From an uncultured Nitrososphaeraceae archaeon (GTDB lineage: Archaea > Thermoproteota > Nitrososphaeria > Nitrososphaerales > Nitrososphaeraceae), in assembly GCA_963765895.1 (NCBI GenBank), contig CAVXZB010000019.1, forward strand, positions 64,001 to 128,000: DNA of 64,000 nt, written 5' to 3'. The notes below the pieces were generated by a model. The model was not told the DNA's origin. It was given only the letters and a program-made list of their open reading frames with translations, and did no database searches. Positions 1 to 64,000 of the stretch are shown in pieces. Positions within the stretch are counted from its first letter, which is position 1. Every line of letters begins with the position of its first letter. A program made the position numbers and the translations under genes.

Positions 1-179
1 TATCATTATGTATTTTGATAAGGTTACATCCTTAACTTGATAATTCATGTAATTTTACTCCTTGTTTCATTACTAGCTACTGTATAGTGTGTTGTGTTGT
101 ATTGCGTCTCAACGCTTATCTATTACGAATATTATTATTTATCCACTATGGATAGAAAGCATATGGTAGAGGTAGGGGC

Positions 180-1151
180 ATGGTAGACATTATTTATGGC
201 CGTGGCATAACTGACATTATTCATGAATTACCATATCATGTTAGTTTATTCAAAAAATATGTTTCAATTAGATTGTTTAAGGCAAAACCGGCTATTTACG
301 GCTCGGTAGACGTTAACAATGTCTGTAATTTACATTGTAGTCATTGCTACTGGTGGTTGAATAGAAAAAATGATTCAGAAGACCTAAGCGCACAGGATTG
401 GAGAATAATAATTAAAAATACATTTAAAAAACAACAAATATTTGTCGTTACACTGGTGGGAGGCGAGCCAACTATGCGTCCAGATATTATAGAGGCTTTC
501 TGCGAGGAAATGCCAAGAAGAATATGTGTTGTAACAAATGGAACATTCCCTCTAAGACGATTTGAAAAATTATATTTCTACTGGATTTCCCTAGATGGTA
601 CCGAAGAGATCCACGATAAAATTAGAGGAAAGGGATCTTATTCAACAACCAAACAAAATATCCTAAACTATATTTCATCAGGCCCAGAGCGTAATGGTAA
701 GCCGCTATGGAAAGACATTTGGATCACTATGACTATTAATACCCTAAATTATTCTAGTGTTGAAGACCTAGTAAATGAGTGGAGTGGTAAGATAAACAAG
801 ATAGGCTTCCAGTTCCATACACCCTTCATAAAGGGAGATCCATTGTGGTTGCCATTTGGAGAGATTCGAAATCATGTGGTAGATAAGCTTATTGATTTGA
901 GGAAAAAATATCCATCATTTGTTATCAATGGAGAGAAACAATTAAGGTTAATGAAAGGCAATTGGGGAGGGCGTGGTACAACACCAGTAGATTGTCCTTC
1001 CTGGGCTATACTTTCATTGGATCATATGGGAAGGATAAAGCAGCCATGTTGTATAGGAAGTGCTGACAACAAGGGATTGAAACCTATATGCGAGCAGTGT
1101 GGCCTTGGCTGTTATTCTATATTTGTTGCACAAGGGATCAAGGGGGCATGA
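180..1151 (+). CDS. Radical SAM protein with Cys-rich C-terminal (SPASM/twitch-like) region
   Basis: CNLHCSHC (CxxxCxxC), GGEP, VTNG and ISLDG motifs; C-terminal C...CC...CxxCxxxC. Confidence 0.9.
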   Translation: MVDIIYGRGITDIIHELPYHVSLFKKYVSIRLFKAKPAIYGSVDVNNVCNLHCSHCYWWLNRKNDSEDLSAQDWRIIIKNTFKKQQIFVVTLVGGEPTMRPDIIEAFCEEMPRRICVVTNGTFPLRRFEKLYFYWISLDGTEEIHDKIRGKGSYSTTKQNILNYISSGPERNGKPLWKDIWITMTINTLNYSSVEDLVNEWSGKINKIGFQFHTPFIKGDPLWLPFGEIRNHVVDKLIDLRKKYPSFVINGEKQLRLMKGNWGGRGTTPVDCPSWAILSLDHMGRIKQPCCIGSADNKGLKPICEQCGLGCYSIFVAQGIKGA

Positions 1152-1949
1152 GAAAATCTAGTCCGGGCTCATCTGGGTATATCTGTATGAAACATACTAT
1201 AGTACCAAAGCTGATAATGGGCAACAAGAGATAAAGCAGCGAAATATAGAGCTTTGGTCTAACGTATATGAAACAGAATTTGCTCTTTGTTTACCTATAC
1301 TTGTTTACCTGTACTGATTCTGCAGGTGTCATTAAGCCAGAAGAATTATTATTCCTTGCCAGAACAGAGCGTAATACAAGTGTACCTGCGTGACTGTCAA
1401 ATCCGATTAACTTGATGATTTAAGAAGGGTTGGAACTAACTCTAGGACATTTCATCGAATGATATTAAGATGCATTTCAACAGTTACCAGACGGCGTTTA
1501 GAAAAAATGTCGCTTATACAATATCACTTTTTATCAATCCGCTTCAAAAATTCTTTTCAATGAGACAATGATAATGAACCAGACCAATTACAATCAAGGA
1601 ACGAAAATAGGCAATTATGACTTGAGTTTTGAAGATGTTAGAGAGAAAAGGCCATGGGCAGAAGTGACATCATTTGGGACATTATAACCAGCTACATGCT
1701 AGAATAATAATAGCGCCGTTCTAAAGAAATAAAAGATAGTGTAGGCACACAATATTAGTTTAAACGCACTGTGCACATTTTTGTTTTCTGTTCTTAGCTA
1801 TCGTAAAAATGCATCAATAATACAATGGTTCCTAAAATCTTTCCATTCGTTGATTCAATGGTCTGCATTGATATTCATGGTACATTAGAAATGCCATGAT
1901 ACTTGTACGACTATTGATCTTGTCGTATGTATGCATTTCATATTCTTTC

Positions 1950-3181
1950 CTATTTAACTGATGAAGCAGCAATCACAGGAGCAGTCTTCATTTTTACAAT
2001 CTGACTGTATAACTGACCATGCTGGGAAGCAATATTTTGCCAACTAAGTTCCGGCCTAAATTCGTCAACTGCTCTTTTGTATAGGATGTAGTCCTTGTCC
2101 AGATCTGCTAATGCCTTCGAAAAAGCCTCAGGATTGCGTTTTACAGTTATACCTAATCCTTTCCTGGCATATTCAATAAAAAAATCCAAGTTAGTTGCAA
2201 CGAATGGGAGGCCATGTGCCATGGCGTCAAACATTACCCCTGAACCGGAGCTGACCTTGTATGGAAGGATTACTGCATCAGCCGATGAAAATAGTAGTGA
2301 TAGTTCTTCTTCAGAAAGGAAATCCTTCTGCAAATCGATTATCCCATCTTTAGCAAGGTTCTTGCCACATCTTTCTATACCAAGATTGTTTGTTGAGGAG
2401 TTCACTACTATTGTCCATCCTGAAGGGACGTTCATTTTTTCTAATATATCCCATCCCTTGGTAACAGTAACAAAGCCTAATGCAAGTGCAATCCTATTTT
2501 CTTGTGGAAGATTAAAGACCTTTCTTGCTTCCATCTTTCCTTTCCCCAATGTCGAATTAGATTCTGCACCGTGGAGTATCACTTGTCCTCCTCCGATCAT
2601 CTTGGACATGTAATCAGAGAATACTATACTTGCTCACTTTTAGCGACCTTCTTCTTATTCAGATTATGAAAGGAATTATAATTAATTATCCTCTTCCAAT
2701 ATCTAATAATCGTACTATTTGAGTACTTTTTCAAAATGCTCAGTTTCGATGGAAGTTTCAAAGGAACAACCAAATTTAACCACTGTCTAATTGTATATGC
2801 AGAATGGAATGTGGTTACAATCGGTACTTTGCAACGATCATAAAGAGAATCTATGTTCGTACAAGTTTTTCGAGGATTTAACCCAGCTAACACTAATCCA
2901 TACATGCCCTGCTCATACTGAAGGTGGACTATATCAGGTCTGATTTTATCTACAAGTTGTAGTATGACATGGGAATCGTCAGTGTTAGATGGGGAAAGTC
3001 CAGAGAAATTGCCAGTATTACCTAATCTATTGCAAACAACTTGTACATCAAACCCTATTTTGCGTAGGGCAGTGGTCAGATTATGGGTATATCGTCCAAC
3101 CCCACCCTGCATAGGGGGATATTCTGTGCATACCATTAAAATGCGAGGAATTACGGTAGACCGTTCAAAATTTGTATTCAC
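1950..3181 (-). CDS. Glycosyltransferase family 4 (GT-B), split by one frameshift near 2635
   Basis: N-part ILMVCTEYPPMQGGVGRY and TTFH; C-part ADAVILPY..SSGSGVMFDAMAHGLPFVAT; shifting frame gives the continuous reading ASIVFSDYMSKM. Confidence 0.85.
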
Positions 3182-3272
3182 ATATTAAGAAATATATATA
3201 TCTTAATATAAGTCTATTCATATATCTATTACAATGGTTAAATACATTCTCAGATCATTATGTGATAGGTAA

Positions 3273-3437
3273 ATGCCTACAAAACACACAGTTACGATTA
3301 CAGCAATGGGGTCTAGCTCGATAATAGTTCTGCCGAAGCCTGTAGTAGATGGCTTTAATTTGGCAAAGGGCAGCAGGCTAGAAATGATAGTGAAAGACGA
3401 TGGAATCTACATTCCTCTTGGAAGAACAATAGGTTAG
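3273..3437 (+). CDS. Small AbrB/MazE/SpoVT-type DNA-binding protein (54 aa, not in ORF track)
   Basis: Manual translation MPTKHTVTITAMGSSSIIVLPKPVVDGFNLAKGSRLEMIVKDDGIYIPLGRTIG matches the swapped-hairpin pattern GxS..IxLPK....L.L..G..L. Confidence 0.75.
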   Translation: MPTKHTVTITAMGSSSIIVLPKPVVDGFNLAKGSRLEMIVKDDGIYIPLGRTIG

Positions 3438-5728
3438 GATGCTAAGTCCATTAACTAAGGGTAAGGGCAAAACGTAAGCTACATTGAATTAACCGATTCA
3501 ATTTGTTATCTTCTATCTGGTAGTCTCAGATTGAGCTTTCGAATGTCAGCCATATCCTTCTGCTATATCGACGGCAGATACGAGAAAGCCTAGGCTCTCT
3601 TTTACGAAATCTTATTACTACCAGAAAATCTCCGAATGCTTCTATTTGTAATTGTAATAGTTCATTTTCGAGTCTATAGTGCTTCGTAATGTCCTTATGG
3701 TTCTTGCTGACAATTGAATCTCCAACAACAATGTATTTACAGAATGCATCAAAAGCTTTGTAATGAGCCTTAAAAATATTAATAAATGCAGTATCGCCGA
3801 ACACTTGCTTGTCAAAGTTTTCTTTTCGTAGAATGACCTTCGTGTATTTTCTATCGTCAATCAATCAATGTGATTCCCGTCTTAACATTTGACTCCAGTA
3901 TCGGTAGTCATAATCTTGAGTTCAGATAATGAAGGATATTTACTTTTATCCCAGTTTCCAAAAGATAGTAATACCGAGACATTCCACGCCCTCTAGCTCT
4001 AATAATAGTCAACTTTATAAGAAATCAAAACCTTATCCCTTTGTCTAACGATAGCCAATAATTTACAGTTTGCTGGAAAACTAGTGAATGATTAATCGAT
4101 CTCGGCCAGCATATAGGTCCTATCTGTAGTAAGGTTTCAAATCATATTGGGATCTTTTTGTTTGTTCGCAAAAAAAGACCTCGCCATGTTCTTAACATCC
4201 ATCATGCATTATGACCTCGAACTCTGAATGAGAATCATTGCCGGCTTTCCAACATCGGTTAGTTATAATACATAAATCAAGTACAATGGGCCATAACTAT
4301 CACCAGTAATGGCTATGTCTAGCGACGTGGTCCAAGTTTCTCATTTGAACTAGTTATCGTGCTGAAATAAAATTTCTACTTTAGAAGTGCTTTTGATACG
4401 AAAATCACCGGCCAATTAGTAATCACTATGGCAGTACCTGTAGTATTCCACCCAATCCTGACCAACGACTGCATTGCGTTTGTATGGTGATTGCCATTAT
4501 TCACATTATCTTTGGGACCCCAAAACCATGTCAAATTTGATTCGCATCCCATCCGGCCAGATCAGGTTCAAATTAGAACATTGTATAATGTAAAATGGCT
4601 CTCATTTGATCCGGATTTTTATTTGAATGGAAAGGCTATAAAACTTGATTATACTTTACTATTGCAAGAACCCATTTTTAGTACCGATATTTTCCAAACC
4701 CCTCTGACTCAATCAATCTTTACACTTCATTAGGGCCAGAATTCATACGTCATCTGAGATAATATCATTTGGTTCTGATTGAGGAATTCCTACAGCAAAA
4801 TGACGACTCTATGTTAACCTTTATTGTTGCTGTAAGGCCGCCCTAAACCAAAAGGCAGCGGCCATAAAGGCTCAAAGTATTCTTATTTTTTAAATCTAGA
4901 AGAGTCCTCGACGATTGCCCAAGTGACTTAAGCAGTCTCTTATTAAAGCAAAACAAAATAGTCCATCGGCACAAGACAGTTATTTCGATTCATTATTTCC
5001 AACTCAAAAAATTAGGCAAGGTGAGATATTAGAATGGACTTTCCAAATTAGTATACAGCAGCGAAATTGGTTTATGAAATAAACGATTTACCATTAAACT
5101 TGATCAAATTAAGACGCGGAATGCCGAGTGCAAAACAAACAGTAAACGATCGAGCCCCAACAATTTCGAGAAAATCTGCTAAGTGTGGAATATGATTAAA
5201 ATGATAGTTGCTAGTGATTCAGTTGGAAATCGGCATTGCTAAATTTGTGGATATATTCATGGAAGCAAGGAAGATTATAGAGTTTACGATTATTATTGCC
5301 TGCAGCACAAACACTGGCTATCTGTACCAAAACCAGCATATTACATATGGCTTTGCCAAGCGTTTTATCTCAGCATGTAAAGACTGTAGTAAACAACAAT
5401 TTGAACGACTTGAAGTTAATCCAAGAGTTGTCACTATTTCCACGGAGGTTATTGCTTTTGAATCAATCTGCAAAGCTATCAAAAGGTCGAGTAATAACAT
5501 GCTATTAATTACGATGAAGTAGTTAGGAAAGCGTATCAAAACCTTGTGGTCGTCGACTTACAGAATAATTAACGATTTTCGAGTATCGGTTCGTATGATT
5601 CGATCATAATCAAGATAATCTACTGAGATAAGTGCGATCCCGATGTATTAACACCAAACGAACTTATGGAACGACTTATCACATAAAGCAAAACATATAG
5701 ATAATAAAAAAAACTGAATACTATAATA

Positions 5729-6253
5729 ATGCGAATAACAACAGATATGGCAAAAGCAATCAATGATCAAATTTCTTATGAAGCGTCCTCTGCAAATGCA
5801 TATATTGCAATCGGATCATGGTGTGAGAGAATAGGATACGACGGGAGTGCCGCCTTCTTCTTTGAACAAGCTGTAGAAGAAAATGGACATATGTTAAAGT
5901 TTATCCACTATCTTAATAGTGTTGAAGCAGAGGCAATGATTCCAGCAATTGAAAAACCTCCAAGTAATTTCGACTCCCTGGAATCTACTTTTCAATTTGG
6001 TCTAAATAGCGAGAAAACCGTAACCAAGTCCATTTATGATCTAGTTGACATGACTGAAAAGGAAAAAGATCGCTCTACCTACTTATTCTTGCAGTGGTTT
6101 ATAAGTGAACAAATAGAAGAGGAAACATTGTTTCACACGATTCTCCAAAAGTTTGATTTACTCGGAAGAGACAAGCTGGCAGTATATCAAATTGACCAAT
6201 CTCTGGCCTCAGTCAGATCTCAAGTTATGAGCAGGCAGACAGGTCAAAAATAA
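5729..6253 (+). CDS. ftnA: Non-heme ferritin
   Basis: NDQISYE, EENGH and FLQWFISEQIEEE ferroxidase motifs; 174 aa. Confidence 0.92.
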   Translation: MRITTDMAKAINDQISYEASSANAYIAIGSWCERIGYDGSAAFFFEQAVEENGHMLKFIHYLNSVEAEAMIPAIEKPPSNFDSLESTFQFGLNSEKTVTKSIYDLVDMTEKEKDRSTYLFLQWFISEQIEEETLFHTILQKFDLLGRDKLAVYQIDQSLASVRSQVMSRQTGQK

Positions 6254-6609
6254 CCTTCTATTAAACAGAAGGAATCTCATCTTTTATATTTATGAACAGT
6301 CTTAATATTTGAAAGGTATGTATTAATACCTCCAGCTTTAGTCAGTTAAGTTAGATTCACCATGCTAAAATTTTCTTCCGACAGTCTGACGAAGAACGGC
6401 TAGCAAATACTCTAGTCTCGAAGTTATGAAAGTGTAATATTCCTCTTGCTCATCAGCATACTAGCAGTTTTGCTCCTGTAACCAGTACATCTCCTGCCGC
6501 TTTCTCTTTACTTCACTATGACCCTTCCTACCATCCATGTATGTAACCCACATACATAGTTGTATGTACCAACATTTTGGAAAGTTACAGCAAAAGTGCT
6601 AGAAGTACC

Positions 6610-6961
6610 ATGAAAAAATAAATCTAGTAGGTCAATAACGGAACTAACCCTAGTCATCGCCGCCGCAACTGTAATTATACTTGGTGCTTCGAATGGTCAT
6701 GCGTCATTTGCTCAAGCAAATCCAAACAATTCAGCAGGTGTTGCAAAGAATATTGATGCAGGTATTTCTGCAATTAAAAATGGAGACAATAATGCAGCAA
6801 AGAAATCGTTACTACAAGCAGAGTCAGCCTTAGAAGGCAATGCCAAATTATCAGCTGCTGAAAAACATGTCGAATCATCACTTCAGGCCTTGAAAGATGG
6901 AGATACCAATGGAGCAATCAATCATGCTCAAGAAGCAAAGAGTGGCCTGAGCTCAGTTTAA
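6610..6961 (+). CDS. Secreted small helical protein (116 aa after removing one A from the A-run after the ATG; not in ORF track)
   Basis: MKNKSSRSITELTLVIAAATVIILGASNGHASFA|QANPNN...AAEKHVESSLQALKDGDTNGAINHAQEAKSGLSSV; signal peptide plus two similar helical hairpins. Confidence 0.7.
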
Positions 6962-7014
6962 TGTGATGGTCACTTTTTTGTTTGTTTGATAGTAATAGTG
7001 AATAAAAAAGAGGA

Positions 7015-7479
7015 GTGAGGTATTTGAAGAAAAATCAAAGGACTACAATAATTATTTACTCGCTTTCTGCAGTGCTCGTTGCTTCGGGAATTGCATACCT
7101 GCTAGTTACTAATAGTGAATATAGTGACTATAGAGATTTAGCTAGTGTAGGTATGAAGGGTAATGAAATTGCAGAGAAGCAATTTGAAATATCGTTCTTT
7201 ATTGTTGCGGCTGCTATCTACTTTGGACTATGCACATGGGTCTTAAAATCCAGAAATAACAGAAGAAAAAAAATACCGTATATTGCTTCGATTGCAGTAT
7301 CAGCTTTCTTAATAGTAGCTTATATAGCATCAAGAACAGTAGGAGTACCGATTGTTGGAGTGGAATATTACGTTGGACGTCTGGATATTCTTACCAAAAT
7401 CCTTCAAGGCATGGTAATTGGATTATCCTGTGTTGCCATCACCAATATGAAAAAACAAGAGTATAGCCGCAGAAAATAG
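7015..7479 (+). CDS. Hypothetical membrane protein (about 4 TM helices)
   Basis: Four hydrophobic segments; YIASRTVGVP motif. Confidence 0.75.
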   Translation: MRYLKKNQRTTIIIYSLSAVLVASGIAYLLVTNSEYSDYRDLASVGMKGNEIAEKQFEISFFIVAAAIYFGLCTWVLKSRNNRRKKIPYIASIAVSAFLIVAYIASRTVGVPIVGVEYYVGRLDILTKILQGMVIGLSCVAITNMKKQEYSRRK

Positions 7480-7673
7480 ATCAACTATTAGAACCAATAA
7501 GTAAAAGCCGGAGCTTTAGTTTCAATCGTACTTTCTTCAGCATTTATCTTTATATTTTTTGCTTCTTTATCCATATACCTCATACAGCCGTTATCAGGAC
7601 TATAAAAGAACAAGCAAGATAGCCTGTATCATTTCTTATTAAACAGCATCAGATAATGTAGGACTTTAATAGG

Positions 7674-7856
7674 ATGAATACTAAATACATTCAATATAAA
7701 ATGAAGCCAATAGAAACCATATTTTGGTTAGGTACAGCTGGCGTGTTGTATATGGCTGCTAATAACATTGTAAAAAATGTAGCGAAGGACGTAGCAAAGG
7801 ATGTGTTCAAAGAAACCATGAAGCATAGCGACCATAGCCGTTGCATTTGGTGGTAA
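7674..7856 (+). CDS. Small hypothetical protein with one hydrophobic segment
   Basis: 60-aa ORF with IFWLGTAGVLYMAA. Confidence 0.4.
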   Translation: MNTKYIQYKMKPIETIFWLGTAGVLYMAANNIVKNVAKDVAKDVFKETMKHSDHSRCIWW

Positions 7857-8339
7857 TAGGCAATCAGTCATCAATACCCTGAGCATAATTACTCTCTAGA
7901 GAACCACACTATTTTCATTTAATGGATATTAACCGACTGACTTTCTACGATAGCCGTAAATATGGGGTACTTTGCTCTTAGCTCGTCAGCCTTTTCCTTA
8001 ACTCTCTGATCACTATCTTCTTCCCCTGAAACGCTCATGAATTAAAGACTCTCACCGCAGTAGTTTAACATTGTCAGAATATCCGATAAGCCTTTATTTT
8101 GTACTCGAATATTATTAGCATAACTATGTTAGCAGGAAGCAGATCTATCAGCCTGATATAGAATCAATAAAATGGTCGGTTATAGATAATATCGCTTCTT
8201 AGTATAATGATGGTACCAATAACCCATCAAACGTGCCACCCCTTTTTTAAAAGAAAATAATATTTATCAGCTTGCGTTGATATCTAGATAAAGTCCTACC
8301 AATTTCTTCATTCATTTTATATTAATTTATGGATTTTAT

Positions 8340-9296
8340 GGCTCTGTAGAAACCATGTTCTGAATACCGTTAGAGCTTTCTAGACGTATGATCCAATATG
8401 GATGTTGAAAGAATCAAGATATGTTAGGCTGGCTAATACTATGTACCGTGTCTTGAGAAATTCAAGGATACCATTGTTTCTTCACAGAAAGAGCAATCAT
8501 GCATTTACGATATGGCAGCATTTAGTATTACTTACAATAAGACAGTACGAAGGTAAGAGTTATAGGATGTTTGTCGAGTGGTTAGTCGAGGCACATTACC
8601 TTAGATCGTACCTACGATTGTCACGTATTCCTCATTTTACAACATTGCAAAAGTTTACAGACAGACAGAATTAGCAATTCACTGCTTGAGAAGATAATTT
8701 CGTCATTCATTGTAATTAGCTGTACGAAGCATATCTTTGTAGGAATAGATTCAACAGGATTTAAAATAACTCATGCTTCACAGTATTATGATGAACGAAT
8801 AGAAGCAAGAAGAAAATATGCGAAATTATCTATTAGAGCCGATGTATTACAACAGATTATCTGCAACATAAGGATAAGACGAGCTCCTACAAGACATGAT
8901 AATGTAGATTTCAAGCCAATCATAACAAGGACGTCAAATATCCCTTCCACTATCCGTAGTTACAGCTGATAAGGGATATGATAATGAAGATAATCATCAG
9001 TTGGTAAGAGAAACCTTGCATGCATTCAGTGTTATTCCAGCTCGATATGAACATGTACCGATATGGAGAACACATGGCAGATATAGAAAGCAGATGAAAC
9101 GTGGATATAACGAACTATTGTACAATCAACGAAACAAGGATGAGACCATAATGTCTGTCATAAAACGACTATTTGGAGAATATATTTCTTCAAGGCTAGT
9201 AAAAACACAGAACAGGGAACTATCATTCAGATGCATAGCCTATAACATGCACAGGCTAACGAATATTGTCATTTTTGTGATGATTTCTACATGGCC
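8340..9296 (+). mobile_element. IS5-family (ISH1-group-like) insertion sequence, copy 1, 957 bp, transposase frameshifted twice
   Basis: Imperfect TIRs GGCTCTGTAGAAAC / GGCCATGTAGAAAT; PHFTTLQKF, GIDSTGF, ADKGYD and YNQRNKDET motifs; flanks gattttat / gattttac. Confidence 0.92.
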
Positions 9297-9324
9297 GATT
9301 TTACATAAAAGTCTTAATAAATAG
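8402..9324 (+). pseudogene. IS5-family DDE transposase, disrupted
   Basis: 4-bp duplication (acagacagacag, ~8660) and an extra C (~8942) split the frame into three pieces. Confidence 0.88.
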
Positions 9325-9362
9325 ATAGCAAAACTTAATGGCAATGCGTAAGGATATAGGAT

Positions 9363-9755
9363 ATGTCAGATACTCAAAACAAGAATATAGTTAGAAAGTT
9401 CGTCGAAGAAATATTTAATGCCAGGAAAACAGAGTTGGCAAAGGACTTCGTTACACCTGATATAGTTTACCATGGTATGGGTGAAGAGGTTAGTGGTCTA
9501 GAGAATTTCAAACAGTGGGTGGCCGAAGATCTATCCGCATTTCCAGATATGAAGATAACAATACTAGATGAATTTGGAGAAGGAGACAAAATTGCCATTA
9601 GGTGGAGCTTAAACGCTACACATGAAAAAGACTTTGCTGATTTCCCTGCCACTCATAAGAAGTTTGAAGCCCAAGGAGCGGATATCATTCATTTTAAGGG
9701 AGACAAAATAAAGGAGGCATGGACTGTAAGTGACCTGTCTGTGTTGACCAAGTAA
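9363..9755 (+). CDS. SnoaL-like ester cyclase (NTF2 fold)
   Basis: NKNIVRKFVEE, AFPDMKITI..EGDKIAIRW..TH and FKGDKIKEAW motifs. Confidence 0.9.
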   Translation: MSDTQNKNIVRKFVEEIFNARKTELAKDFVTPDIVYHGMGEEVSGLENFKQWVAEDLSAFPDMKITILDEFGEGDKIAIRWSLNATHEKDFADFPATHKKFEAQGADIIHFKGDKIKEAWTVSDLSVLTK

Positions 9756-10617
9756 TCATAATTTGGAGTAAACTCCCTATTATCATTATTATTGATATAG
9801 TAGAACCAACTCCTAACCATCCATGCAAATTCCACTCTAGCCGTTATTGCCCTTATCATTCTAATTTCTATAGTCGTGGGCAAGGTTCAACACATGTCTG
9901 GATTAGTAATAGATATTTAGCCTTTCATTGGTTAATCTGTCCGCCTTAGAAATTGCCGTACTGTTTAAAGATGAATATTCTAAAAAAGAAGTCACTCTAT
10001 AACTTTATGGATGTTACAAAATTATAGTTTCGATTAGTGCATCTTTTACATTGATTGTTAATGTGAACCTATGTCTCAGTTCAATTACTTAATAAAGCAG
10101 CTATTCAATTGTAATTGATGTCATATGACAAACTGGCATGAAAGCCCATTAATGATAGTTAAAAGTGCAGATCCGTCAAAAAATGATGGTGCGAGCCTAA
10201 AGAAAATGCTTGCTGAAATGGAAGCTCTTTTCAGCTAATGGTGGATATTCTCTAAAATCTGTGACGGAATGCAATGGTCAGATCTTTGTATTTCTGATTA
10301 ACGATTCAGAACTGAAAAGGTCCGAAAAAGAACAGCTATAAAAATGACAACAACATAGGCAAAAACTTAAATTTACCGTAATTTACCACCCTTCAACAAA
10401 TCATTTACGTTTTATTCATACCAAGAATCCTTATTACTATAGATTTAAGATTATCTATTTCATAGTGGTCGAAAGGATACGAAAAAATATCATAAACATA
10501 AGAACATAAACGGCATTCCTTCTGCTTATACTCCTAATAAATCCAGCAGGTAAAAATTCCCAAAAAAGTTATTTTAATAATCAAACCGATAATAAGGAGA
10601 ATAATAGATATATAGAC

Positions 10618-11259
10618 ATGAGCATGGGACTAGGAAAAGACAAGAAAAAACTAAATAATAAAACGAAGGATCAAAAGGAAGAGAAGAGGCCATCAGCAAA
10701 GGAAGCAGTCACTCCCGCACCACAACCACTTCAAACAGAAGTATTTAATTCATCTAGTGATAATGCCATGTCAGAAATGAAAGAAGTAGCAGATATGGGA
10801 TCAGATGAGACGACCAAGGTATTCCACGAGGTGGAAGGGACAGAACCACTAGATCCCTTGACCACAAATATTAATGATAGTATTAAAAAAACCGATTCTG
10901 ACCTCACCACACTTTCTCCCATGGCTGAGCCAAGCCTACAAGAAAAAGATCCTCGTCTAATAGAATCAAACGAAGTTGGCATGGCACCTAAGCAGGAGGC
11001 AAAATCAGAAGTCCCTGAAGTTGAAAATGAATCAGCAGGACAAAATTATTTAGATGAACCTGCTACGGTTAATAGCGGGAATAATATATTCTACTCTGAT
11101 TCTTCTAACAGTGATATTTATAATCCATTCATTATAGGAATAAAATTTTGGCAAGCCTGTAGCATAGCCTGGATCAACGCATACGGTGGATTTTTGAAAG
11201 CTTGGCTTGACAATATTAAACTAATTGGAATACCATATGAAAAAAATGACCCACTATAG
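10618..11259 (+). CDS. Hypothetical protein: acidic disordered body with Trp-rich amphipathic C-terminal helix
   Basis: 213-aa ORF; C-terminal FIIGIKFWQACSIAWINAYGGFLKAWLDNIK. Confidence 0.7.
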   Translation: MSMGLGKDKKKLNNKTKDQKEEKRPSAKEAVTPAPQPLQTEVFNSSSDNAMSEMKEVADMGSDETTKVFHEVEGTEPLDPLTTNINDSIKKTDSDLTTLSPMAEPSLQEKDPRLIESNEVGMAPKQEAKSEVPEVENESAGQNYLDEPATVNSGNNIFYSDSSNSDIYNPFIIGIKFWQACSIAWINAYGGFLKAWLDNIKLIGIPYEKNDPL

Positions 11260-11470
11260 AATGCTGTCGAGGAATTAAACTGGAAAACCACTTATCTCTA
11301 GTTGCAACGTCAATGAATGAAATTGGAGAAATATTCCGAGTTTCAATCCAAGAATATTTATAAAATAACAATATTACCTAATCATAAGGAACCTAAAAAT
11401 AAGTTTTACCTACGAGGTTCAGGCACTGGAAAAAGCGGCAGGCTTACTAGTTTTTATCAAAAGTTAATCA

Positions 11471-21279: not shown

Positions 21280-24200
21280 ATGAAAAATTTAGTTATTGTT
21301 GCCGTGGCTGCCGTAGTTTTGTCGGCGATACTTCCGCTAAGCACTTATGGAATATCTTTCTCGAAGAGCAAGAAAGATTCAGGCGGAAGTTCAGGGTCGA
21401 CCGACTCCCCGGACAACGGTAAAGCTAATTCAAGAAATTCTGAACAGCTACCGTCAACTGAAAGCAGTCCTGGGACACCATTGCAAACGATAATTCCGCA
21501 ACCACCAACTGATAACAACGGACAACCACCAACTGATAACAACGGACAACCACCAACTGATAACAACGGACAACCACCAACTGATAACAACGGACAACCA
21601 CCAACTGATAACAACGGACAACCACCAACTGATAACAACGGACAACCACCAACTGATAACAATCCTGCCATCTCGTCACCAGGACAAACATCTCCTGAAA
21701 ACCTAACCGGACCAACGGAAAGTTCTACACAGCAGTCAAATCCACCTGAAAATGCTACAGGACCCCAACAACAATTTGGAGCGCCTCAGAATGCTACAGG
21801 ACCCCAACAACAATTTGGAGCGCCTCAGAATGCTACAGGACCCCAACAACAATTTGGAGCGCCTCAGAATGCTACAGGACCCCAACAACAATTTGGAGCG
21901 CCTCAGAATGCTACAGGACCCCAACAACAATTTGGAGCGCCTCAGAATGCTACAGGACCCCAACAACAATTTGGAGCGCCTCAGAATGCTACAGGACCCC
22001 AACAACAATTTGGAGCGCCTCAGAATGCTACAGGACCCCAACAACAATTTGGAGCGCCTCAGAATGCTACAGGACCCCAACAACAATTTGGAGCGCCTCA
22101 GAATGCTACAGGACCCCAACAACAATTTGGAGCGCCTCAGAATGCTACAGGACCCCAACAACAATTTGGAGCGCCTCAGAATGCTACAGGACCCCAACAA
22201 CAATTTGGAGCGCCTCAGAATGCTACAGGACCCCAACAACAATTTGGAGCGCCTCAGAATGCTACAGGACCCCAACAACAATTTGGAGCGCCTCAGAATG
22301 CTACAGGTGGTCAAGCGTCAAAAAATGCACAAGGACCTACTCTTGCGCCGACAGGGCAAACTCTAGCTCCTGAAAATCTATCAACCGAGAAGTTCCAATC
22401 GATCTTACAGAGTTCCTTACCATCTCAGGGATTAGAGCCTACGCAACTATCCAAGGCAGCCTTAGGCAGCCGAACAAGCCACTACCGGTGGGCAACTGCC
22501 AGCCAATGCAGGTGCGTCGGGAGGAGCCTCTCTCGTAAGTTCAGGAGCAACTCAAAATGCAGCGCAGCTGCTGCAGCTGCAACTGCCGCAGCAGCCGCTG
22601 GCGCATCACCAGCAGCACGCGCAGCCGCAGCTTCAGCGGCCTCTAGTGCAGCTGGAAAAGGCGCAGCTGGCAGCAGCTGCAGCAGCCGCATCTGCAGCAA
22701 CAGCCGCTGGTGCATCACCAGCAGCAGCCGCAGCGCGCAGCAGCTGCAGCAGCAGGTGGCGCAACTTCAGCAGCAGCTGGAGCAGCAGCGTCATCAGCTG
22801 GTGCATCATCTGCAGCAGCCGCAGCGCAGCTTCAGCCGCATCGCAGGTGCAGCAGCAAGTGGAGCATCAGCGGCTGGTACTGCCGCAGCCGCAGCCGCAG
22901 CCGCTGTATCCGCAGGTGCCTCACCTGGTGGGGCAGCCGCAGCAGCCGGCAGCAGCAGCAGCGTCATCAGCTGGTGCATCACCTGCAGCAGCCGCAGCAG
23001 CAGCTTCAGCCCGCCGCAGGTGCAGCAGCAAGTGGAGCATCAGCATCTAGCGCTGCTTCAGCAGCCGCATCTGCAGCAACAGCCGCTGGTGCATCACCAG
23101 CAGCCGCAGCAGCCGGAGCAGCTGGAGGCAGCAGGTGGCGCAACTTCAGCAGCAGCTGCAGGCAGCAGCGTCATCAGCAGGAGCATCATCAGCAGCAGCC
23201 GCAGCAGCAGCTTCAGCCAGCCGCAGGTGCAGGCAGCAAGTGGAGCATCAGCAGCTGGTACTGCCGCAGCCGCAGCTGCAGCCGCTGTATCCGCAGGTGC
23301 CTCACCTGGTGGGGCAGCCGGCAGCAGCCGCAGGCAGCAGCAGCGTCATCAGCTGGTGCATCACCTGCAGCAGCCGCAGCAGCAGCTTCAGCCGCCGCAG
23401 GTGCAGCAGCAAGTGGAGCATCAGCATCTAGCGCTGCTTCAGCAGCCGCATCTGCAGCAACAGCCGCTGGTGCATCACCAGCAGCCGGCAGCAGCCGGCA
23501 GCAGCTGCAGGAGCAGGTGGCGCAACTTCAGCAGCAGCTGGCAGCAGGCAGCGTCATCAGCAGGAGCATCATCAGCGAGCAGCCGCAGCCGCAGCTTCAG
23601 CCAGCTCGCAGGTGCGAGCAGCAAGTGGAGCATCAGCGGCTGGTACTGCCGCAGCCGCATCGGCCGCGAGCAGCGGCTGCAGGTGCCTCACCTGGTGGGG
23701 CAGGCAGCAGCAGGCAGCAGCCAGCAGCCGCTACAGCAGCTGGTGCATCACCAGCAGCAGCCGCGAGGCAGCGAGCTTCTGCCGCCGCAGGTGCAGCAGC
23801 AAGTGGAGCATCAGCGTCTAGCGCTGCTTCAGCAGCCGCATCTGCAGCAACAGCCGCTGGTGCATCACCAGCAGCCGCAGCAGCCGGCAGCAGCTGCAGC
23901 AGCAGGTGGCGCAACTTCAGCAGCAGCTGGAGGCAGGCAGCGTCATCAGCAGGAGCATCATCAGCAGCAGCCGCAGCAGGCAGCTTCAGCCAGCCGCAGG
24001 TGGCAGCAGCAAGTGGAGCATCAGCAGCTGGTACTGCCGCAGCCGCATCGGCCGGAGCAGCGGCTGCAGGTGCCTCACCTGGTGGGGCAGCAGGAGGACG
24101 GCAGCAGCAGCCGCCGCTACAGTAGCTGGTGCATCACCAGCAGCAGCCGCAGCAGGCAGCTTCAGCCGCCGCAGGTGCAGCAGCAAGTGGAGCATCAGCA

Positions 24201-25241
24201 TCTAGCGCTGCTTCAGCAGCCGCATCTGCAGCAACAGCCGCTGGTGCATCTTCCGCAGCTGCATCCGCAATATCCTCCTCGATTTCATCGTCTGCAGGCA
24301 GCAGCATCAGCAGCATCATCGCTTCTAAAATCTCCAGTCTCATCTGCAGCAGCCGCAGCCGCTGCAGCTTCCTTTGCAGCTCAAAATGCCGGAGCTTCAT
24401 CTGCAGCAGCCGCAGCCGCAGCCTCAGCAGCATCTAGTGGCAGGAGCAAGCGGAGCATCAGTAGCTGGTCACTGCCGCTGCAGCAGCAGCCGCAGCGCAG
24501 CCGCAGGTGCCTCATCCGGTGGGGCAGTAGCCGCAGCGCAGCAGCCGCCGCTACAGCAGCTGGTGCATCATCAGTAGCCTCCGTGGCCGCAGCCTCAGCA
24601 GCATCTTCAGCCGCAGCAAGTGGAGCATCATCAGCCGGAATTGCGTCTGCAGCTGCAGCAGCCGCTTCAGCAGCTGGTGCATCACCAGCAGCCGCAGCAG
24701 CCGCAGCAGCATCAGCGGCAGGAGGCGGAGCAGCAGCCGGAGCAGCCGGCAGCAGCATCCGGTGCTGGTGGTAGCGCCTCAACAGCGTTGGCCGCAGCAG
24801 CCGCAGCCTCCTCAGCAGTGGCTGCCGGATCTTCTGTTGGTGGAGTAGCAGCCGCAGCAGCCGCAGCAGCATCCGGTGCTGGTGGATCAGCCAGCGTGGC
24901 AACAGCCGCAGCCGCAGCTGCCGCCGCTACAGCGAGCTGGTGCATCACCTGCAGCAGCATCAAGTGCAGCAGCAGCGGCATCAAATGCCGCGGCTAGCGG
25001 ATCCTCAGTTGTGGGTTCGTCTGGTGTGGCGTGCCGGCAGCAGGCAGGCAGCAGCCGCTACAGCAGCTGGTGCATCACCTGCAGCAGCATCAGCAGCCGC
25101 TTCAGCAGGCAGCATCAACAGCAGGGAGCGGAGCCTCATGTTCTAACGTGGCAGCAGCTACTTCGGCAGCTGCTTCGTCAGCAGGAGCACCACCAGCAGC
25201 AGCCGGCAGCAGCCGCAGCAGCAGTAGGATGTCGTAAATGA
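21280..25241 (+). CDS. Large secreted repetitive protein (~1300 aa): signal peptide, Pro/Gln/Asn tandem arrays and a silk-like Ala/Gly/Ser region with many apparent indels
   Basis: MKNLVIVAVAAVVLSAILPLSTYG signal; the GCN-codon frame recurs throughout 22.5-25.2 kb and ends AAAAAAVGCRK-TGA at 25241. Confidence 0.8.
21499..21663 (+). repeat. 24-bp tandem repeat x7 (QPPTDNNG)
   Basis: Unit caaccaccaactgataacaacgga. Confidence 0.97.
21751..22307 (+). repeat. 39-bp tandem repeat x14 plus a partial unit (NATGPQQQFGAPQ)
   Basis: Unit aatgctacaggaccccaacaacaatttggagcgcctcag. Confidence 0.97.
22680..24250 (+). repeat. About four higher-order repeats of ~385 bp within the GCA/GCC-rich region
   Basis: Marker tcacctggtggggcag at 22921, 23302, 23688 and 24075. 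Confidence 0.85.
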
Positions 25242-25269
25242 GACACTGAATCAATCCAAAATAGACTGG

Positions 25270-25300
25270 CGCCAAACCCGTTTGGCGTTTCTATTTTTAT
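25270..25300 (+). terminator. Hairpin plus T-rich tract after the silk-like gene
   Basis: CGCCAAAC-CC-GTTTGGCG followed by tttctattttt, ~30 nt after the stop. Confidence 0.55.
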
Positions 25301-25860
25301 TGAAATTAGTAAATATGAGAAGGTTTTTTTAATGGCTACTTTAGACCTGGCTTACCTGAATCCATTACAACAACGCAAGCTTTTCAGATACTCTCTTCAT
25401 TATTTTACCAAAATAAATCCCAGATATGCCGTATCAACTGATGCACCACGAGAATATTCTCAAATCTATTAATCCCAGTTTGGGTTCAAGGAATACCTGA
25501 ACCCTTAAGTCTTATTGCTTCCTGCAGACAGAGTAAAGGATTGATAGAGGTATAAGCAGGAACACTGTCATATCGACAATATACAAAGGAATGTATATAC
25601 ATCTTATAGACTCATGAACAACTAGATAATAATACTTGTAATCTGGTGACTGTTTTACAGGAGTGATTCCTTAGGTTTAACCGGTCAATATGTATAAAGA
25701 TTGATTGGATAAATAATAGAAAAGTTGCGAGATTCCATAAGCCCTAAGACATCAAGGAGACTCTATTTTTCGCTTTTTGATCTCATTTTTGATTTGGATT
25801 ATTCTTCAGGGCCCCGTCAATTTTTTCCAAGAACTTATATTTTGGATATAAAATGTAGAT

Positions 25861-26535
25861 TTGATGGTAAAGGGAGGTAAAAGGGGAGGCAGAGTTAGAG
25901 ATAAATGGCGGGATAAACAATGGGTAACAGTTAATTCGCCTTCTGCTTTTGGTGGCAGTGCACTAAATTACGTTCCAATAACTGACCAGAGTAGTGCTAA
26001 GGGTCGAGTACTGGAAAATACCATGTTTGACATCTTAAAACAAGATCCGACACAACATCAAACAAAAGTATTCGTTCAAATTGAGAACATCGCCGAAGGT
26101 ACTGCCACTACTGTTTTCAAAGGACATGAATATGCAAAAGAGTTCTTGAGGAGTTTAATAAGAAGAGGCAGCTCGATGATAACTTTTATACACGATTATA
26201 AAACTGCTGATGGATATATTTTTAGGGTTGAGGTGTTAGCCTTTAGCCAGAGGAGATTAAACTCGTCCAAGAAACATCAAATTCGTTTGGTATCGCATAA
26301 TCAATTGACTTCTACTATTCCAAAATTAACAGTCGACCAGTTTGTTCAGGAAGTAACTATCGGAAAAATGGGTGCTGATCTACTTGCCGAGGCTAAAAAA
26401 ATCGCATCGCTTCGTCATATCGGAATTAAGAAGACAAAGTTGATATCTACACCCAAATCAAGAGAGGTCGAAGAGGCTAAGCAAATCGAAGTAACGACAG
26501 AGGAAAATGAACAAACTGCTGATGCAGCGGCATAA
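25861..26535 (+). CDS. rps3ae: 30S ribosomal protein S3Ae (eS1)
   Basis: RDKWRDKQW and FKGHEYAKEFLRSLIRRGSS. Confidence 0.95.
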   Translation: MMVKGGKRGGRVRDKWRDKQWVTVNSPSAFGGSALNYVPITDQSSAKGRVLENTMFDILKQDPTQHQTKVFVQIENIAEGTATTVFKGHEYAKEFLRSLIRRGSSMITFIHDYKTADGYIFRVEVLAFSQRRLNSSKKHQIRLVSHNQLTSTIPKLTVDQFVQEVTIGKMGADLLAEAKKIASLRHIGIKKTKLISTPKSREVEEAKQIEVTTEENEQTADAAA

Positions 26536-26567
26536 CAAGTCAAGTTCACCAAGTACAGGACGATCTA

Positions 26568-27026
26568 ATGTCCGACAAACTTGAAGCCGGTGAAGATCAT
26601 TTTTCAGGAGCTGATATTAGCTGCGTCTTACATGCTACCGAAGACGAGAACAATGTGCTAAAGGCCGCTTCAGAGATATTTTCTATATCTAGGAATAGAT
26701 TTTTTTTTAAAAGATTAGAAGGCCATTGGGGAAATCCCATAATATACCTGATGGCATTTTTGGACAGTAAAGAAGCATGGAAAACCGCATTAAAAATTAT
26801 GTTTTCACTAAACCCCCTTGATAGAAATCAGTTAAAAGAATCGCTCAATGATCTAGTGGATGAAAAAGGTAACATGTACATTAGACTCGATAAACAGGGA
26901 ATGTGTAGAGGTAGAATAAGTCTTAGCGAATTTGACTCAGTGAGAATAAAGTTTAGACCGGTAAAGACCTTTAAGAAAATAAGGAACGTGCCTAACTACA
27001 AGGTGTTACTGTCATTAGACGAATAG
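26568..27026 (+). CDS. DUF54-type RNA-binding protein
   Basis: HATEDE, EGHWGNPI and YIRLDKQ motifs; usual neighbour of rnp3. Confidence 0.85.
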   Translation: MSDKLEAGEDHFSGADISCVLHATEDENNVLKAASEIFSISRNRFFFKRLEGHWGNPIIYLMAFLDSKEAWKTALKIMFSLNPLDRNQLKESLNDLVDEKGNMYIRLDKQGMCRGRISLSEFDSVRIKFRPVKTFKKIRNVPNYKVLLSLDE

Positions 27027-27565
27027 ATTTAAATGTTCGATTTTCGGATGCTACGGAATCAAATGAGATTCCACATTCGCTAGGCATAGATGTTTTCGGT
27101 ACAGACGATTACCTTATGAATGTTAAGGAAAGTCTAATATACAGATGTAATAAATCATCAAACCCTAAGATTCCTTTTCTTATCACTAGCGAAAGTATCG
27201 GCGATCTATCCTCGATGGTAAATATTGATATCATTTCATTAAGAGATATCAATCTTAATTTCGAGAATAGAAGGAATCTTCTTCGTGGCATCGGACTAGA
27301 GATAACTATATCAAATTTGCGACTGACCGATGGTAAGCAGCTCGGCAAATGGGTTGCTGATATTTCATCGTTCTACGCATATTGTAAACATGCCAGATTC
27401 CAGTTTATATTATCAAGCGGTGCAACTTCGATATGCGAATTGGTTTCTGGCCGCTGTTTCGATTCACTACTAAAAACATGTGGAATTGATCCGGTATGTT
27501 ACTGGAATGACCTTAACGGCTGGTTACAAACTAGATTGATAAGGAGGCATACCTATTTTGCTTAA
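27023..27565 (+). CDS. rnp3: RNase P protein component 3 (Rpp30-like); start uncertain
   Basis: GIGLEI and FILSSGA motifs; frame open upstream of the track ATG (27116), reading IDLNV; synteny. Confidence 0.65.
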   Translation: MDLNVRFSDATESNEIPHSLGIDVFGTDDYLMNVKESLIYRCNKSSNPKIPFLITSESIGDLSSMVNIDIISLRDINLNFENRRNLLRGIGLEITISNLRLTDGKQLGKWVADISSFYAYCKHARFQFILSSGATSICELVSGRCFDSLLKTCGIDPVCYWNDLNGWLQTRLIRRHTYFA

Positions 27566-27932
27566 GAGAAGGAGCAAGAGAAGATACATAGCAGTGAGAT
27601 GCGACAAATTTGTAAAAGCTGATAATGGAAATGGAATTTACAATTCAGGCTTTGCTTTATCACTAACTCGTAGGGTCGCCGAACTTTATGGATTTATTGT
27701 GGCACAGAAGTCTTCGATAAGGGATATCGGTAACAATGGCAATACAATATTTGTAATTAGATGTAATCTGAACTTTTTACCTATTGTACTATCAGCGATC
27801 CCACTCCTGAACCCCCCTGCGTTGGTATTGCTCATCTCAGGCACCGTCAAGCGCCTAAGGATGAACCTTAAGAAACCTTCTTTTCAAATTTTAAAAGAGG
27901 AGAATAAGTGCCGAATCGAAAAGCCGATTTAG
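27558..27932 (+). CDS. rnp2: RNase P protein component 2 (Pop5/Rpp14)
   Basis: KRRYIAV, LYG, VIRC and ISGTVKRL motifs. Confidence 0.8.
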   Translation: MLKRRSKRRYIAVRCDKFVKADNGNGIYNSGFALSLTRRVAELYGFIVAQKSSIRDIGNNGNTIFVIRCNLNFLPIVLSAIPLLNPPALVLLISGTVKRLRMNLKKPSFQILKEENKCRIEKPI

Positions 27933-28148
27933 CGAATTTAATTTTCTCCAAAAAGTGGCCCTTTTGGTGTTAAATGCTAATTAGAAAAATTAACTAAATT
28001 AGTTTTAAAAATGTATTAATGATTCAAATCTAAACCCAGGTAAGTTTTTAGTAGAAGCATTGTTCCTCCAAAGAAGACCAAGTGAAAATTTATTGTATCT
28101 TGCACACTACCTTACTAACATGTTGTAAGAGCTCATTATAAGAAGATA

Positions 28149-28320
28149 TCCCGCGGGCAGGATTTGCCCCAAAGCAACACTTTTTTAACTTTGTTTGAGC
28201 CTGCGACTCTTCGGTAACTGCACAGTGTACGCCCGATAGGCTGTTTACGCGGTCAGCTTCAAGTCCACTAAAAAGCCAACTTCTACAGCCGAAAGCTCTA
28301 CCAGGCTGAGCTACCGCGGG
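28149..28320 (-). tRNA. tRNA-Tyr(GTA) with two introns: 28216-28282 (37/38) and ~28164-28194 (T-loop)
   Basis: CCCGCGG/CCGCGGG acceptor stem, D-arm GCTCAGCCTGGTAGAGC, TTCGG/CCGAA anticodon stem, GCAGG/CCTGC T-stem interrupted by a BHB-like insert. Confidence 0.88.
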
Positions 28321-28616
28321 ATATTTTCGTAATCTAAATGAATGGTATATAATTGTGACTCGTTCGAGACAAGCCCCTAATATATATTGGGGCTACGATA
28401 GACAATAGATAAATTATATAGTCATGATTATATCGAAGCGATTGAGTAAAGGTCGCAAATCATTATGGCATACTCACTTTAGATGAAATAAAAAATTGCG
28501 TTTATATGTTTAGTTAACTTGGGGCATCACGATGTAGGTATCTTGCGTTGTGCTACCTTAAGGAAAGGGACTAAGAATGACCCCGTAGATTAGATTGCTT
28601 ACCAGAAGTTTTCATC

Positions 28617-29597
28617 TTAAAATAGGTATCTTGCAATATCTAGTGAGGCATATGTGATTATCTTGTCTGCACCCGCTCTCTTAGCTGAGGCAATAGATTG
28701 AACCATCCATTCTAGCTTGTCGATCCACTTGCGCTCTGCTGCCTGCCTTTATCATCGCGAATTCTCCAGAGACTAATTGTAAAGCGATGGGGAAGTCCCC
28801 AATATTATCCCTGACCATTGGAAGTAAATCCAAATATGTAAGGGTGGGCTTTATCATAACTATATTGGCTCCCTCGTCAATATCGGCGACGATTTCCCTT
28901 AGTGCTTCACGCTGATTACAGTAAGAGAGCTGATAGCCTCGATTTATCGATGTAAGGCTTTCCTCGAAGTGAGCTGAGTGAATGCCAACGCTCGAAAAGG
29001 TGCGTATAAATTTGAAGAGTGCTTTGCAGAAAACGGCATTATCTTGACATCCTTAAAACCGTGTTCATTAAGCGACCTGCGTATACGATATACTTGACCA
29101 TCCATCATGGAAGAGGGTGACACTATATCAGCGCCAGACTCAGCATGACTAACCGCTATTTTGGACAATAAATGCAGTGTTGCCTCATTCTCAACGTACT
29201 TCATATTATAATTTGTGACTCCACAATGACCACTTTCATTATACTGACAGATACAGACATCAGTAATTATCAGTACTTTGTTCCCAAATTCGTCGCGAAT
29301 TCTTCTCGCCGATCGTTGAACAATTCCTTGGCTATTTGATGCCCCAGTTCCTTTCGAATCGCGAGTGTTTGGAACTCCAAACAATATGAATGAACGTATC
29401 CCTACTTCGAGACAGTTATAAACAAGTCTAAATAGGTCATTCTCACAATTCGGCACTGCAGCAGGTATCATTTCATTTTGGTTTATTTTTTTTCTTTCAT
29501 AAATAATAAGAGGCATTATAAGCTGCTCCCTTCTGAGGCCAGCCTCAGTAAGGATAGTTTCCAGTTGTCTATTCGGTTGGATCCTACTTATTCTCAC
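28617..29597 (-). CDS. hemB: Porphobilinogen synthase, frameshifted in the 3' third
   Basis: DVCICQY..GHCG, GADIVSPSSMMDG and YAPFR; downstream pieces DIDEGANIVMIKP and KRAGADKIITY. Confidence 0.92.
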
Positions 29598-29680
29598 TTC
29601 TCTGAAACCTTTTCATCATGACAATATCAACATTCAGCTTTTAACCCTTAAAAATAGGCTTATGTCTGTACTAGTATGTT

Positions 29681-30610
29681 ATGGATGGAATAACTATAGG
29701 GATTCCCTCGTACAACGAAGAAGGGAATATAACTAATCTATTGAAATCCATTATTTCATCCAATATTAACGGGATATTAGTCAAAGAGGTGATAATCTCG
29801 GATGACTCTACAGATTCTACTCCGCAACTGGTTGAGGACTTCATTAAACAAAATCGACTGCAAAATATCACCGTTTATCATCATGGAATCAGAAGAGGAA
29901 CTGCTGCCTGCCTGGAGCGAGATATTTAACAAAGCATCCGGAATAATAATAATCCTATTTGATGCTGATGTTATTATCGATAGGAACTGCATTTCAGAAT
30001 TAGCAGGATCTCTTGCCAAAAATGAACTAGTAGGGCTATGCGCAACCAACCAGATCCCTATTGACGCAAGAGGTATTAGCGGCAAAGCATGTTCATTTAT
30101 CATGGAATGGCTTCGCTCGCTGAGGCAGAAGGAGCTTTCAAAGTACACGGTTATGGGGCGAGCACTGGGTATACGGACGGATGTTGCAAAAACTCTTCAA
30201 ATTCCTGAAGAAGTTATCGCAGTGGATCTTTATCTCCAGTACTCAGTTATGAAGATGCAACTGAATGTCATCTATAATGATAAGGCCAAAGTGTACTTTA
30301 AACCGCCGACAAATCTGTTAGAATTTTCATCTCAGGTGATTAGGGCTCGAAATGGACATAAACAGGTGACTAATCTACCAGTTGAACTCAATTTGGAACC
30401 ATCATGGAGATCACTATTCGGAAGTATACTGAGTTCTATAAGATCCAAGCCGGTGTGCGCAGCTGCGCAGCCACATCTTTATTAAGCGTACCGTATTTTT
30501 CCAGAAAACTAGAAGACACCAATGATGCGAAATGGGATACGTCTAAATCTACCAAGTCTATAGATTACGATGAATTTATTTCGAAACAGAACATGGAGAA
30601 TAATACTTGA
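29681..30610 (+). CDS. Glycosyltransferase family 2, frameshifted
   Basis: IGIPSYNEE, ISDDSTDST and FDADV motifs across overlapping ORFs. Confidence 0.85.
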
Positions 30611-30673
30611 TATATATTCTCGTTCATTGCCTAGTTAGGTATTAATATATCTGCAAGTAGTATCAGGTGTAGT

Positions 30674-31276
30674 TTGGAAACCTCTGGACCATTATCGACT
30701 GGTTATATTTGTTCGCCGCATGAAAGCCATTATGATGAACTAATAGACTGCTGGAAGAAATGCCCAGAAGTAGTCAATATTTATTTCGTAACCGCTACCT
30801 TTTCAGAGGAAATTTTGCCATATTTTCCCAACGAAGCAAATCACTACGTATTGGCCTCTTTTACGAATCTCTCTTCACTACCCGGAATGATAAAAGAAGG
30901 AATTGACAACAAGCTGACTTTTATATTCAACATAAGTAACTCGATATTTGAGAAGGCGTACGATAAACTTAATTATATTTCCATCTATTTTATGAAATAC
31001 TCCTACGGAAGTAATGAGATGAGTGATATAGCTAATATCATCGCCAGACGCGATAGAGTGACCAAAGCCAGTCTAGCAAATATTCAATTACTTAATTCTG
31101 GACATCTCAGGTTTGCTTTCCCGTATTCAAAAAATATTCTTGTTCTTGAAGTCGATGGCGAGAAAACTCACCAAAGCGATCAAAAATATTGTGAACGTAC
31201 TAGAAGGGACGTGGCCAGAAAAGGGATTGCCTTGTCTAATTTAATTAGTTTATCAATTCTAGAGAAGTTAAAGTAG
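30674..31276 (+). CDS. Hypothetical protein
   Basis: 200-aa intact ORF in the core region. Confidence 0.7.
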   Translation: METSGPLSTGYICSPHESHYDELIDCWKKCPEVVNIYFVTATFSEEILPYFPNEANHYVLASFTNLSSLPGMIKEGIDNKLTFIFNISNSIFEKAYDKLNYISIYFMKYSYGSNEMSDIANIIARRDRVTKASLANIQLLNSGHLRFAFPYSKNILVLEVDGEKTHQSDQKYCERTRRDVARKGIALSNLISLSILEKLK

Positions 31277-31324
31277 AATCAGAACTGTTAAATATGAAAT
31301 CCATGGGCCTAAGCATGATAGACC

Positions 31325-31717
31325 TTGAGTAAACCTATGGATTTAGGCAGTTTGAAGGTTGGATCTTATATCGTTATAGACGGCGAACCCTGTAGGATAG
31401 TTTCATATGATCATAGCAAGCCAGGTAAGCACGGTTCAGCCAAAGCTAGGGTAGCAGCAATTGGGGTCTTCGATGGTTCAAAACATAGCCTAGTGTCTCC
31501 AGTGTCTGCTAATATGGAAGTCCCTTTAATTGACAAACGAAGTGGTCAAGTTATTTCTTTATCAGGTCAAACACTTCAAATAATGGATTTGGAGACATTC
31601 GAGGTATTTGAGACCTCTTCTGTTGAGGAGGAAATTAAGAACAAAATTCGACAAGGTGGAGAAGTAGAATATTGGAAAGTCTTGGAAAGAATAAAAATAG
31701 TAAGGGCGAAGGGCTAA
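31325..31717 (+). CDS. eif5a: Translation factor aIF-5A
   Basis: SKPGKHGSAKAR hypusine motif. Confidence 0.97.
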   Translation: MSKPMDLGSLKVGSYIVIDGEPCRIVSYDHSKPGKHGSAKARVAAIGVFDGSKHSLVSPVSANMEVPLIDKRSGQVISLSGQTLQIMDLETFEVFETSSVEEEIKNKIRQGGEVEYWKVLERIKIVRAKG

Positions 31718-31842
31718 TGCACGAGAAAAGATTATTAAATTGTATCAATTGATATGAATATGCTTAACCAAACTTGACTAAAAACCTCCGGGCTTTGTCA
31801 TAAACAGACAGACATATATACCGCAAATAAATATTAAAAACC

Positions 31843-31986
31843 ATGGTGACTGACGGGGATAGAACAGTTCCAGTTTGCTTTTCCTTAGATAATCTAAATA
31901 CTATAAAAGAATATGCTAAAACAAAAGGCATGATTAGTTATGAGCAAGCCATAGACGAACTAGTCAAAAACCTCGAAAAGGGATAA
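31843..31986 (+). CDS. Small putative ribbon-helix-helix protein (47 aa, not in ORF track)
   Basis: MVTDGDRTVPVCFSLDNLNTIKEYAKTKGMISYEQAIDELVKNLEKG; strand-helix-G-helix pattern; TATA-like catatata upstream. Confidence 0.6.
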   Translation: MVTDGDRTVPVCFSLDNLNTIKEYAKTKGMISYEQAIDELVKNLEKG

Positions 31987-32189
31987 TAGGCCGACTACTG
32001 AAATCTCTTACAATCGCTCTCCCGTAACCTCAGGTTAAGAACCATGGTATAGTTAGCACGCAATTTACTATATCTGGATGTGTTGGTAGAATGCTATCAG
32101 CCCTTAGGAATTTTTCCTCCTCTCTAGGCATCGTTTACTCATGATCAGTGGAGATTATGATTCACAACCTGTTACCAGAAAGTAGAATG

Positions 32190-32534
32190 TTATACCTGAT
32201 CTTCACCCCTTTTCTTGGATCCAATATCAACTGCGTCTTCTACATCTGATACGAATATTTTACCCTCGCCTGCCAAACCTGTGCTAGTGCTACCGACGAT
32301 AGTGTTTACTACATTTTGCAAATCGGAGTCCTTTATTACAATGACTATAGTTGAATTTACGTTGAACTCGGGCACATATGTCGATGTGCCTCTGCTTGAT
32401 TGTATCCTGGGCCTTGGCATTTGACCCCTTCCCTTAGATTCGTAGTACGTAATCCCGCCAAGATTCAACTGCCTCAAGGCTGATAACGCCAGGTCTAACC
32501 TTGCATGGGGAACAACAGCTTCAATTTTCTTCAT
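32190..32534 (-). CDS. glnB: P-II nitrogen regulatory protein
   Basis: MKKIEAVV, KGRG and TG..GEGKIFVS motifs. Confidence 0.93.
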   Translation of the reverse strand: MKKIEAVVPHARLDLALSALRQLNLGGITYYESKGRGQMPRPRIQSSRGTSTYVPEFNVNSTIVIVIKDSDLQNVVNTIVGSTSTGLAGEGKIFVSDVEDAVDIGSKKRGEDQV

Positions 32535-32799
32535 AATGGTGTATTTTTAACCGGGACTATTATGTAATTCTTTTTGTTGCAGTTCGATTAGTAACTTGAA
32601 AACCTGCAGATGTTTTTTCAATGATATTGTGGACTGGACCGTATAAGCTACGCCTTGAATCAATCCTTACATGTCACCGGCGGATATATTTCGAGCTACC
32701 GTCAATGATACTATTAATATCATCTAAGCGGATTCTGATAAACCAGTTATTAAACCAGATGATAAAGGATAAAATAACCAACCAATGATGATGAACTGA

Positions 32800-33054
32800 A
32801 TGACAAAAACGTGCCTTAAATGTGGCAAGACTTTCAATGAGAAGGATATTGACGACCCTGCCGCAGACAAATTTCCTTCATGTCCTGAATGCTGGGATGA
32901 ATGGAAAAAAAACGCCGTTATGGTAATGAATGAGATGAGGTTGGATATGTCAATGCCGGAACATAGAAAAGCGTTGAGGAAATATGAACGGATGTTTTTT
33001 GGACTAGAAAAACCCGAAGGCGAACTACAAAAGAATCCTGAGCAGAAGCCATAA
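32800..33054 (+). CDS. YggX-like Fe(II)-trafficking protein with N-terminal CxxC
   Basis: CxxC, CPECWDEW and MVMNEMRLDM. Confidence 0.7.
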   Translation: MTKTCLKCGKTFNEKDIDDPAADKFPSCPECWDEWKKNAVMVMNEMRLDMSMPEHRKALRKYERMFFGLEKPEGELQKNPEQKP

Positions 33055-33080
33055 GCAATAACTCCTGATGGTATCAAAAC

Positions 33081-33539
33081 CTATGTCCTGAGGAATTCCA
33101 AAGCAAATTCTGGAGTCATTGATTTTAGTCTGTCTCTATCATAATGTAAAAGAAGTGCCTCGAAATAGCAGTCGACCAGCAAATGCCTCTGATTAATACT
33201 AAGTCTCTTTAGTGTCTCCATAATTGGTTCAAGATCTACTGATTGCACAAGCTCAGGATTTAACAGAAAGGTTTCGAAATAGATGTAGAATGTATCGACT
33301 ATTATTCTGGCGTCTAGGGTCGAAATGATTTGGAAACACGTAGTTAAAACTGGAATTAAATGGGTACTATGTAGACTTCGATATCCATCCAATACAGAAC
33401 TAATGGTTTCACTTTTTTGCTTGTCAGTCAGCGAGGAAAACTCAGAAATCTTGTTCAGAATAATAGACTTTCTTAAATGCTCTGGAACATTCGATAATAT
33501 TCTAAGTATATCTCCGGATAATGAATGATTAGTTTTCAC
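33081..33539 (-). CDS. Hypothetical helical protein
   Basis: 152-aa ORF. Confidence 0.6.
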   Translation of the reverse strand: MKTNHSLSGDILRILSNVPEHLRKSIILNKISEFSSLTDKQKSETISSVLDGYRSLHSTHLIPVLTTCFQIISTLDARIIVDTFYIYFETFLLNPELVQSVDLEPIMETLKRLSINQRHLLVDCYFEALLLHYDRDRLKSMTPEFALEFLRT

Positions 33540-33629
33540 AAAATGAGAGAAATGATTTCAAAGATATAAAGACGTACCTAATACTGAATTGGATGGCAGA
33601 TTTAAATATAGAAGACAGGCAGCAACTAT

Positions 33630-34641
33630 ATGACATGTACCGTCGTAGTGGGTGGGTTTTACGGCGATGAAGGTAAAGGAAAACTCATCGCATATTTGGC
33701 TCAAAAAGACAAGATATCGGTCGCAGTTAGGGGAGGTGTAGGCCCAAATGCCGGGCACACATTTGCACTAAACGGAATAAAATACAAAGTTAGAATGCTG
33801 CCGAGCGCAGGCTTGAACCTTTCTACCAAGTTGTTTATTGGTCCAGGTGTTCTCGTTGACCCCACTATTCTGCAAACGGAAATCAAGACATTTGATTCTC
33901 AAGATAGAACATTTATTGATAAAAATTGTGCAATAATAGAACAGAAACACATAGAGAAAGATAGTTCCCTAAACCATCTAGCCGAAAAGGTCGGGACAAC
34001 CGGTACCTGGTACTGGTCCGGCAAATGCTGATAGGGCTTTGAGAATAGCTAGAATAGCCAAGGAAATTCCAGAACTCGCAGTCTATCTAGAGGATGTGAG
34101 CGAAGCTATTAACAAGGCTCTAGATAGCAATGAGAATGTTATAGCGGAAGGTACTCAGGGTACATATTTATCGTTGTATTATGGGGACTATCCATACGTA
34201 ACCTCGAAAGACGTGACTGCTTCTGCGATATGTTCAGACGTAGGGATTGGTCCTAAAAGCGTCGATGAAGTAGTGGTAGTTTTTAAATCTTACGTGACCA
34301 GAGTAGGTCAAGGACCACTCAACAATGAGTTAACTTCAGAACAGACAGGAATTAGAGGTTGGCAAGAGTTTGGGAGCGTAACAGGGAGGCAGAGGAGAGC
34401 TGCTCCGTTTGATTTGAACCTTGCGAAAAAGGCAATCCAATTGAATAGTGCAACTCAACTGGCAGTAACAAAACTCGATATCCTTTTTCCGGAATGTGCC
34501 GGAATGAGGGACTATACAAAACTGCCAGATAAAGCCAAGCAATTCATAGAAAACATTGAGAATGAAACTAGAAAACCGATTACAATGATTGGTACTGGCG
34601 AGGATCTGACTGAGGTGATCGACAGAAGACTTCATAATTGA
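33630..34641 (+). CDS. purA: Adenylosuccinate synthetase (short archaeal type), frameshift near 34010
   Basis: GDEGKGK, GPNAGHT, EGTQG, YPYVTS and VTGRQRR motifs. Confidence 0.95.
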
Positions 34642-35047
34642 TTGTAAATATGTCTATATGAAAAGATCGCATCCCTGGAACTTTGTACAAAACTTCTATC
34701 TTAAGTTACAAGATATAGTAAATCTATTTGTTGATACTTATCCACGACTGGCCACTTCTCAGTTTCTGTAAGTCAGACTATAACGAATTGATCGTCGATA
34801 ATGGGTTAATGTTATTTGTGCCTCGAAAGGCGACCGGCTCAGATTTGACAACTAATAATTTGTTTGCATTGCAGGATGGTAGTCAGATATTTATTGAAAT
34901 TTAGATCGTTTGACTAGAGTTGAAATCCACAACTCCAACAGCTTAAGGCAAGTACAGGTCGACGGGGGATAAAAGCAGTTGATGTTAGAATTGCAAAGCT
35001 TATAATCAAAGGACATTAATACTGTCACAATTAAAAATAATAGATGA

Positions 35048-35731
35048 TTGCGTACTAAATTACCTTATTACATAGAATTGTCAGATCTAAATGATTTCGG
35101 GAGGTTAGCTTGCGCTTTAGAACATGTTCCGTTAGTGTCTTTATCGCTAAATTTGATTAACGAACAGGTACTCGCAGTGGAAGGTGATTTCATGCTCGGA
35201 CGACCTATATTGTTCTACGTAAAAAATAGAAAAAATCAGAGCGGTGAATATTTAGCATATCGGGTTAGTGGCGGACAGGAAGAAGTTGCTATAGTTGATT
35301 ACGTAAGTAGCCCGACATTTAGTTACTCGCCTATAATAAACATCAATACGTTTCCATTCTCCATTACTCGAAAGGCTAGGACAAGACCCAGAACTGGATA
35401 CAAAGGAATCAGACTAAAGGATCTGACGAGTCTATTTAAGGTCTGTGCATACAAATCTTATGACGAGCCGCCGATCCCTCTCTTCCTTTTTGAAGACGAC
35501 AAAACTAAGAAGGTTGTTATTGGAGCTGCGGCTACCTTAGGCGAGTCTGACGATTTCTATTGTTTCTATTATGTTCAACTTGACAGCGTTCCTTCTAGTC
35601 CCTTCATAAGATATTCCAGTCAAAAGGCAGAACAACCCTCTTTTTCGAATAAGCTGGACGACCATGGTTGTACTTACTTGAAAGTTATCAAACTAGCGTC
35701 AAGCCATCCTTTAGTGAATCTAGATGAGTAA
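35048..35731 (+). CDS. Hypothetical protein, coupled to pyrF
   Basis: 227-aa ORF overlapping the pyrF start. Confidence 0.75.
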   Translation: MRTKLPYYIELSDLNDFGRLACALEHVPLVSLSLNLINEQVLAVEGDFMLGRPILFYVKNRKNQSGEYLAYRVSGGQEEVAIVDYVSSPTFSYSPIININTFPFSITRKARTRPRTGYKGIRLKDLTSLFKVCAYKSYDEPPIPLFLFEDDKTKKVVIGAAATLGESDDFYCFYYVQLDSVPSSPFIRYSSQKAEQPSFSNKLDDHGCTYLKVIKLASSHPLVNLDE

Positions 35732-36482
35732 TGGAATCTCCTACCGAAAGAGGATCGAATATTGTTCAAAACGCAAGAACAGCAGAATTGTGCTTGCATT
35801 AGATCCAATATGTAGTAACGATGTTTTAAAATACCTCAATGAAAAGATAGTTCTGCTTCAAGAAGAAATTTGTGCGGTCAAGTTCAATTTCCATGTCATT
35901 TTACCACTTTCGCTTCAAGAATTGTCGAATATAAACAGCACTGTTCATTCTTACGGCCTGCAGTCAATTGCTGATATAAAACTAAATGATATCTCCTCTA
36001 CGAATGCTGTTGTAATAAATCATCTTGCAAATATGGATTTTGATGCGGTCATTGTTAACCCGATCATTGGGATGGACGAATTAAGCCAGGTCATAGAATC
36101 CTCACATCATTATAACCTAGGGGTCATTACCGTTATATATATGAGCCATGCCGGCGCAAGAGAAGGTTTCGGTCTTAACGTTGTCGATGATTCTTGGATC
36201 TCAAATCCGTTGTATCAAAGACTATTACAATACTCCGAATGTTGTGACGTCGATGGAATTATAGTGGGAGGAACAAAGGTAGACATCATAAATAGGATAT
36301 CCAGTGAAAAAAAGTTGCCTATTTACTCTCCTGGTCTAGGAATTCAAGGCGGGGATCCAAAAACAGCAGCGAAAGCAGGAACGGATTATTTCATAATTGG
36401 AAGATCGATAATTCAGTCAAAAGACTCGCTAAAAGCTGCCAGGCTGTTGAGGAAACAGATAAATTCGCTCAAAGAAGGTTAA
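35724..36482 (+). CDS. pyrF: Orotidine-5'-phosphate decarboxylase
   Basis: VLALD, ADIKLNDI, SPGLGIQGG and IIGRSI motifs. Confidence 0.93.
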   Translation: MSNGISYRKRIEYCSKRKNSRIVLALDPICSNDVLKYLNEKIVLLQEEICAVKFNFHVILPLSLQELSNINSTVHSYGLQSIADIKLNDISSTNAVVINHLANMDFDAVIVNPIIGMDELSQVIESSHHYNLGVITVIYMSHAGAREGFGLNVVDDSWISNPLYQRLLQYSECCDVDGIIVGGTKVDIINRISSEKKLPIYSPGLGIQGGDPKTAAKAGTDYFIIGRSIIQSKDSLKAARLLRKQINSLKEG

Positions 36483-36714
36483 TTATAGCTTTTTGTTTTT
36501 GGTGGGTAATCTATACCCCTTTAAAGTACCTTGTAAGCGCAAAACCAGAGTACAATGAATGGAATATCCAAGGATTGGTACGGGCTTAATAACTAGACGA
36601 GCATGAGCCTTCAAATCAGAATGAATCTGGTAGCATGATAGAACATTGATTTTTGACAACTTGCTCTTCCCACGTAAGCCACCTAATTTCGTCTCTGGAG
36701 AATGGCAATACTAT

Positions 36715-37524
36715 TTATCTTCCATGCTTTCGAATTCTATGCTGATATGTCCTGATTGCTCTCATCAGATCTATTTTTCGAAATTCGGGCCAGAAAACAT
36801 CCATAAATACCAATTCGCTATACGCACTCTGCCAGATTAGGAACCCGCTGAGCCTCTTTTCTCCAGAGGTGCGCAAAATCAGATCAGGCTCCGGTTGCGG
36901 CAAGTGCGAGGTATACAAAAATGATTCTATTAGTTTCTCGTCAATTTTTTCTATATCCAGCTTTTCGCATTTGGCCATAAGGGCAATCTTCTTTATTGCC
37001 TCGACTATCTCTTTTTGCCCGCCGTATGCTATAGCAATATTTAAAAACATAGATTTGTATTCTGCGGTCACATTCTCCAGTTTGCAAAGTATTTCTTGTA
37101 GACCAATAGGGAGTATCGCGAGATTTCCAATCGCCTTTATTCTCATCTGCAACCGGTGAATTCTAGAATCTTCATATAGCTTCTCCAATTTTGTTTGCAA
37201 AAGCCTATAAATATTGTCAACTTCGTTTTCATCTCGATCGAGATTTTCGGTAGACAGTACATATAGTGTTGTAATTCTAATTTTTAGCTCATGAATCCAG
37301 TTTAATAACTCCTCAGCCTTGTCAGCACCTGCGAAATGACCAGTAGATTCTCGTGTGAGATTTGTTTTAGCCCATCTTCTGTTACCGTCTAAGATAATAG
37401 CGATATGATTAGGAAGTGGATACTTGGTAATTTCGGATTCCAAATGTCTTTCATATAGAATATAAAGGCCACTACGTTTGAATATGACATCAGCTATGGC
37501 TTTTTTATTAGTAAAGGCTGGCAT
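36715..37524 (-). CDS. uppS: cis-Prenyltransferase (polyprenyl diphosphate synthase)
   Basis: IILDGNRRWA, STEN and LILRTSGEKRLSGFLIWQ motifs. Confidence 0.95.
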   Translation of the reverse strand: MPAFTNKKAIADVIFKRSGLYILYERHLESEITKYPLPNHIAIILDGNRRWAKTNLTRESTGHFAGADKAEELLNWIHELKIRITTLYVLSTENLDRDENEVDNIYRLLQTKLEKLYEDSRIHRLQMRIKAIGNLAILPIGLQEILCKLENVTAEYKSMFLNIAIAYGGQKEIVEAIKKIALMAKCEKLDIEKIDEKLIESFLYTSHLPQPEPDLILRTSGEKRLSGFLIWQSAYSELVFMDVFWPEFRKIDLMRAIRTYQHRIRKHGR

Positions 37525-37605
37525 GTCCCTCTAAACTCTTTTCATAATAAGAATACGCTGATTTTCCACAACCTTAGCTGAATTTGCTTGCAATATGTAT
37601 TTCTA

Positions 37606-38782
37606 TCAATGTTTGAGTGCCTCACCACCCTTTCTGTTTCTAAAATATTGAAACAAGAAAGTGGCAGCTATTAGAGTTATTGCGAGTCCGATCAAAAGCG
37701 ATGAAATTAACGAAAATGGATTGGTTCGTTCTATCAAAACTGAAGTAAACTGCAAAATGGGGATGTACAATAATGCCAAGACGACTAATCTGAGAATATC
37801 TGACATTGTGGTAATACTTCCCTTGAACCAGTTACTTAGCAGGGAACCGGCCAGTATTGTGGCTAATCCTATCCAGAGCAAGGTAATCGTTCCATGGATA
37901 AAACTTCCAATGATTATTCTATTTGTGATGATACTTACTATACTAGGATGTTGTGAGATGAGATCGACAGGGACATTAGACAGTCCATTTACAATTGAAA
38001 CTACAATAATAAGTACACCTGCGAAAGCCGAAAAGATTCTAATAAATCCGGAAGGAGTTGGTCTTCCTAAGGAGCTTAATGCCTTATCTAGGTCAAAGGC
38101 CCTAATAATGAAAGCAATACCCAGGATGCTTAAAACCAAAGCAACTGCTTCTCTGGTTAATCCAAAAAGAGTAGAGACTCCTGCTACAACGAGAAGGGCT
38201 CCTGGTACTCCTAGGAAGAACTTTGAGTATCGCGGATCATATACAAGCATCTTGATATATCTGCCAAGAATAGCGTAAGAGTATTCTACGCTGCTGGCTG
38301 TGTCGAATAATGACGCGTTGCACTGAAATTATAGGTAATATCGTATGAATTACTGGTATTATTGTCTCATCGTCTTCTCCATCTGATACTATTACCGCTC
38401 CATCTGCTGCATAGATGTCCAGGATAGATTGTATTTCAAAACCTATTTTCTCATCTGCTGCAATTCCACGGTCCATTTTACCGGCGACCAGAGCTACCTC
38501 AGCATCATAGCCCTTTGCAAGCAGATCCTGATGTATTTTTATTGCTCCAAATATGGCATTGGCATCTGCATCCTCGGGGTCTTCTAGAGCCAAACTGATA
38601 CCAGCCTTTATGCATTGTTCTTTTCCTATAATTGGAGTTGCCACTCCGCCCTTTGAACCAATATCATCATCGCGATCTATACACAGAACGAGAATCCTGT
38701 TATTAATAAGAGGAGACTTTGAGAGTACATCTCGACCAGGATCCATTTTCAGATGATCACCTGACTTGTACGTTCTTGACAT
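37606..38782 (-). CDS. DUF373-family membrane protein, frameshift near 38290
   Basis: LCIDRDDDIG, DPEDADAN and VSDGEDDE, then a multi-TM C-terminus. Confidence 0.88.
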
Positions 38783-39018
38783 TGTCTATGGCGTACATTC
38801 TCAGAGTACTCTACCAATTAATTAATTGATCTCAAAATATAAAGGTAAGATTTTACTGCCACTATAACTGGTAAACTAATTGACCATATAATATTAAATG
38901 TGCATGACCTAATAATTCAAGTATGATTCTACGAAATATTTTATAAAGTGTATCTATCAGCAACCATAAATAAGATTTATTCAAATAAATAGGTAAGCAC
39001 GAATGGAGTCCTCTAATT

Positions 39019-39354
39019 TTGTTCGAGCGAAGTGATGCTTGGGACAGTAAGTTTGCACTCAGAACAATAAAATATCAAAGCTCGTTTATCTCAAACATAT
39101 GTGACTATGAATTAGTAGGTAAAGAGGTCAGGAATGGAGATCATATCATATCTATATCGCGTGAGTATTTCCTAGAAGAGCTTATAGGTCACTCGGAAGC
39201 TAGGAATATTCTCCAGGCATCATCGATGTTGAACCTGGTAGGCAATCGGATAATAAAGCTGGCTATTGAGATGAGGTTAGCCAATGAGACGACGGTCAGA
39301 AATATTCAAGGAATACCCTTTTTAATGATATTCAAATTCAGGCATTTTGACTAG
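39019..39354 (+). CDS. DUF424-family protein
   Basis: NICDYELVGK and NLVG motifs. Confidence 0.8.
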   Translation: MFERSDAWDSKFALRTIKYQSSFISNICDYELVGKEVRNGDHIISISREYFLEELIGHSEARNILQASSMLNLVGNRIIKLAIEMRLANETTVRNIQGIPFLMIFKFRHFD

Positions 39355-39495
39355 AGCTTTCTCCGCCTGTACCTAATAACTGCTTTATAAGAATTTTTAA
39401 AAAGCTAATATACATATATGCGGTCTTGGGTATCGAAATGGAGATCTTGGAACCTTGTACATTTCTGTTTATTATATGGAGGATAGAGCGTAGAA

Positions 39496-40095
39496 GTGAG
39501 CTTTCAGCAAGTAGTAAAAGTACCTGATGATCGAGTTGGTGTTATAATTGGCAAAGATGGAAGGGTAAAAGATGAAATAGAGCATAAATGCAAGGTTTTG
39601 ATTCAGATCGATAGTGAAGGTGGTAACGCGATAATTTCGCCTCGTGATTCCACCTCTATAGAACAAGCTTTTAAGGCTGTGGAGATAGTCTCTGCAATTT
39701 CGAGAGGATTCTCACCAGAACGGTCTTATAGATTGTTAGCAGAAGATGTTATCCTTCAAATTGTCGATCTAACTGAATATCTAGGTCGGTCACATAATCA
39801 AATTGCAAGGTTAAAGGGAAGGATAATAGGACAGGGTGGAAAATCACGGAAGACAATCGAGGATTTAACTGGGACAAACATTTCAATTTATGGACATACT
39901 GTCGGAATAATAGGCACTTTCGAAGATATCAAACCGGCATCAGATGCCATACTTCAGCTTATAAAGGGAAGCTCACACAAAACTGTTTATAATTCCCTTC
40001 AGGATAAAAGGAGACAAGCCAAAATTGACAAATTACATCTGTGGGAAGATGAGGGTTTAAAACGTGGGAAAGACTACCCACCAGGAACGGACTGA
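39496..40095 (+). CDS. KH-domain rRNA-processing protein (Dim2/Pno1-like)
   Basis: GVIIGKDG, RGFSPE and GRIIGQGG motifs. Confidence 0.92.
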   Translation: MSFQQVVKVPDDRVGVIIGKDGRVKDEIEHKCKVLIQIDSEGGNAIISPRDSTSIEQAFKAVEIVSAISRGFSPERSYRLLAEDVILQIVDLTEYLGRSHNQIARLKGRIIGQGGKSRKTIEDLTGTNISIYGHTVGIIGTFEDIKPASDAILQLIKGSSHKTVYNSLQDKRRQAKIDKLHLWEDEGLKRGKDYPPGTD

Positions 40096-40477
40096 ATTCA
40101 AATATGAATTACGACTATTTCTTCGCAATATGCCCATGATTATTAGTGGATCATCATATTGCCACATTTATAATTGATTGTGGACGGATAGAATATTCTT
40201 TAAATAGTCTTTAGTTATTTTATTCCCTACATTGCTTTTAGTTTAGTGCAGTAATTCAGTTTAGGCTTATATACACATGGAAATACGAAATTCAGGAAAG
40301 GCATGCTACAATTATCTATGTTATGAGGCTACAATTACGAAACCATAGGCTAGGAAGTTAATTTGTGATATAACCACTAAATCAGACCAGGTTTAGAAAT
40401 TAAACGTCGCCTGACTACACCAGAGCTCTATTAAGAGCCCACCCAGAAGCGATACATAATCTTCCTGGCAAGGAAGA

Positions 40478-41035
40478 TTATTCACCAGACCATCGTTGGT
40501 ATAAATCATGGGCAATGGAGAACTGATCCAAGACTTTTCCCACAATATGGGCTATCATATCATCAATTGTCTTGGGTCTTTGATAAAATCCAGGTGCAGC
40601 AGGCAAGATTGTGACTCCAGCATCGACCAGGGTTCTCATATTTTCGATATGAATTTTGGAAAGGGGTGTCTCTCTTGGAACGAGTACCAGTTTTCGTGAT
40701 TCCTTAATGCAAACACTTGCTGCTCGAGAAATTAGGCCGTCGTCATAACCATTGGCAATACTAGACAATGTCTTCATACTGCAGGGAACTATTCCCATGC
40801 CATCGGTCTTGAACGACCCGCTTGAAATTGAGGCTGCCATATTTTTACTATCATACCACACACTTGCCAATCCCCTCACATAGCTGACACTTTTTTCAGT
40901 CTCTATTTCGATGTTTTTCTCACCCCATTCGCTCATTACCAGATGAGTTTCGACCTTCAAGGCCCTAAGATATTCTAACATTTTTATACCGTAAATTACT
41001 CCAGAACTTCCCGTTATCGCGACTATTAATCTCAT
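40478..41035 (-). CDS. ubiX: Flavin prenyltransferase
   Basis: VAITGSSG, SSGS, VPCSMKTL and PRETP motifs. Confidence 0.95.
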   Translation of the reverse strand: MRLIVAITGSSGVIYGIKMLEYLRALKVETHLVMSEWGEKNIEIETEKSVSYVRGLASVWYDSKNMAASISSGSFKTDGMGIVPCSMKTLSSIANGYDDGLISRAASVCIKESRKLVLVPRETPLSKIHIENMRTLVDAGVTILPAAPGFYQRPKTIDDMIAHIVGKVLDQFSIAHDLYQRWSGE

Positions 41036-41111
41036 AGGATAAATGACAAATTTACTAAAGAATATATATAACTGCCCATACCAAAATTTTCTTTAAAGAT
41101 ACGGATATCCA

Positions 41112-42006
41112 GTGTTAAGTGTATTTGGAAGTGTTGCATTAGATACTACTAGAACCCCGTTTGACACTCAGACAAGGATCTTAGGAGGAGCGGCGACCTA
41201 TGCATCCTTGTCGGCTTGTCACTTTGTTAAGACATCTCTTATAGGGATCGTAGGTTCAGATTTTCCTTCAGAATATAGATCCATTCTTCAAACGAAATTG
41301 GACATGCGCGGACTAGTAACTAGGAAAGGCAGTACATTTCATTACGATTCCTCCTTCGACTATGATCTGTCTCATAGAACGACCAACAAGACCGAATTAA
41401 ATGTCGCAGCTAATTTTGACCCGGTCTTACCTTCGGATTATCCTAATCCTAATCACCTTTACCTTGGTAATAATGACCCCGTGCAAAATGTCCGACTGCT
41501 TTCTAACTTTTTGTCACCTAAGATGACAATGTGTGATACAATGGAGGTACTGGATTCGAAATAGACGGGAGCAGGTAATCGATATGATGAGTAGAGTGAA
41601 TGGGGTGGTAATTAACGATGAAGAAGCAAGATTACTTTGCGGATCAGCCAATCTTATCAAATGTGCGAGAATAATTTTGTCTTACGGCACAGAATTTGTG
41701 ATCATTAAGAAGGGTGAACACGGGTCGCTTTTTTTAAAAGATAATGTCATATTTCCAACACCTGGCTATCCTTTAGAAGAAGTAGTAGATCCAACCGGTG
41801 CTGGAGATTCATTTGCGGGCGGCTTCTTAGGACATATAGCTGCAAACAGCATTGTAGATTCTGATGTTATGCGAGAGGCCGTCGTTTATGGCAATGTTAT
41901 GGGCTCTTTTGCTGTGGAAGATTTTGGTGTAAGGAGGCTTCTAAGCATTACTAGGGAAGATATTGATTTGAGATACAAAAAATATGTTGATCTGGTGAGG
42001 TTTTGA
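41112..42006 (+). CDS. PfkB-family sugar/nucleoside kinase, frameshift near 41547
   Basis: GSVALD, LGGAATY and DPTGAGDSFAGG motifs. Confidence 0.9.
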
Positions 42007-42134
42007 CATATAGGGTATTTTTAATGTCCTCTATATTTGTCTACCACCACGGTAGACTCAAACCAACATTGACAGTCCTTGATACGGATTTTTCTCTCTT
42101 ATTTCAATAGCCAAATTAGGAGGTCGGGGTATAT

Positions 42135-42797
42135 TTGAATATTTTGAACCGTAGGTTTTATGCTCGGCCAACTCAAGACGTAGCTAAGGAATTGATAGGA
42201 AAAAAATTACTACGCCTGCTTGGCGGAAGTTCGCCACATATAGTAAGTGGTATTATTGTTGAGACCGAGGCATATGGATCTACAGACGATGAAGCCAGTC
42301 ATGCGTTTAATGGTATTAGCGTAAGAAATTCGATGATGTTTGAAGACGTTGGAAGATCCTATGTATATCTTTCATATGGTACCCATTTTTGTTTCAATAT
42401 TACAGCCCACTCGACAAATGAATCTGCCGGAGCTGTACTTATCAGAGCTATTCAACCATTAGAAGGGTTATCGATAATGAAGAGATTTCGCGCTATCGAT
42501 GATCCGTTCCTAATTGCTAGTGGCCCAGGAAGGCTGACACAAGCCCTAGATATTAAAAAAAATGACAATGGTGTAGACGTAACAGTTCCAAATTCAATTA
42601 TTGTCGAAAATGGAATTGTACCACCAGCAATTCTTGTCTCGTCAAGGATAGGTATCAGCAAGGCAACGAATAAGCAATGGAGGTACGTCTTTGCGCATTG
42701 GGATCATCATGCAGATTTACCTTTATCTAGTCGATATGCCTCAAGATCGAGGCAAACTTATACCGCCGTCTATCGAATATGTGGTACTAACAGTTAA
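42135..42797 (+). CDS. mpg: DNA-3-methyladenine glycosylase (AAG/MPG family)
   Basis: IVETEAY, ASHA, AVLIRA, SGPGRL and RIGIS motifs. Confidence 0.93.
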   Translation: MNILNRRFYARPTQDVAKELIGKKLLRLLGGSSPHIVSGIIVETEAYGSTDDEASHAFNGISVRNSMMFEDVGRSYVYLSYGTHFCFNITAHSTNESAGAVLIRAIQPLEGLSIMKRFRAIDDPFLIASGPGRLTQALDIKKNDNGVDVTVPNSIIVENGIVPPAILVSSRIGISKATNKQWRYVFAHWDHHADLPLSSRYASRSRQTYTAVYRICGTNS

Positions 42798-42931
42798 TCT
42801 TTCTTAGAACCAAAAAGTATTCATAAAAATTACTAATTGTAAACTACCTATGGACCGTAGCGCGATTGAGTGTGACTGTGAATTATGCTTGATACCCTTA
42901 CAATTTTAAATCAAACGATGTAATATTAGCG

Positions 42932-43582
42932 TTGGCCATGCAAAAGCTTTTCTTCATATATGTATCCAAACACGATGAATGGCAAGAAAGAGAGAAAACC
43001 GATTGGGATTATGTCTATTCGATGGCAAGATTCTATCATTGGTGGATAAAACGAATATTTAATATAGATTTTAATCTCCAGGCAGATATATTACCAGTTG
43101 TACCTGGCAAGCTCTTCGATAGGATGTCTGTTGCATATCTTATGCGAGATCATAAGGAAAGAGGTAATAAGATATATCATTTTTATCTAGCTTACTTCAA
43201 GCCTTTTTGGACTGATTGTGGGACAGAAGGCTACAGTGCAGATAACTTTGGCATGGTAGAATGGAAGAGACCAGATCAAACATGCGTAGATTCAATGAGA
43301 TCCAAATATTTTGCTGATGTCAACTGTCCGAAAGTTTCGCATTTAATCACTCATGAGGTCTTGAGGAACAAAGGAAATAAAAGAAAAGAATATTTTGATG
43401 CAGTTCACGATTTATGGAATCGGCATGTACATGATGGACTGCCGTACCTTTATTATAACGAACGCTTCTCTGAAGTTTCAAAAAGTAGCTCTTACAGATA
43501 CGTTACGTTGGATATCAAGGCAGCTAAGGTCTATACTATAAACAGGGAAGCTGGACTTAAGAAGGTAAAATTTTGTACTTAG
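42932..43582 (+). CDS. Hypothetical protein (possibly zincin-like)
   Basis: 216-aa ORF with HLITHE. Confidence 0.7.
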   Translation: MAMQKLFFIYVSKHDEWQEREKTDWDYVYSMARFYHWWIKRIFNIDFNLQADILPVVPGKLFDRMSVAYLMRDHKERGNKIYHFYLAYFKPFWTDCGTEGYSADNFGMVEWKRPDQTCVDSMRSKYFADVNCPKVSHLITHEVLRNKGNKRKEYFDAVHDLWNRHVHDGLPYLYYNERFSEVSKSSSYRYVTLDIKAAKVYTINREAGLKKVKFCT

Positions 43583-43845
43583 GAGTAATCATCAAGATAG
43601 GTGCGATATTCTCCGTCGTAGGCATTTGCTTATTTGTTATCCTAATAGCCTTACTCCTTGTCTTCCCGGTGATAAAGCAATGTGTTCCAGCAACCAAATG
43701 CACATACTCATCGACTGCACCTGAGCCTTTTTTGTTACTTATAAACCCTGGTTATGCATGCGTTTCCCTAACATGTATTGCTACCGGGGTTTTGATGTTC
43801 AGGGTGGGTATATATTACAAAAATAGAAGGAAAGGAACCACATAG
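43573..43845 (+). CDS. Small membrane protein (2 TM)
   Basis: Two hydrophobic helices with a Cys-containing loop. Confidence 0.6.
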   Translation: MYLGVIIKIGAIFSVVGICLFVILIALLLVFPVIKQCVPATKCTYSSTAPEPFLLLINPGYACVSLTCIATGVLMFRVGIYYKNRRKGTT

Positions 43846-44777
43846 CAAGAATTAAAGTTAATTGGTAAAAGATGTTAAAGATGCAGAATCTAATAGGCTA
43901 GTTTGCCTATCCCAAAATATTTTGTGGTGGCTAGGATAGTGAGAGATTTTGGATATAGATGTGGGGCATAAAAGCATATGAATAGTTAAATCAGCTTTTA
44001 AAAATAGTTATACTTTGCCACTTTCTATTAAGAAAAAATAAAAGTTGTCATGATAAAAACCTGCAATGGTCAACAACGATGCTAATCAATGGACATGATC
44101 CCGGATTGACTTAATTTTACTTGCACGCGACCAAACTAGAGGCTTATGTCGTTCGAGGCCGAACCTCGTTCTAGTGGCGAACTATCAAGCGCATTATTTT
44201 ATATCGATAAATTGAGATCTTACTAGCAGCCTTTCGATTCGATATGAAATGGTCAAGCAAGATGGTATTGCAAAGTACGCATACTACAATACACTTATTC
44301 TAGACCACATGTTCATTTATCTTCCAGAATTCCTTTCGATACCTCTGGTGTAGCCGAGGTCTAGGAATAATTCTAGGAATTCTATTGAACCGAATCATGA
44401 ATTAATTCCCGAGAACAGCAACATAGAAACGATATTGTTTTAAGGAACCAAAGGTATGGGGCCGAAGGGAAATGTTCTAAATAGGTGCTTTACCATATTT
44501 AATTGAACCCCTGATCCACGGGTTTCCTCCATAAGACCAGCCCTAGTCTAAAGATCTGGAGCCCGTTGCGATGCCAGACTTCGCTACGACCCCACGTGGC
44601 ATCGATCTACGATACGAAAGAATATCTGTATAAGTCTTACTCGAGTAGTGGATGCCTTATTCAAGCTTGATAAGTACTATTAAGGCATTTGCCTTACAAG
44701 CAATCGATAAACAATGTGCTAATGATAACCGTGACAAGCTAGAAACAGATAAATAATTTCAAGCTATAACATCGATA

Positions 44778-45645
44778 TTGACTGGAGAAACACAACTGCG
44801 AGCCAGGCGTACAAGGCTGAAAATATTGAGGGCAATTGCAGGAAGCAAGGGTTCTGCGGGTTTCTCGGAAATCAGAGATGCAACTGGTCTCTCGACTGGT
44901 TCTATTTACTATCATCTGGAAAGAATGAGCAAGTACATTATAAAGGACGCTAAACAATATCTTATTACGCAGGATGGTTGGGAGATTCTTAGAGAAATCG
45001 ACGTAAAGTCTCCTGATGTTCGCAAAGATGAATGTTCAGAATCGGATGACCAGCATCCCGAACCTCTTAGAGTGGGTACTAAAAAATCAATTGCACTGAA
45101 CATTTTACGTGGAAACCGCTTCATATTGTTGGCGATAGCTATTGTAGCATCTATTTCAATAGGCATTTATTCGCAGTCTTATGCACTTTTTCCGGGCATA
45201 TCCTACGCAGGAAAGATGATTGCCAATGCCACTATGATCTCTTCGCTTTCGATAGCAGACTCTTCTATCCTTATCATTTTTGATTATGTTGAGGAGACAA
45301 ATGATACCCAAAGGATACAGGGTGTTAATGATATCATCATTAACTGTCGTGTCAGTTATTTTGGTGAATATCTTGATCTTTACTGGTCTGGGCACGCAAA
45401 TAGTAATAAATCCTAGTATATCCTACGCAGGAAAGATGATTGCCAATGCCACTATGATCTCTTCGCTTTCGATAGCAACTCTTCTATCCTTATCATTTTT
45501 GATTATGTTGAGGAGACAAATGATACCCAAAGGATACAGGGTGTTAATGATATCATCATTAACTGTCGTGTCAGTTATTTTGGTGAATATCTTGATCTTT
45601 ACTGGTCTGGGCACTCAGATTGGAAGTGGACAATTAACTTACTAG
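44778..45645 (+). CDS. Winged-helix (ArsR/DUF-like) protein with multi-TM C-terminus, frameshift near 45258
   Basis: RLKILRAI..GFSEIRDATGLSTGSIYYHL; duplicated TM hairpin. Confidence 0.75.
45198..45614 (+). repeat. Direct repeat of ~197 bp (45198-45395 and 45418-45614)
   Basis: Both copies start atatcctacgcaggaaagatg and end ctgggcac; copy 1 has one extra G. Confidence 0.93.
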
Positions 45646-45974
45646 TAAACACTTACCGATATCTGATAGAGTTTTACAATAATAATTAGACAAAAGATAG
45701 ATTTGTCGTCATAGCGGGACATCCTGTTAAGCCATTTGTGAGTGGCAAGGGAGCATTTAAGACATGCAAGACTATTGAGTGAAGCCAAGTGTGTAATTAG
45801 TATTTAGCAAGATTATGAGGGCATTCACATACCAATCAATTTCTGCCGTACCTTATGTGCTCAGTCGACATCTATTTCTGGTCAATTTTATGCCAGAAGT
45901 TCAGTAACGAACTCATCTGAGATAACTTTATACCTACGTCGTAAATAATATCAATAGCTTGTATTCAGTAAAAA

Positions 45975-46319
45975 ATGAATGACCTGTTATGCATTCTACA
46001 AACTGAACTTGGACTATCTAAAAATGAATCAGGGCTATTCTTGTACTTGGTAAAAGGCGGGCGCAGGACGATAGATCAAATTAGTGCAGATCTTAACTAT
46101 ACTAGTCATGATGCCAGTGTGACTGCGCAGGCGCTAGTAAATTTGGGAATGATAGTACATATATCTGAACTCGCATACATGCCTTTACATCCTAGATTTG
46201 CAATTGTCAATAGATACAGAGAAAAATGCCGAGAAGATAATGTGCCGTTTCGCAGAAATGTATTGATTGATAACTTAGGGGTTATATTGGAGAAATACTT
46301 CGATCATATCAATGTCTAA
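45975..46319 (+). CDS. TrmB-like winged-helix protein
   Basis: LGLSKNE..LFLYLV..G and LHPRFA. Confidence 0.7.
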   Translation: MNDLLCILQTELGLSKNESGLFLYLVKGGRRTIDQISADLNYTSHDASVTAQALVNLGMIVHISELAYMPLHPRFAIVNRYREKCREDNVPFRRNVLIDNLGVILEKYFDHINV

Positions 46320-46326
46320 ATAGGTT

Positions 46327-46773
46327 ATGATTACTTCAAGTACTACGAAATTGTCTGATTCTAAACAATTGAGTTCAGATAAGGTAGTGTACCTTGGTGT
46401 CATAAATCTTCTTGAGAACGATAGACTTATTGGCGCTGTTGACGTTTGGCGAAGTGTTATTAGTAAAGAGCTATTCTGTGAAGAAAAACGACTGGGAATA
46501 CTCGACATTGGCGATAAGATAGGAATGCCTAAGATTCCTACAGATAGAAAATGGGCGGTTGCGGTTAGTAACGTTAGAACGGGAAAAGACAAGTGGAACC
46601 TAGTATCTCTCATAAAGTCGGGTGAGGCTACGTTCACGGACCAGCTCGACGAGAAAATTATTACAGTCAAAGTTGAAGACTATACAATTCTAGACAAAGA
46701 ATGGTGGAGCTTCCTCATAGAAAAGAATGTTAATAGAAACATAGACATTACTAAAGAGGGCAATGCAAAATGA
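46327..46773 (+). CDS. Hypothetical protein
   Basis: 148-aa ORF in an operon. Confidence 0.7.
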   Translation: MITSSTTKLSDSKQLSSDKVVYLGVINLLENDRLIGAVDVWRSVISKELFCEEKRLGILDIGDKIGMPKIPTDRKWAVAVSNVRTGKDKWNLVSLIKSGEATFTDQLDEKIITVKVEDYTILDKEWWSFLIEKNVNRNIDITKEGNAK

Positions 46774-47084
46774 CAATATCTCCAGACCTCGGTGAAAACG
46801 TGCCTATAACCGTAGTTGTAAAATCAGCAAGAGGAGGAAACGTAGCTAGCAAATTAAATGGCGTCTTTTTACTTAGAGGTAAAGAATTCAGATTCAAGGC
46901 TCTTGCCTTCGGCAGAATTGGAGGCCACAATATTAGTCTTACCATTCCGAAGATCGCATTAAATGAGATAATAAAAATGGGACTGGATCCAGATATTATT
47001 TATTTAAAAATACAAAGAAAATTGATAGAAGGCGAAGTAGATCTTGAAGCTAAACCAACTGGCGCGGGAAGGGCAAGTTTATAA
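46770..47084 (+). CDS. Hypothetical protein
   Basis: 104-aa ORF with ATGA overlap; AFGRIGGHN. Confidence 0.7.
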   Translation: MTISPDLGENVPITVVVKSARGGNVASKLNGVFLLRGKEFRFKALAFGRIGGHNISLTIPKIALNEIIKMGLDPDIIYLKIQRKLIEGEVDLEAKPTGAGRASL

Positions 47085-47891
47085 GATCGAATTTTCAAGC
47101 GAATTGTTACAAGTGCATTTGTCTCTTCCATCCGGTATTTGAGATATAATTTGTGCGATGATCTTTTTTGTTTTCGAAACATTATCTTCTAGTATTTTGA
47201 TAATATCCTTCGAATTTACTGGCTTCTCTGTCCAAACGTCATAATCTGTAACAGTGGATAAAGAAACATAGCATATTTCTGCCTCCCTTGCCAATATGCA
47301 TTCAGGAATTAAAGTCATCCCAATAATTTCTGCATTCATCACTTCCCTGTAGTATTTCGACTCGGCCATAGTAGAAAACCTTGGACCTTCTATGCATATG
47401 TAGGTCCCGCCACCATGACTATCAAAAGACAATTCTTTCAAGCTGCTTGAAGCAATTTCGCTCAGTTCTGGACAGAACGGCCGTGCAACAGAAATATGAC
47501 ATACTTTTCCACCATCATAAAATGTACAAGCTCTTTGCTTAGTTAGATCTATGAATTGATCAGGTATAACAAAATCGCCTGGCTTATATCGAGTATTTAG
47601 ACTCCCTACTGCCGAAGGAGCAAGAATCCTGGTCACGCCCAAACTCTTCAACGCCCATATATTGGCACGATAGTTGATTCTATGTGGAGGTATTCTATGT
47701 CCCTTTCCATGTCTAGGAATGAAAGCAATGGATTTGTTAGAATGCCTTCCGATGCACACATTGTCCGAAGTCTCCCCGTATGGAGTATGGACCTTTATCT
47801 CAGTTAGATCATTGAACATTTCAGCACTATAAATCCCTGTCCCACCAAGTATGCCTATTTCGGCTGAAATTGAGCTCAAAAGGCTAATCAT
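47079..47891 (-). CDS. mtnP: S-methyl-5'-thioadenosine phosphorylase
   Basis: GILGGTG, PRHG..H..PPH.INYRAN, EGPRFST and TDYD motifs. Confidence 0.95.
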   Translation of the reverse strand: MISLLSSISAEIGILGGTGIYSAEMFNDLTEIKVHTPYGETSDNVCIGRHSNKSIAFIPRHGKGHRIPPHRINYRANIWALKSLGVTRILAPSAVGSLNTRYKPGDFVIPDQFIDLTKQRACTFYDGGKVCHISVARPFCPELSEIASSSLKELSFDSHGGGTYICIEGPRFSTMAESKYYREVMNAEIIGMTLIPECILAREAEICYVSLSTVTDYDVWTEKPVNSKDIIKILEDNVSKTKKIIAQIISQIPDGRDKCTCNNSLENSIL

Positions 47892-48420
47892 ACACCACCA
47901 ATGATGCTACATCATATCCTAAATCCCTCAAAGTCCTGCCGCCTTGCAATTGATCAAGTTCAATAACGAAGGCAAAACCAACTATCCGACTTCCTACTTG
48001 TTCTACAATTTTTGCTGAGGCCATAGCTGTTCCACCGGTAGCAATCAAATCATCTGCGATCAGCACATCAAGACCTTTACCGAGTGCACTAATTTGCATC
48101 TCCATTATATCATTTCCATACTCAACTTTGTATGATTTCTTTATAGTCTCTCCAGGAAGTTTTCCAGCCTTGCGGATAAGAGCCAATCCAGTTCCGAACT
48201 TTAGCGCTATAGCGGTAGCTATGATAAAACCTCTAGATTCGATGCCGACAACTAAATCAATCTTTCGTCCCTTAAGCCTATTCTTAAATTGATCGGCTAT
48301 AAACTCAAGTGCCTTCGGGTTAAGTAGAACTGGATTAATATCCCTGAACAAGATGCCCTTTTTTGGAAAATTAGGATATTCTTGGATCAATTTGCGCAGG
48401 TCTACTTCTTCAGTTACCAT
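47884..48420 (-). CDS. apt: Adenine phosphoribosyltransferase
   Basis: FPKKGILFRDI, ESRGF, RKAGKLP and ADDLIATGGT motifs. Confidence 0.95.
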   Translation of the reverse strand: MVTEEVDLRKLIQEYPNFPKKGILFRDINPVLLNPKALEFIADQFKNRLKGRKIDLVVGIESRGFIIATAIALKFGTGLALIRKAGKLPGETIKKSYKVEYGNDIMEMQISALGKGLDVLIADDLIATGGTAMASAKIVEQVGSRIVGFAFVIELDQLQGGRTLRDLGYDVASLVVYD

Positions 48421-48709
48421 AAAAACCTGTGCAAATGGTAAACATAAAAAATGTTTTGCTTAGTCTAATGGAAATTTTGCTGAGTTGGTAAAGAAATAAC
48501 CAAGCTGCTGCAAAGGTCGACCTTCTGACAAGTATAAATCGCATGGTTGGGATGGACTACATAATAGACCCAAAGGGTACCGGTGAACGGGTCATGCTAA
48601 GCTCGGCGTATCATCGCAAATTGAAATTTTTATTTACTAAACGGAACATTTTAGTCCCGCGGTCTGTCCAAAAAGATATAAATATTATCTTAAGCATAAA
48701 GTCTTTATT

Positions 48710-50215
48710 ATGCCTATTAAAAACGGGGCAGATTACATCCGTAGCCTACGTGGAAGAAATTTGAGGGTCTATTTGTTTGGCGAACTCGTTAGAGAACCAG
48801 TTGATCACCCGATGATTCGCCCATCGATAAATGCTGTAGCTGAAACGTATGACTTGGCGGAAAAGTACCCAGATTTGGGGTCTACTCATTCTTCGCTGTC
48901 TGGTCTCAAAGTAAATCGGTTCCTTCACATTACGGAAAGAGAAAGCGATCTAGTAAATCAGAATAAAATGCAACGAAAGTTGGGACAATTAACCGGGACT
49001 TGTTTTCAGCGATGTGTGGGTATGGATGCATTGAACTCGTTATATTCTACGACTTATGAAATTGATTCAAAATATAACACTGATTATCAGAAGAGATTGA
49101 TTGAATTTATTAAAATGATTCAGAAGGAGAATCTAATGATTGGTGGGGCAATGACAGATGTGAAGGGAGATCGTAGTCTTGCGCCATCTCAACAAGAAGA
49201 TCCTGACATGTTTGTCCATATCGTAAAGGAAGATGAAAAAGGCGTTTATGTTAGCGGCGCTAAGGCTCATCAAACGGGCTGCATTAATTCGCATTGGATC
49301 ATTGTTATGCCAACCATGCGATTGAGACCAGAGGATAAGGATTACGCAATAGTTGGTGCTGTACCGGCTAATGCAGAAGGTATTACCTACATTTATGGAA
49401 GGCAGTCATGTGACACACGAAGCATGGAAGATGGAACTCTAGATGCGGGCAATTCGAAATTTTCCGGCCAGGAAGCTATGATCATTTTTGATAACGTATT
49501 CATTCCAAATGAATTGATCTTTATGCGAGGCGAAGTAGAATTTGCATCCATGCTAGTAGAACGGTTCACCTGCTATCATAGGAGGAGCTACGTCTGCAAG
49601 ACTGGACTGGGGGATGTTTTAATTGGTGCAGCTGCAGCCACGGCTGATTATAATGGAGTTGCGAATGCCTCCCATATAAAAGACAAGCTCGTCGAAATGA
49701 CTCATTTGAACGAGACTATTTACGCAGCTGGTATTGCATCATCGTATCAATCCCATAAGACTGCATCTGGAAATTATCAAAATGATGACATGCTAGCGAA
49801 TGTTTGCAAGCATAACGTCACGCGATTTCCTTATGAACTAGGTAGGCTAGCCCAAGATATTGCCGGAGGCCTAATGGTAACTATGCCATCGGAAAAAGAC
49901 TTTAGGAGTCCTATTACTGGTCCTCTACTTGAGAAATATCTAAAGGGTAAAAAGGGTGTCTCTACTGAAAATAGAGTAAGAATATTACGACTAATAGAAA
50001 ATATGACAATGGGCCGCAATGCTGTCGGTTACCTTACTGAATCGATGCACGGTGCTGGTTCGCCTCAAGCGCAAAGAATACAAATTGCACGCCAGATGCA
50101 ACTGGGATATAAGAAGAAGTTGGCCAAAAACCTTGCAAACATTTCTGAAGGTGAGGCAATGGATCTAACCAAGGAACAGTCTGACTATTTTGACAAAATA
50201 TTTGTGCCCAATTGA
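48710..50215 (+). CDS. abfD: 4-hydroxybutyryl-CoA dehydratase (3HP/4HB carbon fixation cycle)
   Basis: CFQRCVGMDA, AMTDVKGDRS, YHRRSYVCK and ESMHGAGSPQAQR motifs. Confidence 0.95.
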   Translation: MPIKNGADYIRSLRGRNLRVYLFGELVREPVDHPMIRPSINAVAETYDLAEKYPDLGSTHSSLSGLKVNRFLHITERESDLVNQNKMQRKLGQLTGTCFQRCVGMDALNSLYSTTYEIDSKYNTDYQKRLIEFIKMIQKENLMIGGAMTDVKGDRSLAPSQQEDPDMFVHIVKEDEKGVYVSGAKAHQTGCINSHWIIVMPTMRLRPEDKDYAIVGAVPANAEGITYIYGRQSCDTRSMEDGTLDAGNSKFSGQEAMIIFDNVFIPNELIFMRGEVEFASMLVERFTCYHRRSYVCKTGLGDVLIGAAAATADYNGVANASHIKDKLVEMTHLNETIYAAGIASSYQSHKTASGNYQNDDMLANVCKHNVTRFPYELGRLAQDIAGGLMVTMPSEKDFRSPITGPLLEKYLKGKKGVSTENRVRILRLIENMTMGRNAVGYLTESMHGAGSPQAQRIQIARQMQLGYKKKLAKNLANISEGEAMDLTKEQSDYFDKIFVPN

Positions 50216-50273
50216 GATGGTTTGAACTTCGCGTACCTCTTCCGTGTAATGTCGCATTCGGAAATCAAGGGTA

Positions 50274-50906
50274 ATGAAACTAAGCGAAGCAAGAAAGGAT
50301 TATTACCGCAAACGCGCCAAGAATGATGGCTTTAGAAGTAGATCTGCGTACAAGCTCCTACAATTAAACAAATCCTATCATTTTCTAAGAAAGGGGAGTC
50401 GGGTCATAGATATTGGGTCCTATCCTGGCGGCTGGCTACAAGTCGCTAAAGTTGAAGTAGGAGAACATGGCCTAGTTATAGGTACAGATCTAAAGCGGGT
50501 AGATTATCTAGAAGATGTGGTGTTATTGAATTACTCGGTAGAAGATCCTGAATTACAAGAGTACCTGATTCGACATGTAGGACGTGTCGATGTGATATTG
50601 TCAGACCTTTCTCCGAATATAAGTGGTATTTGGGAAATTGATCATATTACACAAATCAATCTCAGTCGTGTTGCCTTTGGCCTTGCGACCAACGTCTTAG
50701 TAGATGGTGGAGCAGGAATATTCAAAGTCTTTGATGGCGATACACTAGGAACTTTTGTTAAGGAATTATCTAGTCGATTTAAACGAGTGAAAATAAGTAA
50801 ACCAGATGCAAGCAGACAGTCCAGCAGTGAAAGCTATCTTGTTTGTTCCGGCTTTCAGGGACTGAAATTGGTACCTGATACTGACAATGGATCAACTCAC
50901 AGATAA
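50274..50906 (+). CDS. rlmE: 23S rRNA 2'-O-methyltransferase (FtsJ/RlmE)
   Basis: RSRSAYKL, DIGSYPGGW, SDLSP and KP.ASR..SSE motifs. Confidence 0.93.
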   Translation: MKLSEARKDYYRKRAKNDGFRSRSAYKLLQLNKSYHFLRKGSRVIDIGSYPGGWLQVAKVEVGEHGLVIGTDLKRVDYLEDVVLLNYSVEDPELQEYLIRHVGRVDVILSDLSPNISGIWEIDHITQINLSRVAFGLATNVLVDGGAGIFKVFDGDTLGTFVKELSSRFKRVKISKPDASRQSSSESYLVCSGFQGLKLVPDTDNGSTHR

Positions 50907-51000
50907 TGGGGCCCTTAGTAACAAATGGACTTGATGCAATCGAGCCGCACATTAGAATCGCTCCTAGATGTAAACCATACCATGAATGAACGCTATTACA

Positions 51001-51852
51001 TCAATCCCCCTCGTTATACAATAGCTTTAATTCTTCGAAACTAAGTTTTGATCCAGATTCCAACTTTCTTTTTGCCTCTTCTTTAACTTTCAATATGGCG
51101 CTATCAGATATGTACTGACCGTGTGTTTGAACGCGCTGCCTTCTAACCTTTGAGATTTTGTCCATCTGCAAATTTACCAACTCAAGTTTTTGAAGAGCAG
51201 TATTGTAACTATTTAATAGATTGCTTCGTTCATCCGACAATTTACGCCTATCAACGTATAACGCATCTAGAGCGATTCTAATGCTATTAATATGATTGTT
51301 CAGCTTCATATCTTCCATATCCAGTTGTTTGATGTTCTCTTTAAAAGCGTCCGCTTGTTGGTTGAGCTGATTAAGTCCTTGTTTTATCGTGTTTACGGCC
51401 TTGATGGCCTCCATTTCCATAGATCTATCTCTTATCTCCTGAGAAATTCTATTTTTCTCGTTCTCAGTTGCGTATTGCTTATCTTCAAGACTTTTCGTCA
51501 GAACATTTATAGTGTGAATTAGATCATGTTCGGTCTCATTAGTAACTCTTGATTCCATTGTACTCAAGAAATCTTTTGATTGTGAAATTTTTTGACTAAC
51601 TGCTAAAAAATCAGAATTTTTAGACTTGATCGAGCTTCGAATCTCTTTAGACCTTCCCAATAGCGATTTGAGATTGTCCGTATTAGATTGAATCTTATTA
51701 TTCACGGATTGTATCTTTGATGTTTCGATTTCGATGATATCGTTGGTTAACTGTTTTAAATAGGAAGAGAAGCTCCGCTTCAAATTTAATAGTTCATTCC
51801 AATCCAATGATTCTATATCTTTTTCAGCAAAATTTTGATCAGCTGAACGCAA
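51001..51852 (-). CDS. Coiled-coil protein
   Basis: Heptad-rich; C-terminal KLESGSKLSFEELK. Confidence 0.8.
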   Translation of the reverse strand: MRSADQNFAEKDIESLDWNELLNLKRSFSSYLKQLTNDIIEIETSKIQSVNNKIQSNTDNLKSLLGRSKEIRSSIKSKNSDFLAVSQKISQSKDFLSTMESRVTNETEHDLIHTINVLTKSLEDKQYATENEKNRISQEIRDRSMEMEAIKAVNTIKQGLNQLNQQADAFKENIKQLDMEDMKLNNHINSIRIALDALYVDRRKLSDERSNLLNSYNTALQKLELVNLQMDKISKVRRQRVQTHGQYISDSAILKVKEEAKRKLESGSKLSFEELKLLYNEGD

Positions 51853-52089
51853 TCTCCAGTATATACCCTCAGGTCTTTAGACGCAGCTATATAATAAAAG
51901 TATAATGTAAAATCCGTCCCACAGTACTTCGTTACATTATAATTAGCCGTATTAAACTACATATCTTATACTTTTAATGAGAAAGTATCGATCTGAAATC
52001 ATCCTATACTGGGTGGGATGTCCTAGAGTCTAGAAGATGAAAGGCAGTGGATATTCAAATCTCCAGTATTTGATATGGACAATTACAAT

Positions 52090-53177
52090 TTATGGAGATG
52101 CTATCTCTAGGTTCTCTTCAATCTCCTCTAGTCTACTTTTTCGTCCGCAGCGTTGAATCAATTGATACAGCTTCTTTTTTGCTCTACCTTCTTTTATGGA
52201 TTTCCGAGCAATGTCTATCCCTTCATTTAAATCATGAGCCTTATCTGCAACAACTAAAGCAGCAGCGGCGTTTAATTCAACTATCCCAAGGAGATCCCTT
52301 TCAGCTTCACCATAGATGCACTTTAAGGTTACTCTAATAGATTCTTCTTTTGTCTTCATCGCTAACGTTTCTAGCCTTGCCGTATCTAGATTTACGTCTT
52401 TAGGAACTAAATGGATTCTTTTAATGGAGTTACCATCCTTAAATGAAATATCATTTGGGCATGTATTTGATAACTCATCTATGCCGTCGTGGGCATGTAC
52501 CACCATTATGTTTCTGATACCAAGATTTAGACTAGCTTCTGAGATTCTCTCGAAGAGTGAAGCATCTGTGACCCCAATGACCTGTCCCGAAAGATTGGTG
52601 CATGGATTACTGAGTGGACCAACAATGTTGAAAAAAGTTCTTGCACCAATTAATTTGCGAGCAGCCGCAGCTGCTGCCATAGCAGGATGAAATCTTGGGG
52701 CATAAACGAAGCCTAATCCTATTTGCTCTACGGAGGACAGTACAGTCGTAACGCAGGTGTTAAGGTCATAACCCACATATTCCAAAAAATCTGCGCTGCC
52801 ACATAACCCCGACATAGACTTATTTCCATGTTTTGCCACGCAAGCACCGCTGCCTGCTGCCTACTCAGGGCTGCTCGGGTACTAATATTAGGCGTATTGA
52901 TTGAATCTCCCCCGGTTCCGCATATATCAACGATCGATGAATTTAGATTTGGCGTAAGACGGATTGAGCGCCCCTTGATAGACCTAATTAGGTATCTGAG
53001 CTCATTGGCGGTTTCCTTTTTCATAGTAAGTGCAACCAAAAAGGCCACAATTGATCCCTGTGATACCCGTTCTGTGGAAATTAAATCGATAGATGTTTCA
53101 ATTTCTCCTTCCGTCAATTCTTTTCTCGAAATTAGTTTTCTAATGAGAGGTTGGAATTCAGTATCACCGTTTGTCAT
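52090..53177 (-). CDS. trpD: Anthranilate phosphoribosyltransferase, frameshifted near 52840-52880
   Basis: DICGTGGD, NIST, AKHGN, GSADFLE and DGIDE motifs. Confidence 0.93.
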
Positions 53178-53765
53178 CTTTTAATCATCGAAAGAAAGTT
53201 TAGTACTATTTTTGGGCCTTCAGAAGTCAAAACAGATTCTGGATGGAATTGAAGTCCTTCTATTAGGTATTTCTTGTGCCTTAGTGCCATTATCTCTCTA
53301 TCGTCTTCTGCTACAGCGGTTATTTCTAGGCAATCTGGTAACCGAGTAGAGTCTGCTACCAATGAATTGTACCGCGTAGCGGCGAAGGGATTTTTTACAT
53401 CTTCAAATAGCCTACTCGAGTTGTTGTGTCGTATCATGCTCGTTTTACCATGGGTGACAAATTTCGCATTGATGACCCTACCTCCGAAAGCACTGGCTAT
53501 ACCTTGATGCCCAAGACAAACCCCCAGTACCTGGCATTTTTGGACCAAGGTCTTTTATGACTCTGTCACATACTCCAAAATATTTTGGATCTTCTGGATT
53601 TCCTGGACCAGGAGAGAGAATTACTGCGTCTGGTTGTATTTTCTTAATCCCTCGGATTGTAATGACATCGTTTCTTCTCACTACGGGTTCCACATTATGC
53701 TGTCCTAGAATCTGGACGATATTGTATACGAAGGAATCATAATTATCAATAACAAGAATCTTCAT
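53174..53765 (-). CDS. trpG: Anthranilate synthase component II / PabA-like amidotransferase, frameshift near 53540
   Basis: IDNYDSF, SPGPG, GVCLGHQ and QFHPES motifs. Confidence 0.92.
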
Positions 53766-53880
53766 CGAACTACAGCCCATACAAGAAATACAATATGAGG
53801 CATTTTATCTGAACCAGTTAGGATGACACCTCGGCATAATTATCTCCATATTGTCTCATACACACAATTTGTATATATGG

Positions 53881-53906
53881 ATAGATATCTATAATAGATA
53901 ATCTAT
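53881..53906. promoter_or_regulatory. Tandem palindromes, candidate regulator sites between divergent trpG and gap
   Basis: ATAGATATCTAT (53881-53892) and ATAGATAATCTAT (53894-53906). Confidence 0.35.
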
Positions 53907-54004
53907 AGTTTGCCAACTAGTTTGATTAATAGACTATTAGAATAAGTCCGAGAAAAATGTATATAATATCCTCAAGTTGACTTAAATTACTAAGCGACAT
54001 TAAT

Positions 54005-55048
54005 TTGGTGAAGTTATTTATTAACGGATACGGAAATATCGGTAGGCGTCTGGCAACCGCGGTTTTGAAGGATAGTGAGATGGAGCTGATTGGGGTTGCA
54101 AAATACACTCCAGACGACAGGATCCATGAAGCTCTAGATAATAATCTAGACGTATATGTTCCCCAGAATAAGCTTGATCTGTTCCAAAAGAAGGGATATG
54201 AAATTGCCGGGACCATTTTTGAGGCGTGTAAACAGAGTGATCTTATCCTAGATGCATCAAAGGAAGGTGGCGGCTTTGAAAATAAGCGCAAATTTTATCG
54301 GCCACTAAAAAAACCTGCGATTTTTCAGGGGGGAGAGGATAGACATGGTAAGTATAGCGTGGCAGATATGATCCATAACTCTAGAGTAAATTATGATAGG
54401 GCGTCCGCAAGAAAGTACGTAATCCAAGGTAGCTGCAACGTTTCAGGCATGGGAAGACTCATGCAACCATTAATTGAAAACTATGGAAAACGAATAAAAA
54501 GATTTGATGTAACTTTAATTAGAAGATGGGCCGACCTGGAGGATTCAAAAGAGGTCAAAGACTCTATAGAATGGGATAGAAACCCTCATCATCAAGAAGA
54601 TGTCAAGGATTTTATCCCTGCCGCGAACCTATTTGTTGATGCACTGAAAGTACCATCTAGAATGATGCACGTTCATCAAATGATAGTACGATTTAACGGC
54701 AAAGCCCCGTCTAGGGATAGTCTGATTGAAATTTTTAGAAATGAGTTTGGCGTTGCATTATTTGGTTCTGCTAAGGGCACAGCAGACGTCAGAAATATGG
54801 CTCTTCGATTGGGGTTTCCACACGGTGATACTCAAATGGTACATATTCATCAGGAGGTGCTTAAAGTTCAAGATGATGTCGCTAAAATCGTCTATTCGGA
54901 TGATCAAACCGGGATGGTAATTCCTGAAAATTATCTGCTGATTCAGTCAATGTTTTTTAAAAGGGATAGGACTGAAGCAATCAAAAGGGCAGATAAATTG
55001 TTCCAGATGACGCATAAAAAGAAAAAACTCGAAAATGAGTTCAAGTAG
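54005..55048 (+). CDS. gap: Archaeal type II glyceraldehyde-3-phosphate dehydrogenase
   Basis: INGYGNIGRR, FQGGE, SCN and VIPEN motifs. Confidence 0.92.
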   Translation: MVKLFINGYGNIGRRLATAVLKDSEMELIGVAKYTPDDRIHEALDNNLDVYVPQNKLDLFQKKGYEIAGTIFEACKQSDLILDASKEGGGFENKRKFYRPLKKPAIFQGGEDRHGKYSVADMIHNSRVNYDRASARKYVIQGSCNVSGMGRLMQPLIENYGKRIKRFDVTLIRRWADLEDSKEVKDSIEWDRNPHHQEDVKDFIPAANLFVDALKVPSRMMHVHQMIVRFNGKAPSRDSLIEIFRNEFGVALFGSAKGTADVRNMALRLGFPHGDTQMVHIHQEVLKVQDDVAKIVYSDDQTGMVIPENYLLIQSMFFKRDRTEAIKRADKLFQMTHKKKKLENEFK

Positions 55049-55295
55049 TTTCCTAACGATCTCATCTTTGGTATTAATAGACAAGGAATATTGGCTGCGT
55101 GGGGTCACGCATAAGAAACAAATCCGTCTAATTGAATAATATCATATTAATTTGATTATGTTTTGTAAATGTACAGCAACGGCACCAGGCCAGGGTCGAC
55201 TCGCCTATTGAAACAGCAGTAATTTCTTGATTCAACTGTGCCTGTGAATTCCGCTAGGACCATTAGGATCCTCTGACAAGACAATTAACTGATAG

Positions 55296-55496
55296 CTATT
55301 TTGAATCTTTTTTCCAGAGTTGAATCTGTCCTCCGTATACCTCATTGTTGTAGACGAAGGTTGGTATTTGAGCATAATATCCATGTCTTCCAGAGCTGAA
55401 TACTTTTGGTGGCATAGCGATTTCATGATCCTTACCGTCAGGCATTCTGATGATGGCATAAACAAATTTTGTATTAGGACTCTTTTCCTCGCTCAA
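55296..55496 (-). CDS. Small hypothetical protein
   Basis: 66 aa; PKVFSSGRHGYY and GQIQLW look protein-like. Confidence 0.7.
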   Translation of the reverse strand: MSEEKSPNTKFVYAIIRMPDGKDHEIAMPPKVFSSGRHGYYAQIPTFVYNNEVYGGQIQLWKKDSK

Positions 55497-56230
55497 TCCG
55501 TTTCAAAGCAATGTAGGATTAGTTCCTTATAAAATATGTTGACTCATCGAAATCATGTTTTCGCCTAAAAAATGGATAAGAATATTGTCATACAGTTATT
55601 ATCTCTGATTATTTTATTTCATTGAATGTCTCTGCTGAGGAGGAATCAAAAAGGTTACAAATGTGTCTGGTCCTAGTGCGGTAACTTCTCGCTACTTCTA
55701 AACATCTACAGTGGAACATTAGAAAACGATATATTATGGCTTTTGCTTTGGGGTCCTACCTCTTGATTTGGCCGAGGTAAGTGAATGAATACGCAAAACA
55801 ATTTGTTTCTGATGAGTTTGAACGAAGCCGGGATCTAGTGAGCACCCTGAGATGTCTTTCAATCTATTACAAAAAAACTGACTCTATTGCTCTTGCTTGA
55901 AATAAATGCTAGTTCAGGTTTGACCTTGTTAATATGCAGTTATTTGTAGCAAAATTACAATTAGGTAATTGGTATTCCTCTAATATTGAGGTACTTATCA
56001 CCTCAGTTAATGAAATCATAGTTGTTTGTATTTCACGCCATCAGTATAGGTTAAATATCATAAATATATACGTGAGTACAAATATAACTTGATTTTGTAC
56101 GCGCGAATCTTAAGCTGCATGCATATTACATTTTCATCTTCTAACTATTTAGATTCTTTTTGTCATCACACATTAGGACGCAGCGACCAAACTCCGCTGC
56201 TAATGTCTTACAACTATATCACTAAAACTG

Positions 56231-57127
56231 CTACAAAGTAATTACGTCAGCGCCGGTATCAGATGGTATCAGTGTATGTTCAGCCTGAGCTACGACTTTA
56301 CTATTTCCTTCGACTAAAATTGGGTATCCGTGAAGATTTCTCTTTTTTCTCAGAGTTTCGATAAGCTGCTTTATTTCACTAATTTCAAATTCATTGGTCA
56401 ACCATCTGGCGCTGAACGGCAGCGTTTTGTATTTGTTCCATATTTTCTGAAGGAAATCATTGATACCTTTTTCTTTCTGAGGTTTTCGGGAAATCACGCT
56501 AAATATATTACACGTTTTTCCTTCATATACAACACCTTGGCCGTCCTTGGTAGTCAAGAATGGCTCTATGGCATAGGCGTGATTCGCAATTAAGACTATA
56601 GAAGAGCCAATGGTCTTTATATTAGGGATAGATTTACCCGCATGAATTGTAAACTGTTCAAGCGAGTGCCCACTGAGATTTTGAATGGGCTTGAAACCAT
56701 GTTGAGAAATACTAGTTTCTATTACTCTTCCAATGTCAGCAGCTCTGGTACTGGCTCTAGTTATTCTTATTGCCTCGTTCAGGGCCGTCTCAGCAGATCG
56801 TACAAGAGAATCATACTTCGAATTGTAACAAACTGTGACAGCAGTATCCGCCACAAAGCCCTCGACATGAACTCCAATGTCAATCTTTAACACATCACCA
56901 TCTTTAACGACAATCATATCGTCGGGCTCAGCAGTATAGTGAGCAGCTATATCATTTAGACTAACGTTTACTGGGAACGCTGGATTACCTCCTAATACTT
57001 TGATTTTATGTTCAACGGACTCACATATCTCATATAATGATCTACCAACGTGATGTTTTTTTTTCGAATTCTCCCGAACTTCAGATGCTATTTTGCCGGC
57101 TTTGTGGTAGCAGTCAAGATAATTCAT
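56231..57127 (-). CDS. map: Methionine aminopeptidase type II
   Basis: AAHYT, DIGVHVEG.VADTA, NLSGH, IHAG, AIEPF and AQAEHT motifs. Confidence 0.96.
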   Translation of the reverse strand: MNYLDCYHKAGKIASEVRENSKKKHHVGRSLYEICESVEHKIKVLGGNPAFPVNVSLNDIAAHYTAEPDDMIVVKDGDVLKIDIGVHVEGFVADTAVTVCYNSKYDSLVRSAETALNEAIRITRASTRAADIGRVIETSISQHGFKPIQNLSGHSLEQFTIHAGKSIPNIKTIGSSIVLIANHAYAIEPFLTTKDGQGVVYEGKTCNIFSVISRKPQKEKGINDFLQKIWNKYKTLPFSARWLTNEFEISEIKQLIETLRKKRNLHGYPILVEGNSKVVAQAEHTLIPSDTGADVITL

Positions 57128-57734
57128 AGATGAGGATTCAAAATATTTACGGCATATTTAGAGATATAGCCCTAGAATCGGTCGTATATTTTTTGAGCAA
57201 GGAGTTTATATAAGGTCTATTAGCCCGTCCAATCCAACAACCAGACAAAACGAATTTACTATCCACCTCAGTGCCTTTCCTCAATCTATCTTCAATAAAC
57301 TTATTTAGTGGAATACCCCCACGCCACCATAGATTGTATTTAATAGTACAAGTTAGACTTGCAACACCGATTTCGGGACTCTAGGCCTCGATAGACTTTA
57401 TTTGTCTATCTATCTATAGTGAAAAGCTGATGCAAATTAGATTAGGGGAAGTATTATTCTCAACTGATTGATAGATAAGACCAATACATAATACCCAAAT
57501 ACCCGGGCAAATATTCAAGTATTCTTCTTCTGCTGGTGCTGTTTATTGCAACAACCTGGATTTACCTTATCCTGTCTTATCGCTTTGGCGGTTAGGGTAT
57601 TCTGTTGATATAGAGTTTCCTATGGTGTAGAACTAGGAATACCGGGATTTTGTAATTTGAACAAATAACAGTTTTAATAATGATTTGATACCATTAAATA
57701 AAAAAATAAGGGCTCGCTATTCACAGGATAGCTA

Positions 57735-57983
57735 TTAACAGGATGGTGCACTATTTAGAGCGTTTACGCAGATTTGTCCGACTTGAGCTTGTACGCCTAC
57801 GGCAGCATTTACACCTGCGAGACCATTAGCGTTTGCCCCTTGAGCTGCGCCTTGAGATTGTGGTGCTCCTACAATTCTATTAACTGCAAATGCAGACTTG
57901 GTGAAGGAGGGCAATGCGAGTGTTACAATGAACAGAGACGTAGCTGCTATGACGCTTATTGTTGCTAATGTGTATGATTTCAT
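57735..57983 (-). CDS. Small secreted G/A/V/N/Q-rich peptide with two C-terminal Cys
   Basis: Signal peptide ending AFA; 49-aa mature part VNRIVG...QICVNALNSAPSC. Confidence 0.75.
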   Translation of the reverse strand: MKSYTLATISVIAATSLFIVTLALPSFTKSAFAVNRIVGAPQSQGAAQGANANGLAGVNAAVGVQAQVGQICVNALNSAPSC

Positions 57984-58810
57984 TTCAGCTAAACAAAATC
58001 TCTATAGTCAATAAATATTGTAGATATTTTAAGGATAATCTTACTTCATTTTGTATTATATTCTTATAATGATCATTTTTAACTAATTTTCTTTGTTAGA
58101 GGCATACAAAATCTACGATAACTATGAGGTAAAAAAGCCGCTCATTTGCATGGTCATTGATGATTTTCCTGCATTTGCCAATTAACGTTAAATGTCATTT
58201 GGTTGTATTGAACTGAGCAGTATTGTATAGACGCAGGACACTATTTCTTAAAAAGGCAGCGAATGCTAATGTGAGAATAGAACCAGAATTAAAAGAGAAA
58301 ATCAAGGCAGTGCGTCCAGGGCCAGCAATCCTAACAAAAATTACCCATGGCCCAACAAACAATTATGGTAATAACGGACGCCGTCCTTGGACAATTTAGG
58401 TTAAGGGTATGGTTAAACGCCTCTCAGGTTTCAGAGTCATTACAATTACAATATTCAGCCATCCTTATTGATTATTACTAGTGCTTTTGCTATTGTTATC
58501 GTTATTGCTATTACTATTGTCGATTATGTCTGTGATATTGTTTTCATTGTCGCTGTTGTCGAGGGATTCGCTGTCTGAACTTGTTACTGCCGTTATTTTT
58601 CCAGATTTTATTAGCTTATTTGTATAGGTATTTTTTGCTATGACTGCTATAAAATAGGGTACAGTTAATAATATCAATGTTGCGGTGGGAGGAGTCATCA
58701 TCGTATTTAGTTACCAGATTTATTATTATCCTACTATCATTTAGAGATATGTGGCTAATAAGCTTAAAATTATCGACAGGTAACAGATTCAAAAAGCACA
58801 AGACAAGAGA

Positions 58811-58884
58811 GGGGTCGTTGTCTAGCATGGTATGATGCCAGCCTTGGGCGCTGGAGGCCGCTGGTTCGAATCCGGCCGACCCCG
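58811..58884 (+). tRNA. tRNA-Pro(TGG)
   Basis: GGGGTCG/CGACCCC acceptor, CCAGC-CTTGGGC-GCTGG anticodon arm, GGTTCGAATCC. Confidence 0.95.
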
Positions 58885-59141
58885 TATAATATATTAAAAA
58901 GGCGTGTCGAAATAGAACGCCTGCGTATTTGACGTACTCCCAAGTGTACGCAATGCATTTCACAGATAAATTGTCTGCCCGCAATTCAAACTGCGCAGGT
59001 GATTGATTTATCCAGAACAGGTGTAGTCCACAATCGTTCACCGACTCCAGTGAATTTGTTGATCTTGGAGATTATTGCTAACAACACCTAAGCTTTCCAA
59101 AAATATCTAAAATGAGCCCTGATTGTCATAACTGCTGAAAC

Positions 59142-59369
59142 TTATTTGTCAGAATTATAATTCCTCTTAGAAACGGCAACCTTCATAACGCTATGACATA
59201 TAGGACATTCGGCCCATTTTCGCCCGCCGAAATACTTCCACTCGAATGCGCACCTTTTATAAGTACATTTGATCCAGGTGCCCTTTACTCCTGCTTTAGG
59301 CCAATTATCTTGCAGAGGCTTGCGAGTCCTCCTTGCGGACCTCGGCGGCCGCTTATAGGTCAGTTTCAA
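59142..59369 (-). CDS. Small basic zinc-ribbon protein
   Basis: CTYKRC..EWKY.G....ECPIC. Confidence 0.65.
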   Translation of the reverse strand: MKLTYKRPPRSARRTRKPLQDNWPKAGVKGTWIKCTYKRCAFEWKYFGGRKWAECPICHSVMKVAVSKRNYNSDK

Positions 59370-59537
59370 CGTGAATTCTGTAAATACCCAAGATAAAGAC
59401 GTTTTGATCTTTGTTTAATTATCAGCATTTGGTCATGCGCTGTCCAAGATGATTATTTAAAAACCTAAGTATTTACCTGACAGAGTCTTTTTTTCAAAGT
59501 ATTCACTAATTTTAACTATCAAGCTTTTCTATACTAG

Positions 59538-59855
59538 ATGACATGTCATGTTAAATTGACTAAACGTCAGTTCCTTATAGATATTGGGTATGAAAAAATC
59601 CCAGTAGAAGGTCAAATTCACAAGAATGTAGCTCTGAAATACTTAATGAAGAGAAGGAGAAGTTTATTAATGACTCGGAATCCGCAGAAGGTAGAATCTT
59701 TGTACGCACAACTTCCACAGGAAATTACGATAATCGGAAAGTCTGTTACAAAGACATACTATTTGAATTGGCAGAGACAAGGCTCTGAACAGTTTCAAGG
59801 CTCGAGGTTCACCTTTGAGATGGCTAGTGAACGCATCATGAAGGTCAACAATTAA
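59538..59855 (+). CDS. Hypothetical protein
   Basis: 105-aa basic ORF. Confidence 0.7.
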   Translation: MTCHVKLTKRQFLIDIGYEKIPVEGQIHKNVALKYLMKRRRSLLMTRNPQKVESLYAQLPQEITIIGKSVTKTYYLNWQRQGSEQFQGSRFTFEMASERIMKVNN

Positions 59856-60341
59856 TCTGATATTACTTTACGCATCGGTTCTCTATGAAAGACCCGTTTC
59901 CAACATTGAATAAAAACTAAATATTCCAACTGTTACAGTGTAATGTGTATGATGCATTATAAATATGATCAGATTCAATTTAGGTAACAGGGGGCATTAT
60001 CAAACTCTATCGTATCTTCGTTAGTTCTTGTAATTAGAAATTATCTGGAACATGGATATTGTTGACCTATCACAAGAATGTTGTTAATGTAACGGGACTT
60101 CGATTTTAGGAAACAAATGGATATAGGCATAATTATCGACTTTCAGACGAGAATCAGTTTAGTGTAAATGCTTACCCTGGAACCATCAACCTCAACACAC
60201 AATATCTACTGTCGCGCATAATAAGTAACTCTGAACTGGGTTAGAGAATTAGTCAAAATATATAGGCGAGTAAGTATGACAGTTAATATATGATGAGGAC
60301 TTATAGGGGGTTTTTTTACTATATCTATTGATTTTGAAAAA

Positions 60342-61769
60342 ATGCTTCAGTATTTGACGCAACAAAGAAGCGATTTAACAATCGACAAATTAAGATCTTT
60401 AATCGAAGCAAAGAAGCAAAAGATTGGCGCAGGCTATCTGACCGAACAGGGTGCGCTGTTTCTCGTCGCTGCAGACCTTGGCATCTCACTGGATCAGCAA
60501 AGATCGCCTTTACGTATTAGCGATCTTTATGTAGGAGCCAAAGATGTGACGCTATACGGCAGAATCCTTACTATTTATTCTCCAAGACAATTTGCAAGAA
60601 AGGATAATACCGAAACGACCAAGAACCGCACGATGGTGATTTATGATGATGATCAATCAACTATCAAAATAAAACTTTGGGATAATAAGGTTCAAGTGCC
60701 AGAAGAAATGGGACTCCGACCAGGGGATATGATTAAGTTAAGCAAAGGATACGTCAAATCGGGCTTGGACGGGAAACCATTTATCAATGTTGGCATGGAT
60801 TGTCAGCTAGAAAAAACTAAGGAGGCACCTAGCGAAATTCCTGATCTGAGCGCCATGACTAGAACGATAGAAAATGTAGGTTCCCCTGCAGATAATATCA
60901 TAATTGAGGGCTATGTACGATCCAATCCTCGTATGTCTGATTACCGAGATTCCCGTGGAAATATGAGTAAATCACTCCAGCTTCAGCTATTTAATGAAGA
61001 TGGTACAAAATCCCTGCGTACGATTATTTGGAACGTGTCTGAGACAAGACTACCAAAAGTATTCAAAATTGGGTCCAAAATTAGACTAATTGGGGTAAGA
61101 ATTAAATCTGGAAATCCGCAGTACGGTAACGGCGATTTTGAAATTCACGGAGATGAAGGAACTGTTTTGTCAGCTCCTGAAGAACAAACCGATATTGAGA
61201 CTATGACATTGAGATTAGTATCGATAGGATCTAATACCGCAGGCGATAGATTAATCTCGCTAGGTCTTTTGGGCGATGGTAAGTTAGTTTCAGTTATTAT
61301 CGATAAAACCCTCTTACCAAATAATATGACTTCTGGTTCAATAATTGAATGTGTCCCAAGTAGAATCTTTGGCACTGAAATAACATTAACCCTGAATGAT
61401 TCCTATATACGAATATTGGATGAGGGTACTCAATTCCCAAGTGTGTCGGACTACCAGACTAAGATTAGCGAGGTTGTGGCATCAAATGTTCCATATATAA
61501 TAGAGGCAATAGTTTTGCAGCAGCCGAATACGACACAGGTTAACACCAGAAGTAACGAAATGATAGAAATGACGGATACATTGATCGGAGATGACTCGGG
61601 AGAAATAAGACTAATAGGGTGGAGAGATTTAGGCCATAGCATAAATTCTCTTGCATTGGGTGACCGGATTAGGATAATTGGCGCAGTTGCAAACAATGGC
61701 TTACAAGGAACTCCAGAAATTACGTTAAAACCATACTCGTCTATAACAAAAATAAATTCAAAAATCTAA
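60342..61769 (+). CDS. rpa: Replication protein A / multi-OB-fold ssDNA-binding protein
   Basis: GYLTEQGALFLVA N-terminal domain; OB folds with D..G.IRL..W. Confidence 0.85.
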   Translation: MLQYLTQQRSDLTIDKLRSLIEAKKQKIGAGYLTEQGALFLVAADLGISLDQQRSPLRISDLYVGAKDVTLYGRILTIYSPRQFARKDNTETTKNRTMVIYDDDQSTIKIKLWDNKVQVPEEMGLRPGDMIKLSKGYVKSGLDGKPFINVGMDCQLEKTKEAPSEIPDLSAMTRTIENVGSPADNIIIEGYVRSNPRMSDYRDSRGNMSKSLQLQLFNEDGTKSLRTIIWNVSETRLPKVFKIGSKIRLIGVRIKSGNPQYGNGDFEIHGDEGTVLSAPEEQTDIETMTLRLVSIGSNTAGDRLISLGLLGDGKLVSVIIDKTLLPNNMTSGSIIECVPSRIFGTEITLTLNDSYIRILDEGTQFPSVSDYQTKISEVVASNVPYIIEAIVLQQPNTTQVNTRSNEMIEMTDTLIGDDSGEIRLIGWRDLGHSINSLALGDRIRIIGAVANNGLQGTPEITLKPYSSITKINSKI

Positions 61770-61787
61770 CCCGTGCCTATAGGATTC

Positions 61788-64000
61788 TCAATCTGCCCAG
61801 AATCCTCGTGTCATTACGTATGATCTTTCAGCTTGGTAAATACTTTTGAATAACTCGATATCATCTACATAATCCCGCAAGATTCGAGCTGCGGTGTCTG
61901 GCCCTATCCCGTGACCAGCTAGTACTTTAAATGCTATTGAACCAAAACTGTTAATTAGGGATGCTGTCTTCCATACTTTGTCAAATCGTTTATTTTCTTC
62001 GGAAGTCAATCTTTGTCCTCGTAGTCTCATTACTATCGTTTTGGATAGAGTGTCATCAGACCAGAAGGTAGCCCCGATAAGCCTTGATCTGCAGCGCGGG
62101 CAGGTAATTGAATCGGGTATCTGACGAGTCTCCATTATCCTTTCCCAGTTACCGCATCGCATACATATCAATCTGTGCCTTGTCTTTTCTAATCTCTCCT
62201 TCATTAATTCTATAACACCACTCTCAGTAGATAGTGGGGTAGAGGAAAACCTAGCAGTATGCTCAGTGATGGGTTTTGCGAGCTCAGAGAATTCATCAAC
62301 TTCACGCCAATAAAGCGTGATCTCCCCCTTTCGAATTTTCAAATTGATGTCTTTAGTCGATCGAAAATCGAATTTGTCATGTGTTATTTCTCTGATTGCC
62401 TCTTTAGTAAGTACAGTGTGAAAATATCTATCGTAAATCATCCTTGCTATCTTCTTATCATAAATCGCTTCACGGCTGACTACACCAAATCTCTTGGCAA
62501 CAGACCATACCCTCCAATTTATGTTAGGAGTTCCTGCCAAAGATGCAATTATAACATCCTCCACGTCATAGACGTCGGTAAAAACTTGTCGAATATCGTG
62601 TTCATTTATTCGTGCGTTGGATGTAAGGAAAATTCGATATGCGTCGCTTTTCGTTTCCACAGAATAACCTAATTTCGAGGAGAGTAGAGTCGAAAGCAGA
62701 GCAGCAATGGTATTGTTCGTTTTGGTTCCGAACATTGAATGAATCACAAGAGCATTCATCTTAGATGACCTTTCAATTACTATACGATCTGAGCTAGGTA
62801 CGATTTTCAATTCGTTATGAGCATTGTAAATAGTATCGCCTTTCAAGATCCTGCTGTTGAGTGCCTCTTCTCTAACTTTTCCGACATATTGTGCAGTAAG
62901 GGGATCAATCGGAATTATTTCCCCCACCCAATATGGAACGTTTAAAGTACCTACTTGCAAAGGTTCAACATTTATGACCATGCGTTTTTGATCTAAAGCA
63001 ACTATCCTCCATTGTGATCCTTTTAGCACAAATACATTTCCTTGCTCACCGTAATCACCCACAAACTGCTGGTCTAGTGTACCGATTTTCCGCTTGTTGA
63101 TACAGTCAAATACGTCAAATTTTAAAACCGTAGGGATGGTAGAAACGTTTTCAAAGTAATACCTGTATGCCCTTCTCATCCGCGTGTAAGATTGATCATT
63201 ATTACTACACCTAATGATCTTGTTGGAATCAAGTAATTCTAAGCAACCGTAGAAATCTTCTATAGTGAGTTCGATAAATGGGTAGGCCTTCCTAATAGTG
63301 CTAAATGCATATTCGACTTTTACTTTATCTTTGCTCTGGAGGCAAAGTCCAACTATATGATGCGCCAAAACATCTAAAGCTCCGTAATGTAGCGGCTGTT
63401 CTTCAACGTTACCACTTTTCATAACACGAATGATAGCCAAGGCCTCAGCCTCATCGTCGGGAATATTTGTTATAATTAATCCCTTTGCAGAAAGATCCTG
63501 CCTATGTCTACTTCTCCCAATTCTTTGCAATAGTTTCGTTACTTGTCTGGGAGAACCGTAATGTATTACGAGGTTTACAGACCCTAGATCTAGGCCAAGC
63601 TCTAATGATGATGTGCAGACAACAATGCCTGCAGTTCCAGTTCTCAATTTCACCTCCGTTTCTTCTCGCATTTCCCTAGATAAAGATCCATGATGCATGT
63701 CAACGTGAATTAATTCTTTGCTTCTCAAAACGGTACCAATGTATTCTGCCTCATCCCTAGTATTTGTAAATAGTAGAACTGATCCGCCGTCAGGATATGA
63801 ACTAACGTTTTCTCTGACATAATTTAGAATGAATGAGGCAACGTTATTTATCGAACCTTTTAGGAACTTGACATCGATATCATATGATCTTATGGACTTA
63901 TCAACTATGATTGCACTTTTTCTCTCATATCCTGCAATAAATTTTGCGCCTTCACGTATATTACCTATACTTGCTGACATTCCTACTCTCGTAATTGTAT
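61788..64000 (-). CDS. lhr: Lhr-family ATP-dependent helicase, 5' end beyond the window
   Basis: MSAS, FTNTR, HHGSLS, TSSLELGLD and QRIGRS motifs; C-terminal CxxC...CPRC. Confidence 0.93.
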   Translation of the reverse strand, partial: TITRVGMSASIGNIREGAKFIAGYERKSAIIVDKSIRSYDIDVKFLKGSINNVASFILNYVRENVSSYPDGGSVLLFTNTRDEAEYIGTVLRSKELIHVDMHHGSLSREMREETEVKLRTGTAGIVVCTSSLELGLDLGSVNLVIHYGSPRQVTKLLQRIGRSRHRQDLSAKGLIITNIPDDEAEALAIIRVMKSGNVEEQPLHYGALDVLAHHIVGLCLQSKDKVKVEYAFSTIRKAYPFIELTIEDFYGCLELLDSNKIIRCSNNDQSYTRMRRAYRYYFENVSTIPTVLKFDVFDCINKRKIGTLDQQFVGDYGEQGNVFVLKGSQWRIVALDQKRMVINVEPLQVGTLNVPYWVGEIIPIDPLTAQYVGKVREEALNSRILKGDTIYNAHNELKIVPSSDRIVIERSSKMNALVIHSMFGTKTNNTIAALLSTLLSSKLGYSVETKSDAYRIFLTSNARINEHDIRQVFTDVYDVEDVIIASLAGTPNINWRVWSVAKRFGVVSREAIYDKKIARMIYDRYFHTVLTKEAIREITHDKFDFRSTKDINLKIRKGEITLYWREVDEFSELAKPITEHTARFSSTPLSTESGVIELMKERLEKTRHRLICMRCGNWERIMETRQIPDSITCPRCRSRLIGATFWSDDTLSKTIVMRLRGQRLTSEENKRFDKVWKTASLINSFGSIAFKVLAGHGIGPDTAARILRDYVDDIELFKSIYQAERSYVMTRGFWAD

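Follow-up and report, generated by a model that had tools for sequence, protein, structure and literature searches.

One intact gene on the + strand of the window, a 64,000-nucleotide stretch from an uncultured Nitrososphaeraceae archaeon, runs in a single alanine frame, and the 41 frame breaks that interrupt it in the record are assembly errors. From its sequence features the encoded protein would be an exported, stalk-mounted array of ~43 short helices forming part of a coat or matrix, a reading to which we give an even chance of being right as a whole.

Gene Layout and Boundaries

The following features were located in the window.

21220..21225, + strand: TTTATA box, a candidate archaeal TATA element 27 nt 5' of the GTG
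21247..25241, + strand: whole gene, ~1321 codons once the 41 assembly frame errors are corrected, with the stop TGA at 25239-25241
21289..21375, + strand: putative export signal, read from the translation, with the hydrophobic stretch LVIVAVAAVVLSAILPL followed by STYGISFS-KSKK
21499..21662, + strand: stalk repeat 1, 24 nt x 6.8, PPTDNNGQ, 100% matches and 0 indels
21751..22307, + strand: stalk repeat 2, 39 nt x 14.3, NATGPQQQFGAPQ, 100% matches
22375..22546, + strand: conserved linker, STEKFQSILQSSLPSQGLEPTQLSKAA..., with a change of frame at the extra base 22465
22547..25238, + strand: Ala-rich array, 888 residues after correction, ~43 units of ~18 aa
25139..25141, + strand: first Cys codon (GASCSNV...), conserved in G002 and G004
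25230..25232, + strand: second Cys codon (VGCRK before the stop), which together with the first brackets the last two units
25258..25297, + strand: hairpin and T-run after the stop codon, a probable transcript end

Using the codon-model path, the corrected protein comprises ~1321 residues counted from GTG 21247 and 1310 counted from ATG 21280. We consider the GTG a more likely start codon than the ATG chosen in an earlier, sequence-only reading of this DNA; the GTG is kept in 4/4 orthologs and the ATG in 3/4. The layout of TTTATA, ~21 nt and ACT GTG is common to the window genome (G000), G002, G004 and G005, and the position of the box would yield a leaderless or near-leaderless mRNA. At the other end, the hairpin (-19.4 kcal/mol, z = -4.24) was matched in folding by 0/200 shuffles and, with its T-run, likely marks the end of the transcript.

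The GC content is 0.32-0.40 in the flanks, 0.64-0.68 at ~22500-25200 and 0.368 in the whole genome. A foreign origin of this GC-rich island was rejected, since the GC stems from positions 1 and 2 of the GCN codons and the Ala codon endings are those expected in an AT-rich host (301/401, or 75%, end in A or T). A 1175-aa single-frame ORF in the ORF list is an artefact, because GCN-rich DNA is almost without stop codons in any frame. The neighbouring pyruvate-kinase-like, rpS3Ae and RNase P genes are all housekeeping genes and gave no functional clue, and the idea of an operon-derived function was dropped. All that the sequence-only reading had described was recovered here: the hydrophobic signal and the Pro/Gln/Asn-rich stalk, present as two perfect tandem arrays, before the Ala DNA, the GC-rich stretch of ~2.7 kb with its Ala frame, the two Cys ending in VGCRK and the hairpin after the stop. 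Its explanation of the poly-Gln and poly-Ser stretches as off-frame readings also held.

Putative Export Signal, Stalk and Linker

The hydrophobic N-terminus is a putative Sec-type signal peptide or signal anchor. A hydrophobic stretch followed by [FS][AS]-K-[KS] was also found in a paralog of the gene (see below) and in unrelated proteins carrying the C-terminal domain of this paralog. In a cleaved signal, positive charges such as those of KSKK would not normally stand directly behind the hydrophobic stretch. The N-terminal part is read in one frame, and its stalk is rich in Q (21.5%), P (16.9%), G (13.6%), N (10.6%) and T. Each copy of stalk repeat 2 carries one N-A-T glycosylation sequon, and 17 N-glycosylation sequons were counted within the N-terminal 406 aa. 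Secretion, as proposed earlier, is retained in the form of a plausible export, suggested by the N-terminal signal, the stalk sequons, the paired Cys and the C-terminal domain of the paralog. Between species the stalk repeats are wholly different and alignment is impossible. The linker that follows is homologous to the linker of the paralog, and AF2 places three helices in it (pLDDT 53-62).

Database Searches, Orthologs and Conservation

By these searches the protein appears to belong to no described family. When both intact orthologs and the N-terminal part from the window were scanned against Pfam-A, 0 families came up at E <= 1, save a chance-level Glycophorin_A, and the NCBIfam scan of an ortholog returned 0 families. 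The sequence-only reading had considered that homologs might form a known non-structural family; no known family was matched in Pfam or NCBIfam. A far-sub-threshold NCBIfam match linked the Pro/Gln stalk to an FtsK linker. The sole match in the PDB sequence search was a designed poly-alanine model (E = 7.2), and the ESM Atlas gave no usable match. Protein homology search with the 746-aa ortholog, swamped by 8000 low-complexity candidates, yielded none at E <= 1e-3, and the linker alone found one match, the frame-broken P0143, which runs off-frame after the linker. Genome-contig pattern searches with the linker alignment and with a single linker gave 600 matches each, 0 of them confirmed. The literature excerpts at hand contained no description of Ala-rich proteins of ammonia-oxidising archaea.

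Relatives were sought across the genomes of the family, as had been suggested earlier, and orthologs and the paralog were found, in only 3/18 sampled genera of Nitrososphaeraceae. The same-genus orthologs G004:C126 (747 aa) and G002:C90 (789 aa) lie in the same neighbourhood, 5' of rpS3Ae. Both are single open Ala frames with the tail ...C..VGC(R/S)K before the stop, and their 5' ends are cut at contig ends. As the repeats in G002 and G004 may be collapsed, the true length of the protein is uncertain.

Comparing the Ala regions of G004 and G002, 259 codon columns were found identical, 290 synonymous and 82 nonsynonymous, with differences of 75/22/334 by codon position. The nonsynonymous share is 82/631 in the Ala region and 29/223 in the neighbouring ribosomal protein S3Ae, i.e., conservation is equal, and the alignment contains a single 4-aa gap in 635 aa. 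Judged by these codons, purifying selection acts on the Ala region as strongly as on the ribosomal protein.

Alanine Array and Predicted Fold

The array unit consists of GAS[P/S/A] and an Ala-rich stretch, with unit lengths clustering at 18-20 residues and a higher-order repeat of ~58/116 aa. The region contains 61-63% Ala, ~18% Ser, 10-11% Gly, 1.9% Pro and 2.4% Thr, carries 0 sequons and is nearly uncharged, with only 3 charged residues and a single aromatic one in 635 aa. For the 888 corrected residues from the window the values are A 61.4%, S 17.5% and G 11.0%. Per ortholog 16-26 Ala runs of at least 7 residues were counted, the longest of 11-13, and the spacers between them, for the most part 6-20 residues long, consist of Ser/Gly/Ala rather than of Gly-rich blocks.

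Gly as C-cap and Ser-Pro as N-cap/N1 are textbook helix capping, and Ala runs of 7-13 residues have a high helix propensity. In 5/5 family proteins Ser/Thr pairs were depleted at spacing 2 (ratio 0.38-0.74) and enriched at spacing 4 (1.40-1.53), a weak test, because the five proteins are related and internally repetitive, and one with unclean power spectra. The polar residues, the only spacing considered here, gave no heptad signal in the five proteins (lag 7 ratio 0.52-1.00), and coiled-coil core positions are unreadable from the sequence because of the 61-63% Ala. Structure prediction of the repeats, a check proposed earlier, was run with AF2; 34 helices of ~10-17 residues were drawn, broken at GAS(P/S)/GG sites, and no strands. 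These helices are only a hint, as the model is poor (mean pLDDT only 42, pTM 0.28, two-row alignment). A complex prediction that paired ortholog residues 400-746 with a second copy of themselves returned a score of 0.00 and no verdict either way. The capping motifs and the Ser spacing, together with the low-confidence model, speak for short helices arranged in an array. The minimal helical-repeat protein, offered as a second option by the sequence-only reading, fits the sequence better than silk, and unit length and Ser spacing can now be added to it, with a structural model of low confidence.

In the proposed architecture, the N-terminal signal would export the protein and, if uncleaved, tether it to the membrane. 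The tandem repeats that follow, ~330 residues rich in Q/P/N/T/G and in sequons, would form a glycosylated stalk of variable length. The ~890-residue Ala/Ser/Gly domain would fold into ~43 short alpha-helices of 12-16 residues each, every helix closed by Gly and the next one opened by Ser-Pro (GASP motif). Neighbouring helices would pack antiparallel via their alanine faces, leaving a Ser stripe to the solvent, and the two Cys may staple the last hairpin or link it to other molecules. The outcome would be a long fibrous module in the cell coat or extracellular matrix of a soil archaeon, and our best guess is a protein of the cell coat or matrix that sits on a glycosylated stalk.

It is rather unlikely that the Ala/Ser/Gly domain is instead a disordered, solvated polymer brush or spacer that extends the stalk and serves as an entropic or anti-fouling coat. 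The extremely simple composition, almost free of charged and aromatic residues, the low AF2 confidence, the lack of a structural or family match and the place after a clearly disordered stalk would all suit such a brush; however, the positions of the domain are conserved like those of a ribosomal protein, with hardly any indels, whereas the true stalk is unalignable. Its low Pro content, regular unit length, capping motifs, i/i+4 Ser spacing and helix-prone Ala runs likewise argue against disorder. Mucin-like/PAS linkers and arabinogalactan proteins resemble the stalk (21499-22307), with its signal and its glycosylation-prone, P/T/S/A/N-rich tandem repeats of variable length, and differ from the Ala domain, which is poor in Pro, free of sequons and conserved in its positions.

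Comparison With Silks and Other Alanine-Rich Proteins

The label silk/fibroin-like, given in the sequence-only reading, had to be reduced to a likeness in composition. Silks can be recognised by their terminal domains and by GGX, GPGXX and GAGAGS motifs. No spidroin N- or C-terminal domain was found with Pfam-A in both orthologs and the N-terminal part from the window or with NCBIfam in an ortholog. Counts of GPG and GG[YLQ] were 0 in both orthologs, in which poly-Ala blocks are present, and those of GAGAGS and (GA)3+ were 0 in G004 and G002. Spidroins and wild-silkmoth fibroins are like the window protein in being long and tandem-repetitive and probably in being secreted, with locally GC-rich codons, Ala runs of 7-13 broken by Ser/Gly and almost no charge. 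In contrast to them, the window protein is without GGX, GPGXX and GAGAGS, uses short Ser/Ala/Gly turns as spacers, has a unit of ~18 aa and an archaeal host, and shows sequence features that point to helices.

For the same protein to form a silk- or amyloid-like fibre, with poly-Ala beta-sheet crystallites outside the cell and Cys cross-links in a biofilm or aggregate matrix, appears distinctly unlikely. Besides the missing spidroin and fibroin domains and motifs, Gly-rich amorphous spacers are lacking, the Ser/Thr depletion at lag 2 disfavours an alternating beta pattern, and AF2, at low confidence, gives helices and no strands. In favour of a fibre, the load in spider and wild-silkmoth silks is borne by poly-Ala beta crystallites, and the numerous long Ala runs, the uncharged Ala/Ser/Gly composition, the probable export and the two conserved Cys would be compatible with them.

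Two helical systems were compared with the proposed array of short helices. Bee and hornet silks consist of Ala/Ser-rich alpha-helical coiled coils. These aculeate silks would share with the window protein an Ala/Ser-rich, helical, extracellular structural character and small residues at helix-helix interfaces; the helices of the window protein, however, would be short, with caps at intervals of 18 residues, rather than long and uninterrupted, and the sequences showed no relationship. Type I fish antifreeze proteins (~60% Ala) are alike in Ala fraction and helix-capping logic. The window protein differs from them by its hundreds of residues, its ~43 units on a stalk and its low Thr content, and their 11-residue Thr/Ser periodicity is absent from the five family proteins (lag 11 ratio 0.85, 0.94, 0.74, 0.63, 0.89).

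C-Terminal End and the Jelly-Roll Paralog

The paralog, on C64, combines an Ala repeat with a C-terminal jelly-roll domain, and its Cys pair has a spacing similar to that of the two Cys in the window gene. For the domain AF2 predicted an all-beta jelly roll (pLDDT 84.6). Fold matches were obtained with Ena2A (Z 9.1), Ena1B (Z 8.2) and C1q/TNF/BclA-type heads (Z ~7), values that lie within the range reached by unrelated jelly rolls, and Foldseek with the model gave weak jelly-roll matches only (TM 0.3-0.4). The domain has 142 database relatives (representatives) in an unnamed family and also stands at the end of other exported proteins of archaea, with PKD, SpaA_2 and CBM14-like domains. Among the genes studied here, the C64 paralog and its orthologs alone have it. 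This beta-sandwich of ~150 aa is absent from the window gene, where VGCRK is followed by the terminator hairpin and then by rpS3Ae.

The likeness to BclA, C1q/collagen-type and Ena subunits (anchor or signal, repeats, jelly-roll head) belongs to the paralog, not to the window gene. Compared with BclA and collagen-type proteins, the repeat of the paralog is Ala-rich and not GXY, and the window gene is headless and ends after the Cys-bracketed hairpin. Sorting signals for archaeosortase/exosortase (PGF-CTERM, PEF-CTERM etc.) were absent from the C-terminus of the ortholog (NCBIfam, 0 families), and the tail ...AAAAAAAAAVGCRK is without a signature motif and without a strongly hydrophobic helix.

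Origin of the Frame Breaks

The codon-model path placed 41 frame events at 22375-25238, with one extra base at 32 of them, two extra bases at 2 and a missing base at 7. The earlier view, that one ~1300-aa ORF was broken by indels and not by biology, is borne out by the open orthologs and by contigs of other sequencing runs that are without the extra bases. Against G004, 32/48 gaps were 1-nt insertions in G000, and the gap density was 48 in 2.0 kb of array versus 26 in 10.3 kb of flanks. The other-run contigs came from four public runs of four studies, no contig spanning the whole stretch; many 'skip' joints reflect short-contig behaviour in repeats and were not counted as variants. All listed indels in these contigs (12/12) lay <=2 nt from a predicted frame event and had the direction expected for it, and one 300-nt contig showed 5 gaps but only 2 mismatches. 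The first frame break, at 22465, is already inside the non-repetitive linker, and its extra base is absent in the contigs of 2/4 other runs.

The extra bases mostly stand beside the word GCAGC and turn it into GGCAGC or GCGAGC. Errors pile up in the Ala region because GCAGC occurs ~59 times per kb there. GGCAGC-type words adjoin 25/32 insertions versus 13% of all positions, a comparison that is partly circular, since the insertion itself makes the word. The stalk repeats are perfect over 721 nt, which shows that the noise depends on the sequence context and is not random. The window genome carries amoA (PF12942), and the host is therefore an ammonia oxidiser, as the sequence-only reading had assumed. 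This amoA is split into three frames, with 740/751 positions identical to the G004 copy and two 1-nt insertions, and is intact in G001, G002, G004 and G005. In addition, hemB is truncated in the window assembly at 28944-29597. Programmed frameshifting was rejected, because the orthologs are single open frames and need none.

Real breaks, as in a decaying pseudogene or a phase-variable gene, are very improbable. Such an origin could explain why the assembly of a second species (G005) has 41 events as well as the window record and why the database protein P0143 is off-frame after the linker. However, near-identical contigs of other runs lack the extra bases at 12/12 listed sites, and the same type of insertion splits amoA and hemB, both needed by an ammonia oxidiser. 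Furthermore, the gene is intact and under purifying selection in two species, and the insertions share one stereotyped context (GGCAGC-type, with the partial circularity mentioned above).

Coding Strand

The sense Ala frame was the best of six frames, with 0 stops, and the antisense Ala-like frame showed 255 synonymous and 115 nonsynonymous changes and 2 stops. As the codon-position test alone does not separate these two frames, the + strand was assigned mainly from the continuity of the Ala frame with signal, stalk and linker. That the GC-rich stretch is an antisense Ala/Asp/Pro-rich gene or a non-coding repeat has a negligible probability. Every relative, like the window, does have long open frames on the antisense strand, and the antisense Ala-like frame has wobble positions in common with the sense frame. 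The sense frame, however, carries fewer nonsynonymous changes, contains 0 stops where the antisense frame contains 2, and is continuous with stalk and linker in the orthologs and, in the paralog, also with the C-terminal domain of the 142 database relatives. Both the promoter-like box and the terminator hairpin agree with the + strand.

Implications for the Archaeal Cell Surface

The motif-linked single-base insertions carry a practical warning: in some assemblies they break genes of exactly this kind, and amoA too. The protein itself would also escape proteomics that relies on trypsin. There is as yet no settled picture of what covers the cells of some soil ammonia oxidisers. For Nitrosocosmicus, one paper reports a glycocalyx-like coat and no S-layer genes (PMC11559005); the present genus may or may not resemble it. 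In the boldest reading of our data, an unlikely one, the gene would encode the first prokaryotic poly-alanine structural protein, a coat or fibre polymer that together with the jelly-roll paralog would build the outer covering or aggregate matrix of a clade of soil ammonia oxidisers. Such a polymer would consist of ~43 minimal alanine helices, or of silk-like sheets once outside the cell. It could be a major component of the envelope that has been systematically missed, with assemblers breaking on the gene and trypsin-based proteomics passing over the protein, because there are only 3 Lys/Arg in 635 residues. If made and exported, the protein would be an extreme component of the archaeal cell surface that has so far gone undescribed.

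Organization of the Ala-Rich Gene

The window (G000:C19:64001-128000) belongs to a source assembly that comprises 4.9 Mb in 88 contigs with a GC content of 36.8%. In the window, the GC content was found to be 64-68% at ~22500-25200 compared to 32-40% on either side. The gene containing this stretch consists of the following parts:

27 nt upstream of GTG 21247, plus strand: TTTATA box, identified by sequence reading
21247, plus strand: start codon GTG, kept in 4 of 4 orthologs, while ATG 21280 is absent in the related genome G005
5' of the repeat arrays, plus strand: hydrophobic N-terminus (...LVIVAVAAVVLSAILPLSTYGISFSKSKKD...), translated in one clean frame
21499-21662, plus strand: stalk repeat 1, 24 nt in 6.8 copies, 100% identical, encoding PPTDNNGQ
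21751-22307, plus strand: stalk repeat 2, 39 nt in 14.3 copies, 100% identical, encoding NATGPQQQFGAPQ
25239-25241, plus strand: stop codon TGA, followed by a hairpin (-19.4 kcal/mol, z = -4.2) and a T-run

The sequence-only reading of a GC-rich, Ala-coding stretch with N-terminal signal, stalk and hairpin was thereby confirmed. The stalk was rich in Q (21.5%), P (16.9%), G (13.6%), N (10.6%), and T (10.0%), and 17 N-x-S/T sequons were found in the N-terminal 406 residues. A foreign origin of the GC-rich stretch is not indicated, since 75% of the Ala codons end with A or T; the high GC content thus results from the amino acid composition. Elsewhere in the assembly, an 8.5 kb contig end (G000:C48:1-8530) showed 71% GC versus 36.8% for the genome. 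It is not of the Ala type and may be of foreign origin, a contaminant or the result of chimeric joining. Also in the window, an M4 thermolysin-type metallopeptidase gene (14379-15611) is directly followed by an emfourin gene (15664-15975; Pfam Emfourin, E = 6e-17), by their sequences a protease and inhibitor pair.

GCN codons dominate the GC-rich part, with repeated shifts of the codon phase. Consequently, the Gln- and Ser-rich text was correctly regarded earlier as off-frame reading: a single-frame ORF of 1175 aa proved to be one DNA repeat read variously as Ala-rich, Gln-rich or Ser/Cys/Arg-rich. It stays open only because such DNA is almost devoid of stop codons in any frame.

The Frame Breaks Are Not Real

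The frame breaks in this gene are not real, and the earlier proposal of one ORF broken by indels was borne out by intact orthologs, correctable events and independent DNA. The locus was traced in related genomes via the gene for ribosomal protein S3Ae (Pfam), located just downstream. On contigs G004:C126 and G002:C90 the GC-rich stretch forms one open Ala frame of 747 and 789 residues, respectively, both cut within the stalk repeats by the 5' contig end and terminating with ...GSGASCSNVAAATSAAASSAGASSAAAAAAAAAVGCRK and ...VGCSK. The lost N-termini were found at the ends of G004:C68 and G002:C180, both stopping within the same repeats. Comparing the Ala regions of G004 and G002, 259 identical, 290 synonymous and 82 nonsynonymous codon columns were counted, with differences by codon position of 75/22/334. 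The sense Ala frame showed the fewest nonsynonymous changes among the six frames and no stop. The antisense Ala-like frame ranked second (255 synonymous, 115 nonsynonymous, 2 stops), having the wobble positions in common with the sense frame, while nearly all changes were nonsynonymous in the other four. As S3Ae yielded 112/82/29 identical, synonymous and nonsynonymous columns for the same genome pair, the Ala domain is constrained like a ribosomal protein. Long, Ala/Asp/Pro-rich antisense ORFs were observed alongside every family member (in the window at 22482-24984, minus strand; further loci L033, L034, L037). They mimic selection because of the common wobble positions, and gene callers could mis-annotate them.

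Aligning the window's gene with G004, 32 of 48 gaps were one extra base in the window, mostly G or C adjoining GCAGC. These 48 gaps fell into 2.0 kb of Ala region, where GCWGC reached a density of 59 per kb, versus 26 gaps in 10.3 kb of flanks. A codon-model path required 41 events (32 of +1, 2 of +2, 7 of -1), restored 945 codons at 22375-25238 with the tail VGCRK, and gave a corrected total length of ~1321 residues. Independent DNA was available as short contigs from four public soil/plant metagenome runs of four studies, aligned to 22300-25400; being 90-99% alike to the locus, they may stem from close relatives rather than the same strain. All 12 indels listed (of 33), at 22465, 22562, 22948, 23011, 23161, 23886, 24099, 24154, 24470, 24495, 24536 and 25108, lay at most 2 nt from a predicted event and had the correcting direction. 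One contig of 300 nt showed 2 letter differences and 5 gaps. The stalk repeats, in turn, were perfect over 721 nt, indicating that the indels do not arise at random but are tied to the surrounding sequence. One might speculate that the insertions at GCAGC reflect a base-calling problem at a methylated site.

Other genes were affected as well. The amoA gene (PF12942) is split into three frames in the source assembly (G000:C24:168102-168652; L009-L011), with 740 of 751 positions (98.5%) identical to the G004 gene and two 1-nt insertions, one of them changing GCAGC to GGCAGC on the other strand. Four further genomes of the genus (G001, G002, G004, G005) carry an intact amoA. Splitting by single-base insertions points to systematic assembly errors in the source genome. 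For hemB (ALAD; window 28944-29597) only profile positions 3-206 of 317 were covered, and single extra bases compared to G004 were found beside it at 28742 and 28937; those at 28742 and 29907 read GCTG[C]C, the error type of the Ala gene. The G005 ortholog (L020, G005:C63:79000-87500) showed 41 similar events despite an intact amoA, and P0143, the single hit of a database search with the linker, is also off-frame right after it. The artefact is therefore not confined to one assembly.

Units and Predicted Fold of the Ala Domain

After correction, the Ala domain comprises 888 residues (A 61.4, S 17.5, G 11.0%). Those of G004 and G002 have 635 and 631 residues (A 63.1, S 18.0, G 9.8, T 2.4, P 1.9, V 1.9%), which may be a true difference in copy number or repeat collapse. 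Splitting at G[AG][ST] yielded units with a modal length of 18-20 residues, e.g., GASPAAAAAAASAAASAAAS and GASAAGTAAAAAAAASAA; the window's gene has ~43 of them and a higher-order period of ~173-174 nt. The longest Ala run of the orthologs was 11-13, and 635 residues contained 3 charged and 1 aromatic residue and no sequon. A Cys pair with ~30 residues between encloses the last two units, and an equivalent pair occurs in the paralog. One Cys opening a unit and one closing the next would suit two antiparallel elements joined by a disulfide.

Among three possible states, we favor an array of short helices into which the Ala domain would fold. Gly as C-cap and Ser-Pro as N-cap/N1 are classic helix-capping residues, and here Gly precedes and Ser-Pro follows each Ala stretch. 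Ser/Thr pairs were fewer at spacing 2 and more frequent at spacing 4 in 5 of 5 family proteins, and orthologs align position by position, indels being nearly absent; both observations argue for helices. AlphaFold2 predicted 34 helices of ~10-17 residues, interrupted at GAS(P/S)/GG sites, a hint only at a mean pLDDT of 42. A disordered brush is a possible second state. Silk-like beta material is the other. The earlier label of silk/fibroin-like was overstated: it holds for composition only, and neither domains nor motifs of silk proteins were detected.

Distribution, Paralog and Possible Role

The ortholog query matched 8 of 121 family genomes from 3 of 18 genera (5 of 7 in the genus of the source genome, itself included, and 2 of 5 and 1 of 4 in two further genera). 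None of 150 other genomes sampled across the order (64 other genera, 20 families; no further genome of the three positive genera) matched, where such insensitive low-complexity queries mean "not found with this query", not absence. No relative of the Ala protein was found in Pfam, NCBIfam, PDB sequences or Atlas. It represents an undescribed, narrowly distributed family of extreme composition.

The source genome contains no more than two large Ala-type GC islands. It has a single paralog of the Ala-rich gene (G000:C64:1-3186, L002). The paralog's orthologs in G001, G002 and G077 (L033, L034, L039) are intact with ~850 aa. They share the signal type and a homologous linker (41-42% identity) with the window's gene, differ from it in their repeats (N/S/E/Q/P), and carry ~420-500 Ala-rich residues as well as a C-terminal jelly-roll domain of ~150 aa lacking in the window's gene. 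For this domain 142 representatives (E ≤ 1e-3) were found in a library of 1.8 billion proteins, and no Pfam family. Its position was nearly always the extreme C-terminus, with a similar signal and S/T/N/G-rich linkers; partner domains in 8 domain-bearing proteins scanned were PKD, SpaA_2 or CBM14-like. The fold was confidently predicted as all-beta (AF2 pLDDT 84.6, 62-row alignment). Best fold matches were Bacillus Ena appendage (pilus) subunits (Z 9.1 and 8.2), followed by C1q/TNF/BclA-type heads (Z ~7), a Z range of ~7-9 also reached by unrelated jelly rolls. The domain seems to be a module that proteins exported by these archaea commonly carry at the C-terminus.

The stalk units of G000, G002, G004 and G005 (L020-L024) are perfect within each genome and wholly different between species of the genus: PPTDNNGQ and the 39-nt unit in G000, PPAGTETGQT in G002, PPANEGGPTTTT in G004, and several in G005, among them PSTDNSGQ. 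Such divergence points to rapid turnover through slippage or recombination. More fragmented assemblies break at these repeats. Sequon-rich, species-variable stalks are usual in surface proteins. Together with the signal and the partners of the paralog's C-terminal domain, the stalk suggests that the protein is exported. We can only guess that the protein serves as a component of the coat or matrix. Such a role would suit the soil origin of the runs carrying related DNA in small shares. It also agrees with reports of certain ammonia oxidisers from soil having a glycocalyx-like coat and no S-layer (PMC11559005).
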